Positions 1 through 64,000 of a stretch of DNA of 64,000 bases are shown here, one piece after another (within the stretch, counting starts at the first letter, position 1; each line of letters starts with the position of its first letter). The translations under genes were made by a program, and so were the position numbers. Under the pieces are notes generated by a model. That model made no database searches. It had not been told where the DNA came from and saw only the letters and a list, made by a program, of their open reading frames with translations. The stretch covers positions 151,793,400 through 151,857,399 of the forward strand of contig NC_052158.1 of NCBI RefSeq assembly GCF_902713615.1, in the 5' to 3' direction. The stretch comes from Scyliorhinus canicula (Eukaryota).

Positions 1-271
1 GTACATACAGCTGTTTCTTGATATCGTACAGAGCGAATCAAATTGGCTGAAGACTGGCAGCTGTGTTTCTAGGAACCTCAGGACGATTCTGCGGTGAATC
101 ATCTACTTGATACTTCTGGCTGGAGATGGTTACAAAGATTTGTCTGACACCAGAGTGCTGGATTTTCCCATCATCGAGGATTGTATATTTGTGGAGCCTC
201 CTCCACAAATGAGTTGTTTAATCATCCATTAGTATTCATGACCGGATGTGGCAAGTCGGCAGAATTTAGAT

Positions 272-741
272 TTGTTCACAAGAATGATCCCCGGAATTAA
301 GGACTTGTCATATGAGGAGCGGTTGAGGACTCTGGTTCTGTCCTCGTTGGAGTTTAGAAGGATGAGGGGGGATCTCATTAAAACTTACGGAATACTGAGA
401 GGCCGAGTTAGAGTGAACATGGAGAGGATGTTTCCACTAGTAGGAGAAATTAGAATGCGAGGGCACAGCCTCAGACTGTGAAGCTGCGACAGAGATGAGG
501 AGGAATTTCTTCAGCCAGAGGTTGGTGAATCTGTGGAACTCTTTGCCGCAGAAGGCTGTGGAGGCCAAGTCACTGAGTGTCTTTAAGACAGAAATAGATA
601 TGTTCTTGATTAATAAGATCAGGGGTTATGGGGAGAAGACAGGAGAATGGGGATGAGAAACGTATCAGCCATGATTGAATGATGAAGCAGACTCGCTGGG
701 CTGAATGGCCTAATTCTGCTCCTATATCTTATGGTCTTATG
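272..741 (+). mobile_element. CR1/HER1-type LINE 3' fragment
   Basis: FTRMIPG..LSYEERL..SLEFRRMRGDLI..; tail (cttatggt)n. Confidence 0.9.
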
Positions 742-1332
742 ATTCATTGGCTGTGGGATTGTTAAGTTCTGCCAATTACATGCAGCTTCCACTGTTTAGC
801 ATGTTGCTGTTTCAATAGGTGGACACCTTCTGCGGGATTTTCCATCGGCGGTATCCTCCGCTTCACTAGCAGAGTACCCACACCCCCGTGTTCCCCGACG
901 GCATGGGATGGCCACAATGGGAAACCCCATCGGCCAGTGGAGTGAAGGATATGTTAGGAGGGCAGATTGGGCAGTTGAATACAATTCTGCTGTGACTTTT
1001 GGCCTGCAGGACTAAATAGATGCCCAGTTTAAGCTGTTAATTGATGGAAGTGATTTCAGTCGTAACTTTTAAAAGATGATAATTGCTGGAATAAAATTAT
1101 AATGTAATGGGGATGAGCGTATGAGTGAAACTAATTGGGTGTATCTTCAAATAACTAGCATAAAAACAACAGAAAAATTGGCCTGCAGTTGCCCTGTAAA
1201 GTTCTACGATTTCCACCACCCTTTCTGTGAAGATGTGGCTTTTGACATCACCTCTGAACAGCCTGGTCCTCTTCCACTTACAAAGTAACAACTCATTCAA
1301 CAAAGAAGCACTGATTTTAAGCAGAGACTTAC

Positions 1333-1560
1333 TCTTGTTTTGTTCCCATGCCAAACAACACTATCTTCATTTATCATAAACTGTTTTCCTGTTGCTGCGG
1401 ATGCATCAAAGTAGCCGACCGTTACATGTTCGACCAAGCCATTCTGGTTCTCCTGCCAGTTTATAATATCATAGGATGCAGTGGGATCCCCATTTGGATC
1501 AAAATATACATGCTCTCCAAGGCGGTTTGTAAATCTTACTTCTTTCAAATGCTGGAATAG
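1333..1560 (-). CDS. Gene A exon 4
   Basis: ctccaag|LFQHLKEVRFTNRLGEHVYFDPNGDP..WHGNKTR|gtaagt; 228 nt. Confidence 0.93.
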
Positions 1561-4500
1561 CTTGGAGGAGCGGTCAGAAAGAGGAGATTAGTTATTTAAA
1601 ACATTTAAGGTATATTAAGATATGCATTTCAAGACTTTCAAAAAAAAAAATCAGTTTTTTTCTTTAAAAAAAGCAGCAATGACAGTAATTTCCACTGTAA
1701 AGAACTGTATACTACATGTATATGTTTTTGACATGTATCTTCATTCCTACTCGACCCAAGTGGATACCGAGGGCTCCAACTTGTGCAGATGTAGGCTTCC
1801 ATGATATTAAACACTCTTCTGCAGTTTCACCGAATGTTTATTCTATATATGTGAGTTTTTACAGTGATTGTCATTGAGCTATTTGATTATAGTGAGATCA
1901 CAATGAAACCCAATTCTGTCCCCATTCAATGTGCACATCAAAGCATTATTCCATACAGAAAGAAAGGGCAGAAGCCCTGGCTGTTTACCTCCTCCTAACC
2001 ACTCAGTAAATGCCATTCCTGCTCAGATGATTAAACACACCATGGCGCAGAAATTGATTCAGTGTCTTGCCAATGTTTTTACATCTTTCCGCAATGGGTG
2101 GCTTGTTTATGTGCTGTCGGCTTTATATATTATGCATTATGAATCCATAAATCTGGGTTGGGTTGGGGCATACATATATTTTTTTAAATGGTGACACATT
2201 GGCAATATAACTTCTTTATATATATATGAAATTCTAATTTGCAATGAAGCATCCTAACAATGCATGCCATGAGTACCGTTTATAGCTCTGTATATTTGAG
2301 ATCAGAATTGTTAAATTCAGCATTAAAGCGCTGGTTGGAACATTCCTCTTACCTGCCATGGCTTGATGTTTGAAACATTAGCACAAAGATAAGGTCCCAT
2401 TGGTTCATCTTCACAAAATAGCAGGCTGTGGAGTCCATGAGCAATGGCATAGACTGCTTTGTAGACATTGTAGGAAACTCTCAACTGAGTGACATCAAAG
2501 AAGGAGTCATTAGCCTTGAGTAAGTTTTCATGCCCTGTGCATTGCTTGGTACTGAGCACAGATATGCCCCTGTTAAATGTGCAACCAAACATTGCTTCCC
2601 AGAAAGCATTTACAAAACCGCCAGTAGAATATGCTGTCGGGCGTAGACTCATCAGAAAATGTTTCAATTCTGGTATTGCCATTTTGTGACTTGCAAATCC
2701 AATTGTTCCCCCGAGAGATTTGAAATTGTGTTTTGTGGAGGGTCTTGTCGCTGTAATCCAAGCTTCGCTGGCTATCCACTGAATGCCAGTGATATTCTGA
2801 TGGACTATTTCCTTCAGCAAAGGGTAAAGGTCACCCTCGGAAGCAAAAGCCAAGATAACCTTTGCAGTGGACAATTTTATGACATCTACAATCTTCAATA
2901 TTCTTTCTTGAGGATACGTTCTGAGAACAATTTCTGAGAAAGCGATACAGACTCCAGCTTGTTCAACAAGCTCTCGAAATGCTTGAATTCCATATCGACC
3001 ATATTCATTGTCACCTCCAATGGTCCCAATCCAAGTCCAGCCAAAATGTTCTACAAGCTGAGCTAAAGCCTTGGCCTGAAACAAATCGCTTGGTACAGTT
3101 CTGAAAAATGTAGGATATTCTTGTTTGTTGCTTAAACATGCACAAGTAGAAAAATAGCTGACCTGCAAATGTTTTGAGAAAAATGAAAGTAAGTGATTGT
3201 GAAATGTAATCTTCTTTTGTGACATGGGCAATTAACAAGAGCGCTTTCTTTTAGCATCTTGAAGAAAGGTGTGGTTGCAGGTAACAGTGACAGTGCATTC
3301 AATTCAAGCAAAATCTAAATCTGTTTCTCAATTGAATGGAGATCAAGGGGTACTTGTAATATCAATCAGAATAAAAGTGGTCCCGCAGACAATACTTAGG
3401 ATGGCCAAGAGTGTCACAACAATGTTTGAATGATTTCCCCTAATAATCTCAGTTTTGACCCAGGAGTTTTGCCTCCACAGGAGATTAAATGGTTCTGGCT
3501 GAGTTGGAAAGTCTACATATTGCTAGGAAGACAGTTGGATGGTCCTGTAGGTCTTTTTAATCGATTAATATAAATGGATGAAAATTTATGTGGGCTCCAT
3601 TCCTGCTTGCACTCCCCCATATAATATTCATGTATTCCCTGTAGCCAGGAGATCAAATAACTATAATTGCAGGAGGAGGAAAGTTGTTCATCTGCAAAGC
3701 AGGGAGCTGCTCAACCTTTGATCAAAGCTGAGTTTAAAAAGTACAAAATACCCCCCAACTAATTTGAAAGTTATCTTTGATAGGCCATATTTATACCTTA
3801 CTGCTCTCAATTCCAACCTGCTTAATTCAAACTATATATTTGATCACCTCCAATCAGGTCTCTATCTCTGTGCCTATTCTGAAATGGTCCTTATTAAAAT
3901 CACAAATAAATTCAATGTAACCATGGTCAAAGTCAACTATCCCTCCTCACCTTCCTTGCAACCCCTGACACAGCTAACAATGCCATCCTCCAACACCTCT
4001 CCTCCATCATCCAACTGCATGGAGATCACTCCAGCCTGGTGTCAGTCATATATTTTTAGTGATAATCAGAGAATCATTTGCAATGGTTTCTCTTCTAGGA
4101 ACTTCACAATTATCTCTGAACTCTTACAATCATCTATGCTAGGCTCCCTCCTATTTTGCATTTACATACTTTACCTCAGCAATATCATCCAAAAACACAT
4201 CACGTTCCACATGTGCACCCACCTCCCTCTATCTCGACATTACATCTCTCGGCCCCTACAATGTTTCTGATTTGTCCATGATTACTCAACATCCATAACT
4301 GGATGAGGGTAAATTTCCTCCAGCTAAATATTGGGAGGAGAGAAGCCATTATTTTTGATTTCTATCATAATCTGTTCCCTGATGAATTACCCCATCATTT
4401 TCCCAGTAATCCTGACCAGGCCCCATGTATCCTTGACATAATATTTGACACCAAGGTAAGGTCTTCATGTCATAGGCACTCCTTCACCAACACCTCCTAC

Positions 4501-7053
4501 TCCCCCTTTCATAACATTACCCAACTCTGCCCTGTTAGCACTGTTGCTTCACAGCGCCAGGATCCCAGGTTCGATTCCTGGCCTGGGTCACTGTGCAGAG
4601 CCTGCACGTTCTCCCAGTGTCTGTATGGGTTTCCTCCGGGTGCTCCGGTTTTCTACCACAGTCCAAAGATGTGCAGGTTTTTTGGATTGGCCATGCTAAA
4701 TTGCCCTTAGTATCCACAAAGGTTAGGTCAGGTTACTGGGATAGGGTGGAGGTGGGGGCTTAAGCATGGTGTTTTGGGGCAGCACTGTGGCGCAGTGGGT
4801 TAGCCCTGTAGCCTCACGGCACCGAGGTCCCAGGTTTGATCCTGACTCTGGGTCACTGTCTGTGTGGAGTTTGCACATTCTCCCTGTGGTTGAGTGGGTT
4901 TCGCCCCCACAACCCAAAGATGTGCAGGCTAGGTGGTTTTGCCATGCTAAATTGCCCTTTAATTGAAAAAAATGAATTGGGTACTCTAAATTTATATTTA
5001 AAAAAGTATGGTGTTCTTTCCAAGAGCCAGTGCAGACCCGATGGGCCGAATAGCCTCCTTCTGCACTGCAAATTCTATGATTTTGATGCTATATTGTTTG
5101 ATGGGAGAATGCAGAACCCCCGGAAGGAGATGGAGGGAGGATGAAATGATCTTCCAATTGGAGCTTGGCCATTCGTGGAAAATGCCAGGAAGCACATTTC
5201 TACACAAGCAGTGGGGGGAACCTAGAATTCTCTCCCCAGAAAACTGTTGAAATGAGGGATCAATTGAATTTTTTAAATGCAGATTATTGGTAAGCAAGGA
5301 ACCAAGGTGAATGGATTGAGTTAAGATATAGAGTCCTCTTGGTCTGATTGAATGGTGCAATGCACCTAATAATGATAATCTTTATTATTGTCACAAATAG
5401 GCTTACATTAAGACTGCAATGAAGTTACTGTGAAAGTTACTTAGTGGCCATATTCCGGCACATGTTTGAGTACACGGAGGGAGAATTCAGAATGTCCAAT
5501 TCATCTAACAGCACATCATTCGGGACTTGTGGGAGGAAAGGAGAGCACCCGGAGGAAACCCACGCAAACACGGGGAGAATGTGCAGACTCCGCACAGACA
5601 GTGACCCAAGCAGGGAATCGAACCTGGGACCCTGGCATTGTGAAGCAACAGTGCTAACCACTGTGCTACCGTGCTGCCCTTGCTCCTTTACTGATACTGT
5701 GGTGCTTGATGGGCTTTAGAACTGGTTAATATTATATTCATGCAATTACATATCTATTTAAAAAAAACATTTTTTTACTGAATTACCTTACCATTGAAAT
5801 TCCAAATGATGCGACAGCCCTTGCTATGGTTATTGACTGCGATGATCCAGACTCTCCAATTATGGCTGGGATAGGAGAATCCGCTTTGCAATTAAACTCT
5901 GGAATATGTTTTTCTTGTCCGTTCATCAGTGTCAGGGCTGCTTTGAGGGCTTGAGATGGCGAAGCACAGGAATCGTGGATCCTGTAGCCCAGCGTGATAT
6001 TTGGAAGGATGGTCGGATCCTGGTTTATCTCCTTTATTGCAAAGATCATGACCTGTGTCCAGCGGAATGCTCTGAGATCAAAACTGCAGGATAACAGCGA
6101 CAGTATGTGCACACAATTTAATTACACCTTTTCAACGAATTGCATTGGTAAGAGTTTCACAGAACGAAGGGAAAGGGCAACGAAAGAGCGGTTGGATAAA
6201 ATTATGACTTGTTGGGCAGCTGGTTGATATGTTCCTCATCCCCATTCTCCTGCCTTTTCCCCTGATCCCCTCACTAATCAAGAAATCCTCTTGTTAATCA
6301 AGAACACCAGATTTGTGCTTGAGGTGCTGTTACCTACAGGGCTACAGACCAAGAGCTGGAAAGTGGAATTAGACAGAATTGTTGTGAGCAGCATAATCAA
6401 AAACACCTCCCATCAGGCTTATTCACTCTTCCAACCTCTTCCATCGGGCAGGAGTTACTAAAGTTTGAGAAAAGTTTAATGCAATGGTTAGCACAACCAT
6501 TGAATTAAAAAACTAAAAATAAATGATTAAAGTGATACTTTAAGATTGCGGTGCTTCAAACTAAACGCAGTCAAGTTTGCAGGTGAGAATAACTATTTTG
6601 GGTTGGGACATAAATACGATGTAAAGTCAACCTCTAATGGAAAAGTTTAACAATTTCTAGTTCATAATTCGGATCCTGAGGTCTGGAAACTAAAACGAAT
6701 TTGAGCAAACCGATGAAGAAAACAGATTACATCTGAAGACCTCAGCAGTAATTGCTCAAGGTCGATAGGACGAGAAGACTTCTGCACTGATCGAATGTTC
6801 TCCTGAGCTTGAAAAGTAACCACAAATACTAAACAAAGTCTCACCTGACACACTCTGAACGTGCTGGTGTGGTTTTAAATGAATTATTTCCTTCTAATTC
6901 TTTATTGTAGATGGGAAATACCCCACCAATAATGATGTCCCCATCCTCCGACAGTCCTGGCAAGTGAAATTCTCCAAAAAGTTTACACGTGGAGTCTCCT
7001 GCTCCCAGTAAGGGGAACGCGACGCAAACAACGCATTGTAACAAGTGAGGCAT
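1333..7053 (-). CDS. Gene A: V2R/OlfC-type (CaSR-like) class C GPCR, 5' part only; join(7053..6845,6083..5792,3162..2353,1560..1333); exons 5-6 lie beyond the left edge
   Basis: Signal peptide plus Venus-flytrap motifs ([90 protein letters not shown]). GT-AG boundaries and phases 2/0/0/0 match genes B and C. Confidence 0.93.
2353..3162 (-). CDS. Gene A exon 3
   Basis: ttgcag|[13 protein letters not shown]...IKPWQ|gtaaga; 810 nt, open frame (within ORF 2323..3231). Confidence 0.95.
3770..4533 (+). mobile_element. Degraded L2-type LINE RT fragment
   Basis: LQSG..SEMVLIKITN.. and QSSMLGSLLF.IY resemble L2 RT motifs; many frameshifts. Confidence 0.65.
4534..5085 (+). mobile_element. HE1-like V-SINE (CR1-type tail) with a second V-SINE nested at 4776-5005
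   Basis: tRNA-like head + V-domain (ggtcactgtctgtgtggagtttgcacattctccc..); nested copy flanked by TSD atggtgtt (4766-4773 / 5008-5015). Confidence 0.88.
5367..5679 (-). mobile_element. HE1-like V-SINE, tail type B (..cacagtaacttcattgcagt..tgtgacaataaagattatt)
   Basis: Shared head and V-domain; (ATT)n end. Confidence 0.85.
5792..6083 (-). CDS. Gene A exon 2
   Basis: cctgcag|T TTT GAT..; FDLRAFRWTQVMIFAIKEIN..GESGSSQS..GISM|gtaagg; 292 nt. Confidence 0.93.
6221..6471. repeat. Inverted duplication, arm 1 (partner 8743-8981)
   Basis: Reverse complement of 8743-8981 including the same junctions between unrelated repeat pieces. Confidence 0.88.
6845..7053 (-). CDS. Gene A exon 1 (signal peptide, start of VFT)
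   Basis: ATG at 7053, MPHLLQCVVCVAFPLLGAG..DGDIIIGGVFPI; ends CV-AG|gtgag (phase 2, 209 nt). Confidence 0.9.
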
Positions 7054-7116
7054 CACAGTGCGCAGCGAGTCACCGCGAGTTCTTCCTTCTGTCAGGCAAA
7101 GAGTATCAATTTGCCC

Positions 7117-7186
7117 TTTATAAAGTTCTATGACGCCCACAATGTTGATTACAGCGAGTTAATTGAGTTGAACTAATTTCCAGAAG
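7117..7186 (-). promoter_or_regulatory. Gene A proximal promoter: TATAAA (7122-7117), homeodomain-like TAATTG (~7160), O/E-like YYYCARRRR (7178-7186)
   Basis: Motifs read directly, 64-135 nt upstream of the ATG; function inferred. Confidence 0.55.
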
Positions 7187-7608
7187 TCCCCAAACGATTG
7201 TGCAATTGTTATTTTACATTAATCTCTGAATGATGAGTGTAGAGGGGTTGTCAAAATATCATCCCAGTTAAACCTGGTCCCTCAAGTGATGTTCTCAGTT
7301 GTGGCACTCACACGGATGGCAAATTAGACCCTACCTAGTTCCTTCAATTAAACATTTTTGATTAACGGTGTTTGACTGGATCTAATTAAGTATGCAGCAA
7401 TGTTTTGCAGATCTATTCTATTACTTAGCAGACTTTTCTCTCCCGGTTTTAGGTGGTGAGTAGGTCAGTTTTGACCCAGTGATAGAACTCCGACCGCGAA
7501 ATCTCTCTGGTGTGCAGTTTCAGGCTCTCTTCAAACACTTGGACACATCATGGACTCTGCCATTGGATGCAGTACTGAGGGTTGTTGTGGAGGTCAAGAA
7601 AGATGAAA

Positions 7609-7797
7609 GATGAAAATCGCGTAGTGTCACACGTAGGCTTCAAATGAAGTTACTGTGAAAATCCCCTAGTCACCACATTCCAGCGCCTGTTCGGGGAGGC
7701 TGATACGGGAATCGAACTGTGCTGCTGGCCTGCCTTGGTCTGCTTTCAAAGCCAGCGATTTAACCCTGTGCTAAACAGCCCCTGCTGTGCTAAACAC
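7609..7797 (-). mobile_element. Short tRNA-derived SINE with a different head, no V-domain, tail type B
   Basis: Reverse complement: ggggctgtttagcacagg..gttcgattccc.. then ccgaacaggcgctggaatgtggtgactaggggattttcacagtaacttcatt. Confidence 0.7.
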
Positions 7798-7949
7798 CCT
7801 GAAGGTGCTGGAGGTGAAATTAATCTTGAGTGATAGCACAAAACTGGTGATAGCAAATTGGCAGCGTACTTTGCACCTCAACCGGACATTATCTTTTATT
7901 CATCTTCAGTAAGAAAATAAAAGATTTGGTGTGAATGCAGCGAATATTT

Positions 7950-8475
7950 ACTCGAATGGTACCAGCAATGAGAGACTTTGGTCATGTGGAGAGATTAGAG
8001 AAGCTTGGGTTATTTCTCCTGGAGCCGAGAAGGTTAACGGGATATTTAACAAGGAAGATCAAAATTATGAAGGAATTATATGAAGTAAATAGGGAGAAGC
8101 TTTATTCCTGAGAGGCAGGAAGGTCCTTAACCAAGGGAGGCAGATTTCTGATAATTGGGAGCGGAGTCGGTGTGAGATCAGAGGGTTGTTTTGTGCAGCG
8201 AGGTGTTATGATCTGGAATGAAAGGGCAGTGGAAGCAGGTTCCTTGATAACTTTCAGAAGACAATTGGATAAATACGTGACTAGGAGAACATTTCCTGAC
8301 TGTGGTGAAAGAGCAGATGAATGGGCCTAAGTGGATCATATGCACTGGAACCATAGACCAGAACGGACAGGACGATGGAGTTGAGGCCATGATGAGATCA
8401 GCCATGATCATATTGAACAATGGAGCAGGCTCGAGAGGCTGAATTGCCTCCTGCTCCTAGTTCTTGTGTTCTAAG
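7950..8475 (+). mobile_element. Old CR1 LINE 3' fragment
   Basis: Degraded EERLEKLGLFLLE..RLxGDL motif and CR1 3' UTR. Confidence 0.7.
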
Positions 8476-8826
8476 ATTGGATTGGATTGGATTTGTTTAT
8501 TGTCACGGGTACCGAGGTTCTGCGTACAGTCCAGACAGATCATTCTGTACATGAAAAAAACATAGGGCATACGATAAATACACAATGTAAACGCAGAGAC
8601 ACAGGCATTGTGTGAAGCATACAGGAGTGCCATTCCAATCAGTAGACAAGATGTGTGAAGAGATCAGATCAGTCCACAAGAGGGTCATTTAGCAGTCTGG
8701 TAACTACAAGGAAGAAGCTGTTTTTGAATCTGTTAGTGCGTGTTCTCAAACTGTAACTCCTGCCCGATGGAAGAGATTGGAAGAGTGAATAAGCCTGGTT
8801 GGAGGTGTTTTTGATTATGCTGCTCA
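8476..8826 (-). mobile_element. Rex1/Babar-like LINE 3' end
   Basis: (CAATC)n tail; homologous to 12060-12586. Confidence 0.7.
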
Positions 8827-8981
8827 CAACAATTCCATCTAATTCCACTTTCCAGCTCTTGTCTGGAGCCCTGTAGGTAACAGCACCTCAAGCACAAATG
8901 TAGTGTTCTTGATTAACAAGAGGATTTCTTGATTAGTGAGGGGAAAAGGCAGGAGAATGGGGATGAGGAATATATCAACCA
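8743..8981. repeat. Inverted duplication, arm 2 (partner 6221-6471)
   Basis: See arm 1; embedded in a longer Rex1-like + CR1 composite (8476-9046). Confidence 0.88.
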
Positions 8982-9376
8982 TGATCGAATGGCAGAACAT
9001 ACTCAATTGGCCAAATGGCATAACTTTGCTCCTATATCTTATGGTTTCTACCTTGATGAGATTTGAACCTGGGAACCCCAGATCATGGCTCTAGGTTTGT
9101 GGTTTAATTAGTTCAGTGACCTGTACCATTAGACCACAGGAGGAGGTTGAAAAATGTTTAAATGTCAATTTAAAAGGCAATTCGGCTAATTACTCTCCTA
9201 ACTGCAATAATACGCTCAGAATACAATAATACGCCTGCAGGGTGAGATTTACAACAGATGCGGAATCCATTTTTAAGGGCAGTTTATTTGGGTGGGTTTT
9301 AAATCTTCTGCATCTGAGATCAGAGTCTGACCTTTTCACCTCAAACTATATTGGCCTCAGGGACTGCTCTTTAGAG

Positions 9377-9965
9377 CAGGCATTGTCAAACACGGGGGCA
9401 CCACCCGCAGGTGGGTCACGGGCGGGTGTCGGGAGGGTCGCAGAGGCGTCCATCGTGCCGCTCCAGACCACACAAATCTGCACGAAACAGCCGCAGCAGC
9501 CGGCTGTTAATAACGCCGGCTGAAAGCAGCCTTCAAAATGGCCAAATGTAAACAAAATGCGGCCGCACTGCGCATGCGCGCTGATGATCAGGCGTGCATG
9601 CGCAGTGCAGCCTCTTTTTTGTTTAAACGGGCGCAGCTTTTTGTTTTACAAGTTTAGGGGGGGGGTTATTTGATAACATTTTACAGGAAAAAATTCAGAA
9701 CTTTGGACAGATGGAGACTCCATACTTTCCGACACCGGAAGGCTTCACCTTCATCCAACAGGTTCCATTGGAGGAGCGCGTATGAGGGCCAAAGGGACCC
9801 AAAACCATTTCCTCCATTTTTGTCAGCAGCAAACAAGGTAAGAGAAAATGGTGGGTTGCGCAGGTCGGCCGGCGTGGGTCGCGAAGGTCGGTCGGCCGGG
9901 TTGGGTCCCAAAGGTTGGACGGTTGGTAAAAATGGGTCTCCAGAAAAAAAGTTTGAAGAACACTG
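9377..9965 (+). mobile_element. Non-autonomous hAT (Charlie/Buster-like) element
   Basis: Termini caggcattgtcaaac / gtttgaagaacactg; 8-bp flanks ctttagag and tattagag; right end is the inverted counterpart of 9974-10110. Confidence 0.8.
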
Positions 9966-9973
9966 TATTAGAG

Positions 9974-11166
9974 CAGTGTTTTTCAAACTTTTTTTCCTGG
10001 GACCCACTTTTGCCAACCAGCTGACCTTTGGGACCCAAGCCAGCAAAGCTTTGCGGATCGTGTCGGTCGACCTTCGTGACCCATGCCGGTCGACATTAGC
10101 GACCCTCAGCGGCTGACCTTCGCAGCATACGCCACGTGTGCTTACCTTTAATGCAAAAGGGGATCCTGCTTGGTCCTGATTATATCAATCCACTCAGGTT
10201 CACATGAGGAGAGGGCAATGCACATTTCAGTCGCAAACTTCAGGCAGTTCCTTCATGCCATCTACATCTTTGTGAAAACAGAAAATCCAATCTCGCACAT
10301 ATAGGTCGTTGTGAAGGGCAATAGCAACAAAATGTTTGTTTTACTCAGAACTGGATTCTCCTGAGAGATGCTACTCCTGAATGCTAAGAGCCTCATGGGC
10401 TTATGGAGTGTTTTTAATGTGCTATCGCCACGTACAGCAGCGCAGTTGGAGTCAGCAGTAAGTGAATAACTGACTGGGGTCTTAACCTCAAAAGGAATTT
10501 TTAACCCATCACTTCACTTTAAAAATCTTAATCTTCTCCTCTCATTTACCAATACTTCCGTGCAAATAATGCAGCCATACGTGCAATGGCACAGTTGGCA
10601 AAACCACAACTCAAAAAATCATCTTTGTACTGCTTTGTTCCCAAGTTAAGTTGCTTCTTTCTAGGCTGTTAACCAAAGGCATATTGCTCTGTACAGAGCT
10701 AACACTAACACTGTGCTGTCCTGCCCTGGACTCTCTGAACAGCTCTCTCCAGCAGAGTCAGTTGTGAGATCCTGTCCAGTAGGTACTCTGCATATTTCTA
10801 TCACTGGCCGCCTCTTACTTGTAAGAACATGATTCATCTTCATAGTCTTCTAGCCTTGCTTGCTAGAAAATGGAAGAAGCCCTCATCTGTGATTTGGTGG
10901 CAAAAGCATGTACATAGAAGGCACTTGACATCAAATCTACATACAGGGCACGCAACATGCTCACTACTGCTGGTTATTGTCGGAAGACTGCACAAAGCCT
11001 CATTTCTTCTCATTTAAAAGGTGGCAGTGGCCACCAATCTCAAGAAAATGCCAGTTGCAGCCATTGGGCACTTTACTCGTGATCAGGACTGCTGTTGGAA
11101 CCCCATATCCGATCACTCCACGGCACTCGCAGCACCCACCCGAGACCCATGCTTTGGAAAACCTTG
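9974..11166 (-). mobile_element. Internally deleted hAT (Charlie/Buster-like) transposon with transposase remnants
   Basis: Termini cagtgtttttcaaac / tttggaaaaccttg; flanks tattagag and cattagag. - strand 10150-10380 reads ..ENPVLSKTNILLLLPFTTTYMCEIGFSVFTKM*MA*RNCL..IALSSCEP..KQ..H* (hAT dimerisation domain with stops); KQYKDDFLSCGF near 10600. Confidence 0.88.
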
Positions 11167-11479
11167 CATTAGAGTGAGCAGAGGAAACGTTTTGGAAATT
11201 TTCCATCAGAAGAAATCTCCTCTAATTCAGTGGGGTCTTTTCATTGATCATTGAATATTCTCCTGTCCATAACCCAGGAGTAAGAACCCAGAGATAGATG
11301 GGGATTGCTGTCTCATTTGGAGACGCAACCTCCAGCAAGGAAAAGGATTTGTCAGAGGAGGAGGAGAGCTGGGGTGAGAAGAAAAGGGAAATATAGGGAG
11401 GTTCAAGATGCTGTGATTCCTGTGGAAGGAGACAGAACAGCACCAAATACCAACTGTTAGGAGGAGTCCAGGAACCCTG

Positions 11480-12880
11480 ATTGGAGGAACAGATGAAATT
11501 ATGCCACCTCAGGAATGTACGGGCAGTGATTCAGATACCTGCAACTGCAGAAGACTTTGGCTTTCAGGGTGACTGAGACGTCCCTTTGTGAGATGCTCGC
11601 TCGGGAGATCCTTGCCTTGAGATCCTCCTGTCACATTGAAGTTGACAATGAAACTTTACTTCTTTGCAACAAGCTCACTCCAGGCAGCCTGTACGGGCCG
11701 CAATGGGGTAACACAGCCCGCTGCACACCATTACATCAAGGTGTTCACAGCTGAAATATTCTACATGTCTGGTAATTACAACCTCCTTCAGTCAGGATAT
11801 CAAAATTCAAATGGTGGCGGACAATTAAACAACTCACTGGGGGAAGAGGCTCCCCAAATTTCCCCACCATTAATGATGGAAGAGCCCAGCACATCTGTGC
11901 AAAAGGCAAGGCTGAAGCATTTGCAACAATCTTCGGCCAGAAATACTGAGCGGATGATCCACCTTAGCCTCATCCAGAGTTCCCCAGCATCACAGATCTC
12001 CTCTTCAGCCAATTTGATTCACTCCACATGATATCATGAAATGGCTGAAGGCACTGGATTGGAGTGGATTGGATTTGTTTATTGTCAAGTGTACCGAGAT
12101 ATTGTGAAAAGTATTTTTCTGCGAGCAGCTCAAACATTTAGTACATGAAAAGAAAAGAAAATTTATATTGGGTAATACAAGGTACACAATGCGAATACAT
12201 AGACACCGGCATCGGGTGAAGCATACAGGAGTGTAGTATTAATCAGGTTAGTCCATAAGAGGGTAGTTTAAGTGTCTGGTGACAGTGGGGAAGAAGCTGT
12301 TTTTGAATCTGTTCGTGGGTGTTCTCAGACTTTTGTATCTCCTGCCCGATGGAAGAAGTTGGAAGAGTGAGTAAGCCAGGTAGGAGGGGTCTTGATTATG
12401 CTGCCCACTTTCCCCAGGCAGCGGGAGGTGTAGACAGAGTCGATGGATGGGTGGCAGGTTCGTGTGATGGACTGGGCGGTGCTCACGACTTTCTGATGTT
12501 TTTTGCGGTCTTGGGCCGAGCAGTTGCCATACCAGGCTGTGATGCAGCCAGATAGAATGCATTCTATGGTGCATCTGTAAAAGTTGGTACTGCAAAGGCT
12601 GTGGGCCGACACTATTCTGGCAACAGTGCTGAAAACTTGTGCTGCAGAAAGTGCTGCACCCCTAACCAAGCTGTTCCAGTACAGTTATAACACTGGCATC
12701 GACCCGGCAATGTGGAGCATTTGCCAGGCATGTCCTGTGCACAAAAAAAGCAGGAGAAGTGCACCCGGCCAACGGCTAACCCATCTTGCAACTCTTGATC
12801 TTCAGTAAAGTAATGGAAGGGGTGCTACTAAGCTGGAATTACTCAGTAATAACCTGCTCACTGATGCTCAGTTTGGGCCA
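11480..12880 (+). mobile_element. Fragment of a second non-LTR retrotransposon family (RT region), interrupted by a Rex1-like element
   Basis: ..LKTCAAESAAPLTKLFQYSYNTGIDPAMWSICQACPVHKK.. pre-RT motif. Confidence 0.7.
12060..12586 (-). mobile_element. Rex1/Babar-like LINE 3' fragment
   Basis: NFYRCTIECILSGCITAWYGNCSAQDRKK..; LPSGRRY.SLRT.TNRFKNSFFP; (CAATC)n tail. Confidence 0.82.
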
Positions 12881-12884
12881 ATCC

Positions 12885-13150
12885 AGAGAGCTGAGCACAT
12901 GGTCTTACAGTCCCAGCGCAGTCGTGTGAGGCACTGCACTGTCTGTGATGCCAAAGTTTAGGTGAGATGTTAACCTAAGACCACATCTGCCCACTCAGAG
13001 GGGTGTAAAAGATCCAACACTGTTGTCTATGGGAGGTTTGTGTGCACAAAATGGCTGGCCGGCAGATTTTTCACATTATAGCGTGACCATTTCAAAAGGT
13101 CTTGAGGTACTCTGGGGCCTGAATTATGTAAGCTGCTGGAATGCTTATTC
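12885..13150 (+). mobile_element. Deu-domain SINE (SacSINE1/AmnSINE-like), degraded
   Basis: ctgcactgtc..gatgcc..tgagatgttaa..tctgcccactcag..gtaaaagatcc matches the Deu-domain as recalled. Confidence 0.6.
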
Positions 13151-13199
13151 ATTACGTTTTCTTTCTTCACTGATGTAAGTAGATAAGGGGAACCCCACC

Positions 13200-15445
13200 C
13201 TAACTCCCCCCAGTAAGCCTGACGTCGGTAGTGGGGAAAATTTTAGAATCTACTATCAAAGATTGTATAGCAGAGCAATTGGAAAACAGTGGCAGGATCA
13301 GATAGAGTTAGCATGGGGAAATCATGCTTGACAATTTTACTGGAATACTTTGACGCTGTAACTGGTAGAGTTGATGAGGGGAATGTAATTTATTTGGACT
13401 TTCAGAAGGCTTTTGACAAAGTCCCACATAAGAGATTAGCAGGTAAAATTAAAGTGCATGGGATTAGGGGTAGTGTATTGAGATGGGCATTAAAATGGTT
13501 GACAGAGAGGAAACAAAGAGTAGGAATTAATGGGTCTTTTTCAAATTGGCACGCGCTGACTAGTGGGGTACCGCAGGGATCGGTGCTGGGACCTCAGCTA
13601 CTCACAATATATACAGAGACATATGTAGAAAGAGAAGCAGGAGGAGGCCATTTGGCCCTTCAAGCCTGCTCTGCCATTCATTATGATCATGGCGGGTCAT
13701 CAAGTTCAATACCCTGGTCCCACTGACCCCCCCATATCCCTTGATACCTTTAGCCCTAAGAGCTATATAAAATTCCTTCTTGAAATTACACATTTCCACG
13801 TCAAATATTTTCTGTGGTAGAGAATTCAACAGATTCATCACTCTCTGGGTGAAGAAATTTCTCCTCACCTCAGTCTAAGGTTTCCTCCTTGTCCTCAAAC
13901 TGTGACCCCTAGTTCTGGATGCCCCCACCATCTGGCACATTCTTTTGAATCTACCCTGCCTAATCCTGTTAGAATTTTAATGGTTTCTGTGTGATGCCCT
14001 CTCATTCTTCTGAACTCCAATGAATATAATGTTGACCAACTTAGTCTCTCCTCATATGACCGTACCGCTATCCCAGGAATCAGGCTGGTAAACCTTTGCT
14101 GCACTCCCTTCAGAGCAAGAACATCCTTCCTCAGATAAGGACACCAAAATTGCACACAATACTCCAGGTGTGGGATCACCAATGTACTATATATATCTAT
14201 ATTAATGATTTAGATGAGGGAACAAAATGTGATATCTCCAGATTTGCAGATGACACCAAGTTGGGTGGGAGAGTGAGCTGTGAGGAGGATGCAGAGAACC
14301 TTCCGTGTGATTTGGACAAATTGAGTGAGTGGGCAAATGAATGGGAGATGCAGTATACTTTGGATAAGTGCAATGTTATCTACTTGGCAGCAAAAATGGG
14401 AAAGCAGACTATTATGGTCAGCACGGTAGCACAGTGGTTAGCCCTGTTGCTTCACAGTGGCAGGGTCCCAGGTTTGATTCTGGCTTGGCTCACTGTCTGT
14501 GTGGAGTTTGCATGTTCTTCCCGTGTCTGCATGGGTTTCCTCCGGATGCTGCCGTTTCCTCCCACAAGTCCCGAAAGACATGCTTGTTCGGTGAATTGGA
14601 CATACAGAACTCTCCCTCAGTGTACCCGAACAGGCGCCGGAATGTGGTGACAAGGGGATTTTCACAGAAACTTAATTGCAGTGTTAATGTAAACCTACTT
14701 GTGATAGAGGGGAATGTGCAACAAGGCCTGGGTGCCCTCGTACACCAGTCAATGAAGGAAAGCATGCAGATTCAGCCAGCATTTAAAGAAGCCAAGTGGT
14801 ATGCTGGCCTTTTTTGCGAAACGATTCACGTACAGGCGTAGGGATGTCTTGCTGCAACTATACAGAACCTAGGTGAGGCCAGATCTGGAATATTGTGCGC
14901 ACTTTTGGTCTCCTTATCTGAGGAAGGATGTTCTTGCTATAGGGGGAATGCAGCGAAGGTTTCGCAGACTGGTTCCTGGGATGGCAGGATGGACGTATGA
15001 GAAGAGATTGAGTCGGTTACGGTTGTATTCGTTGGAGTTCAGAAGAATGAGGGGGAATCTCATAGGAACATATAAAATTCTAACAGAACTAGACAGGGTA
15101 GATTCACAAAGGATGTTCCTGATGGTGTGGATGTCCAGAACCAGGAGCCAATGGCCACAGTCTGCTCAAACATTTAGGACAGAGATGAGGAGAACTTTCT
15201 TCACCCAGCAAGTGGTGAGCCTGTGGAATTCATTACCACAGGAAGTGGGTGAGACCAAAACATTATGTCTTCAAGAAGCAGTTAAATATAGCACTTGGGA
15301 CGAACAAGATTAAAGGATATGGGAGGGGGGGGGAGACAAGATTAGGTAATTGAGTTGGATGATCAGCCAATATCATAATGAATGGTGGAGCAGGCTCAAA
15401 GGGCCAAATATCCTCCTTCAGCTGCTGTTTTCTATGTTTCTATAT
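13200..15445 (+). mobile_element. CR1/HER1 LINE RT-to-3'-end fragment, interrupted by an inverted CR1 3' piece (~13613-14185) and a V-SINE (~14415-14706)
   Basis: KSCLT.L.E..VIYLDFQKAFDKVPH..SGVPQGSVLGP.L | YINDLD..FADDTKLG..RPDLEYC..WSPY; the frame resumes across the insertions. Confidence 0.9.
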
Positions 15446-16694
15446 AAAAATCCTGCGCACAATTTAATTTCCTTCTTAAGTCCCAGAAGATTCAATGAAT
15501 AAATGAGCCCATCTACTTTTGCCAAATTGTATTATTTATCTCCAGAAAGCTGAATTTTCTGGGAATGTGAACTAATGTTTCTATAGGACCCTTTATTTGA
15601 GCGTAGCACTGTTTTGATCAACATTGATGTCTGAACTGAAAACTGGCATCCTGTTGTTTTCTCAAACTTTATAGACACTTTAGTGTACATTACTGTATTC
15701 TCTATCCGAATATTTGATTCTACATTTGGTTATCACACATTGGTATATATTACGTCATTGTGTACAGTGAACCTGCTACAACACAATAAATTGTTATGCT
15801 GCAAATGACACTGGGGATTGTCTGTTCACAAGTATGACAGTGGCATTATTGTCCATTGTTGTGTTGACATGTATGTCATTATTTTTGATGCATCAGCAAA
15901 GTTCCGGCAATGGTTGGATGCGGCTTGGTGTTCAATTCACTTCGAGGATTTCCCTGGCATGCTAGCCAGACACTGACTGTCGTTCACAGATAAGAGCCAG
16001 ATTTTCAATGTTCCTCATTGATCTTCCACAGGGAATATAAGATTTTCTCAACTGGAGAATCTTCCCTGGAGCATAAATCCACTTGGGTGAGCAGAAGCGT
16101 TTACATGGCTCGTATCACCATAGGCAAGTCTTATATTAATAGATTGGAGTTACGTGAAAACTGTAAGTATAAACTTGCCTATGTTGGGATATATGAGGAT
16201 ACTATGAAGACAATCAGGTGACAGTGCATTTTATTTTTGATTGCCCACAAATTCCAGGCTGTTGGTAAAGATGTACCAGAAAATATTGAAGCATCCTAGT
16301 TGACCAGTGCCACATGCGACATTTTCTGCTTTTATTTCCAAATCCCATTTTCCCATTGATTCATATTGTCATTTGTTTGTTTGTGGTATTTTAAATCGTT
16401 TATTCGTTACTTGTGTTTCATTTCCATATATTGTTTCACATTATTTTATACTTTGTCTTAATAATTATCATATATCCTTTTTTTTCCAGCTATTTTCCTC
16501 CCATGAGTAGACAATTATAATAGAAATAGACATTGAACAAGACTTTAGGTTTTAACTTTAAAAACACAAGTGACTAAGTGAAATCAAAGAGAACGATGTG
16601 AAGGATGGGCTGCATTCAGTTTATCAATCAGTAGCTGTGCCACAACTTACCAAATCAGTATCACTTTTCCACAGCTTTGTTTAAGATGGGAGGT

Positions 16695-16848
16695 ACGGGT
16701 CACTGTCCGTGTGGAGTTTGCATATTCTCCCCGTGTTTGCATGGGTTTCGCACCCACAAGCCAAAAATATGCAGGCTAGGTGGATTGGCCACGCTAAATT
16801 GCCCCTTAATTGGAAAAAATGAATTGGGTACTCTAAATGTAAAAAAAG
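16695..16848 (+). mobile_element. 5'-truncated V-SINE, tail type C (..aattgggtactctaaat(A)n)
   Basis: V-domain + tail; flanked by duplicated atgggaggtac. Confidence 0.82.
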
Positions 16849-17048
16849 AATGGGAGGTACTGGCACAAGTCAAGGTGCGAGTGCAATTCCAGATAGAAAG
16901 AAATTAATGGGACAATAATGAAGACATTTGATGTAAGTTATATAAGCCTTTTGAAAAGAATATCCGGCAGAATAATTATCAGCCGAACTGTGGGTGAGAA
17001 TTTCATTTTTCACAAAGATCTTCTCATGGAGTGAATGTCAATTTGTAT

Positions 17049-17938
17049 AGTCATAGAGTCATAGAGGTTTACAACACGAAAACAGGCCCTTCGGCCCAAC
17101 ATGTCCATGCCGTCCAGTTTTTACGACTAAGCTAATCCCAATTACCGTCATTTGGCCTATAACATGGAACATAGAACATAGAACAGTACAGCACAGAACA
17201 GGCCCTTTGCCCCTCGATGTTGTGCCGAGCAATGATCACCCTACTCAAACCCACGTATCCACCCTATACCCGTAACCCAACAAACCCCCCCCCCCCCCTA
17301 ACCTTACTTTTAAGGGCATTACGGGCAATTTAGCATGGCCAATCCACCTAACCCACACATCTTTGGACTGTGGGAGGAAACTGGAGCGCCCGGAGGAAAC
17401 CCACGCACACACGGGGAGGACGTGCAGACTCCGCACAGACAGTGACCCAGCCGGGAACTGAACCTGGGACCCTGGAGCTGTGAAGCATTTATGCTAACCA
17501 CCATGCTACCGTGCTGCCCCAATAACCCTCTATACCCAAATTTCCCATAGTGTCAAAGATGTGGCAGAAAAGATGCATTAAAGCAAAGCTGAAACAATGG
17601 TGCGCACTATTTAAATCAGTAACATAAATCAGAATAGAATCACTACAGTGCAGAAGGAGGCCACACGGCCCATCGAGTCTGCACCAATGCTCTGAAAGAG
17701 CAATTGACCTAGGCCCACGCCCCTACCCTATCCCTGTAACCCTATCTCCCGTGCTTTTGGATACTAAGGGGCAATTTAGCATGGCCAGTCCACCTAAACA
17801 TCACATTTTTGGACTGTGGGAGGAAACCTATGCAGACACGGAGAGAAAGCGCAAACTCCACACAGACAGTTGCCGAGGCCAGAATTGAACTCGGATCCCG
17901 AGCGCTAGGAGACAGCAGTGCTAACCACTGGGCCACCC
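17049..17938 (-). mobile_element. Cluster: CR1 3' tail with nested HE1-like SINE (17166-17520), then a second HE1-like SINE (17630-17938)
   Basis: (catagaa)n tails, V-domain. Confidence 0.85.
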
Positions 17939-18147
17939 TTGTTTTTATGCTTGCATGATCACCTATATTCGACTTATGTTTGTTATTTATATCCTCTACA
18001 TGCATAATATCCATAGATGGCCAATGTGAAACAGTATTGCTTTCAAACACAAGTTTAGTATTGCAATAATTTACATAAGGACACAGGAACAGCAGTAGAA
18101 CATCCATCCCATGGACCCATTCTGTGATTGAATTGGATTAGTTAATG

Positions 18148-18812
18148 TGCAGGTTCAGTCGGCAGTTCAGAAGCAAATGCAATGTTAGCATTCATGTCAA
18201 GAGTGGTAGAATACAAGACCAGGGATGTATTTCTGAGGCTGTATAAGGATCTGGTCGGAGTATTGTCAGCAGTTTGGGGCCCCGTATCTAAGGAAGGATG
18301 TGCTGGCCTTGGAAAGGGTCCACAGGAGATTCACAAGAATGATCCCTGGAATTAAAACTTGTCGTATGAGGAATGGTTGAGGATGCTGGGTTTGTGCTCA
18401 TTGGAGTTTAGAAGGATGAGAGGAGATCTTATTGAAATCTACAAGATACTGCGAGGCCTGGATAGAGTGGACGTGGAGAGGATGTTTCCACTTGTAGGAA
18501 AAACTAGAACGAGAGGACAACATCTCAGATTAAAGGGACGATCCTTCAAACAGAGATGAGGAGGAATTCCTTCAGCCAGATTGTGGTAAATCTGTGGACT
18601 CTTTACCGCAGAAGGCTATGGAGGCCAAATCACTGAGTGTCTTTAAGGCAGAGATAGATAGGTTCTTGATTAATAAGGGGATCAGGGGTTATGGGGAGAA
18701 GCCAGGAGAATGAGGATGAGAAAATATCAGCCATGATTGAATGGCAGAGCAGACTCGATGGACCAAGTGGCCTCATTCTGCTCCTATGTCTTGTGGTCTT
18801 ATGGTCTTATGA
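18148..18812 (+). mobile_element. CR1/HER1 LINE 3' fragment
   Basis: SYEEWLRMLGLCSLEFRRMRGDLIEIYKILRGLDRVD; highly similar to 272-741. Confidence 0.9.
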
Positions 18813-19118
18813 TTGCTTATCTGTATCACAAATCTAGCTACACACTTTGTTTTCATTAACTACCAAAAGTGACTATCGCAGTTTTGATTGAATTACGTTT
18901 ATGTCCCATTCTGGATATTTTGAACAGGAGGAAATAGTTCACTCCAGCCACCCTTTCAACTCCCATAATCATTTTTAAAATCTTAATTAGATTGCCCAGT
19001 AATTTTCTATGACAAGTGAGTTGCAAGCCTAGTCTAACACCTGCTGTTGTTCAGATAAAGTGAAGAAAGTGTTACAAAGCTGTATTCAAGGGTAAATGAA
19101 AGGTATCAATGTTTTTTG

Positions 19119-20020
19119 TCAAGCGACTTTACTAATCAAGTTTTTCTTCGTATTGTTCTCTGGCCTTAGTAGAATAATATAACATTTTGGAACAAAAATG
19201 CAGACAAGTAGACCGAAGCTAGATGCCAGAATAGCAAACACTTCCACAGCTACAGTGTATTTACCAGGGGAACTTATGTAAGCTGGAATGAATGTTATCC
19301 AAACTGCGCAGAATATAAGCATGCTAAATGTAATAAACTTAGCCTCATTGAAATTGTCTGGCAATTTGCGGGCTAAGAAGGCAACCAGAAAGCAAACACA
19401 AGACAAAAATCCAATGTAACCAATTACCCAATAGAAAGCTGTCGCAGACCCAACATCACATTCTAAAATTATTATGTCCTTAAAATAGTCAACATTTTTC
19501 AATGGATAGGGTGGTGATATAATTAACCAGACTGTGCATATTAGACATTGTACAAGTGTAAGGATTAAAACAGCCAAGCGTTGTTGTATTGGCCCAAACC
19601 ACTTCATCATGTTATTATTAGGGAGGGTTGCATTAAAGGCCATCATCACAACCAATGTTTTGCCCAAAACGCAAGAAATGCAAAGGACAAAAGTAATGCC
19701 AAACGCTGTGTGACGTAGTATGCAAGACCAGATTGAAGGTTTTCCAATGAACGTTATTGAGCAGAGGAAGCACAGTGCTAAAGCAGAAAGAAGCAGAAAG
19801 CTTAATTCTGAGTTGTTGGCTTTAACAATGGGAGTGTTTATGTGAATGTAGAAAATGATGGTTACAGTTACAGTGAAGCCTGTTCCAAGTAAAGCCAACG
19901 TAACTAAAACAATCCCCATGATCTCATCAAAGGAAAGAAATTCGGTCATCTTCGGTATGCATAGGTTTCGCTGTTCATTCGACCATTGATCCCAAGGGCA
20001 TGTTAGACACATTACTGAAT
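19119..20020 (-). CDS. Gene B exon 6 (end of CRD + 7TM)
   Basis: aaatag|[16 protein letters not shown]..7TM..stop at 19119. Confidence 0.96.
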
Positions 20021-23000
20021 CTATTTAAAAAAATAAAAGTACATTAAATAAAGTTCCTTTTAGAAATTAGAACTATATTAATAGGTTAGAATTTACGAAT
20101 GACTAATTATAAATATGTGTGTGTTTACGTACCTGTCACGTTACTGATTTCACCTTCAGCACATTCTATACAATCGAAGCAGCAAATAGGTTGTCCTTTT
20201 CTGGCAGCTTTCCTTGTTCCAGTGGTACAGCTTGTGGAACAAAGTGCTTGTGGTATCTTATGCAAAGGAGAGGAGTACATGTTTGGAGCTTTGCAAGATT
20301 TCAAACTAGATCTAGTGACCAAGTAGCACAGTCTGATGTAAAACTTTAGGATCCAAATTTGATTTTAATATGTGGTGCCTTAGCCAAAATAAGTGTCAAA
20401 GATCGAAAAACTGGATTTGTAGGGGACTTGTGTTGGAAAGATTGATATCTGATCTTTTTTTAATGTAATTCTTTTTAAGTTATGCATTCATTCACAGGAT
20501 GTGGGCATCATGGGCAATGACATCATTTATTGTCCATCTCTAATTGTCTTATGAAGCTAGTGGTAGCAACTGAGTGACTTTCTAGCCCATTTCATAGAGC
20601 AGTTCAGACTCAGGCACTTTGCTGTGGATCTGGAGTCACACATGGGTCAAGCCAGGTGGCAAACCTCCTTCCCTACAGGACATTATGGAGCCAGTTGAAT
20701 TTTCCCAAAAATGCCTTTCTATATTGATGTCATTAATTGAATTTAAATTCGCCAAATGCCATGGTGGGATTTAAACAGATCCCATGATCATTAGTACAAG
20801 GCTCTGAATTACTAGCATAGTAACATAACTCTTATGCTACTATTTCCAATAATAATTGCTACTGTGCTATTCAACCATGGCCAAGTCACATGCTGGTCCA
20901 CTCTCGCAGCACAGCCATGCAAACAGGAGGGTTCGTGAAGATTAATTGAACGAGGAACTGAATTTCCTGAGACTTCTCTCCCTCATCAGCATTAAATTAT
21001 TTGGACATAGTCTGCTGGAGACCTGAAAAAATACGGAAAGACCCTATCAGCAAAGTAAATCTACGGCTACCTTTCTCTGGCCTCCGCTCCAGACAACGGC
21101 TCCTTCGTTAATGATGAACTCTTGGCCTGGGGGTGCGGATCCATCATAATATCCGACACTTACTACATCAGCCCCATTCCCAACGCTTTGCCAATTTACG
21201 ATGTCGTACGTTGCAACTGGATCCCCATTTTCGTCGAAGTGTACAGTTTCACCAGTCCGAGTGGTGAAATTGACCGCTTTCAAATACTGCAATAGCTTTA
21301 GAGAGAAGTGAAACAACAGGACTTCTATTAAAAAAATATAGCTGTGCAGGGGCCTTGCAATGTTTTCTATCGCACCATGAATATAATTGGAGCACTTTCT
21401 ACCAGAAGCTTTAAATGTAATTTCCATACCTGCTGTGATTGATAATTAGAAGCGTGTTTACACGCGTTATAAGTGGATGCTCCATTCATGGCTTCGCATG
21501 AGAACATATTGTGCAGAGCATGTGCAAGAGCATACGTTGCTTTGTACACGTTATACGTAACTCTCAGGTGAGATGAATCGGTGTAGGTGTTCTTAATTGT
21601 TTGCAATTTCTCTCTCCCTGTACATTCTTGCTCCGTTCCATTTGCTTTATTTCGCGGCGAGCTCAGACGACAACTGAAAGTTGATTCCCAAAACTCTTCC
21701 AGTAAACTATTTCCTGGGTCTGCCGAAGGGTGTATTTGCATTAGGAATTCCTGAAAACCGGGTATATTTACTTGACGTATTGCGATCCCCAATGTTCCAA
21801 TTAGAAACTTCCGCCTTTGTTCTGAGGGTAGAATTGGTGTGGATATCCAGGCCTCGCTTCCTATCCATTGGATGCCGGTGATATCTTGCCTCGCGATCTC
21901 CTTTAGCAAAATGGCCATATCACCTTCAGCGACGAAAGCCACAATCACTTTTGTGCTTGATTCCTTCACAGCTCTCACAGTCTTGAGGAGCTTTTCCCTG
22001 GGATAGGTCCTGTAAAAGGACTCTGTAAAGGCAATGCAAACGCCGAGCTCCCGCACGGCCTCTACGAACGCTTGCATCCCAAAGTTACCATAGTCGTTGT
22101 CACTCTTGATCGTTCCGATCCAGTTCCATCCAAAGTGTTTCACGAGTTGCGCCAAGGCCCTTGCCTGATAGTAGTCACTGGGTATTGTTCTAAAAAATGA
22201 CGGGTATTCCTCTTTGTTGCTCAAACATGCACATGTTGAAAAGTAACTGACCTGTGGGAAATGGAAACTTTAGAAACAATATTGCAAAAGTCACTAAGGC
22301 AATGTGTCAGTGGTCAGGCTTGCAAATGTAGGATTTGCTTTAGAAACAATATTGCAAAAGTCACTCCGGCAATGTGTCAGTGGTCAGGCTTGCAAATGTA
22401 GGATGGTGCAGAACTTTACCCCTGAACTCTGCCTCATGAGGCGATTGCAGGTGATACACTGCAAAGTGAACTTCGGATGTGAGCACGATTGACATGTCGA
22501 ATATATTCGACAGAGATTTAATACCCATGATGTGGGGATGCCGGCGTTGGACTGGGGTGGGCTCAGTCAGAAGTCTTCCAACACTAGGTTAAAGTCCAAC
22601 AGGTTTGTTTGGAATCACTAGCTTTCACCTGAGGAAGGAGCTATGCTCCAAAAACTAGTGATTCCAAACACACCTGTTGGACTTTAGCCTGGTCTTCGAA
22701 GACTATATATTAATACGTCATTGTATAGTGGCACGGTAGCACTGTGGTCAGCACTGTTGCATCACAGGGCCGGTGTCCCGGCTTGGGACACTCTCTGTAT
22801 GGAGTCTGCATGTTCATCCCATGTTGGTTTCCTCCGGACACTCCGGTTTCCTCCCACAAGTCTCGAAAGATGGGTTGTTAGGTGAACTGGATATTCTGAA
22901 TTCTCCCTCTGTGTACCCGAACAGGCGCCAGAATATGGCAACTAGGGGCTCTTCACAGTCACTTCATTGCAGTGTTAATGTAAGCCTACTTGTGACAATA

Positions 23001-26000
23001 AAGATTAAATTAAGTTATAAAAGACTGTCGGATATTCACTGCCATGGCTCAAATGTTTAGAATAAAAGCACAATACTGCAGCTGCTGGAAATCTGAAATA
23101 ATAACAGAAAATGCTGGATATAGTCAGCAAGTTCAAAATGACACTTTCACACAATCCTGCTGAGTTTATCCTGCATTTTCTGTTCATATTTCATACGTTT
23201 AGTTGGTTCACTTGTGTGTCATTATTGTTCATTCTGTTGACTGCGCGGAATAATTCCTAAAGCCCTTCTGCCTGATGTCAAGGGATAAAACATATTAAAC
23301 ACTCTTTCCGCGAAATGTAGTGTGAAAGGTGGTGGTCAGCTGCCTTGTTGAATGGCTGCAGTCCATGTGGTGTAGGCACACCCACTGTGCTATGAGGGAG
23401 GGAGTTCCAGGAATTTGACCCAGCCACAGTGAAGGAAGCGTGGATATATTTCCAAGTCAGGATGGTGAGTGACTTGGAGGGGAACCTCCAGATAATGGAG
23501 TTCCCATGTATTAGCTGTCCTTGTCCTTCTAGGTGGTAGTGGTCTTGAGTTTGGAAGGTGCTGCCAAAAGAGCCTTGGTGAGTTCCTGCAGTGCAGCTTT
23601 AGATGTTGCACACAGCTGCTACTGTGCTTTGGTGAGAAGGGGGAGTGAATGCTTGTGGAAGGGGGAATAATCAAGCTGCTTTGTCCTGGATGGTATCAAG
23701 CTTCTTGGGTGTTGCTGGAGCTGCAGTCATCTAGGTAAGTTGAGAATATTCCATCACACTCCTGATTTATGTCTTGTAGGTGGTGGACGGGCTTTGGGGA
23801 GTCAAGAGGTGAGTTACTCGACGTAGGATTCCTAGCCTTTGACCTTCTCTGGTAGCCACTGTATTAATGTGGATAGTCCATTTCAGTTTGTAGTCACTGG
23901 TAACCCCCAGGATGGTGATAGTGGGGAATTCCGTGATGGTAATGGAATGTCAAGGGGCGATTATTTGATTCACCCTTATATACGGAATAAAATGCGGCAT
24001 AAATAATAAACTGCAAATTACCCTGAAACCGTTCACAATACCAAGTGGGAACGAGGACATAAAAGTAAAAACCAAAGCCGATGACCATTGTTATTGAACT
24101 TGGATTGCAAGGCAAACCCTAGGAACAGTTACATGACTTTATTGTGTAACACACATGCTTAACAAGACGACTTTCAATAACTGCCTCTCGGTCAGCAACA
24201 TTTAATCTTTCTTGCTTATTAGGAATATTATCAATGTCAAATATATATTTAATCATCTCAAATGCAAACGGCTGAGTGGCAAGAGAGGGATAATGAGTGA
24301 ATTATATATTCCATTTCTTATCCTGTGTCCGCAAGGATGACACAGCAGTGAATTTAAAAATTCCATGATCTAACCATTTGTCATTATTCCTTCAATTGTT
24401 TATCTCGGTTGATTTTAATGCAAATTTGGAAAGAAGGATGCAAAGTTGTGTCAATTTAATCCACAATTGTACTGATTTCAGAGATTGCATGGTGTGCTCT
24501 AGGATTCTCCAAATAAAAATGACAATGCCGTAAATTCTTAACGGTAAGAAGTCTCACAACACCAGGTTAACGTCCAACAGATTTGTTTCAAATCACTAGC
24601 TTTCGGAGCACTGTTCCTTCCTCAGGTGAAAGAAGAGGTATGTTCCAGAAACATATATATAGACAAAGTCAAAGATGCCAGACAATGCTTTGAATGCAAG
24701 CAGTTGAAGGTAATTAAGTCTTTACAAATCCAGAGATATGGGGTAACCCCAGGTTAAAGAGGTGTGATTTGTCTAAAACCAGGACAGTTGGTAGGATTTT
24801 GCAAGCCCAGGCCAGATGGTGTGGGATAAGTGTAATGCGACATGAATCCAAGGTCCCGGTTGAGGCCGTATTCATGTGTGCGGAACGTGGCTCATGAGTG
24901 CGGCCTCAACCGGGACCTGGGATTCATGTCGCATTACATTCATCCCCCACCATCTGACCTGGGCTTGCGAAATCCTACCAACTCTCCTGCCTTGAGACAA
25001 TTCACACCTCTTTAACCTGGGGTTACCCCTATCTCTGGATCTGTAAAGACTTAATTACCTGCAAATGTTCGCATTCAAAGCATTGTCTGGCATCTTTGAA
25101 TTTGTCTATATATATGTTTCTGGAACATACCTCTTCATTCACCTGAGGAAGGAGCAGTGCTCCGAAAGCTAGTGATTTGAAACAAACCTGTTGGACTTTA
25201 ACCTGGTGTTGTAAGACTTCTTACTGTGCTCACCCGAGTCCAACGCCGGCATCTCCACATCGTAAATTCTTAAGAAGGAGATTACTTACCATGGGGATTC
25301 CGAAAGGATTCAGTAACCTTGCTACTGCGGCGGACTGAGAGGACCCCGAATCAGCTACAATCGCATAAATATTCCTGCAGTCCTCCTCTGAATCAGCATC
25401 CCGTTGCCCATCCAAAATCTCAAAGGCTGCTTTGATAGACAAGGATGGCATGCCGCAAGAATCGTAAATCTGGTAACCCAGTGTAATATTCGGCAGTAGC
25501 GTCGGGTTCCGGTTTATTTCATCAACGGCGTACATCATTGCTCGCACAAAGCGAAATTCTCTGAAATCAAATCTACAACATGCATAAATGGCAGTAGACC
25601 AGTTTTTTAAAATCACATTGAGATTTGGCCAAGTATACGCTTTTTCCAGATGTGATTGTACCGTTACTGGAGTTTCATAGTAACTAAGATGCGCTTATTA
25701 AATAATTGCAAACCATCACATGGTAGTGACAAAAGCAATGGCAACATACTCCCAGCCGGTATGTGTACATTTATATATATCTGCATACATAAATATATGA
25801 TATGCCACGTATACTCTTTCAACTCATAGACAAGTCAACGCAATCTGGTTTTAATAGTCATGGTTGAAGGATACTTTTCCCCTTTATTATTGCTGCACTT
25901 ACACATGTAAATAAAATTACATATACAAGCAAACTCAATGATGTAAGGCCGCCGCACAAAACACGAAACAATATGTACTTAACTGCAAATTTCAACTAAC

Positions 26001-26212
26001 TTTTTGCATTTTGCCCCTTTGGGTTGGGTTTCAAATGAAAACTCCGCATCCTCGACACTGGAGTGCAGGCTGAAAATTCCACCCAGAACAACGTCCCCAT
26101 CCTTGGAGAAACTGAGTAAATCGAATTTCTCCCAATGCCTACAGGTTGGTTGATAGGCTGCCCTTGCGGGTGCTAACATAGTTAATAGGACCCAAAGCAG
26201 AAAACAATGCAT
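19119..26212 (-). CDS. Gene B: complete V2R/OlfC-type (CaSR-like) class C GPCR, 855 aa; join(26212..26001,25572..25290,22251..21430,21295..21071,20256..20133,20020..19119)
   Basis: Exon lengths 212+283+822+225+124+902 = 2568 nt, in frame. VFT, nine-cysteine domain ([29 protein letters not shown]) and 7TM ([62 protein letters not shown]). Confidence 0.95.
20133..20256 (-). CDS. Gene B exon 5 (cysteine-rich domain)
   Basis: cataag|[28 protein letters not shown]|gtacgt; 124 nt, same length as gene C exon 5. Confidence 0.93.
20485..20840 (-). mobile_element. Second tRNA-derived SINE family (core ggaaggaaatctgcc..cctgg..tgtgactccag..acagcaatgtg; MER131-like as recalled)
   Basis: Homologous copies at ~33620-33960 (+), 36270-36605 (-), 41640-41985 (-), 48280-48595 (-), 50035-50350 (+), 62280-63270 (+). 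Confidence 0.65.
21071..21295 (-). CDS. Gene B exon 4
   Basis: ctaaag|[24 protein letters not shown]|gtagcc; 225 nt. Confidence 0.9.
21430..22251 (-). CDS. Gene B exon 3
   Basis: cccacag|[31 protein letters not shown]|gtatgg; 822 nt. Confidence 0.95.
22268..22404. repeat. Tandem duplication, 70-bp period, 2 copies
   Basis: 22268-22334 and 22338-22404 are identical except aa/cc. Confidence 0.92.
22529..22704 (-). mobile_element. Short palindromic Penelope-like insertion, same family, with degenerate hammerhead at 22625-22661 (GAAA to AAAA)
   Basis: 22529-22626 is the reverse complement of ~25163-25261; arms ~22571-22621 / ~22656-22704; degenerate TSD ttaatacccat / ttaatacgtcat. Confidence 0.82.
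22729..23010 (+). mobile_element. V-SINE, tail type B
   Basis: Head + V-domain + tgtgacaataaagatt. Confidence 0.82.
23060..23193. repeat. Short fold-back repeat, possibly a second Penelope-like family end
   Basis: tgaaataataacagaaaatgctggatatagtcagcaag (~23094-23131) pairs with cctgctgagtttatcctgcattttctgttcatatttca (~23156-23193), plus a ~30-nt unpaired extension; family assignment from memory. Confidence 0.5.
23325..23985 (-). mobile_element. 3' region of the second LINE family (related pieces at ~27870-28320, ~33080-33580, ~60365-60560 and 1-260)
   Basis: Recurrent cagctgccttcttgaac..gcagtcc..tggtgtag..cccacagtgct..gggaggga and ggtaacccc.aggat..gatagtggggga segments. Confidence 0.6.
24593..24629 (-). 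ncRNA. Minimal type I hammerhead ribozyme motif (sense to gene B intron 2)
   Basis: Reverse complement TCAC CTGAGGA A GGAAC-AGT-GCTCC GAAA GC TA GTGA; core intact, one A-C mismatch in stem II. Confidence 0.75.
25139..25175 (+). ncRNA. Minimal type I hammerhead ribozyme motif (antisense to gene B)
   Basis: TCAC CTGAGGA A GGAGC-AGT-GCTCC GAAA GC TA GTGA: stem I TCAC/GTGA, core CUGAnGA and GAAA, 5-bp stem II, palindromic AGCU in place of stem III, CUA cleavage triplet. Confidence 0.8.
25290..25572 (-). CDS. Gene B exon 2
   Basis: ttgtag|[33 protein letters not shown]|gtaagt. Confidence 0.93.
26001..26212 (-). CDS. Gene B exon 1
   Basis: [18 protein letters not shown] signal peptide, [10 protein letters not shown]; ends CK-AA|gttagt (phase 2). 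Confidence 0.9.
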
Positions 26213-26259
26213 CGTTCGTCAGCGGAAGTAACTGTGATCGGACATTGCTGCACAATGCC

Positions 26260-26350
26260 TTTATATACGGTTGCATCTAATCGTCTTCCGGTGTCTTTCA
26301 GTTTAATTCCCCGTCAGTGTAAAGGAAATGTTGAGCAACCTCCTCAAAAG
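26260..26350 (-). promoter_or_regulatory. Gene B proximal promoter: TATATAAA (26267-26260), O/E-like CCTCAAAAG (26342-26350)
   Basis: TATA ~50 nt upstream of ATG 26212. Confidence 0.55.
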
Positions 26351-28364
26351 GCACAAAGGGAAGAGTTCACGGGCAAGTCTTGTCACGTCCAAACCTCGAG
26401 AGGAACAAGAAAACACCCAGCGTGTTCTCACTGGGGCCTTGTTCAAAGGGGACTTGGAGAGACACCTGAAAAGAAAACGAACACATGGCCATGGGGAGTG
26501 AGGCTAATTGCTGGAGTGTTGGACTTCTTGAAAAGATTTTCCAAAGGCACACTCACCGTGATTTGAATAACCACCTTGTGCTCTTCATTGCTGTGTCATT
26601 AATGCGGGGGAAGAGAGGGAGCACTTTATGGTCACTTGCTTGGGATTTTAGCAGTAAAAGGATTAAATAGTTTCATAAATTTCAACAGTGACTGCATGTC
26701 AAAAGCACTTCATTGGTTATAAAGCGTGTTGGGACGTCGTGAGAAGGGTGGATGGCCTTATATAAATGGAAGTCCTCCTTGCTTTGTATTGTCGGCAAGC
26801 GGGATTATATTGAAAAATATATTTCAGGTATTATTTGTATGTCGCATTAGATGCATCATGCAATCGTACTGAACTTCCAGGAGGGCACATGAAACGGGAC
26901 ATCATAATTTTAGAAGTAATAAATCTCCTTCGTCGTGCACGCCTTCACCTCTTCACATGATCACGATGCTATCAACCTTACTCTGCCATTTAGAATAATA
27001 CTAAGGAAAAATAAAAGGCAATTTAGCCAGGAGCAGTTCTAAGCGCTTGTTGCAAAATATTCTTGTTGCTACCTCACTGCAAACGAAGAGGTCATAAATA
27101 AATTGGAAGGGGCTAAAATTGATCAAGATGATGGACGTAAAACGTTGTTAGCATTCCTGGTGTGCTAAGGGAAATAAAGGTGGAGACAGCAGAGACCCTG
27201 CCCCAGTCTTCCAATCCCCCCCCCCCCTAGGTATGGGAGCAGGGCTGGGGGTGGGGGGAGAGCACAGGAGGATTGCATATGTTATGCCTCCACTAAAAAG
27301 AGGAGAGGGGTAAACCTGGTAACTTCAGACCAGTTAGTTAAATGTTGGTGTTGGCAAAAAATTAACATTCCAAAACAGAACTATTACTTGGAAAAATGTG
27401 GATTAGTGAATGACAGCCCATATGGACTTCTTAAAGCCAAATTTTGTTCACTAGTTTTATTCAGTTATTTCATGAAGCAATATAAAGGTTTCCTGATGAT
27501 ACTGCCGTAAATGTTGTTCATAGTGTCTTTCACAATACAGAAAAAAGGAAACCAATGTGATTAAGTGGGCAGTGACAGTATAGATACAGTATTGGCTAAG
27601 GGACAGAGAGAATATGAGAATAAACTGATGTCTACCAGGAATCAGGATTAGGACCAGCTATCGTTTCTGTCTTAATTAAAAACTTATACTTGGATAGTTG
27701 GATTGGAGCATGGATAGTTGAGGACGTGCGTAGTTGGGGTATGGGTAGTCGGGTCAGATGGTGGACTACAGGGGTTGTTGGCTGGGTTGGAGGATTTGGG
27801 GTGGTAGTCGGGTGTGAGTAATCTGGTCGAGGAGTGAGCAGTCCTGTTTTTTGTTGTTTTTATATTATATTCATTTTACGGGATCTGGACGTCTTTGGCT
27901 AGGCCAGCATTTATTGTCCATCCCTGGAAACCCTTCAGAGATTGGTGATGAGCTGCCTTCTTGAACCCTAGCAGTTCCTGAGGTATAGTTACACCCACAG
28001 TGCTGTCAGGGAGGGATTCTCAGGATTTTGACACAATCGTATTGATATGGCTAGTCTCTGGTCAATGGTAACCCTCAGGAATTTTATAGTGGGGGATTCA
28101 GTGATGGGAATGTCATTGACAGTCAAGTGGTGATGGTTAGATCATCTCTTGTTGGAGATTATCATTGTCTGGCACTTGTGTGGTGCAAATGTAACTTACC
28201 ATTTGTCAGCCCAAACCTGAATATTGTCCAAACTGCTTCAGTATCTGAGGAATCATGTTACTGAACATTTTACAGTCATCTATGAACATCGCCATTTATG
28301 ACCTCATGCAGTTGGAAAGGGAGGGTAGTCAGATGGGGGTTGTGGAGTTTGGGGTGCATCGCAG

Positions 28365-30500
28365 CATGAGTAGGCCATTTGGCCTATTGAGTCTGCTTCA
28401 CCATTCAATCCGACCATAGTTGATTTGGTTATGGGCTCAACTCCACTTTCCTGTCTGCCCTCCCCCCACCTCCCCCCCCACCTCCTCCCCCCCCCCCCCC
28501 CACCCCATGATTCCCTGTTTATCAAAAATCAATCTAACTCAGCCTTGATTCATTGGCCCACCCTCCACTGGTTTCCTAGGAACACCATTTCACACACTAA
28601 GATCCTCTGAAAGACAAAATCCTCCTCATCTCCATCTTAAAAGAGAGACCTCTAATTCTTACGTTCTGTCTCCTAGTTCTAGTCTCCCCAAAATAAGAAT
28701 TATCTTCCCTTTATTCACATTATCAAGTTAACTCAAGACCTTGTATGTTACAATATGACCATTGTTCTAAACTCCATTGGGAATGAATCCAACCTGTTCA
28801 ACCGTTCTTCATACAATAAGCCCTTCATCCGAATAATGAGTTGAATGGATCTTCTGTGAACTGCTTCTAACCCAATAAACAGTAATCCAGATGTGGTCTC
28901 ATTAAGGCCCTTTGCACCTCCAGCAAATCATCCCTACTTTAATGTTCCATTTCCGCTGACAATAAATACCAACATTCCATTCATTTTTCATTCATTTACA
29001 GGATATGGGCATCAATGGTCTGACCAGTATTTATTGCCCATCCCTAATTGCACTTGAAAAGATGGCGCAGAACTGCCATCTTGAACCGCTGCAATCCATG
29101 TGGTGTAGATCCATGCACAGTGCTATTAGGGAGGGAATCGCAATGTATTTCCGCCTCAGCATGATAACTTTCCAATAATTTGCTGTGCCTGCATACTAAT
29201 TTATTGTGATTCATGTATCAGGACACCCAGATCCCTCTGTACCTCCTCTCTGCTTTCATGTTCTTCTTCCTAAATCCTCACATTTTCCCACATTATACTC
29301 CATCTGCAAATTCCCCCACTCATTTCAGCTATCTATACTGCTTTGCAGACTCTCTGCCTCCCCTTGATAATTTGCTTTCCTACCCATCTAGGTGCTATCA
29401 ACAAATCTAACTACCATGTATTCAGTCACTTCATCCAGGTCATTGATGTAGATTGTAAGCAGTTGAGACCCCATCACTAACCCCATGCCACTTCACTAGA
29501 TACAGCTTGCCAATATGAAAAAGAGCCATTCATTCCGATTCTCGGCTTTCTGTTGGCTATCCATGCTAATATGTTACACCATACTCCATGTTCTCTTATC
29601 TTGTGTAACATGGGCAGCATGGTGGTTAGCATTGTTGCTTCACAGCTCCAGGGTCCTAGGTTCAATTCCGAGCTTGGGTTACTGTCTGTGCGGAGTCTGC
29701 ATGTTTTCCCCGTGTCTGCGTGGGTTTCCTCTGGGTGCTCCGGTTTCCTCCCATAGTCCAAAGATGTGGAGGTTAGGTAGATTGGCCATGTTAAAGGTTA
29801 GGTGGGATTACTAGGTTACGGGGATGGGGTGGAGGAGTGGGTTTAAGTAGGATGCTCTTTCCAAGGGCCGGTGCAGACCCGATGGGCCAAAGGCCTCCTT
29901 CTGCACTGCAAATTCTATGATTCTATGAACCTTATCAAATACATTTTGGAAACCTATGTGTGCCACACGTACAGGTTCTCCTTTAACCGCCTTGCGTGTT
30001 ACTTCCTTAAAAAACTTGAATAACGTTTGAGGGTTATTTTGTTGTGGGTCCTGTCTCTGTTGGATGTTGTTGTTGAAAAATGTTAAAGTTATAAATGCCT
30101 CAATAAAATATTTTCTAAAAATAAAACTCTAATAAATTTGTTGAATGTGATTCCCGTTTCACAAATCCTTGTTGACTCTGGCTGATCACGTTAGGATTTT
30201 CTAAATAACCTGCAATTACTTCAATACTAACGGATACTAGCAATATCTCAATGAAAGATGTTAGGCTGCTGCTGTAGTTTCCTGCCTTTATCTCCCTCCT
30301 TTCTTGAATGAAGATGATACATTACCTGTTTCTAACCCTCACATAATCTACGGAATTTGGGAAGATTTTACGCAATTCATCAATTATTTCTGCATTCTTT
30401 TTGAGCACCTTGTATGCAAACCATCTGTTCCTGGCATCTTGCTCACCTTTAGTTAAAATAGTTTCAATCATCTTTCCCCAGTGATGGTGATTGTTTTAAG
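28365..30500 (-). mobile_element. Degraded CR1 LINE, fragmented; HE1-like SINE inserted at 29612-29927 (+)
   Basis: LHKIREHGVWCNILAWI..RIGMNGSFS.WQAV.S motif; CR1 3' UTR at 28365-28900. Confidence 0.7.
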
Positions 30501-30573
30501 TTCTTCTCTTCCATTCGCCTTTTGGTTTTCAAGTATCTTTGGGAAGCTTTCTAAACCTTCCACAGAGATTTAT

Positions 30574-30802
30574 GGGTGGCACAGTGGTTAGCAATGCTGC
30601 CTCACAGCTCCAGGTTCCTGGGTTAAATTCCAGCCTCGGGTGACTATCTGTGTGGAGAATGCACTTTCTCCCTGTGTCTGTGTGGGCTTCCTCCCGGTGC
30701 TCCGGTTTCCTCCCACAGTCTAAATATGTGCAGGGGAGGTGCATAGGCCATGTTAAATTGCTCCTTAGTGTCCAAAAGATTAGGTGGGGTTATTGGGTTA
30801 CT
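30574..30802 (+). mobile_element. V-SINE, 3'-truncated at the junction with the RTE fragment
   Basis: Head + V-domain. Confidence 0.8.
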
Positions 30803-32160
30803 GTCCTCCAAGCTGATCAGGACAATCTGTTTCAGATATCGTTGATGGTACCGCTCCAGGGCCTTGAGCTGGTTGTATGTGTAGACCAAGTTTCTGAGAT
30901 ATATGCAAGAGTCGGGAGGATGACTGCCTTGTACACGAGGATTTTGGTGTCAGCTCAAACATCTTGACTGTCAAAGACTCTGCTCCTTTGCCATCCAAAA
31001 GAGGTGCCCATAGATTCGATATGACATTGGCTCTCCACAGCCAATATCAGTCTTAGGTGAGAGGTGGCGTTCCAGGTATGGGGAATGTTCCACGATTCAT
31101 AGGATTTCTCCAGTGATCTTGATGGAGGGAAAGACCAGATCTTACCCTGGGGTGGGTGGTAAAGGACTTGAGTCTTCTTAAGGTTGAGACTGAGACTGGC
31201 TCTTTGGTATGCTCCTGCAAAAGTGTCAAGCATGGCTTGGAGATTTTCTTCTGAGAGAGTGGAGATAGTGATGCCATACATGTACTGAAGTTCCACGAGC
31301 GATGTCAGTTTTGTTTGCTTCTTCCTTTTCAATGGTTGAGGTTGAAAGATTTTCTGTCCACCCTGTAGATGATGTCCACTCTGGTTGGAAGCTTGTTCTT
31401 GACAAGTTGAAGGATGGTGGCATTGAAGATGGAGAGACGGACGAGGGTGATGACATGTCTCTTCAGTCTTTGACTTCAGTCTTGTCCTCCAAGGTTTCTG
31501 TTATTTCCGTAGGCTGAGGAGCCTGCTGGATATTGTTTTCCAGCCAGGTTGAGGATGAAACAGACTAATTTTAGGGCACCTTTTCTCGTCCTTTCGCCGT
31601 GTATGGTGACCAGACTGGATCCTGAAGAGGGCTGCGTTGTCATGAAGAAATCTGTCAAAACGTTTGCCAGCTCCATTCCAAGAGCTGGATGACTGAATCA
31701 AACTCCACTGTCTATGTGCCAGTCTGAAGCTAGGGACTTCCAGATCTCACAGTCTTGTCCAATTCACGCCTCAGTGCTTGTCTGTGTAGGGGATGTGTTG
31801 GTTTCCTCTAGGAGATGCTTGGTGCGGGACATCCTTTAATGTGGGTATGCAGGCACACCGTCCTTGACAGAGCAAAGGTTCAGTTCCCGGGGCAAGGGAA
31901 CCTCGAGGACTGGGAGCTCACTACTGCTGCAGCCTTCATCTGCCACCGCAGCCATTGATACCATACTAGTATGTTCTGCCTGATCCACCAGTGAGGACTT
32001 GTTTTAGATTGCGCTTTGTCTGGTACCTCCCCCCAATTGTACTGTCATGGGTCACCCTGCCTAGAGTTTGAGACTCCTGACATAATTGGCCTTGGTATCA
32101 ACAGAACTTTCAAGCTGCTCCACCATGGAAAGGTAACAACTCGAGGAAAGGAGTGCTTGT
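30803..32160 (-). mobile_element. RTE-clade LINE, internally deleted
   Basis: LVYKAVILPTLAYISETWST..QLKALERYHQRYL; SEENLQAMLDTFAGAYQRASLSLNLKKTQVL; 5'-UTR-like segment at 31740-32150. Confidence 0.78.
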
Positions 32161-34894
32161 TATAAGTTAAATAAAAATACAGAATAACTTTACAAAACTT
32201 GCAGCGTTACAGAAATTACACAAATCTGTACAAAATACATATAAAATCAATGTTTAAAAGTGATTGGTGTGCTAAATATAACACATCTTCAACTTACAGC
32301 CATTAAAATTTAAAAGAGTTGTAAAGCTAACTACAGAACTTAATTCTAAACTTACAGAATCAAAGCTAGTTACATACTGTGAAATAAAGTGACCTATTAA
32401 ACTGAATTAATTCAATGCACAAGGCTGAATTTTGAGGGTTTGTTTTGCTTTTCACAAAAGGTCTTTAAATTTTGACAATGCAGCTGAAAATTTTAATTGT
32501 TGGGGAGGTAAATGATTCCACACCTTCAATTATTCAAACTTGATATCTTGCATCACTCGCTTGTGCAATGTACTTTCTCCCTTGTCAAGTTTGAGTATGG
32601 TGCTAAGACCAAGTCATGTGATGAGCTAATGCCCCAGAATTCATCATTAAACCATATTGGGTTAACATATGTTAATTTTTTGGCTAATGCCATATCTAAA
32701 CTACAAACTAATTGTCAACATATATCAAAATGAAACTTACTTGCAGCCTACTGGAACAATGTGTCCAGGTGACTGTCCCTCTCCTTGATGCATCGCAGTG
32801 TCTGCAGCTCAGCCTCCACCTAAATTACTCTGAGCCAAAGCTCTTCGCCTCACTGAGACTTACACTGAGATGTGTTTGCCATGGATCACAGTGGAGTCGA
32901 GGAAATCCCACGTTCTGTGGTTGCAACACTTTACGTCAACAGTGAATTGTATTTCAAATCTAAAACAAACTAGACTGAGATCTTAGTAAGAGCATAACCC
33001 TTAAAATGTCCTGACTCACCAATTTCCCAAGCTCACACTCTGTGTCGAGCTGTGCTCAGTAATAAATTACTCTCTTTATGCTGGCTTTCCAGTTCTGAGT
33101 ACCTCATTATTTACATCATGGGGGCTATCATTGACCATGAACTTTACTGAACCAACCATATAAATAGTGCAATGGCCAGAGCAAGTCAGGGACTGGGAAA
33201 TCTGTGGTGAGTAACTCATTTTCTGACTCCCACAGCCCAGTCCACCACTTCCAATGCATGGGTTAGGAGTATGATGGAATGATCTTGACTTACCTGGATG
33301 ACTGCAGTCCCAACAACATTCAAGAGACATGACACCATCCAAAACAGAACAACCAGCTCTACTGGCACCCCATCTGGCCTCTTAAAGTTTCAACCCATCT
33401 CACACCTTCACACAGTTTCTGCAGTGTGTACCACCTGCCAAATTATTTGCAGCAAATTGTCAAGCTCCTTCAGCAGCACCTTCCAAACCCGTAACTACTA
33501 ACTCCAACAAGAATGAGGGCTGCAGTGGCTTGGGAATGCAATCACCTGCAAGTTCCCCTTCGAGTCATACACCATACTAGCTTGGGGCGTACCTAAGTTA
33601 TAGGGGTAGCTGTTGGTTGCAATGGCGATGTGACTGGACTTGTAATGCACAGGTCCAGGCGAATGGGCTGGGGACGCTGGTTAAAATCCCATTAGGGCAA
33701 CTGGTGATTTTTCAATCAGTAAATGGATAGAATTGGAAGCTCATCTCAGTAATGGAGACGATGAAAATGATGATCGATTTTTGTTTTTAAAAAATCATCT
33801 GGTCTTTTAAGGAAGGAAATCTGCCATCCATATCTGGTCTAGCCTGCGTGTGACTCCAGGTCTACAGCAATGTGGTTGACTCTTGACAGCCTTGTGAAAT
33901 GCTCTTAAGATCACCTACTCAAGGGCATTTCACGAAGCTGTGATAAAATGCTGGTGTCGGGACTGAAAGAATTACAAAAGTGTAGAAACGGAACTTTTTT
34001 TTAAAAACAGCTCATACTGCAAAGGGCGAATGTCAGGGGAGAGAAATTAGCATTAACCTTTCCTTGGAACTGGCAGGCATTGAAAATGTAAATGTTTCTA
34101 AGCAATTGCAATGCAAGGGAAATAAACGACAATGGCCATGCAAGAATAAAGAAGGTGTGTGATAGGCTAGAATTCAGGAATGGATCAATTTAAAAGGGGC
34201 ATTTGGTACAAGGCAAAATCTGGATAATCAGACAATAAAAAACAAAATACAAAATATAGTAAAATATAGTTTTCACTTTCTTCCATTGGCCTGGGAGCAT
34301 TCTTTAGTCACCAAAAAAAATGACAACAGCGCCCTATTTAAATCACATATATTTGCAGAGATATCTCAGTTCAGAGTGTCAATGTGGAGGGATGGGAGGG
34401 AGGCATCAGAGTCCCTGGTTAGGGAAAGAAAACCATCCCCTGTTCACACTGCCTGTGACTTTCAGTGACTCCTGCATGAGTAATTTATATGGGTCATAGT
34501 AAAGGATCATTTATAATTGTGCTGTTCCAGTAGTCTGATGGTTGGTATGTGTAGAACCTCCTATCAAATACAGATCCACTCATGAGTGACAATAAAGTAC
34601 TAAAGGAGTGTTTGTACTTATAATTTACTCCTTCAGTTCATATTTTATGCAAATGTAAGAACAATAGTAAGAGAATAACAACCGTTTGAGGTATTTCATG
34701 TATTGCAATCGGATTTGAAGTCTCCACTCTACCCCAAAACCATCTCTCATTTCCCATCCAATCGTTTTGCCTCTTAAGTTGCATTCATCAGCATCCGCAT
34801 TCCATTCAAAGTCTCCAGACACGATTACAATCTGGAAAATGCAAATCTATGGACCCTCTCATGGTGCTGACAGTGCTGATGGTGCTGACCTCCT

Positions 34895-35500
34895 CGAGAT
34901 AGATAGCTTCTTGATTAATAAGGGGATCAGGGATTGAGGGGAGAAGGCAGGAGAATGGGGATGAGAAACATATCAGCCATGATTGAATGGTGGAGCAGAT
35001 TCGATGGGCCAAATGGCACATTTCTGCTCCTATGTCTTATGGTCTTATGACTCTACACGTTTATTAATGCGGTAGGAAGATGGAAGAGGAGACTGAACCC
35101 TCGTGCCTGTTCCACCATTCAGGAGATCATGGCTGACCTGTGACCGAATTGTATATTCTGACCTTAACCTCTTATCTTTAACAACCCTCGTTGACAGAAA
35201 TCGATCAATCTTAGATTTAAAATTACCAATTGACCCTGCCTCAACTGCCATTTGTAGATTCTTTCCAAATGTCCATCCCCTCTGGGTGCAGGATTGTTTC
35301 TTAATTCCACTTGTGAAAGACATGACTAATTTTAAACTATGTCCCATCGTCCTAAATCCCCCAAACTAGCAAAAATAGTTTATCTCCACTTCCTCTACCA
35401 GTTCTTCTTACCGTTCGGAAAATGTTGATCAGATCAACAGTTAATCTTCTAAATGCCAATGAATGCATGCCTAGTTTGTGTAACCTCCCCTCATGGTTTA
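34895..35500. mobile_element. Tail-to-tail CR1 3' fragments (34895-35049 +, ~35075-35500 -)
   Basis: CR1 3' UTR with (cttatggt)n; EGRLHKLGMHSLAFRRL on -. Confidence 0.72.
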
Positions 35501-36642
35501 GCGTCTGTGACACCATTCCCACCTCTGCCACCCTGAATGCCAATTCTTTACCCATGACATCTGCTTTCTGTCTTGCAACCAGATAGGTAGCTATTCTACT
35601 TGCTGAAAACTTTAAGACATCCAATGAAAATATTAATTTCTCTTTGAACAAAACAGTCGCGCCATGAATCAATGTTGCAGCAACCTAAGGCAGAACATGC
35701 ACAATTTATTTATGACTATTCCCAGTGCAACCTACCGTATGGTGCAGTGCGTGGCACCTGCCAATATAGCAGTCTGTAGCCACTCCCTCAGAAAGTCTGC
35801 ATGCTTCAGTAGGCATTTCGAGCACGGATGAACAACATGCACGGTTAAAATAACATGGGGTCAGACCTTGATGCTCTACAATACTATTTTTAAAAAACTC
35901 AGTGGCTAACTAGCTTAACAGGCTAGAGGGGCTAAAAGATGTAATCTCTCCCTAAATCCAGAAAATGGATAACAGCAATAGCTTTTGATTGATTGATTAA
36001 TTGATTGATGCACCGAAGTACAATGAAAAGTAATTTTCTGTGGCCAAGGCAACGTACACAGTGGACAAAAAGAATAATCGACCGACAAAGTACATTGACA
36101 AATAAGTAATTGGTTACAGTGGAGAACAAGGGAGTCAATTTGTTTAAAGATAATGTAGAACATGCTACCGACTTGCCGTTACACTGCTTACAGTATCGCA
36201 CAATGTCAAGGCCTGTCACTTTCTTTTTGCTGACGTATCTTTAGCTGCATGGCCTTTTTTCATTTTTTTAAATTCATTCTTGGGATGTGGGCATCGCTGG
36301 CTGGGCATAATTTGTTGCCCAAGCCTAATTGCCCTTGAAATGAGTGGCTTGCTAGGTCACTTCAGTCGGGGGGAGGGGGGAGTACAGTTAAGAGGTTAAG
36401 AGTCACATGGAGGCCAGATTTCCATCCTTATGTTTTTATGACAATCGGCAATGATTTCATGGTTATCATTAGACTTTTAATTCCAAATTCCTTTTTATTG
36501 AATTCAAATTTCACTATGATGGGATTCGGACCCAGGACCCCAGAGCAGTACCCTGGTTCTCTGGATTACCAGTGCAGTGACAATACCACTACGCTACCGC
36601 CTCTCCTTGTGTTTTGTTACACTTGAGAGACAAAATAATCAT

Positions 36643-37108
36643 AATAATAATCTTTATTAGTGTCACAAGAAGACTGCAATGAAGTTACTGTGAAAATCCC
36701 CTAGTCGCCACACTCCGATGACTGTTTGGGGTACACTGATCAAGCACGTCTTTCGGGACTTGTGGGAGGAAGCAGGAGCACTTGGAGGAAATCCACGCAG
36801 ACACGGGGAGAACGTGCAGACTCCGCACAGACAGTGACTCAAGCCAGGAATCGAACCTGGGACCCTGGTGCTGTGAAGAAGCAGTGCTAACCGCTGTGCT
36901 ACCGTGCCACCCGATGCTGTAAAATTATATAACATTCCTATGACTGTTAACTCATAGAATGATAGAATTGTAGAATTTACAGTGCAGAAGGAGGCTATTC
37001 GGCCCATCGAGTCTGTACCGGCCCTTGGAAAGAGCACGCTACTTAAGTCGAGGCTTCCCACCCTATCCCCGTAACCCAGTCACCCGACCTAACCTTTTGG
37101 ACAACTAA
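36643..37108 (-). mobile_element. V-SINE tail B (36643-36912) plus partial HE1-like SINE (36954-37108)
   Basis: Homology to the other copies. Confidence 0.8.
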
Positions 37109-37485
37109 GTATCAGATGCAGCTTGCCTTCCTTCCCTAGTAAAATTGATTGTCACTTGTATAGGATTTACTTTTAAGCAATCATTGGTAAACATGTATCC
37201 GTATGATCCTATATGATTGGTAACCACATAGATCCACATAGATCCACAAACATCCTACCACAGACCACATAGATGTGCTATGTCATTTGAAAAAGGAGAT
37301 AAAAAGATGTTCATTGCCTCTGCGTCGAAGTCAACATGGTTAATTTTACGAAATCTGGCTCAGGTGCCAAAGTTGGTCTTCGGGGAGGTCGGTTTGCTAA
37401 AACTGCCGCTACTGACGTGATCTTTTACTTTTTGGTTCAACGCGTCGCCCTTTGTCTCAAATGGACTAAAGGGATATTGTGATTT

Positions 37486-37556
37486 CTTCTGGGGATTTGC
37501 CTACGGAAAATCAGATCAATTTCAGCTAAAGGCTTGGAGTGTGATTCAGTATAAAA
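37486..37556 (+). promoter_or_regulatory. Gene C proximal promoter: O/E-like site (37486-37494, CCCCAGAAG on - strand), TATAAAA (37550-37556)
   Basis: TATA ~50 nt upstream of ATG 37603. Confidence 0.55.
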
Positions 37557-37602
37557 TGAGCCAAGCGACAACACTTGTTTAATGCGGCGGAGGATGTTAG
37601 TA

Positions 37603-37817
37603 ATGTATCCCCAGTTGTTTTGGGCGCTGTCTTTATTTCGTTTCTTCCCAGCCCACGCCACGAATGAAGCGTCCTGCGAACGCTGGGGGGCCGATGATTT
37701 GCTGAACCTGTTTAAAGATGGAGATATCATCCTGGGCGGAATTTTCCGGGTACACGCCGAAGTGAATCACCGGGACCTGACATTTAAAATCCAGCCGCAA
37801 TCTTTGACCTGCACGAA
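37603..37817 (+). CDS. Gene C exon 1
   Basis: [19 protein letters not shown] signal peptide, [13 protein letters not shown]; ends CT-AA|gtttgt (phase 2). Confidence 0.85.
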
Positions 37818-40800
37818 GTTTGTAAACGTTTCCGACTAATTTTAATAATGTTTGTTTTCAAATACATTCTCACTCTGCAGTTTTCGGGTCGCAAACAGTT
37901 AAGAACCGTTTCGAAGTGGGAAGTAATTTAAGATTTTAAATTTCTTCGAATGTTAATTAGAAATAATAGATTGTGAAACAAATGATCGAATTTACTGACG
38001 TATTAATAATAATAATCTTTATTATTGTTACAAGTAGGTTTACATTAACACTGTAATGAAGTTACTGTGAAAAGCCCCGAGTCTCCACACTCCGGCGCCT
38101 GTTCGGTACACAGGAAGAATTCAGAATGTCCAATTACCTAACATCAGCGGCTGGATTCTCCGATTTGTAGACTACGTGCTGACGCCGGAGTAGAAACAGT
38201 GGCGTTTTACGCCAGAAAATACAGTGCAAAAGCTGCACTAACAGCCATGCAGCGGTTAAGACCCGACTTTAGCTGCGGATACAGCCAGAGAATTGCCGGG
38301 TCCGTGGCCACACATGTGCACGGCAGCAGCCTGCAGCGGCCGCATTATGTAACACGGCGCAAACCCAACCTGCCACATACTGTCCACCAGTAACCCCCTC
38401 ACAACCTCCTGACCATCCCCCATCAGTGCCCCAGTCCCCGCCAAAGCCTGCAGCAAGGCTCCCCGCACCCCCCGCCTGTGGCGGCTCTGGACTCAGTCCG
38501 CAGCCGCCACACCAGGTTCACGAAAAAAAAAGGATAAATGAGCCACGCCATCGGGAACTTGGCCCATCGAGGATGGAGCATCAGGGGTAGAGCTTCAGGT
38601 GAAGTCCTGAGGCCAGCCATACGGCGTGCAGCGTACTCTTCGAATGTGCCATTTTCAGGTCAGTGGAGCATCGCAAGAGCAGTGCCATCCTCGATTTCGG
38701 TGCAAACAGGGATTCTCTGGTCGATTGCCGAACGCGATTTTGCCATTGGTGACCAGAGAATACAGCCCCACGTCTTTCAGGACTTGTGGGAGGAAACCGG
38801 AGCACCTGGAGGAAACCCACGCAGACATGGGGAGAACGTGCAGACTCCGCACAGACTGTGACCCAAGCCAGGAATCGAACCTGGGGCCCTGAAGCTGTGA
38901 AGCAACAGTGCTAACCACTGTAGCTCTTATGATTTGTGAAACTAGATTAAATTGCTTTGGTTCATCCTTAAACACTGTTTCCCTTCGGAAGCCAGTTCCC
39001 AATGTCCATTTGAAATTGGCGAAGGACGAATAATGTTGCTTGTTTGAGACCTCCGTAATGTTCATTTTTGAAGCACGGATAAAGATATCAACACTTTAGG
39101 TCGAAGATACAGAGTTCCTGTTTGTCAGGTTTCAATTCCACATTGTGTGTGCAATGTGCAGTAATATCTTGCATTTTAATATAGGAATGATATTTTCCAC
39201 TCTTAACTTAATAGAATTCTGGGGACATGTGATTAACTGTGTTTTGCTCTTCTGTGTTATTTATTGCCAATTTGTTGCCAGTTGTTACCAATTTGTTGAA
39301 ATTCTGCCCACTATTTGTTGTGATGTGCCCGTACCATCAGCTTCAATATATTTATCCCGTGGACGGAATTAATCGGAAACTTGATGCGCCTCTGCCAAGC
39401 TGGAGGAACGAAATCCAGGTTTCCCAACGGAGGTGGGAATTTCGCGCCTCTCCGCTCGCCAGTCCAACATTTCCCGCCCATGGAAAGCAATGTTGGAGGA
39501 GGAAATTGGCGGACTGGCGATTTGCAGACAGTGCGAAATTCAGTCGAACTTCAGTTGGGAACCTCTCTGAACGACAGTCACTGGTGGCGCAAGCTTATTA
39601 GCTAACGCCAACACCAACAACTGTGAAATCCTGCAGATATTTACTTATTTAAACAAATTATCCAAAATATATTCCCGCAGATTCTGGTTCAGGTTTTTCC
39701 GTTTCGCGCTCACCATGATATTCGCCATCGACGAAATAAACCAGGATTCAGCTCTGCTTCCTGATGTTACACTGGGATATCGGATTTACGACGCATGCAC
39801 CACGCCGAGTTTATCACTGAAAGCAGCATTTGAATTTTTGAACGGACGACAAGATATGTCACTGTACAATCCCTGTAAAAGGACACCTCTGATCTCTGCT
39901 GTAGTTGGTGATTCCGGGTCATCGCAGTCTTTAGCAATAGCGACTCTGATTGGCATTTTTAGGATCCCCATGGTAAGCCATTTGTTACACTATTGTCACA
40001 GTCAGTGCACAGGAACTGAAAAAAGAAAATGCCCACCTCCGTTTCCACACTTGGATTACTGTGTACAGTTCTGGTCACCCTATTGTAGAAAGGATATTAT
40101 TAGACTAAGAAAGAAAGCAGAAAAGATTTACTAGGATGTTATGGTGACTTGATGGTTTGAGTTATAAGGAGAGGCTGGATAGACTCGGACTTTTTTCCTT
40201 GGAGCGTAGGAGGCTTAGCGGTGATCTTATCGAGGTCCATTAAATAATGAGGCGCATCGATAAGGTAGATAGTCAACACCTTTTCCCAAATGTAGGGGAG
40301 TCTAAAACTAGAGGGCATAGGTTTAAGGTGAGAGGGGAAAGATACAAATGGGTCCAGAGGGGCAGTTTTTTTCACACAGAGGGTGGTGAGTGTCTGGAAT
40401 GAGCTGCCAGACGCAAGTAGAGACGAGTAGAATTTTGTCTTTTAAAAGCATTTAACAGTTATATGGGAATGATCAGTATAGAGGGATATGGGCCAAATGC
40501 AGGCAATTGGGACTCGCTTTGTGGTAAAAACTGGATGGCATGGACATGTTGGGCCGAAAGGCCTTTTTCATGCTGCAATCTTCTATGATTCTATGACTCT
40601 ATACTCATCCCAGCATTTACTATCGCATTCATTTAAATACAATGTGATAACGGATTCATCGCAATATTTCATTCCAGTTCAATATTTATTATTTTTGCAG
40701 CACAATAATTATTTAATTTACTCCATTAAAATGTTTATGGAATACATTTTTGGTATTACTCTTTTGAATAATGCGACAAAATATGACGTTGACATCCCGC

Positions 40801-43800
40801 AAAGGGTCAGCTATCTTGACTCAGTTGTGGATTTCTCACTCCCACAAAGCCTATCCATTGAACCGTACCTCTGGTTGCCTCCTGAATATCACCCAGCTGC
40901 TTCCCAGTGCCCAGAGTCACACCTTTTGGAGTGAGTCAGAGTGTTTTAGTGCTGAAAGGTAAATGGGATGGAGCAGCTTAGGCACTGTTGGGGTTTTAGC
41001 ATTTTGGAGTTTATCTGGTAAAAGGGCGGCACAGCAGCACATTGGTTAGCACAATTGCTTCATGGCTCCAGGGTCCAAGGTTTGATTTCTGGCTTGGGTC
41101 ACTGTTTTGCGGAGTCTGGACATTCTCCCCGTGTCTGCATTGGTTTCCTCCAAGTGCTCCGGTTTCTTCCCAAAAGTCCCGAAAGATGTGCAGCTTAGGT
41201 GGATTGGCCATGCTACGTTGCTCCTTAGCAGCCAAAACAGTTAGATGGTGAATTGGGTTATGTGAATAAGGTGGAGGTGTGGGCTAAAGTCTGGTTCTCT
41301 TTCCAAAGGCCGGTACAGACTCGATGGGCCAAATGGTCTCCTTCTGCACTGTAAATTCTATGATCCTATGATAAATGGTACGTCGGCAGCCAATGTGTAG
41401 GAACAGAGGGAAACATGGACCTCGGAATATGGGTGCCTCAGGAGACAATGAAAACTTTGGATTTTCGGCTGATTTTTTTTTCCTGTGTATTTGTACATTA
41501 TGTGACTAGGTTTATCTGTGGGGTACATGGTGAAACTGTGGTAAGTGACACAATGATTACATGCTGCTTGGCGGGAATGTGACTGGTAGTTTTGCGGGGG
41601 AAAAAACAATCAAAAAAGATTTTCATATATATTGGCTCAGGGAATGTGTCCATTGCTGGCTGGAACAGCATTGATTGCCCATCCCCAACTGCCCTCCAAT
41701 TCAGAGGGCATTTGATAGTCAACACATTGTTGTGGATCTGGAGACAGATTGGAGTCAGGAGGGCAGATTTCGTTCCCTAAAATACGTTAGTGAACCAGAT
41801 TTTTTTTTTAACGACAATCGTGAATGGTTTCATGGTCAGCATTAGACTTTTAATTCCAGATTTATTTTTGTATTGAATTCAAATTGCACCACCTGCCCAT
41901 GGTGGGATTTGAACCCAGATCCCCAAATCTTGTCCTGGGTCTCTGGGTTACTAGTCCAGTGGCAAAACCACTATGCCTCCCCCATCGAGCCAAACTGACC
42001 CTGTATCAAATGGATAAATAGATTTTCATTTGTCTTCCCCCCCCCCCCCCCCACTCACCTGATGAAGGAGCTACTCTCCGAAAGCTAGTGATTCAAAACA
42101 AACCTGTTGGGCGTTAACCTGGTGTTGAATGACTTTTGACTGTTTCTCCCCCAGGTCAGTTACCTTTCGACCTGTGAGTGCCTGAGCAACAGAAAGAAAT
42201 ATCCCTCATTTTTCCGAACGATCCCAAGTGATTACTTCCAAGCCAAAGCCTTAGCCCAGCTTGTGAAACATTTCGGATGGACATGGATCGGGACGATTAG
42301 AAGTGATGATGACTATGGGAACTTCGGAATGCAGGCTTTCACAGAGGCTGTGCAACAATTAGGTGTCTGCATTGCCTTTTCGGAGACATTTCATGCAATT
42401 TACCCAAGGGACAAATTGCGAAAAACTATCGCGACGATAAAGAAATCATCCACAAAAGTCGTGCTCGCCTTCCTCGCGCAGTCTGACATGGAGGTTTTAA
42501 TCAAAGAGATAATACGGCAAAACGTGACGGGCATACAGTGGATAGGAAGCGAGGCGTGGGCTGCCACCTTAGTGGTACCAGCCGCAGAAAGTAAACGATT
42601 CCTCTCTGGCACGATTGGGATTGCGATCCGCAAAGTGGATATCCGAGGGCTGAAGCAGTTCTTGATGCAAGTCCACCCTTCTCTGTATCCGGGAAACCTT
42701 TTAGTGAAGGAGTTTTGGGAAACGACGTTCGGCTGTATCTTGAACAACACAGGAAACAAAACAGATGGCACTCCAAGCGACCCGGGGATTCATGAATGCA
42801 CAGGAAGAGAGGATTTGCAGACAGTGCATAATTCATTTACCGATGTATCTCAGTACAGAGTGGAATACAATGTGTACAAAGCAACTTACGCCATCGCTCA
42901 TGCGCTCCACAATATGCTGTCGTGCAAAAGTAGAACAGAATTGTTTTCCAATAACAGTTGTACAAAAGATCTGAACTTTGAACCGTGGCAGGTAAGAAAT
43001 GTGTACAATCGTTAATGCCAGCTGAACGTGGTCAATACCAACCAACATTTGGGTTTGAGCTTGTTAATTGTGTACACTGAACGTTTGCTGTAGATTTACG
43101 TAGGAATCTTTATACCCGCGTGTCAGTCGTGGCTCTGGAGTTCGGAGATTGTGGATTCAAGTTCAACACCAGAGACTTCAGCATAAACTCTACCCGGATA
43201 GTTCGGTGCCATTCTGAGGGAGAACCGCCGTCCAGTATTCCAGTAGCAGGTCCCGGCCGTTGGAATTTTATGTTCCCGCTGGCAGCTGCCCCCCGCCCGC
43301 GGGTTTCCCTGCGGCCTGGGGTGACTTCAATGGAAAGTTCCATTGACAACCGGCGGGTCCCGCCGCCAGCGAACGTCGCGCCGCCGAGAAACACGCGGCG
43401 GAAGTGAGGCAGAGAAATTCTCCACGTGGAGTTTAATTTTCACCCCTCAACGTGTATCATTCAAACCAACAATATCACATTGCTCCTTGTGACAACGTGC
43501 AGTGCGTAAATGCAGCCTTTCCTGCATTACAATCGTGACTGCATTATGCATTGCAATAGCGAGTGCATTACATTCCAACATTTAGTGCATGACAACCGTC
43601 AGCGTATTAAACAGAGTGCATTATGTCATTAACCGCAGTACAACAGTGAGTGCAGTACAACAGTGACTCCGTTACAACAGCGAGGACATGACAACATTGG
43701 GTGCATTACAACAACGAGTGCATTACAACATTGGGTGCATTACAACAGTGACTGCGTTACAACAGCGAGTGCATGACAACATTGGGTGCATTACAACAAC

Positions 43801-46800
43801 GAGTGCATGACAACATTGGGTGCATTACAACAACGAGTGCATGACAACATTGGGTGCATTACAATAGTGAGTGCGTTACAACAGCGAGGGCATGACAACA
43901 GCGAGTACATTACAACAGAAAGTGCATGACAACATTGGGTACATTACAACAGCGAGTACATTACAACAGCGAGTGTATTACAACATTGATTGCAGTATAG
44001 CAAAGAAACGACAGAAACCTTAGGAACATCATCATACAGAGGGATCTGAGCGTGCAGATCCACAGTTCCCTAAAAGTGGCAACACAGGTGGTCAATGTGA
44101 TTAAGAAGGCACATGGCATCCTTGCCTTCATCAGCCAGGGCATTGAGTACAGGAGTTGGGAAATCATGTTGAAGCTATATAAAACCTTCGTTAGGCCGCA
44201 TTTGGAGTATTTCATGCAGTTCTGGTCGCCACATTATCAGAAGGACGTGGAAGCTTTGGACAGAATGCAAAGACGGTTCACCAGGATGTTGCCTGTTCTC
44301 GAGGGTGTTGGCTATGAGGTGAGGTTGAATAAACTAGGATTGTTTTCACTGGAAAGATGGAGGCTGAGAGGAGACCTGATAGAGGTTGACAAAATTATGA
44401 GAGACAGAGACAGAGTGGATACTCAGAGGCTTTTTCCAAGGGTGGAAGTGTCAATGACATGAGGGCACAGGTTCAAGGTGAGAGGGGGAAAGTTTAAGGA
44501 AGATTTGAGGGGTAAGGTTTTCACACAGAGAGTGGTGGGTGCCTGGAACGTGTTGCCAGAGGATGTGGTGGAAGCAGGCACATTAGCAGCATTTAAGAGG
44601 CATCTGGATGGGGACATGAATAGGGAGGAAATAGAGGGATGTGGAATGAGTAAGGGCAGAAGGTTTTTTTTAGTTCGGGCATCATGATCGGCACAGGCTT
44701 GGAGAGTCGAAGTGAAATTCCTGTGCTGTACTTTACTTTGTTCTTATAGCATTGAGTGCATTACAACAGAGTGCATTACAACAGTGACTGCATTGTAACA
44801 GTAAGTGCATTACAGCAGTGAGTGTATTACAACAGTGACTGCATTAGTGCATTACAGCAGTGAGTGCATTACAACAGTGACTGCATTAGTGCATTACAAC
44901 AGTGAGTGCATTACTACATTCAAATTTTCTGTGAAGCATTTTGGGAGCACCTGGGACTGTGCACAGACTTGGAAACATACACAGAAAATAAATGCGGGAG
45001 CAGGCCATTCGGCCCATCGAGTCTGCTCCGCCATTCATTAATATCATTTCTGATGATCAAATTCAACACCTTCAACCCAGATCTCGCCTTCCCTCCATAT
45101 CCCTTGATCCCTTTAGCCCCAAGACCTACATTTAATTCCTTCTTAATCTTTTCCTCAGGTAAGCACAGTAGAACTGTACACATTACTCCAAGTGTGGTCT
45201 CACCAATGTCCAATACAATTGCAGTAAAACATCTCTGTTCCTAAACTCAAATCATCTGGCTATGAAGGCCAGTATACCATTTGCCTTCTTTACTGACTGC
45301 TGCACCTACCTGTATTCCTTTAGTGACTGATGTACCAGGGCACCAAGATCTCGCTGAGTATCTGCCACTCTCAATTTACACACATTCGAATAATAATCTG
45401 CCTTCCTATTTTTGCTGCTGAAGTGGATAACCTCATGTTCATCCACATTATACTGCATCTGATATCCATATGCCCAATTCGCTCAGCCTGTCAAAATCAT
45501 ATTGAAGCATCTCTACATCCTTCTCACAGCTCACCCACACACCCCACTTTGCATCATCTGCAAATTTGGAGATAATACATTTCTTTCCATCATCTAAATC
45601 AGTAATATATAATGTGAACAATTGGGGTCCTAGCACAGATCTCTGCAGTACCCCACTGGTCACGACCTGCAAATTAGAAAAATACCCATTTATTCCAACT
45701 TTTTGTTTCTTGTCTGCTAACCAGCTTTCTATCCATCTCAAGACATTGCCCACAATTCCATGCATTTTAACTTTACATAGTAATTTGCTATGTGAGATCT
45801 TGTTGAAAACCTTCGAAAGTGTAAATAAATTATATCCACCAGTTCTCTCTGGTCAACTCTGCTCATTACATCTTCAAAGAAATCTAGTAGATTTGTCAAG
45901 CATTACCCTTTCGTAAATCCATGTTGACTTTGCCTGGTTATACCACTGCTTTCCAAATGCTGTGCTACCCAATCCCTGATAATGGACTCTAGCAACTTCC
46001 CTACTACAGTCATTAGGCTCACTGGTTTATGGTTCCCTGTTTTCTCTCGACCTCTCTTTTTAAATACCGGCTTCTGTTATCTACGCTCCAATCTGCAGGA
46101 ACCATTCCAGAGTCCAAAGAATTTTGAAAATGACCACCAATGGATCAACTATTTCAGGGGTCACTTCCTTAAATACTCTGGTATGAAGATTATCAGGCCC
46201 TGGTGATTTATCCATCTTCAATCCCATTAATCTCCCGAAAAACCATTTCTCTCCTATAACTGATTTTCTTCAGCTCCTCTCTAAAACATGTGCTACTCAG
46301 AGCATCCGATACATTATTCATGTCTTCCTTTGTGAAGATGGAAGCAAAGTACGAAGTTAGTTTCTCAGCCATTTCTTTGTTCCTCATAATGAATTCCCCC
46401 GTTTCTGACAGGAAGGGGCCTTCATTTTTCTCAATTGTTTTCTTTTTATGTGCCTATAGAAAATGTTTCCATCAGTTTTTATGTCACTGCAAGTTTACTT
46501 TAATTCCCTATTTCCCCCTTCTTAATCAATCCCTCAGTCCAATTTTGCTAGATTTTAAACTGCTCCCATCCTCAAGGCCATTGCTTTTTCTTGACAATTT
46601 CTATGCTTCTTCTTTGATCTAATATTATCGCTAATTTCACTTGTAAGCCATGGTTTGGCCACAATTTCCTTTCCACTCTTGCGCCAAATAGGAATAAACA
46701 ACTTTTGGAATCTCACTATCCATCTCGATAAAGAATGCGATCATATTATGGTCACTCATTCCCAAAGGTCATCTGACAACTAGATGACCAACTAATCCTT

Positions 46801-49800
46801 TATTATTATTATTATTGCACAATAAGACGCTACATTTTTGCATGGATTCTTCTTCTCTTCTTTTTGCCTTTCTAGCTTCTGCATCACATGAAAACATTAA
46901 ATTTCATCACCAAGATGGGAGAAAAGGTGAATTTTGATGAAAATGGGGATCCAGTCCCCACCTATGACATTATAAACTGGCAGACAAATGCCTTTGGTGA
47001 TACTGAAATTGTAGATGTTGGGCATTACGATGGGTCCGCTCCTGCAGGTCAAGAATTTCTGATAAATGAAGTGGCAATGGTATGGAGTGGGGGTCAAATT
47101 AAGGTAAGAATTCATTGTGAAATGCAGAGGGACTCTGCAAAGAGTAGTAGGATGTAATTTGTGCTCCTTGCTCCCAGGAAGGTTAAAAATATACAGTACG
47201 ACTCAAATCAATTAGTTCATTATTCTGAGTTAACCATCTTGGAATTCAACTGAAACTTTATCTGATGTAGTTTTTTAAAATTTAGAGTACCCAATTAATG
47301 TTTTCCAATTGAGGGGCAAGTTAGGGTGGCCAATCCACCTAGCCTGCATATCATTGGATTCTGGGGGCGAAACCCACGCGAACACGGGGCGAATGTGCAA
47401 ACTCCACACGGACAGTGACCCAGAGCCAGGATCGAACCTGGGACCTCGGCGCCGTGAGGCAGCAGGGCTAACCCAATGCGCCACCATGCTGCCCTTTCAT
47501 CTGATATTTTAAAACTTCATAACAATTAATAACGCCAGCAAAAAGATTTTCAGTGTCTTCTATTGACAGCTGTAGTAAATCAGGAACAGAAGACTGTACA
47601 ATGGCATAAAGTTTCTTGATGGTTTATATTATAAAATTAATATTACCCCAACGATCGATGGGGACAATTTAACTACAGAGTACACAACCTCACAGAAAAA
47701 TACTAAACTAAACTCTTTTTAGAGCAATTCCCAAATTATTTTGGTTCTCACAATAACAGTGACACACAGTAATTGCAGAGGTCCAAGATAGCGTTATGGA
47801 TTTGACAAAATAAATTGGGAAGCACACTATGGTATAACTAAAGTATCGACAAATATTGGAAAAATCCTAAGATTCATACAATGATACAGCTTAGAAGATG
47901 GCTATGTCTGTGGAACAATAATCATAACCTTTATTATTGTCACATGTAAAGTTACATTAACACTGCAATGAAGTTACTGTGCAAATTCCCTGGTCGACAC
48001 ATTCCGGCGCCTGTTCGTCTGCACAGAGGGAGAATTCAGAATGTCCAATTCACCTAACATGCACGTCTTTTGGCACTTGTGGGAGGAAACTGGAGCACCC
48101 AGAGGAAACCCATGCAGACATTGGGAGAACATACAGACTCAGCACAGACAGTGACCCAAGCTGGAATCGAACCCAGGAGCCTGGAGCTGTGAAGCAACAG
48201 TGCTAACCACTATGCTACCCTGCTGCCGCCTCAATGGCTTTGAAATTTTACGATATTCCTACATGTTATTCTTCATCGGATGCGTATCGCTGACAGGGCT
48301 ATAAATTGCTGCCGATCCCTGGTTGTCCTTGAACTGGGTGGTTTGCTCGGCCATTACAGACCAGGTAAGGATGGCAGATGTCATTCACCAAAGGACATTA
48401 GTGGACAAGATGTGTCTTACACCAATCAATGTTAGTTTCATGGCATGCCATTCCTGGGCTACATTTCAATTCCAGACTTCTATTGATTGAATTGAAATCC
48501 CACCAACTGATGTGTTGGGATTTGAACAGGTGTCACCCAGAGCTATAACTGGGATTACTCATCCCACTTTAATACCTCTATGCCACCACGTCCCCTGTCT
48601 CCTAGGGTAGACAGCACCCCTGTCGCAAAAAACACTCCGCACCCTCATCAATAGCTCATGCAAGCAGTCCTGTACCTGACCTTGAGTATTATTCCATCTT
48701 TCCTACAAAAAGGGAGGAATCCACAAATTCAGCTGAAGACCGGGCAACTAATTTAGGTTTCACTGGCATGATTTATTACACTCACAGCAACAACAATGCC
48801 CTGAGAATTGCTCGTTCCAAGAGCAGGTGGGCCCAATGGCCCCTATCTGCGTGGTTATAATTCTGTGATTCTGAATTACTTCTAATTTACGAACAGGAAG
48901 GAGGGATGATCCAAGAGAACTTTACCAAAGTCAGGGCCTCAGGTGATAACATCATGAATTATGGTTTAGTTGGTGGAGGGATAGCAGTGAGGGGAAGGGT
49001 ACGACACAAAGATGAAAACATAACCATGTAGACATAAACCAATTTTTTTTGCCATTATATTATTGTGTTATATGTAACACCAATGATCCTGGAAGACAAT
49101 TGAACACTTTTATAGATCATAGAATTTACAGTGCAGAAGGACGCCACTCGGCCCATCGAGTCTGCACTGGCTCTTGGAAAGAGCACCCTACCCGAGGTCA
49201 ACACCTCCACCCTATCCCCATAACCCAGTAACCCCACCCAACACAGACGGCAATTTTGGACACTAAGGGCAATTTATCATGGCCAATCTACCTAACCTGC
49301 ACATCTTTGGACTATGGGAGGAAACCGGAGCACCCGAAGGAAACCCACGCACACACGGGGAGGATGTGCAGACTCCGCACAGACTCAAGGCAGAATCGAA
49401 CCTGGGACCCTGGAGCTGTGAAGCAATTATGCTATCCACAATGCTGCCGCGCTGCCATGCTTCATGCCGGAATATTGAATGAAAGTCAGACTGGATAGAT
49501 TAGAACACCCAAATGGTAAATGGTGTCCTTTATCCGAAACGTGAGTGAGATTTCATGTCAAGGATGATTTTTTTAAATCCCCAAAGTAGGGACAAAAGTG
49601 CTCTTTGATGAAGAGGACAATAATGACCCCCATAATCGATAACCAAATGAACATAACATCAATATGCGGAATGCACCAGAGTTAGCCATATTAGAAGCTA
49701 AGTTTAATTTTAGAAGATTATTATGATGTTCCTGTTTGAAAGTCACATAAATACTAATACGATAACAAAAATGATGTGTGTTTTCCTGTGACAGGTAGAT

Positions 49801-52476
49801 ACTTGAATTCCTGATTGCAGCGTATTATCTTTTCTTCAGGTTCCAAAGGCAGTTTGTTCTGAGAGCTGCACCCCTGGCAAAAGGAAGGCAACAAGGAAGG
49901 GAGAACCGAAGTGTTGTTTTGATTGTTTACCATGCCCAGAGGGTGAAATTAGCAACATCACTGGTAATAAGGAAAATATAGGTCTTCAGCTTATTCTGCG
50001 GGATGCTCTCTGTGAATGTATTGCAGAAGGAGGGGAGGTGGTGATGTCGTGGTATTGTCACTGGACTAGTAACCAGATACCCAGACTATTGCTCTGGGGA
50101 CCCAGCTTCAAATCCCGCCACTGCAGATGGTGAAATTTGAATTAAAATAAAAATCTGGAATTAAAAGTCGAATGATGACCAATGTTGTAAAAACCGATTT
50201 GCTTCACTGAGGGAACAAAATCTGCCATTCTTACCTGGCCTGGCCTACATGTGACACCAGATCGACAGCAATGTGGTTGACTCTTAACTGTCACCTCAAG
50301 GGCAATTAGGGATGGGCAATAAGTGCTGGCATAGACTGCAGCGAATAAAAAAACATTCCTGTGTGGCCTATTTTAATAGCGACATCAAACCAATTAAAAG
50401 ACATTCTGCGGCTTGAAAGCAATAGGCTGACTCTTCAGAGCAGAAATGAGGGTGTACTCCACTACCAATGTCAGTGGAATGTTGGGTGTGGTTATTTGCT
50501 CCATAAGGGTCGTTCTGCTCAATGTTTATCCCTCATCCAAAAACCCAAAATGTGTCATTTGCTAATGATGGTATTTTTTCTGCTGGGTGCAAAGGCGCTG
50601 TTGCGTTTCTCACAGGTCAGCGGTGGCAACACTTCAAAACCCATTAACAGAACAGATTGGAGAAGTGAGAAATCGCTTTCCATCGAGAAAATAAGACCTG
50701 AGAGGAGATGTGATGGTGGTCGCCAAAATCATGAGGGATCTGGGCAGAGCAGATGGCGTGAGATTGTTCCCACTTTTGAGTGGGTGAAGAAGGAGAGAGC
50801 ACAGATGTTAAACAATTGGCAAAAGGAACCAAAGCCAGGAGAGGAAAAACATTTCAGGCGACGTGTGGTTAATGTCTGGAATGCACTGGCTGGGAGTGTG
50901 GTGGAGGCAGGTTCAGTTGAAGCATTCAAAGAGGAATTAAATTGTTATATTGTTCAGGGTTACCAGGGAGAAAGTGGGAATGGCACGAAGTGAATTGTTC
51001 ATTCGGAGAGCTGGCACAGACGTGGTGGGCCGAATAATAATCGTTATTAGCGTCACAGAAAGGCTTACATTAACACTGCAATGACGTTACTGTGAAAATC
51101 ACCTAGTCGCCACACTCCAGCACCTGTTCGGGTACACAGAGGGAGAATTCAGAATGCCCAATCCACCCAACAAACGCGTCTTTTGGGACTTGTGGGAGGA
51201 AGCCAGAACACCCGGAGGAAACCCACACAGACATGGGGAGAACGTGCAAACTCTGCATAGTGACCCAAGCCGAGAATCGAACGTGGGACCCTGGCGTTGT
51301 GAAGCAACAGTGCTAACCACTGTGCTACCGTGGCCTCCTTCTTGAGTCTGGCAACTCTGAGATTCTATGTGATACTTCACTGTCTTCAATGGGATGTTCT
51401 GAATTTGTGAATTGAGTTTTTAGAAATGCAAGTTCTTTGCGTCCTTCTCGGTAAAATAGAGAGAGAAAATTCGGAGACTCCATGAGTATCAATATATTAC
51501 TGGCGCATAATGTACCGGTGACACTTTTAAAAAATATTATTTGATACGAATGTTCTTTTAAAACCCGTTCTTTTTTTTAGATGCTACAAATTGTATCAAA
51601 TGTCCTCTGGAATACAGGTCCAATCAGGAGAGAGATCAGTGCGTGCTGAAGGAAATCGAATTCCTTTCCTTTGGAGAGACCATGGGAATTATTCTGCTCG
51701 CTGTGGCACTGTTTGGAGCCTGTATCACGGTGGGGGTCTTTTCCACATTCTACTTTTACAAAGACACTCCAGTTGTCAAAGCCAATAATTCCGAATTAAG
51801 TTTCCTCCTCCTTGTGGCGTTAACCTTGTGCTTTCTGTGTTCAATCGCGTTCATTGGAGAGCCCTCGGTCTGGTCTTGCATTTTACGCCACACAGCTTTC
51901 GCTGTCATCTTTGTCCTCTGCATATCGTGTATTTTGAGCAAAACGGTTGTCGTGGTGATGGCATTCAATGCAAAGTTTCCCAACCACAATATGATGAAAT
52001 GGTTTGGCCCGACGCAACAGCGGCTGACTGTTGCCTTTCTTACAATGGTGCAGTGCTTAATCTGCACAGTCTGGCTGAGCACGTTACCTCCCTATCCTCG
52101 AAAGAACAGCGCTTTCGCAAAAAACCGAATCATTTTCGAATGCAACGTAGGTTCTGCAATCAACTTTTACTGTGCCCTGGGTTACATTGGATTCTTGTCT
52201 TGCGTGTGTTTCCTGGCCGCCTTTCTCGCTCGGCAGCTTCCCAACAATTTTAATGAGGCGAAACACATCACTTTCAGCATGCTTATCTTTTGTGCCGTGT
52301 GGGTTACTTTCATTCCAGCCTACATAAGTTCTCCTGGAAAGTATGCTGTGGCCGTGGAGGTGTTCGCTATTTTGGCCTCTAGTTTTGGGTTGCTTATCTG
52401 TATCTTTGCCCCAAAATGTTACATTATCCTGTTTAAACAAGCAGAAAACACCAAGAGGCACATTATGGGTCATTAG
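37603..52476 (+). CDS. Gene C: complete V2R/OlfC-type (CaSR-like) class C GPCR, ~863 aa; join(37603..37817,39681..39972,42155..42991,46876..47103,49840..49963,51581..52476); in-frame upstream ATGs at 37582 and 37594
   Basis: Six exons with the same phases as gene B (215+292+837+228+124+896 = 2592 nt). VFT, CRD and 7TM motifs present. Start chosen from TATA position and signal-peptide length, so uncertain. Confidence 0.94.
38003..38922 (-). mobile_element. V-SINE tail B interrupted by a Harbinger-type MITE
   Basis: SINE sequence stops at 38147 and resumes at 38769. Confidence 0.82.
38148..38768 (+). mobile_element. Non-autonomous PIF/Harbinger-type element
   Basis: TIRs cggctggattctc / gagaatacagccc; 3-bp flanks cag / cac; related to 62339-62993. 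Confidence 0.72.
39681..39972 (+). CDS. Gene C exon 2
   Basis: cccgcag|[33 protein letters not shown]|gtaagc; 292 nt. Confidence 0.93.
40030..40600 (+). mobile_element. CR1 LINE 3' fragment just downstream of gene C exon 2
   Basis: [13 protein letters not shown]; (ttctatga)n tail. Confidence 0.85.
41025..41370 (+). mobile_element. HE1-like V-SINE (CR1-type tail)
   Basis: Head, V-domain, ..cttctgcactgtaaattctatg. Confidence 0.85.
42055..42091 (+). ncRNA. Minimal type I hammerhead ribozyme motif with canonical CUGAUGA core (sense strand of gene C intron 2)
   Basis: TCAC CTGATGA A GGAG-CTACT-CTCC GAAA GC TA GTGA. Confidence 0.8.
42055..42154 (+). mobile_element. Penelope-like terminal-repeat fragment ending at the exon-3 acceptor of gene C
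   Basis: Colinear with ~25139-25238 (..aaacaaacctgttgg..ttaacctggtgttg..gactt..actgt..cccag). Confidence 0.82.
42155..42991 (+). CDS. Gene C exon 3
   Basis: ccccag|[31 protein letters not shown]|gtaaga; 837 nt. Confidence 0.95.
43170..43430. mobile_element. GC-rich MITE-like repeat (related copies ~830-960, ~60735-60920)
   Basis: Shared ggccgttgg.att..tgttcccgc.gg and ccgccagcgaac..gccgccgagaa blocks in opposite orientation to 60735-60920. Confidence 0.55.
43520..44915 (+). repeat. 17-bp minisatellite (TGCATTACAACAGTGAG and variants), split by a CR1 insertion
   Basis: Units at ~43520-43995 and ~44752-44915; alternating variants tgcattacaacaacgag / tgcatgacaacattggg. Confidence 0.9.
44003..44744 (+). 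mobile_element. CR1 LINE 3' fragment inserted into the minisatellite
   Basis: [26 protein letters not shown]; TSD tatagca 43996-44002 / 44745-44751. Confidence 0.9.
44980..46800 (-). mobile_element. CR1/HER1 LINE, internally deleted
   Basis: [44 protein letters not shown]. Confidence 0.88.
46876..47103 (+). CDS. Gene C exon 4
   Basis: ttctag|[34 protein letters not shown]|gtaaga; 228 nt. Confidence 0.94.
47271..47494 (-). mobile_element. V-SINE, tail type C
   Basis: Closely similar to 4776-5005. Confidence 0.85.
47917..48230 (-). mobile_element. V-SINE, tail type B
   Basis: Homology to 5367-5679. Confidence 0.85.
49117..49456 (-). mobile_element. HE1-like V-SINE (CR1-type tail)
   Basis: Homology to the other copies. 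Confidence 0.85.
49840..49963 (+). CDS. Gene C exon 5 (cysteine-rich domain; absent from the ORF track)
   Basis: cttcag|[42 protein letters not shown]|gtaata; 124 nt. Confidence 0.93.
50690..51335. mobile_element. Old CR1 3' fragment (50690-51032 +) followed by V-SINE tail B (51033-51335 -)
   Basis: [26 protein letters not shown]; SINE homology. Confidence 0.78.
51581..52476 (+). CDS. Gene C exon 6 (end of CRD + 7TM)
   Basis: ttttag|[32 protein letters not shown]..7TM..stop at 52476. Confidence 0.96.
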
Positions 52477-52660
52477 GCCTCCAAGACGCTTCAGAGGTTA
52501 TTCTGGTATCTTGCGTTCTTAGTTAAGTAGTAAACTGCAATGCTCCATATTAAATAATGCTTTCATCCAAACGTGTTTTGGTGAATTTTAGCAGGAAAAT
52601 GTGTGCACACGGATATCCCAAAGTATTTGTGTTACTGAAAAGTTTGTTTGCTAAATTGCC

Positions 52661-52666
52661 AATAAA
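52661..52666 (+). terminator. Candidate polyadenylation signal of gene C
   Basis: AATAAA ~185 nt after the stop codon. Confidence 0.4.
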
Positions 52667-54469
52667 CGTTGCAGTCGGAAATTGTGCGTATTTCATTTTA
52701 TATTAATCCATTTATTACTCAGCTCCATGTTTTCTGATTAAAGAATATTCATTATATGATGCATTATTTTCTAAAATAATCTCTAATAAGAGATAGCCAG
52801 CATCAAAGCACAAGTCAGCAAATTACCCACATTAAATCCCCCTCAAAATCAAATTAATTAGAGGTTGATCACCTCGCCACAGAAGGAATCGTCATGCACA
52901 TGAGGTTCAATCTGTATTTGTCCACAATACTACAGCAGCTGTCCAATAAAAGTTAAGTGCTCTGGAATGTTTCTGAGAGATTCTCTACGGAAGTACTTTC
53001 GGTTCTTGTTTCGCCCTCTTCCCTAAAGAAAGACTTCCATTTGTCCTACACCTGTGCGAGATTCTTTTGTGCAAGGGATCGTGATCTCACACCAGTTTTT
53101 TGTGACAAATTTATTTTATTCTCACAAAATAGAGATCAATGTTTAGGGAGTGTTTTCCAGTTCAAAACAGATCACCGCTTCTCAGGATAACGGGAGGATT
53201 AACAGGTGCTGTCGTTTCTCGTTCATTTCTCTTCTACTGTGTCGCTTCTATATATTACAACATTCGCTTGCTCAGGCTATGGTATTCGTTCTGTTATCAT
53301 CATCCTTGATCAGACGTTTACCCGTCACTTCTGAGCCTTTGCCACCGAATCATTTAATTTAATTACCCTTATCCACCAAATGTCACTTTTTCTGTTGTGC
53401 CCTTTTCACACTTTCCTATTCTTTATGACACCCCTTAAGGAAGTTATGCTATCTTTCTATTTTTGAGGCTTCTTGTTTTCTAGTCTAACAACAATATTGA
53501 GTTCTTGCGAGCTTGATTTTCCTGTTTCAAACAAACAATGATAGCTGCTTATACAGCTCAAAATTCCAGGTCACTCAAGCAGGTGCATATCTAAAATTAC
53601 ATTAGTTACCGTGTTCACACAGGCAATAAAACAACGACGAGTTACATCAGTTAAATATTACTCAATCAATGCATGATTGTCTTCTACTCCACAACTTGAA
53701 GAAGAGGAATCCTTCCTAGATTGTCACTCAATTGTATTTCTTATCGTTCTGCAGGGGGTCACTAATGCGACACTATTTAGAACATTAACTAAGTACATAT
53801 GGTCAATCGCCAGATCAACCATAGCTTTAAAAGATTTCCCAACTCCCGCTTTATCCATTTCTATTTTGCGGATAATTCTTACAAAGTATTCTTTCTCCCA
53901 ATCTCCCAATTTCTCAATCTAAATTCTTTGACAATTAACAGTGCTTAACTCAGTTAGGATTGCGTTAAAGTCGTTTTCAGTATGAAGTTTGTATATTTAC
54001 CTTGGTGATTTAGATTTTTGCCTCACGCTCTTGAAACACAATAACCATTTAATGTTGCGATGTTGTCAAACAGCCAAGCTTATCTGAGACATTCTTCAGT
54101 AAAAATTCACCATGCATTCGTGCATGTTAGTTGTATCACCGTAACGAATCATATTTGCACACACACAAACTCGCATTCACATGCCATCTGATGTCTTTCT
54201 TGGATTTTCAAGTGATGTTAATAGAAATGTGTCCAGAGATCTTCACTTTGTCATGGTCCTGGTGTCTTGCGTGGTGAGGAGATGCTCATTGCAGTTTCCT
54301 TAAAAGTTCACAGGAAAGGATTCAAATATCTCCAACAGAAAACTACCATTTACAATCCCTAACTACAATTTCTTTATTTCCACTCGAATATATATGGATA
54401 ATAGATTCTTTTTTTTCATTGAATTATATCCAAATGATTGATCCCATTTCAACTAAGAAAACTGTTTGA

Positions 54470-55847
54470 GAAAACTTTCCAAATGGCTGATGCCGAAATT
54501 GGGAAATGCGATTGGGCAGAAAATTGGTTCCGATGCCAAAATCACAGCAGGTGCTGATTTGACTCCAAATCACAATTCTCCGTCACCTTGACAGTGGCAT
54601 CAAAGCGGTTCGGATCACACATACAGTAAACACCGCTTACATATCGTTAGCAGGCCCGACCCAGTATACGCCAGGGCCTACGTGATTCGCTGCCTCTGAT
54701 GAGCCAAGTTCCTGATGGCGCGGTTCGTTTGTGCTTTTAAAAATCCTGAAACTGTGTCGTGGTTGATGGGGGAGAGAGAGGAGGTAGGATACGGAGAAGA
54801 GCGACGGAGGTGTGGGCGTGAAGGTGGTGTGGTTTTGGTGTTGGGGGTGAGAGTGATGTGGGATTAGTATTAGGGGTGGGGGTGGTTTGGTGTGTTAGGG
54901 GTGTGGGTGGTGTGGGGTAGTGTTGGGGGGGTTGTTGACACACAGGTCATGGGGAACCACAACTCACCAGGGTCTCACTTCCTTGCCTATGGCCGATCTC
55001 CATCCCGGCGACCTCCCTTTCCTCCAGACCACTGACCATGTCTAGGGTCCTTTGCTCTACCACAGTGAGGGGCCGCAGGTCCCGTGATCCCCCTCCAGTT
55101 TTCTTCCACTCCCACTGGTTATGAGCGGCCTTCTCCTGGGGGAGGAACAGAAGTCGACACTGTTAGATAGTCTGTCGATGCATGCAGCCCAGGGAGTGGG
55201 TAGCAGGTGGCCTCAGTGGTCAGGGACGCAGCCATGGCAGCCAGTATGCTTATCGACATGTATTGCAGGGTGGGGATTTTGCCACCCTCCACATGGGGTG
55301 GGGGGGGATCAGGTTACATGTGTGTGGGACGGGGTTTGGTGCAAGGGTATGGTGCTGCCTATTCACCCTTGCCGCCCTGAGGAGGTTGTGCAATCTTTTA
55401 TGACACTGCAGGCCGGTCCACACGGCATTGCTCATGGCGTTGACCACCTCTGCCACCTGTTCCCATGCGTGGCAGCAGCTGGCATTCTCCTTCCCAGGCT
55501 GGGGTACAGGGTCAACCCCTCTCCACTGCATCCAAGAGAGTCTCCAGATCAGCGTCGTGAATTTTTGGGCCGTTCTCCTCACTGCCATCTTGTTGGCTGT
55601 GATGGTATGTGTGGGGATTGAAGTGTGTATATGCGGCTGCAGCTTTCCCACCTCCTGAGTGACAATCTCAGACCCTGCGAATCAACACCATTTCTCATTG
55701 GGATTAATTGTGTTCCATGTGGTGCTGGTGCGAGCGCCTTAACAGTAGCTGAATTGTTCCAGGTGAGGCACCAGTTTTGCTGTCATGTAAGTCCATCAAT
55801 CCTGCGCTGGCGTCAGCACTTAGTCTCAGGAATGGAGAATCCTGCCG
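54470..55847 (-). mobile_element. PIF/Harbinger-derived element with a Myb/SANT-like protein remnant
   Basis: AWEQVAEVVNAMSNAVWTGLQCHKRLHNL (55250..55651 -); terminus ggagaatcctgcc like the MITE TIR. Confidence 0.7.
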
Positions 55848-56999
55848 ATGGTGTTTCTGTCTTTATCTTCTATTTGGAATGACTTCCTCCCATTCCATTT
55901 AACACATCCCGTTAATTAGCATTCTATTTAATCCTCTAGAGAGCTTTTCTGTCCATTACAATGTTCTGATCATTTCTTTACAGCTCATGTTTCACTGCAG
56001 CCCCAATTGTTAACACATTCTGATTTTGAAATGATTTTACGGACATCTTTTGTCAGTGCTCAATTTTCTTTCCAGCAGAACTTTCTTCCTTATTATTTAG
56101 GAAAAGCCTCGACTGCTTTCATATAGTTTCTTCTAATGTAAAATTGATTCCCTTCCCTGAAATCCATGACAAGCTGTTTAAGAGAAAATCCATAGTGGCT
56201 CTGTTGGGACCTGAAGGACTGACATTTAAATTATAATTTCATTCCGCCAGTTTGAAAAAAAAACATTTCAATATGGCCAATATCTAAAAAATTACATTCA
56301 AAAATTACAAACTGTCAATTTTTAAATGTGTAGGTCTTATGTCCAGATCCAAAGTCCCCACAGAACATAAAGTAATAAATAGAATTTCACTGTCACTGCA
56401 ATGAAAGCTATGTTTTCACAAGTTTAGAGGTTAGTTAGCTTCACGAATACAAATTTAATTGAAACCATGTTTTCTATTAACCAATTGCAACAACACAGAA
56501 CAATTGAAACAAAATAGCACGTGCTTAGAGAGATAAACTTAATCTGTTTCTGTTCTTTCTTCAGGAGCTGATCCACATTATTGTAATGATATTGACTATA
56601 ACTGAAGAAGTTGTTAGCTTTCAAAGTGAAAAAGAACCTTCAAAACTTGCATCAAAGGGTTAGGAGGCCGTGCTTTCTACACCTTTAAGTTCTGAACATC
56701 CACGTCAGTTTCTGTAATTTAAAATCACTCCAAACTTTTCTCCAATTCCTGATGCACAATCTTAAATTGAAATGCACATTTTAGCAACTAGTTTTGCAAT
56801 TTTATACTTCTATGCAGCTTAGAAAAAAATTGATCCCTGCAATGGACTGTGAAGCGGCATTGCTAAACTTTGTTTTATGTTGCCAATTATCAAGTCTTGG
56901 ATACCCCATTTCAATCAGTTGAGAACCCAAACCATGGACTGGATTTTGTGCATCCCGTCTCGAGTTAAAAGTTGGTGGCGGGAAATCAGCCCAGAGGAG

Positions 57000-57195
57000 T
57001 CCACACATGTGCAGGTTAGGTGGATTGGCTATGCTAAATTGCCCCTTAGTGTCCAAAAGGTTAGATGGGGTTACTGGGTTACGGGGATGGGGGTGTAGGC
57101 ATGGGCTTAAGTAGGGTACTCTTTCCAAGGGACGGTGCAGACTTGATGGGCTGAATGGCCTCCTCCTGTACTGTACATTTTGTGATTCTATGATT
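57000..57195 (+). mobile_element. 5'-truncated HE1-like SINE (another partial copy at 61447-61630)
   Basis: gtgcaggttaggtggattggc..CR1-type tail. Confidence 0.8.
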
Positions 57196-57949
57196 TATGG
57201 AGGCTGCATTTCTGCTCCTCCGAGATTGGAACTCTCGACTTCAAGATCAGCTGGACCATGAGAGGCCAGTGGCTCTCCAGTGCCAGGTGCGACACAAGGA
57301 CTGGTGGCCACTGCTGGCACTGCATTGGGGCTTGAGTAGCCGAGCTGCGTTTGGCCGCGTTGTTGTCAGGGTTTAGGGGTCTTGCTGGGCTATCACCTGG
57401 CTGGCCCAGTCGAGGGAGTTGTGGGTTGGTATTGGAGAGACCACAGACAGAGAGAGAGGAACCTAGGGAGGGGTAACATTTGGGAGACCTTAGGAGGAGC
57501 CCACCCACCATCACAACGCAAGGGAAAAGTTGCCAGGCTGTCAGCCTGCCGTAGACTGTTACCACCTTCGTCTAAATTCTGGCTGATTCCCTTAAGTGGC
57601 CATAAAGCGTGCACTTGAAGGCTTCTGTTGGACCATGAGTGGGCGGGGAGGCCCTGGCGCTGGGGAAACTGTGTAGGGAGCAGGACTCGGTGGGTAGAAG
57701 GCAGGTGGGTAGACTGCTGGTGGATAGGTGGCAGGTTGCCAGCCTACTTGGTAATACGTCTTCAACTGCACTGGCATGGGCCATAACATTCATCCCCACA
57801 TTTCTGTGAGTTATATTGCTTGACTAACAGTGCATTGCATTAAAAATTGAGAAAAATTAAGATTAAAAAATGAAATTGGGATAAAAGAAAATAAAACACG
57901 GAGATGTCTGAAGAGATGTTGAGATGTATTATAATGTAATTATAATCCA

Positions 57950-59350
57950 GGTAATTATAGACTGGTGAGCCTGATGTCAGTGGTAGGAAAGCTGCTGGAA
58001 AAGATACTGAGGGATAGGATTTGTTTCCATTTGGAAGAAAATGGGCTTATCAGTGATAGGCAACATGGTTTTGTGCAGGGAAGGTCATGTCTTACCAATT
58101 TAATAGAATTCTTTAAAGAAGTTACAAAGTTGATTGATGAGGGAAGGGCTGTAGATGTCAGAACGTAGACTTCAGTAAGGCGTTTGATAAGGTTCCCTGT
58201 GGTAGGCTGATGGAGAAAGTGAAGTCTCATGGGGTCCAGGGTGTACTAGCTAGATGGATAAAGAGCTGGCTGGGCAACAGGAGACAGGGAGAAGTAGTGG
58301 AAGGGAGTTTCTCAAAATGGAGAACTGTGACCAGTGGTATTCCACAGGGATCCGTGCTGGTACCACTGTTGTTTGTGATATACATAAATGATGTGGTGGA
58401 AGGTATAGGTGGTCTGATTAGCTAGTTTGCAGATGACACTAAGATTGGTGGAGTAGCAGATAGTGAAGGGGACTGTCAGAGAATACAGTAGAATATAGAT
58501 AGATTGGAGAATTGGGCGGAGAAATGGCAGATGAAGTTCAATCCGGGTAAATGCGAGGTGATGCATTTTGGAAGATCCAATTCAAGAGAGAACTATACGG
58601 TAAATGAAAAAGCCCTGGGAAAATTGATGTACAGAGAGATCTGGGTGTTCAGGTCCATTGTACCCTGAAGGTGGCAACGCAGGTCGATAGAGTGGTCAAG
58701 AAGGCATACGGCATGCTTTCCTTCATCAGAACGGGTATTGGGTACAAGAGTTGGCAGGTAATGTCACAGTTGTATAAGACTTTGGTTCAGCCACATTTGG
58801 AATACTGCGTACAGTTCTGGTCGCCACATTACCAAAAGGATGTGGATGCTTTGGAGAAGGAGCAGAGGAGGTTCACCAGGATGTTGCCTGGTATGGAGGG
58901 CGCTAGCCATGAAGAGAGGTTGAGTAGATTAGGATTATTTTCATTAGAAAGACGGAGGTTGAGGGGGAACCTCATTGAGGTCTACAAAATCATGAGAGGT
59001 ATAGACAGGGTGGACAGCAAGAAGCTTTTTCCCACAGTGGGGGACTCAATTACTAGGGTTCACAAGTTCAAGGTGAGAGGGGAAAAGTTTCAGGGAGAGA
59101 TACATGGAAAGTTCTTTACGCAGAGGATGGTGGGTGCCTGGAACGCATTTCTGGTGAAGGTGGTAGAGGCGGGCACGATAGCATAATTTAAGATGCATCT
59201 AGACAGATACATGAATGGGCAGGGAGCAAATGGATACAGATCCTTAGAAAATAGGCGACAGTTTTAGGTAGAGTATCTGGATCGGCGCAGGTTTGGAGGG
59301 CTGAAGGGCCTGTTCCTGTGCTGTAATTTTTCTTTGTTCTACTTTGTTCT
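57950..59350 (+). mobile_element. CR1/HER1 LINE: RT domain to 3' end, with stops and frameshifts
   Basis: [75 protein letters not shown]; (tttgttc)n tail. Confidence 0.93.
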
Positions 59351-60929
59351 TGATGTGAATTTGCATAGCAGTGAGAAATGCGTGTTTCTCTAAGTGACTG
59401 GATAAAGTAAGTGCATTTAGTGCATTCCAATCACTCAAGTGTGTGATTCACTGCTCTGACATTTGTTTGATTTGTTCAATATTTACAAGCATTGGGATTG
59501 CACTACTCAGGCCACTCCAGCGTGAAGGGATATGAATAGATCAAAGCTACAGATGTTTTTTACGAGCTGTCAATCACAGACCACTACTCGGAAGATATAC
59601 AAGGATTGCAGCTAGTGGATATGTGGGAACCAGAGGCAGGCACAGTTGTTCTCCTTCCAGGATTGGATACGTGGAGCTGCAAGGTATGCATCACAGCTAC
59701 AATGAGTCCTACAGTCCTGTCCGGACTGATCTCTAGCTTGCAGACAGGGGTCTCTTTTCTGTGGGGTGGGGTTAATATTACATTGGTCTCTGTGAGGGGG
59801 GGGGGGTTTCCTTGTCACAGGGGTCCCTGTGGGGTCCCCATATTCCAGGGGTCCCTGTGGGAGAGTCACTATCACAGGGGTCCCTGTGAGAGTCCTCCTA
59901 TTACACGGGACCCTATCAAGGTAGTCCCTTTGGGAAAGGGCCCTAACACATGGGTTTCTGTGGGGGGTGGGGGGGGGGGGGCGAGTTGGCCATTCCCGTA
60001 CTTCGGAGTGGGGGGCACCCAAGCAATCCAGGCTTGAAGGGCAGCCATTTGATGGGGGGGGGGGGGGTGTTAAGGGAGTGATTTGTGTCTGGGGAGGTGC
60101 AGGGAAGGGTGCCGGCCGCTAGACCTCAATTTTGGGCCGCCCGCTCAAGATGGCTGCTGGATAACGGGATTCCCTGGATATCCCTCGTATTCCACACCAA
60201 GCATAAATGTGCATGGTGTGGAACACTGAATTGCATACCGCTTTATGACCAGAAGGGGATTGTAAAACTGGTGCTATTCAGCTCTGCAGGAGTCTCCCAA
60301 ACGCAGAATTCAGCCTGAGGCTCCTGCCCCGTGCCAGGCGGGGGTGGGGGGGGAGGGGGGGGGACTTGCGTCATCCAGTTGGCACTTCTGGCTGAAGATA
60401 TTTGCCAGCGCTTCAGCCTTGACTTTTGAACTGCTGTTGTGAGCTCCACCATCATTGTGGATGGGGCTAGTTGTGGACTTACATTCTCTAGTTAGTTGCT
60501 TAATGTTACACCAGCATTCACGTCTGAGTGTTGCAAGACTGCAATGTTTAGACCCCATGCGTTGGATATTGCATTGCTAAACTATTTCTATTGGCTCACG
60601 GCCTACAGCTCAGAAGTGATTGCTGCAGAGTTGATAGATGCACAGGGCTTTGATCCCATCAATTTTCCCTGGATTCTAGAACAGTTCCATGGCCCCAAAT
60701 GAATCAAAGGTAACTTCGCTATTCGAGGAAGAAGAGGCTGGATTTTCGGGTTCCCCAGCAGAGTGCTTCTCGGCGGCGCCATGTTCGCTAGCGGCCGTAT
60801 TTTCTACTCCAGCCGCTTGCCAGTTGGGATTTCCCATTTAAGCTATCCCCATATCGCCATACGCAGGCTTGATTGTGCTACCGGCGGGAACAGAGAATCC
60901 CAACGGCCGTTGGATTCCAGACAACAGGT

Positions 60930-61430
60930 CACATATAGGATACCATAATCGGGATTGACAAAGTTAACATAGATTTATGAACGGAAAATCAGATTCGACA
61001 AACCTGTTACTGTTTTTGCGAATATAAGTAAGAGGATGGATAAGGGATCAGTAGATATGGCATATTTACCTTTGTAAAAATAATTCAGCAAAGCGCAGCA
61101 TAATAGGTTATTACATTTAAAAAGTGTTCATGGTACTGGGTGCAACATAATAGACTGGATGTCGATTAATTAATGGATAGACAACAGAGAACAGGATTAA
61201 CATGACATATTCAGGGTGGCAGGCTGTCATTCGTGGGATTCTGAATAGATCAATAGTTGGGTCTGGTTATTTAAAGACTAATATCAATGACTTAGATGAG
61301 GGAACTGAATTTAATGTTTTCAATGCTGATGATACAAAGTTATTTGGGGAAGCTTATCTGTGAAACGAGGCAAATAAGCTGCAAAGGTTTAACGTCAAGT
61401 TAGTGGGCATGAAAGGGGCAGATGATTATT
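60930..61430 (+). mobile_element. Highly degraded CR1 RT fragment
   Basis: INDLDEG..ADDTKL remnants. Confidence 0.55.
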
Positions 61431-62338
61431 CCTTGCGAATAATATCCTCCCACAGTCCAAAGACGTGCAGGTTAGGTGGATTGGCCATGATCAATTGCCC
61501 ATAGTGACCAAAACAGGAGGGGTTGTTGGGTTACGAGGATATGGTGGAAGTGAGGGCTTAAGTGGGTCCATGTAGGCTCGATGGGCCGAATGACCTCCTT
61601 CTACACTGTATGTTCTATGTTCTATGTTCTTTCAGTCATTTCTATACTGCCTTATCGCATTTTACTCAATATTGCGCACAATGAAACAATAGTCTTACTT
61701 TTCCGCTTTTGGAAACAACCAGAATGCCACTATGAGTTAATTAGAATGGGGCATATGGATGGAAAGAGTGAGATAAGGATGGCAAGGGAGGAATAAAAGG
61801 AATAGCATGAGAAGGATGGCACGGAATGCATGAGAGGCATGGCCGAGTGGAGAGGATGAGATGATGGAGTAGGTTAAGTGTGGTAAAATACCGGGATCAA
61901 TTATTTGATATATTTTATTATTCAAACATTAATTTTGAGCTAACAATCAAGACTCACTAGATTTAAAGGTTTTAGAAAGCTGTCAATTGAATTAATAAGT
62001 CAGTGTTGATTCAGAAAGAAAGAAGATGAAATCAGTTTATATCCTCCACAGTTTTTGCTCAGCGAGACTCCTGTGCACAAGCCATCACAGAAACTTGGAC
62101 TCATGGAACGAGCAGTTCTAATGTTTCGAAACTTGAATATTTAACACGACTTTACCATGAACACGTTTAGTAGTGAGCAAATTGATTTCTCCGATGACCA
62201 ATGCTGAAATTATAATAAGCATATTTCAAAGAAATAGAGTTATTCCTCGAATAGTTTGAGTCCAAAATTAGAAGGTGCTGTCTGAGGGCACTGGACTTGT
62301 AAATACTGTGGGTAATAGGGTAATACTGTGGGAACCTG

Positions 62339-62993
62339 TGGCTGGATTCACTGTTTTTGGGACTATGTCCCCACGCCATCATAAAAAAGTGGACTTTCAC
62401 GCTAGAAAAACTGGCATGAAAGGGCCACATATTCCTAGCCCTGCAGGGGGCGAGGAGGGACCCGACGTGGATCTAGCAGATTTTGCTGTAGATACGGCCC
62501 CCCCACTTCCGGGTCAGAGGCTGCGCATGTGCATGGCAGCAACCTCCAGTGGCCGCACCATGCTCCATGGCGGACTCAGACCGTGGAGCAGGACTCTAAA
62601 CATAGACCACCGATAGCCCGCAAGCCCGACCAGGACCACCTGCTCGAACAGTGCCCGGCTGCATACAAGGCTCCCTCTGCCCTCCGATTGGCCTGCCCCC
62701 AACCAGGGCGGCCATGCACTGAGGCTGCAGCTGCCACGCTAGTGTCCCTACCGGCCAGACCACATTTGATCCACGCCATCGGGACTTCGGCCAGTCGGGG
62801 GCAGAGATGGCAGAGCGGGCCTCCAACAATGGCCTCAGCTAAGATGTGTGGCGCGATGTACTCTCCAAGTATGTCGCTTTTCGGGCCCCGGAGAAACGGG
62901 ACACAGGCGCCAGTCCCGATTCCACGCGGGAACTGGATTCTCCACCCTGGCGCCGGTCGCGAGTTTGGTGTCTGGGTTTGGAGAATCCAGCCC
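62339..62993 (+). mobile_element. Non-autonomous PIF/Harbinger-type element inserted in a SINE
   Basis: TIRs tggctggattc / gaatccagccc; 3-bp TSD ctg (62336-62338 / 62994-62996). Confidence 0.78.
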
Positions 62994-64000
62994 CTGGGCT
63001 CCCAAAGCAGATGGTGCAGTTTGAATTCAATTGAAATCTGGAAATAAAAGTCTAATTATGACTATGAAACAATTGTGGATTGTTGTAAAAACCCAACTGG
63101 TCCTTTAGGGAAGGAAATCCGCCATCCGTACCTGATCTGACCTACATACCACTGCAGACCCACAGTAACTTGGTTGACTTTTAATTGCCAGCTCAAGGGC
63201 AATTAGGGATGGGCAATGAATGCTGACCCAGCCTGCGACACCCAATTCCCATGAACGAATAAAATAAAATCCATGATGTTTTTTGAATAAGTGTTAGCAG
63301 ATTGAGGACTTAACACATTTTAAAAGGTCCTTCTCTCCGCCTGGTGAGCCCACTGTTCGCATTCGATTTCCGAATTTTTGAAATTGGTGTGATACTCCTC
63401 AGACAAAAAATATAGACTGCATTGTTTCTTCAACATTTGAATCGGGGCTTACACCAGTTATGGGAAGCTGAAGCTATATTCACATAAACAGATATCCTCA
63501 TAGCTGAACGCCCTTTCGGAAACGCGGGCGGAAATGTATTTATTGGTCAAAAGGAACATCAATGCTTTCCCTTGTATCCCTCACTCCCCCAAAAAATGAA
63601 TCACCTCCCTGCGACACTGTCAGTCACCCCTTCCCCAGTGCATCGCCTCGTTTGGAGACATTCCCTTTTTGACTGACTCCTCAGAGGGGACTTGCGGCTG
63701 GATTCTTCATTCCTGAGAAAGTGTTGACACCGGTTCGTGGTTCGAGGACTTCCGCAACAGCAAAACTGGCGCCGCACCTGGACCCGTTCAGTGACAAAGG
63801 TCCAGCAGAATATATCTTAGAAGGCAGGATTCCCCAGGATTCTCCCTCGTTGAACATCTCAACGAGGAAATGCAGTCTTGCTGATTGCAACAGCCCCATA
63901 GCCACTTTTACCAAGTAGGATAGATACTCATTGTCAGCCAGGTTCCCAGCAGTTTACCGGGCAGTGCTCATTGACACGCTGCCTGACTTTAGCAGTTGAG

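Follow-up and report, generated by a model that had tools for sequence, protein, structure and literature searches.

The window analysed here, a 64,000-nucleotide stretch of Scyliorhinus canicula DNA, contains three tandem family-C GPCR genes of the V2R/CaSR-like type (genes A, B and C), which were identified by Pfam scans of long open reading frames. Exons were searched by window coordinates, and full-length comparisons were made using database proteins. Exon 3 of gene C (42155-42991, + strand) is an intact stretch of 279 codons which encodes an ANF_receptor ligand-binding domain and matches residues 87-365 of S. canicula XP_038671370.1 at 100% identity. Exon 2, as given in the NCBI model, occupies 39715-39972 on the same strand and ends at 39972 with a GTAAGC donor at 39973, so that intron 2 was placed at 39973-42154, with the acceptor AG at 42153-42154 and exon 3 starting from 42155. 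Close to this acceptor lies a 5'-truncated tail fragment of a Penelope-like (PLE) repeat of approximately 80-90 nt (42052-42143, + strand), delimited by BLAST and alignment. The fragment carries a minimal type-I hammerhead motif at 42055-42091 (+), recognized both by reading of the sequence and by a descriptor scan. The motif is on the transcribed strand of intron 2 and ends 63 nt upstream of exon 3, and the gene C transcript contains exactly one complete copy. An earlier sequence-only reading of this DNA had reported a sense-strand hammerhead with a CUGAUGA core at these positions, located in gene C intron 2 just upstream of an exon and with no antisense arm nearby. The quoted sequence was found at 42055-42091 on the + strand, its placement was confirmed, and no antisense copy of the motif was found within gene C.

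Helix I of the motif is formed by UCAC (42055-42058) and GUGA (42088-42091); it is short at 4 bp (TCAC/GTGA in the DNA) and open, the next pair being a C-U mismatch. The CUGAUGA core from C3 to A9 (CTGATGA in the DNA) occupies 42059-42065 and is followed by a bulged extra A (42066) between A9 and G10.1. Helix II pairs GGAG (42067-42070) with CUCC (42076-42079) over 4 bp, is closed by G10.1-C11.1 (G42067 with C42079), and encloses a 5-nt loop, CTACT (42071-42075). The GAAA of G12 to A15.1 is found at 42080-42083, the palindromic AGCU (A15.1-G-C-U16.1) at 42083-42086 takes the helix III position, and A17 at 42087 directly precedes the predicted cut (42087|42088), which would fall 67 nt upstream of exon 3. 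The full catalytic core, consisting of C3 U4 G5 A6 N7 G8 A9, G12 A13 A14 and a non-G H17, is present at 42055-42091. No helix III hairpin was observed: AGCT at 42083-42086 is self-complementary, and since in cis AGCU gives one A-U pair over an impossible 2-nt loop, the motif is without a helix III of its own. When 20-150 nt of sequence on either side was included, ViennaRNA predicted the two-stem scaffold as the local fold of minimum energy; the named structure was calculated at -6.8 kcal/mol, and its pair probabilities of 0.4-0.96 varied with flank length. The predicted fold of the 37 nt alone differed by one extra pair.

The window was scanned with a structured descriptor comprising the core, an optional bulge, a G-C-closed helix II, GAAA, the palindrome, a non-G H17 and a 4-bp helix I. 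Only two matches were obtained in the 64-kb window, at 42059(+) and 25143(+), and none in 200 Markov-shuffled windows. The loose pattern CTGATGA..GAAA was not enriched in the window, with 4 occurrences observed versus 1.8 expected. At the Rfam gathering threshold no hammerhead family (Hammerhead_1, Hammerhead_3, Hammerhead_II, HH9 or HH10) matched anywhere in the window, and no hammerhead match was returned at E values up to 10 on 41900-42250. As the motif is without helix III this null is expected, and it is therefore no argument against the motif. Homology between the gene C motif and other copies in the window runs 50 nt past the motif, which argues that it is repeat-derived and did not arise by chance. 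A chance hammerhead likeness in non-repeat sequence would agree with the near-background frequency of the loose pattern and with the failure to reach any Rfam hammerhead model, but it is refuted by the shuffled windows, none of which gave the full descriptor, and by the homology of the motif and its 50-nt flank to four further window copies and to S. torazame copies; its probability is practically nil. Cervera & De la Pena 2014 (PMC4209133) described four features of PLE minimal hammerheads which their own search descriptor had not imposed, namely a nucleotide between A9 and G10.1, the G10.1-C11.1 pair, a palindromic 15.2-16.2 segment and a short helix I, and all of these are present in the gene C motif. 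By every sequence-level criterion it is a PLE-type minimal hammerhead, and the origin from a Penelope-like transposable element put forward in the sequence-only reading fits all of the evidence of this kind.

The window holds two further insertions of the gene C repeat, both of which are head-to-head inverted twins in gene B intron 2, on the other strand. The larger (24541-25264), a palindromic twin of 2 x 340 nt which corresponds to inverted repeats I5 and I10, has a hammerhead motif on each strand, at 25139-25175 (+) and 24629-24593 (-), and the smaller (22529-22704) was delimited by BLAST and alignment. In two independent copies within the window the repeat sequence begins 1-3 nt ahead of helix I. 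The fragment at 42052-42143 resembles the outer ends of the palindrome by BLAST, with 85% identity to 25136-25227 and 82% to 24629-24540, and the 22529-22704 twin is equally near; identity to the four other window copies is 82-85% over approximately 90 nt. The motif is complete in the gene C copy at 42059(+) and intact at 25143(+). The copy at 24625(-) retains its core intact but has one A-C mismatch within helix II, that at 22624(+) has a dead core due to G12A and G15.2A, and that at 22626(-) is truncated at G12. Alignment placed the extra A after A9 in all window copies. The gene C motif is nearest to the 22.6-kb subfamily: helix II with its loop is GGAGCUAC versus GGAGCUAU, the bases following the cut site are UUCA versus UUCC, and the gene C motif has lost the fifth helix-II pair of that subfamily (4 bp versus 5). 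The sequence-only reading had stated that, compared with the gene B copies, changes fall at N7 and at the loop end of stem II while the stems are kept. Changes at N7 (G to T) and at four adjacent loop-II positions are indeed seen relative to the palindrome copies, but relative to the nearer 22624(+) copy there are only two changes in the stretch, one of which (G to T) abolishes the fifth pair of helix II.

No RT or GIY-YIG open reading frame was found beside any copy of the repeat within the window. Translation of the longer palindrome arm (24885-25140) gives a short stretch with ...GLN... followed by a stop, which may resemble the end of a PLE endonuclease, although it is too short for a class test. 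We considered whether the gene C copy and the sense copy upstream of gene B exon 3 (22626-22529) could represent a single insertion which preceded the gene duplication. This was rejected, as the gene B copy breaks off at G12 while the gene C copy carries the complete motif and lies at a different distance from its exon.

Orthologs of gene C were found by profile search and by search with the full S. canicula protein. They were obtained from Carcharodon carcharias (86% identity), Heterodontus francisci (85%), Heptranchias perlo (83%) and S. torazame, the last falling in the same 90%-identity protein cluster with an exon 3 of 94% identity by tblastn. A Chiloscyllium locus was rejected as an ortholog, being a paralog with 72% nucleotide identity, and was kept only for comparison of the acceptor. 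Neither the repeat fragment nor the C run occurs in the orthologous intron of Carcharodon, Heterodontus or Heptranchias, which belong to three other shark orders. In all three species a conserved ...ggataaata.atttt.tttgacttt.ccccag abuts the GTCAG of exon 3 directly. In S. canicula the upstream intron sequence ends with tttgtctt and 16 C, followed by the fragment and then by a second tttgact...cccccag; S. torazame carries the insert at the identical place. As the orthologous sites of the outgroups are empty, the insertion postdates the separation of Carcharhiniformes from Lamniformes, and as S. torazame shares it, it predates that of S. canicula from S. torazame.

A run of 16 C (42037-42052, +) marks where the insert joins the intron on its 5' side; it reads TT and 6 C in S. 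torazame and most likely arose through expansion of a copy of the target's ancestral CCCC. The pyrimidine tract and acceptor cag|GTCAG (42133-42154, +) would represent either a duplicated copy of the target or a zone of microhomology. Either of two readings fits the architecture of the insert: it may reflect a target-site duplication of approximately 15 bp whose upstream copy expanded to the C run, or a microhomology-guided insertion in which the repeat tail, GACTTCTTACTG.G.CCACCCCAG, resembled the target. Because the repeat tail and the target look alike, the 3' limit of the insert can be placed anywhere from approximately 42133 to 42154. An acceptor of the same sequence is found in the outgroup orthologs without the insert, in paralogs A and B, and in the Chiloscyllium paralog. 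By sequence comparison, such an acceptor predates the insertion under both readings of the architecture, and the repeat was rejected as the source of the acceptor AG.

Between S. canicula and S. torazame the gene C motif shows 0/37 changes, as compared with substitution levels of 8.9% in intron 2 and 3.2% in exon 3; 5/41 positions are changed in the remainder of the fragment and 4/22 in the pyrimidine tract. The binomial probability of an unchanged motif is approximately 0.02 (nominal range approximately 0.02-0.05). In an empirical check, 4.9% of the 37-nt windows of intron 2 were also unchanged between the two species, and the intron contains six other identical runs of 41-67 nt. Orthologous gene B hammerhead motifs of the two species served as matched controls. 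The copy antisense to gene B, which by its orientation cannot act in the gene B pre-mRNA, likewise had 0/37 changes, whereas a sense copy had 5/37, with helix I disrupted in S. torazame, and the dead-core copy had 3/37. When the gene C motif and the three gene B motifs were pooled, 8/148 positions (5.4%) were changed, a level not distinguishable from background. The full identity of the motif at approximately 9% intronic divergence, with its core and helices intact, is compatible with weak constraint. On these alignments it is within neutral expectation and gives no evidence of selection. The comparison of the orthologous site across sharks which the sequence-only reading had proposed therefore went against a conserved element, with three outgroups empty and the S. 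torazame identity within the neutral range of the intron and of the gene B copies.

With respect to catalysis, single minimal hammerheads of this kind show no detectable cleavage, while dimers and trimers cleave weakly (PMC4209133; reviewed in PMC6765202), and the caution in the sequence-only reading that minimal hammerheads are weak as monomers was correct. The PLE hammerhead of Anolis was cleaved only with added PLE protein, and no RNA-seq ends were found at its cut site (PMC11167929). Hardly any self-cleavage would be expected in the gene C pre-mRNA, since only one copy is present and helix III needs a second. The nearest other copy on the same strand is 17 kb off and in another gene. An intermolecular AGCU/AGCU duplex was estimated at approximately -2.5 kcal/mol, which corresponds to a Kd of millimolar order or weaker and would far exceed any plausible concentration of pre-mRNA. 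Cleavage of the gene C motif may nevertheless occur in cells which express PLE protein.

Taken together, the gene C motif is very probably the inert, solo, 5'-truncated tail of a Penelope-like element, in which an intact-looking minimal hammerhead has been left without a partner. Under this explanation the tail would have been inserted on the Scyliorhinus lineage, once lamniform sharks had split off and before S. canicula and S. torazame separated. The role ascribed to the hammerhead of the parent element is the processing of PLE transcripts, in which it would pair its AGCU with that of a second copy in tandem or multimeric PLE RNA, possibly helped by the protein of the element. In the gene C pre-mRNA the motif would be excised along with the intron. 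Both the link of the gene C repeat to an autonomous PLE and the inactivity of the motif in vivo are points which we infer.

Two other explanations give the insert a role in the host. The sequence-only reading had suggested that the ribozyme could tune the splicing or output of the receptor, and in its full form this would be a lineage-specific exaptation, in which the sense hammerhead, alone or aided by a chaperone or PLE protein, cuts a fraction of the gene C pre-mRNA before the branch point and so lowers or gates receptor output. The intact core on the sense strand, the predicted folding of the two-stem scaffold, and the 37/37 identity in S. torazame next to 5 changes in the adjacent 41 nt of the fragment are all in keeping with such a role, as are the domesticated intronic hammerheads known from amniotes (PMC6155905) and the protein-assisted cleavage of the Anolis PLE hammerhead (PMC11167929). 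They are set against the inactivity of single minimal hammerheads in vitro (PMC4209133) and the findings at the locus itself: the insert is missing from the orthologs of three other shark orders, its identity within Scyliorhinus lies in the neutral range and is equalled by the control copy antisense to its host gene, and the motif has neither a helix III nor a second copy in its transcript. For these reasons tuning of the receptor by the motif was not upheld, and we regard exaptation as very improbable. Slow ribozymes within introns are not known to abort co-transcriptional splicing, which also counts against it. Less probable again is the broader proposal that sense-strand intronic solo PLE hammerheads are cleaved wherever an active PLE protein or chaperone is present, which would impose a trans-acting PLE cost on host transcripts; the Scyliorhinus copy, lying just ahead of the branch point of a chemoreceptor exon, would then have been retained because it weakly attenuates that receptor.

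The other explanation is that the fragment matters through its tail and not through the ribozyme, the tail supplying or reshaping the branch point and pyrimidine tract of exon 3 with the older intron sequence pushed approximately 100 nt away. Candidate branch-point adenosines are found at 42117 (UUAAC) and 42139 (UUGAC), and both the tail and the duplicated target contain branch-point-like sequences; the insert lies 12-20 nt from the acceptor, and exon 3 is intact and constrained (3.2% versus 8.9% for the intron) in both species which carry the insert. However, the acceptor and the proximal tract, ccccag|GTCAG, predate the insert as judged from the outgroups and paralogs, and the tail is unconserved between the two Scyliorhinus species, which differ at 5/41 of its positions and at 4/22 of those in the tract. 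As a target-site duplication would keep the proximal splice signals, the transposable element need contribute nothing, and a role for the tail is considered unlikely. What possibility remains at the level of the host would concern splice signals rather than catalysis, in that the tail or the duplicated target may carry the branch point.

The inert, partnerless PLE tail which we favour would have little significance for the biology of the receptor. An intact-looking ribozyme core within an intron is fully explicable by its repeat origin, and identity between two close species is no proof of constraint without matched controls. The locus adds one dated, empty-site example of a 5'-truncated PLE tail tolerated beside a splice acceptor. 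A host function, if true, would provide a non-amniote counterpart to RECK-type intronic hammerheads, but the evidence is against it.

Several known systems resemble the gene C motif in part. Like the amniote intronic hammerheads (HH9 in RECK, and HH10), which in the summary of De la Pena & Garcia-Robles 2010 given in PMC6155905 are sense-strand type-I motifs in introns of protein genes and are thought to be derived from retroelements, it lies in the sense orientation within a protein-gene intron. According to that summary, those hammerheads make tertiary contacts between loops, and their conservation spans birds and mammals or the amniotes (PMC6155905), whereas the gene C motif is without helix III, tertiary loops or an Rfam match, and is not present in the orthologs outside Scyliorhinus. 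With newt satellite 2, Schistosoma Sm-alpha and the ASBVd-type hammerheads, as recounted from Forster et al. 1988 in PMC6765202, it shares an unstable or absent helix III, a type of ribozyme which is active as a two-copy double hammerhead. Going by the same account, a second copy is given in those systems by tandem arrays or multimeric RNAs, while no other copy accompanies that of gene C in its transcript. The metazoan non-LTR retrozymes are also short non-coding hammerhead repeats related to PLE termini; they occur in Chondrichthyes, and many are intronic monomers (PMC7229834; bioRxiv 10.64898/2026.07.22.740005). Retrozymes as described by Cervera & de la Pena 2020 and Li et al. 2026 are tandem units between two hammerheads from which circular RNA can be released, in contrast to the one motif of gene C, which does not form a retrozyme unit since there is no tandem pair of same-strand hammerheads. 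Introns hold 42-44% of the related copies of Xenopus (bioRxiv 10.64898/2026.07.22.740005), which makes an intronic sense copy an ordinary occurrence.

The closest likeness is to the PLE minimal hammerheads themselves, which, as far as is covered by Cervera & De la Pena 2014 (PMC4209133) and by the account of Lunse, Weinberg & Breaker 2017 in PMC6765202, are widespread in fishes, amphibians and reptiles. Differences from these lie in helix II, which is 4 bp in the gene C copy and 5 bp in its sister copies versus 6-8 bp in Schistosoma and Drosophila, and in the reduction of the gene C copy to an intronic tail fragment of approximately 80-90 nt in a window without a PLE open reading frame. Most PLE minimal hammerhead copies are solo and are probably truncated PLEs, and pairs of them are found 100-700 bp apart on opposite strands (PMC4209133), the arrangement also shown by the gene B twins. 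The type-I topology, the core, the extra nucleotide between A9 and G10.1, the G10.1-C11.1 pair, the lack of a helix III hairpin, the 15.1-16.1 palindrome for dimer formation and the helix I of 4-5 bp are common to both, and the gene C insert is an ordinary retroelement relic of an already known kind.

The 5' ends of two independent insertions of the hammerhead-bearing Penelope-like repeat, the copy in intron 2 of gene C (42053/42054) and the + arm of the small inverted twin at 22.6 kb in intron 2 of gene B (at 22620-22624), were found to lie 1-3 nt upstream of hammerhead helix I. These two copies also share a common tail end point, ...GACT. Such a start immediately before helix I may mark a site where 5' truncation or template switching is favoured.

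At the 5' junction of the gene C insertion (42037-42052) S. canicula carries a run of 16 C, as compared with TT followed by 6 C at the orthologous locus of S. torazame (L005, about 6090-6098). The junction C run is an unstable homopolymer, the most likely source of which is the ancestral CCCC before the acceptor. Directly upstream of the insertion site is a tRNA-derived SINE on the minus strand (41650-41992), which S. torazame shares at the corresponding position and which is absent in the outgroup shark Carcharodon. The window is full of additional copies of this SINE family, together with other tRNA-like SINE families (repeat families D3-D20).

With respect to the gene C protein, the NCBI model XP_038671370.1 is without exon 1 and has its start Met inside exon 2 (39715). 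The first exon of the S. torazame model comprises 80 aa, for which there is a 97% match at 37582-37821 of the window. At the other end, the C-terminal 37 residues of the S. canicula model fall at 56547-56660, which is 4 kb past the 7TM exon, and the reading frame of the 7TM exon itself closes with a stop at 52474-52476. The ends of the S. canicula model look unreliable. Intron 3 of gene C contains a minisatellite of about 30 units with a 17-bp period and a consensus near GTGCATTACAACAGNGA (43531-44057), and a second, shorter minisatellite block is located 0.7 kb downstream of it (44754-44887).

Intron 2 of gene B carries a head-to-head Penelope-type palindrome of 2 x 340 nt (24541-25264), the end of which lies only ~25 nt away from the donor site of exon 2, CCCATG|GTAAGT (minus strand, about 25291/25290). 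The orthologous palindrome site in S. torazame has an additional 126 bp, a repeat of the hammerhead-bearing end (about 1378-1503 of the gene B region locus L006), and this difference between the two species indicates that a unit has been gained or lost at the palindrome locus since they split. The inner portion of the palindrome arm at 24885-25010 (+) gave an open translation in frame 3, with a stop approximately 40 codons further on. This translation may resemble the C-terminal GLN end of the GIY-YIG endonucleases of Penelope-like elements; if this likeness is true, the palindrome arm would be the 5'-truncated 3' end of such an element, starting within the last codons of its ORF.
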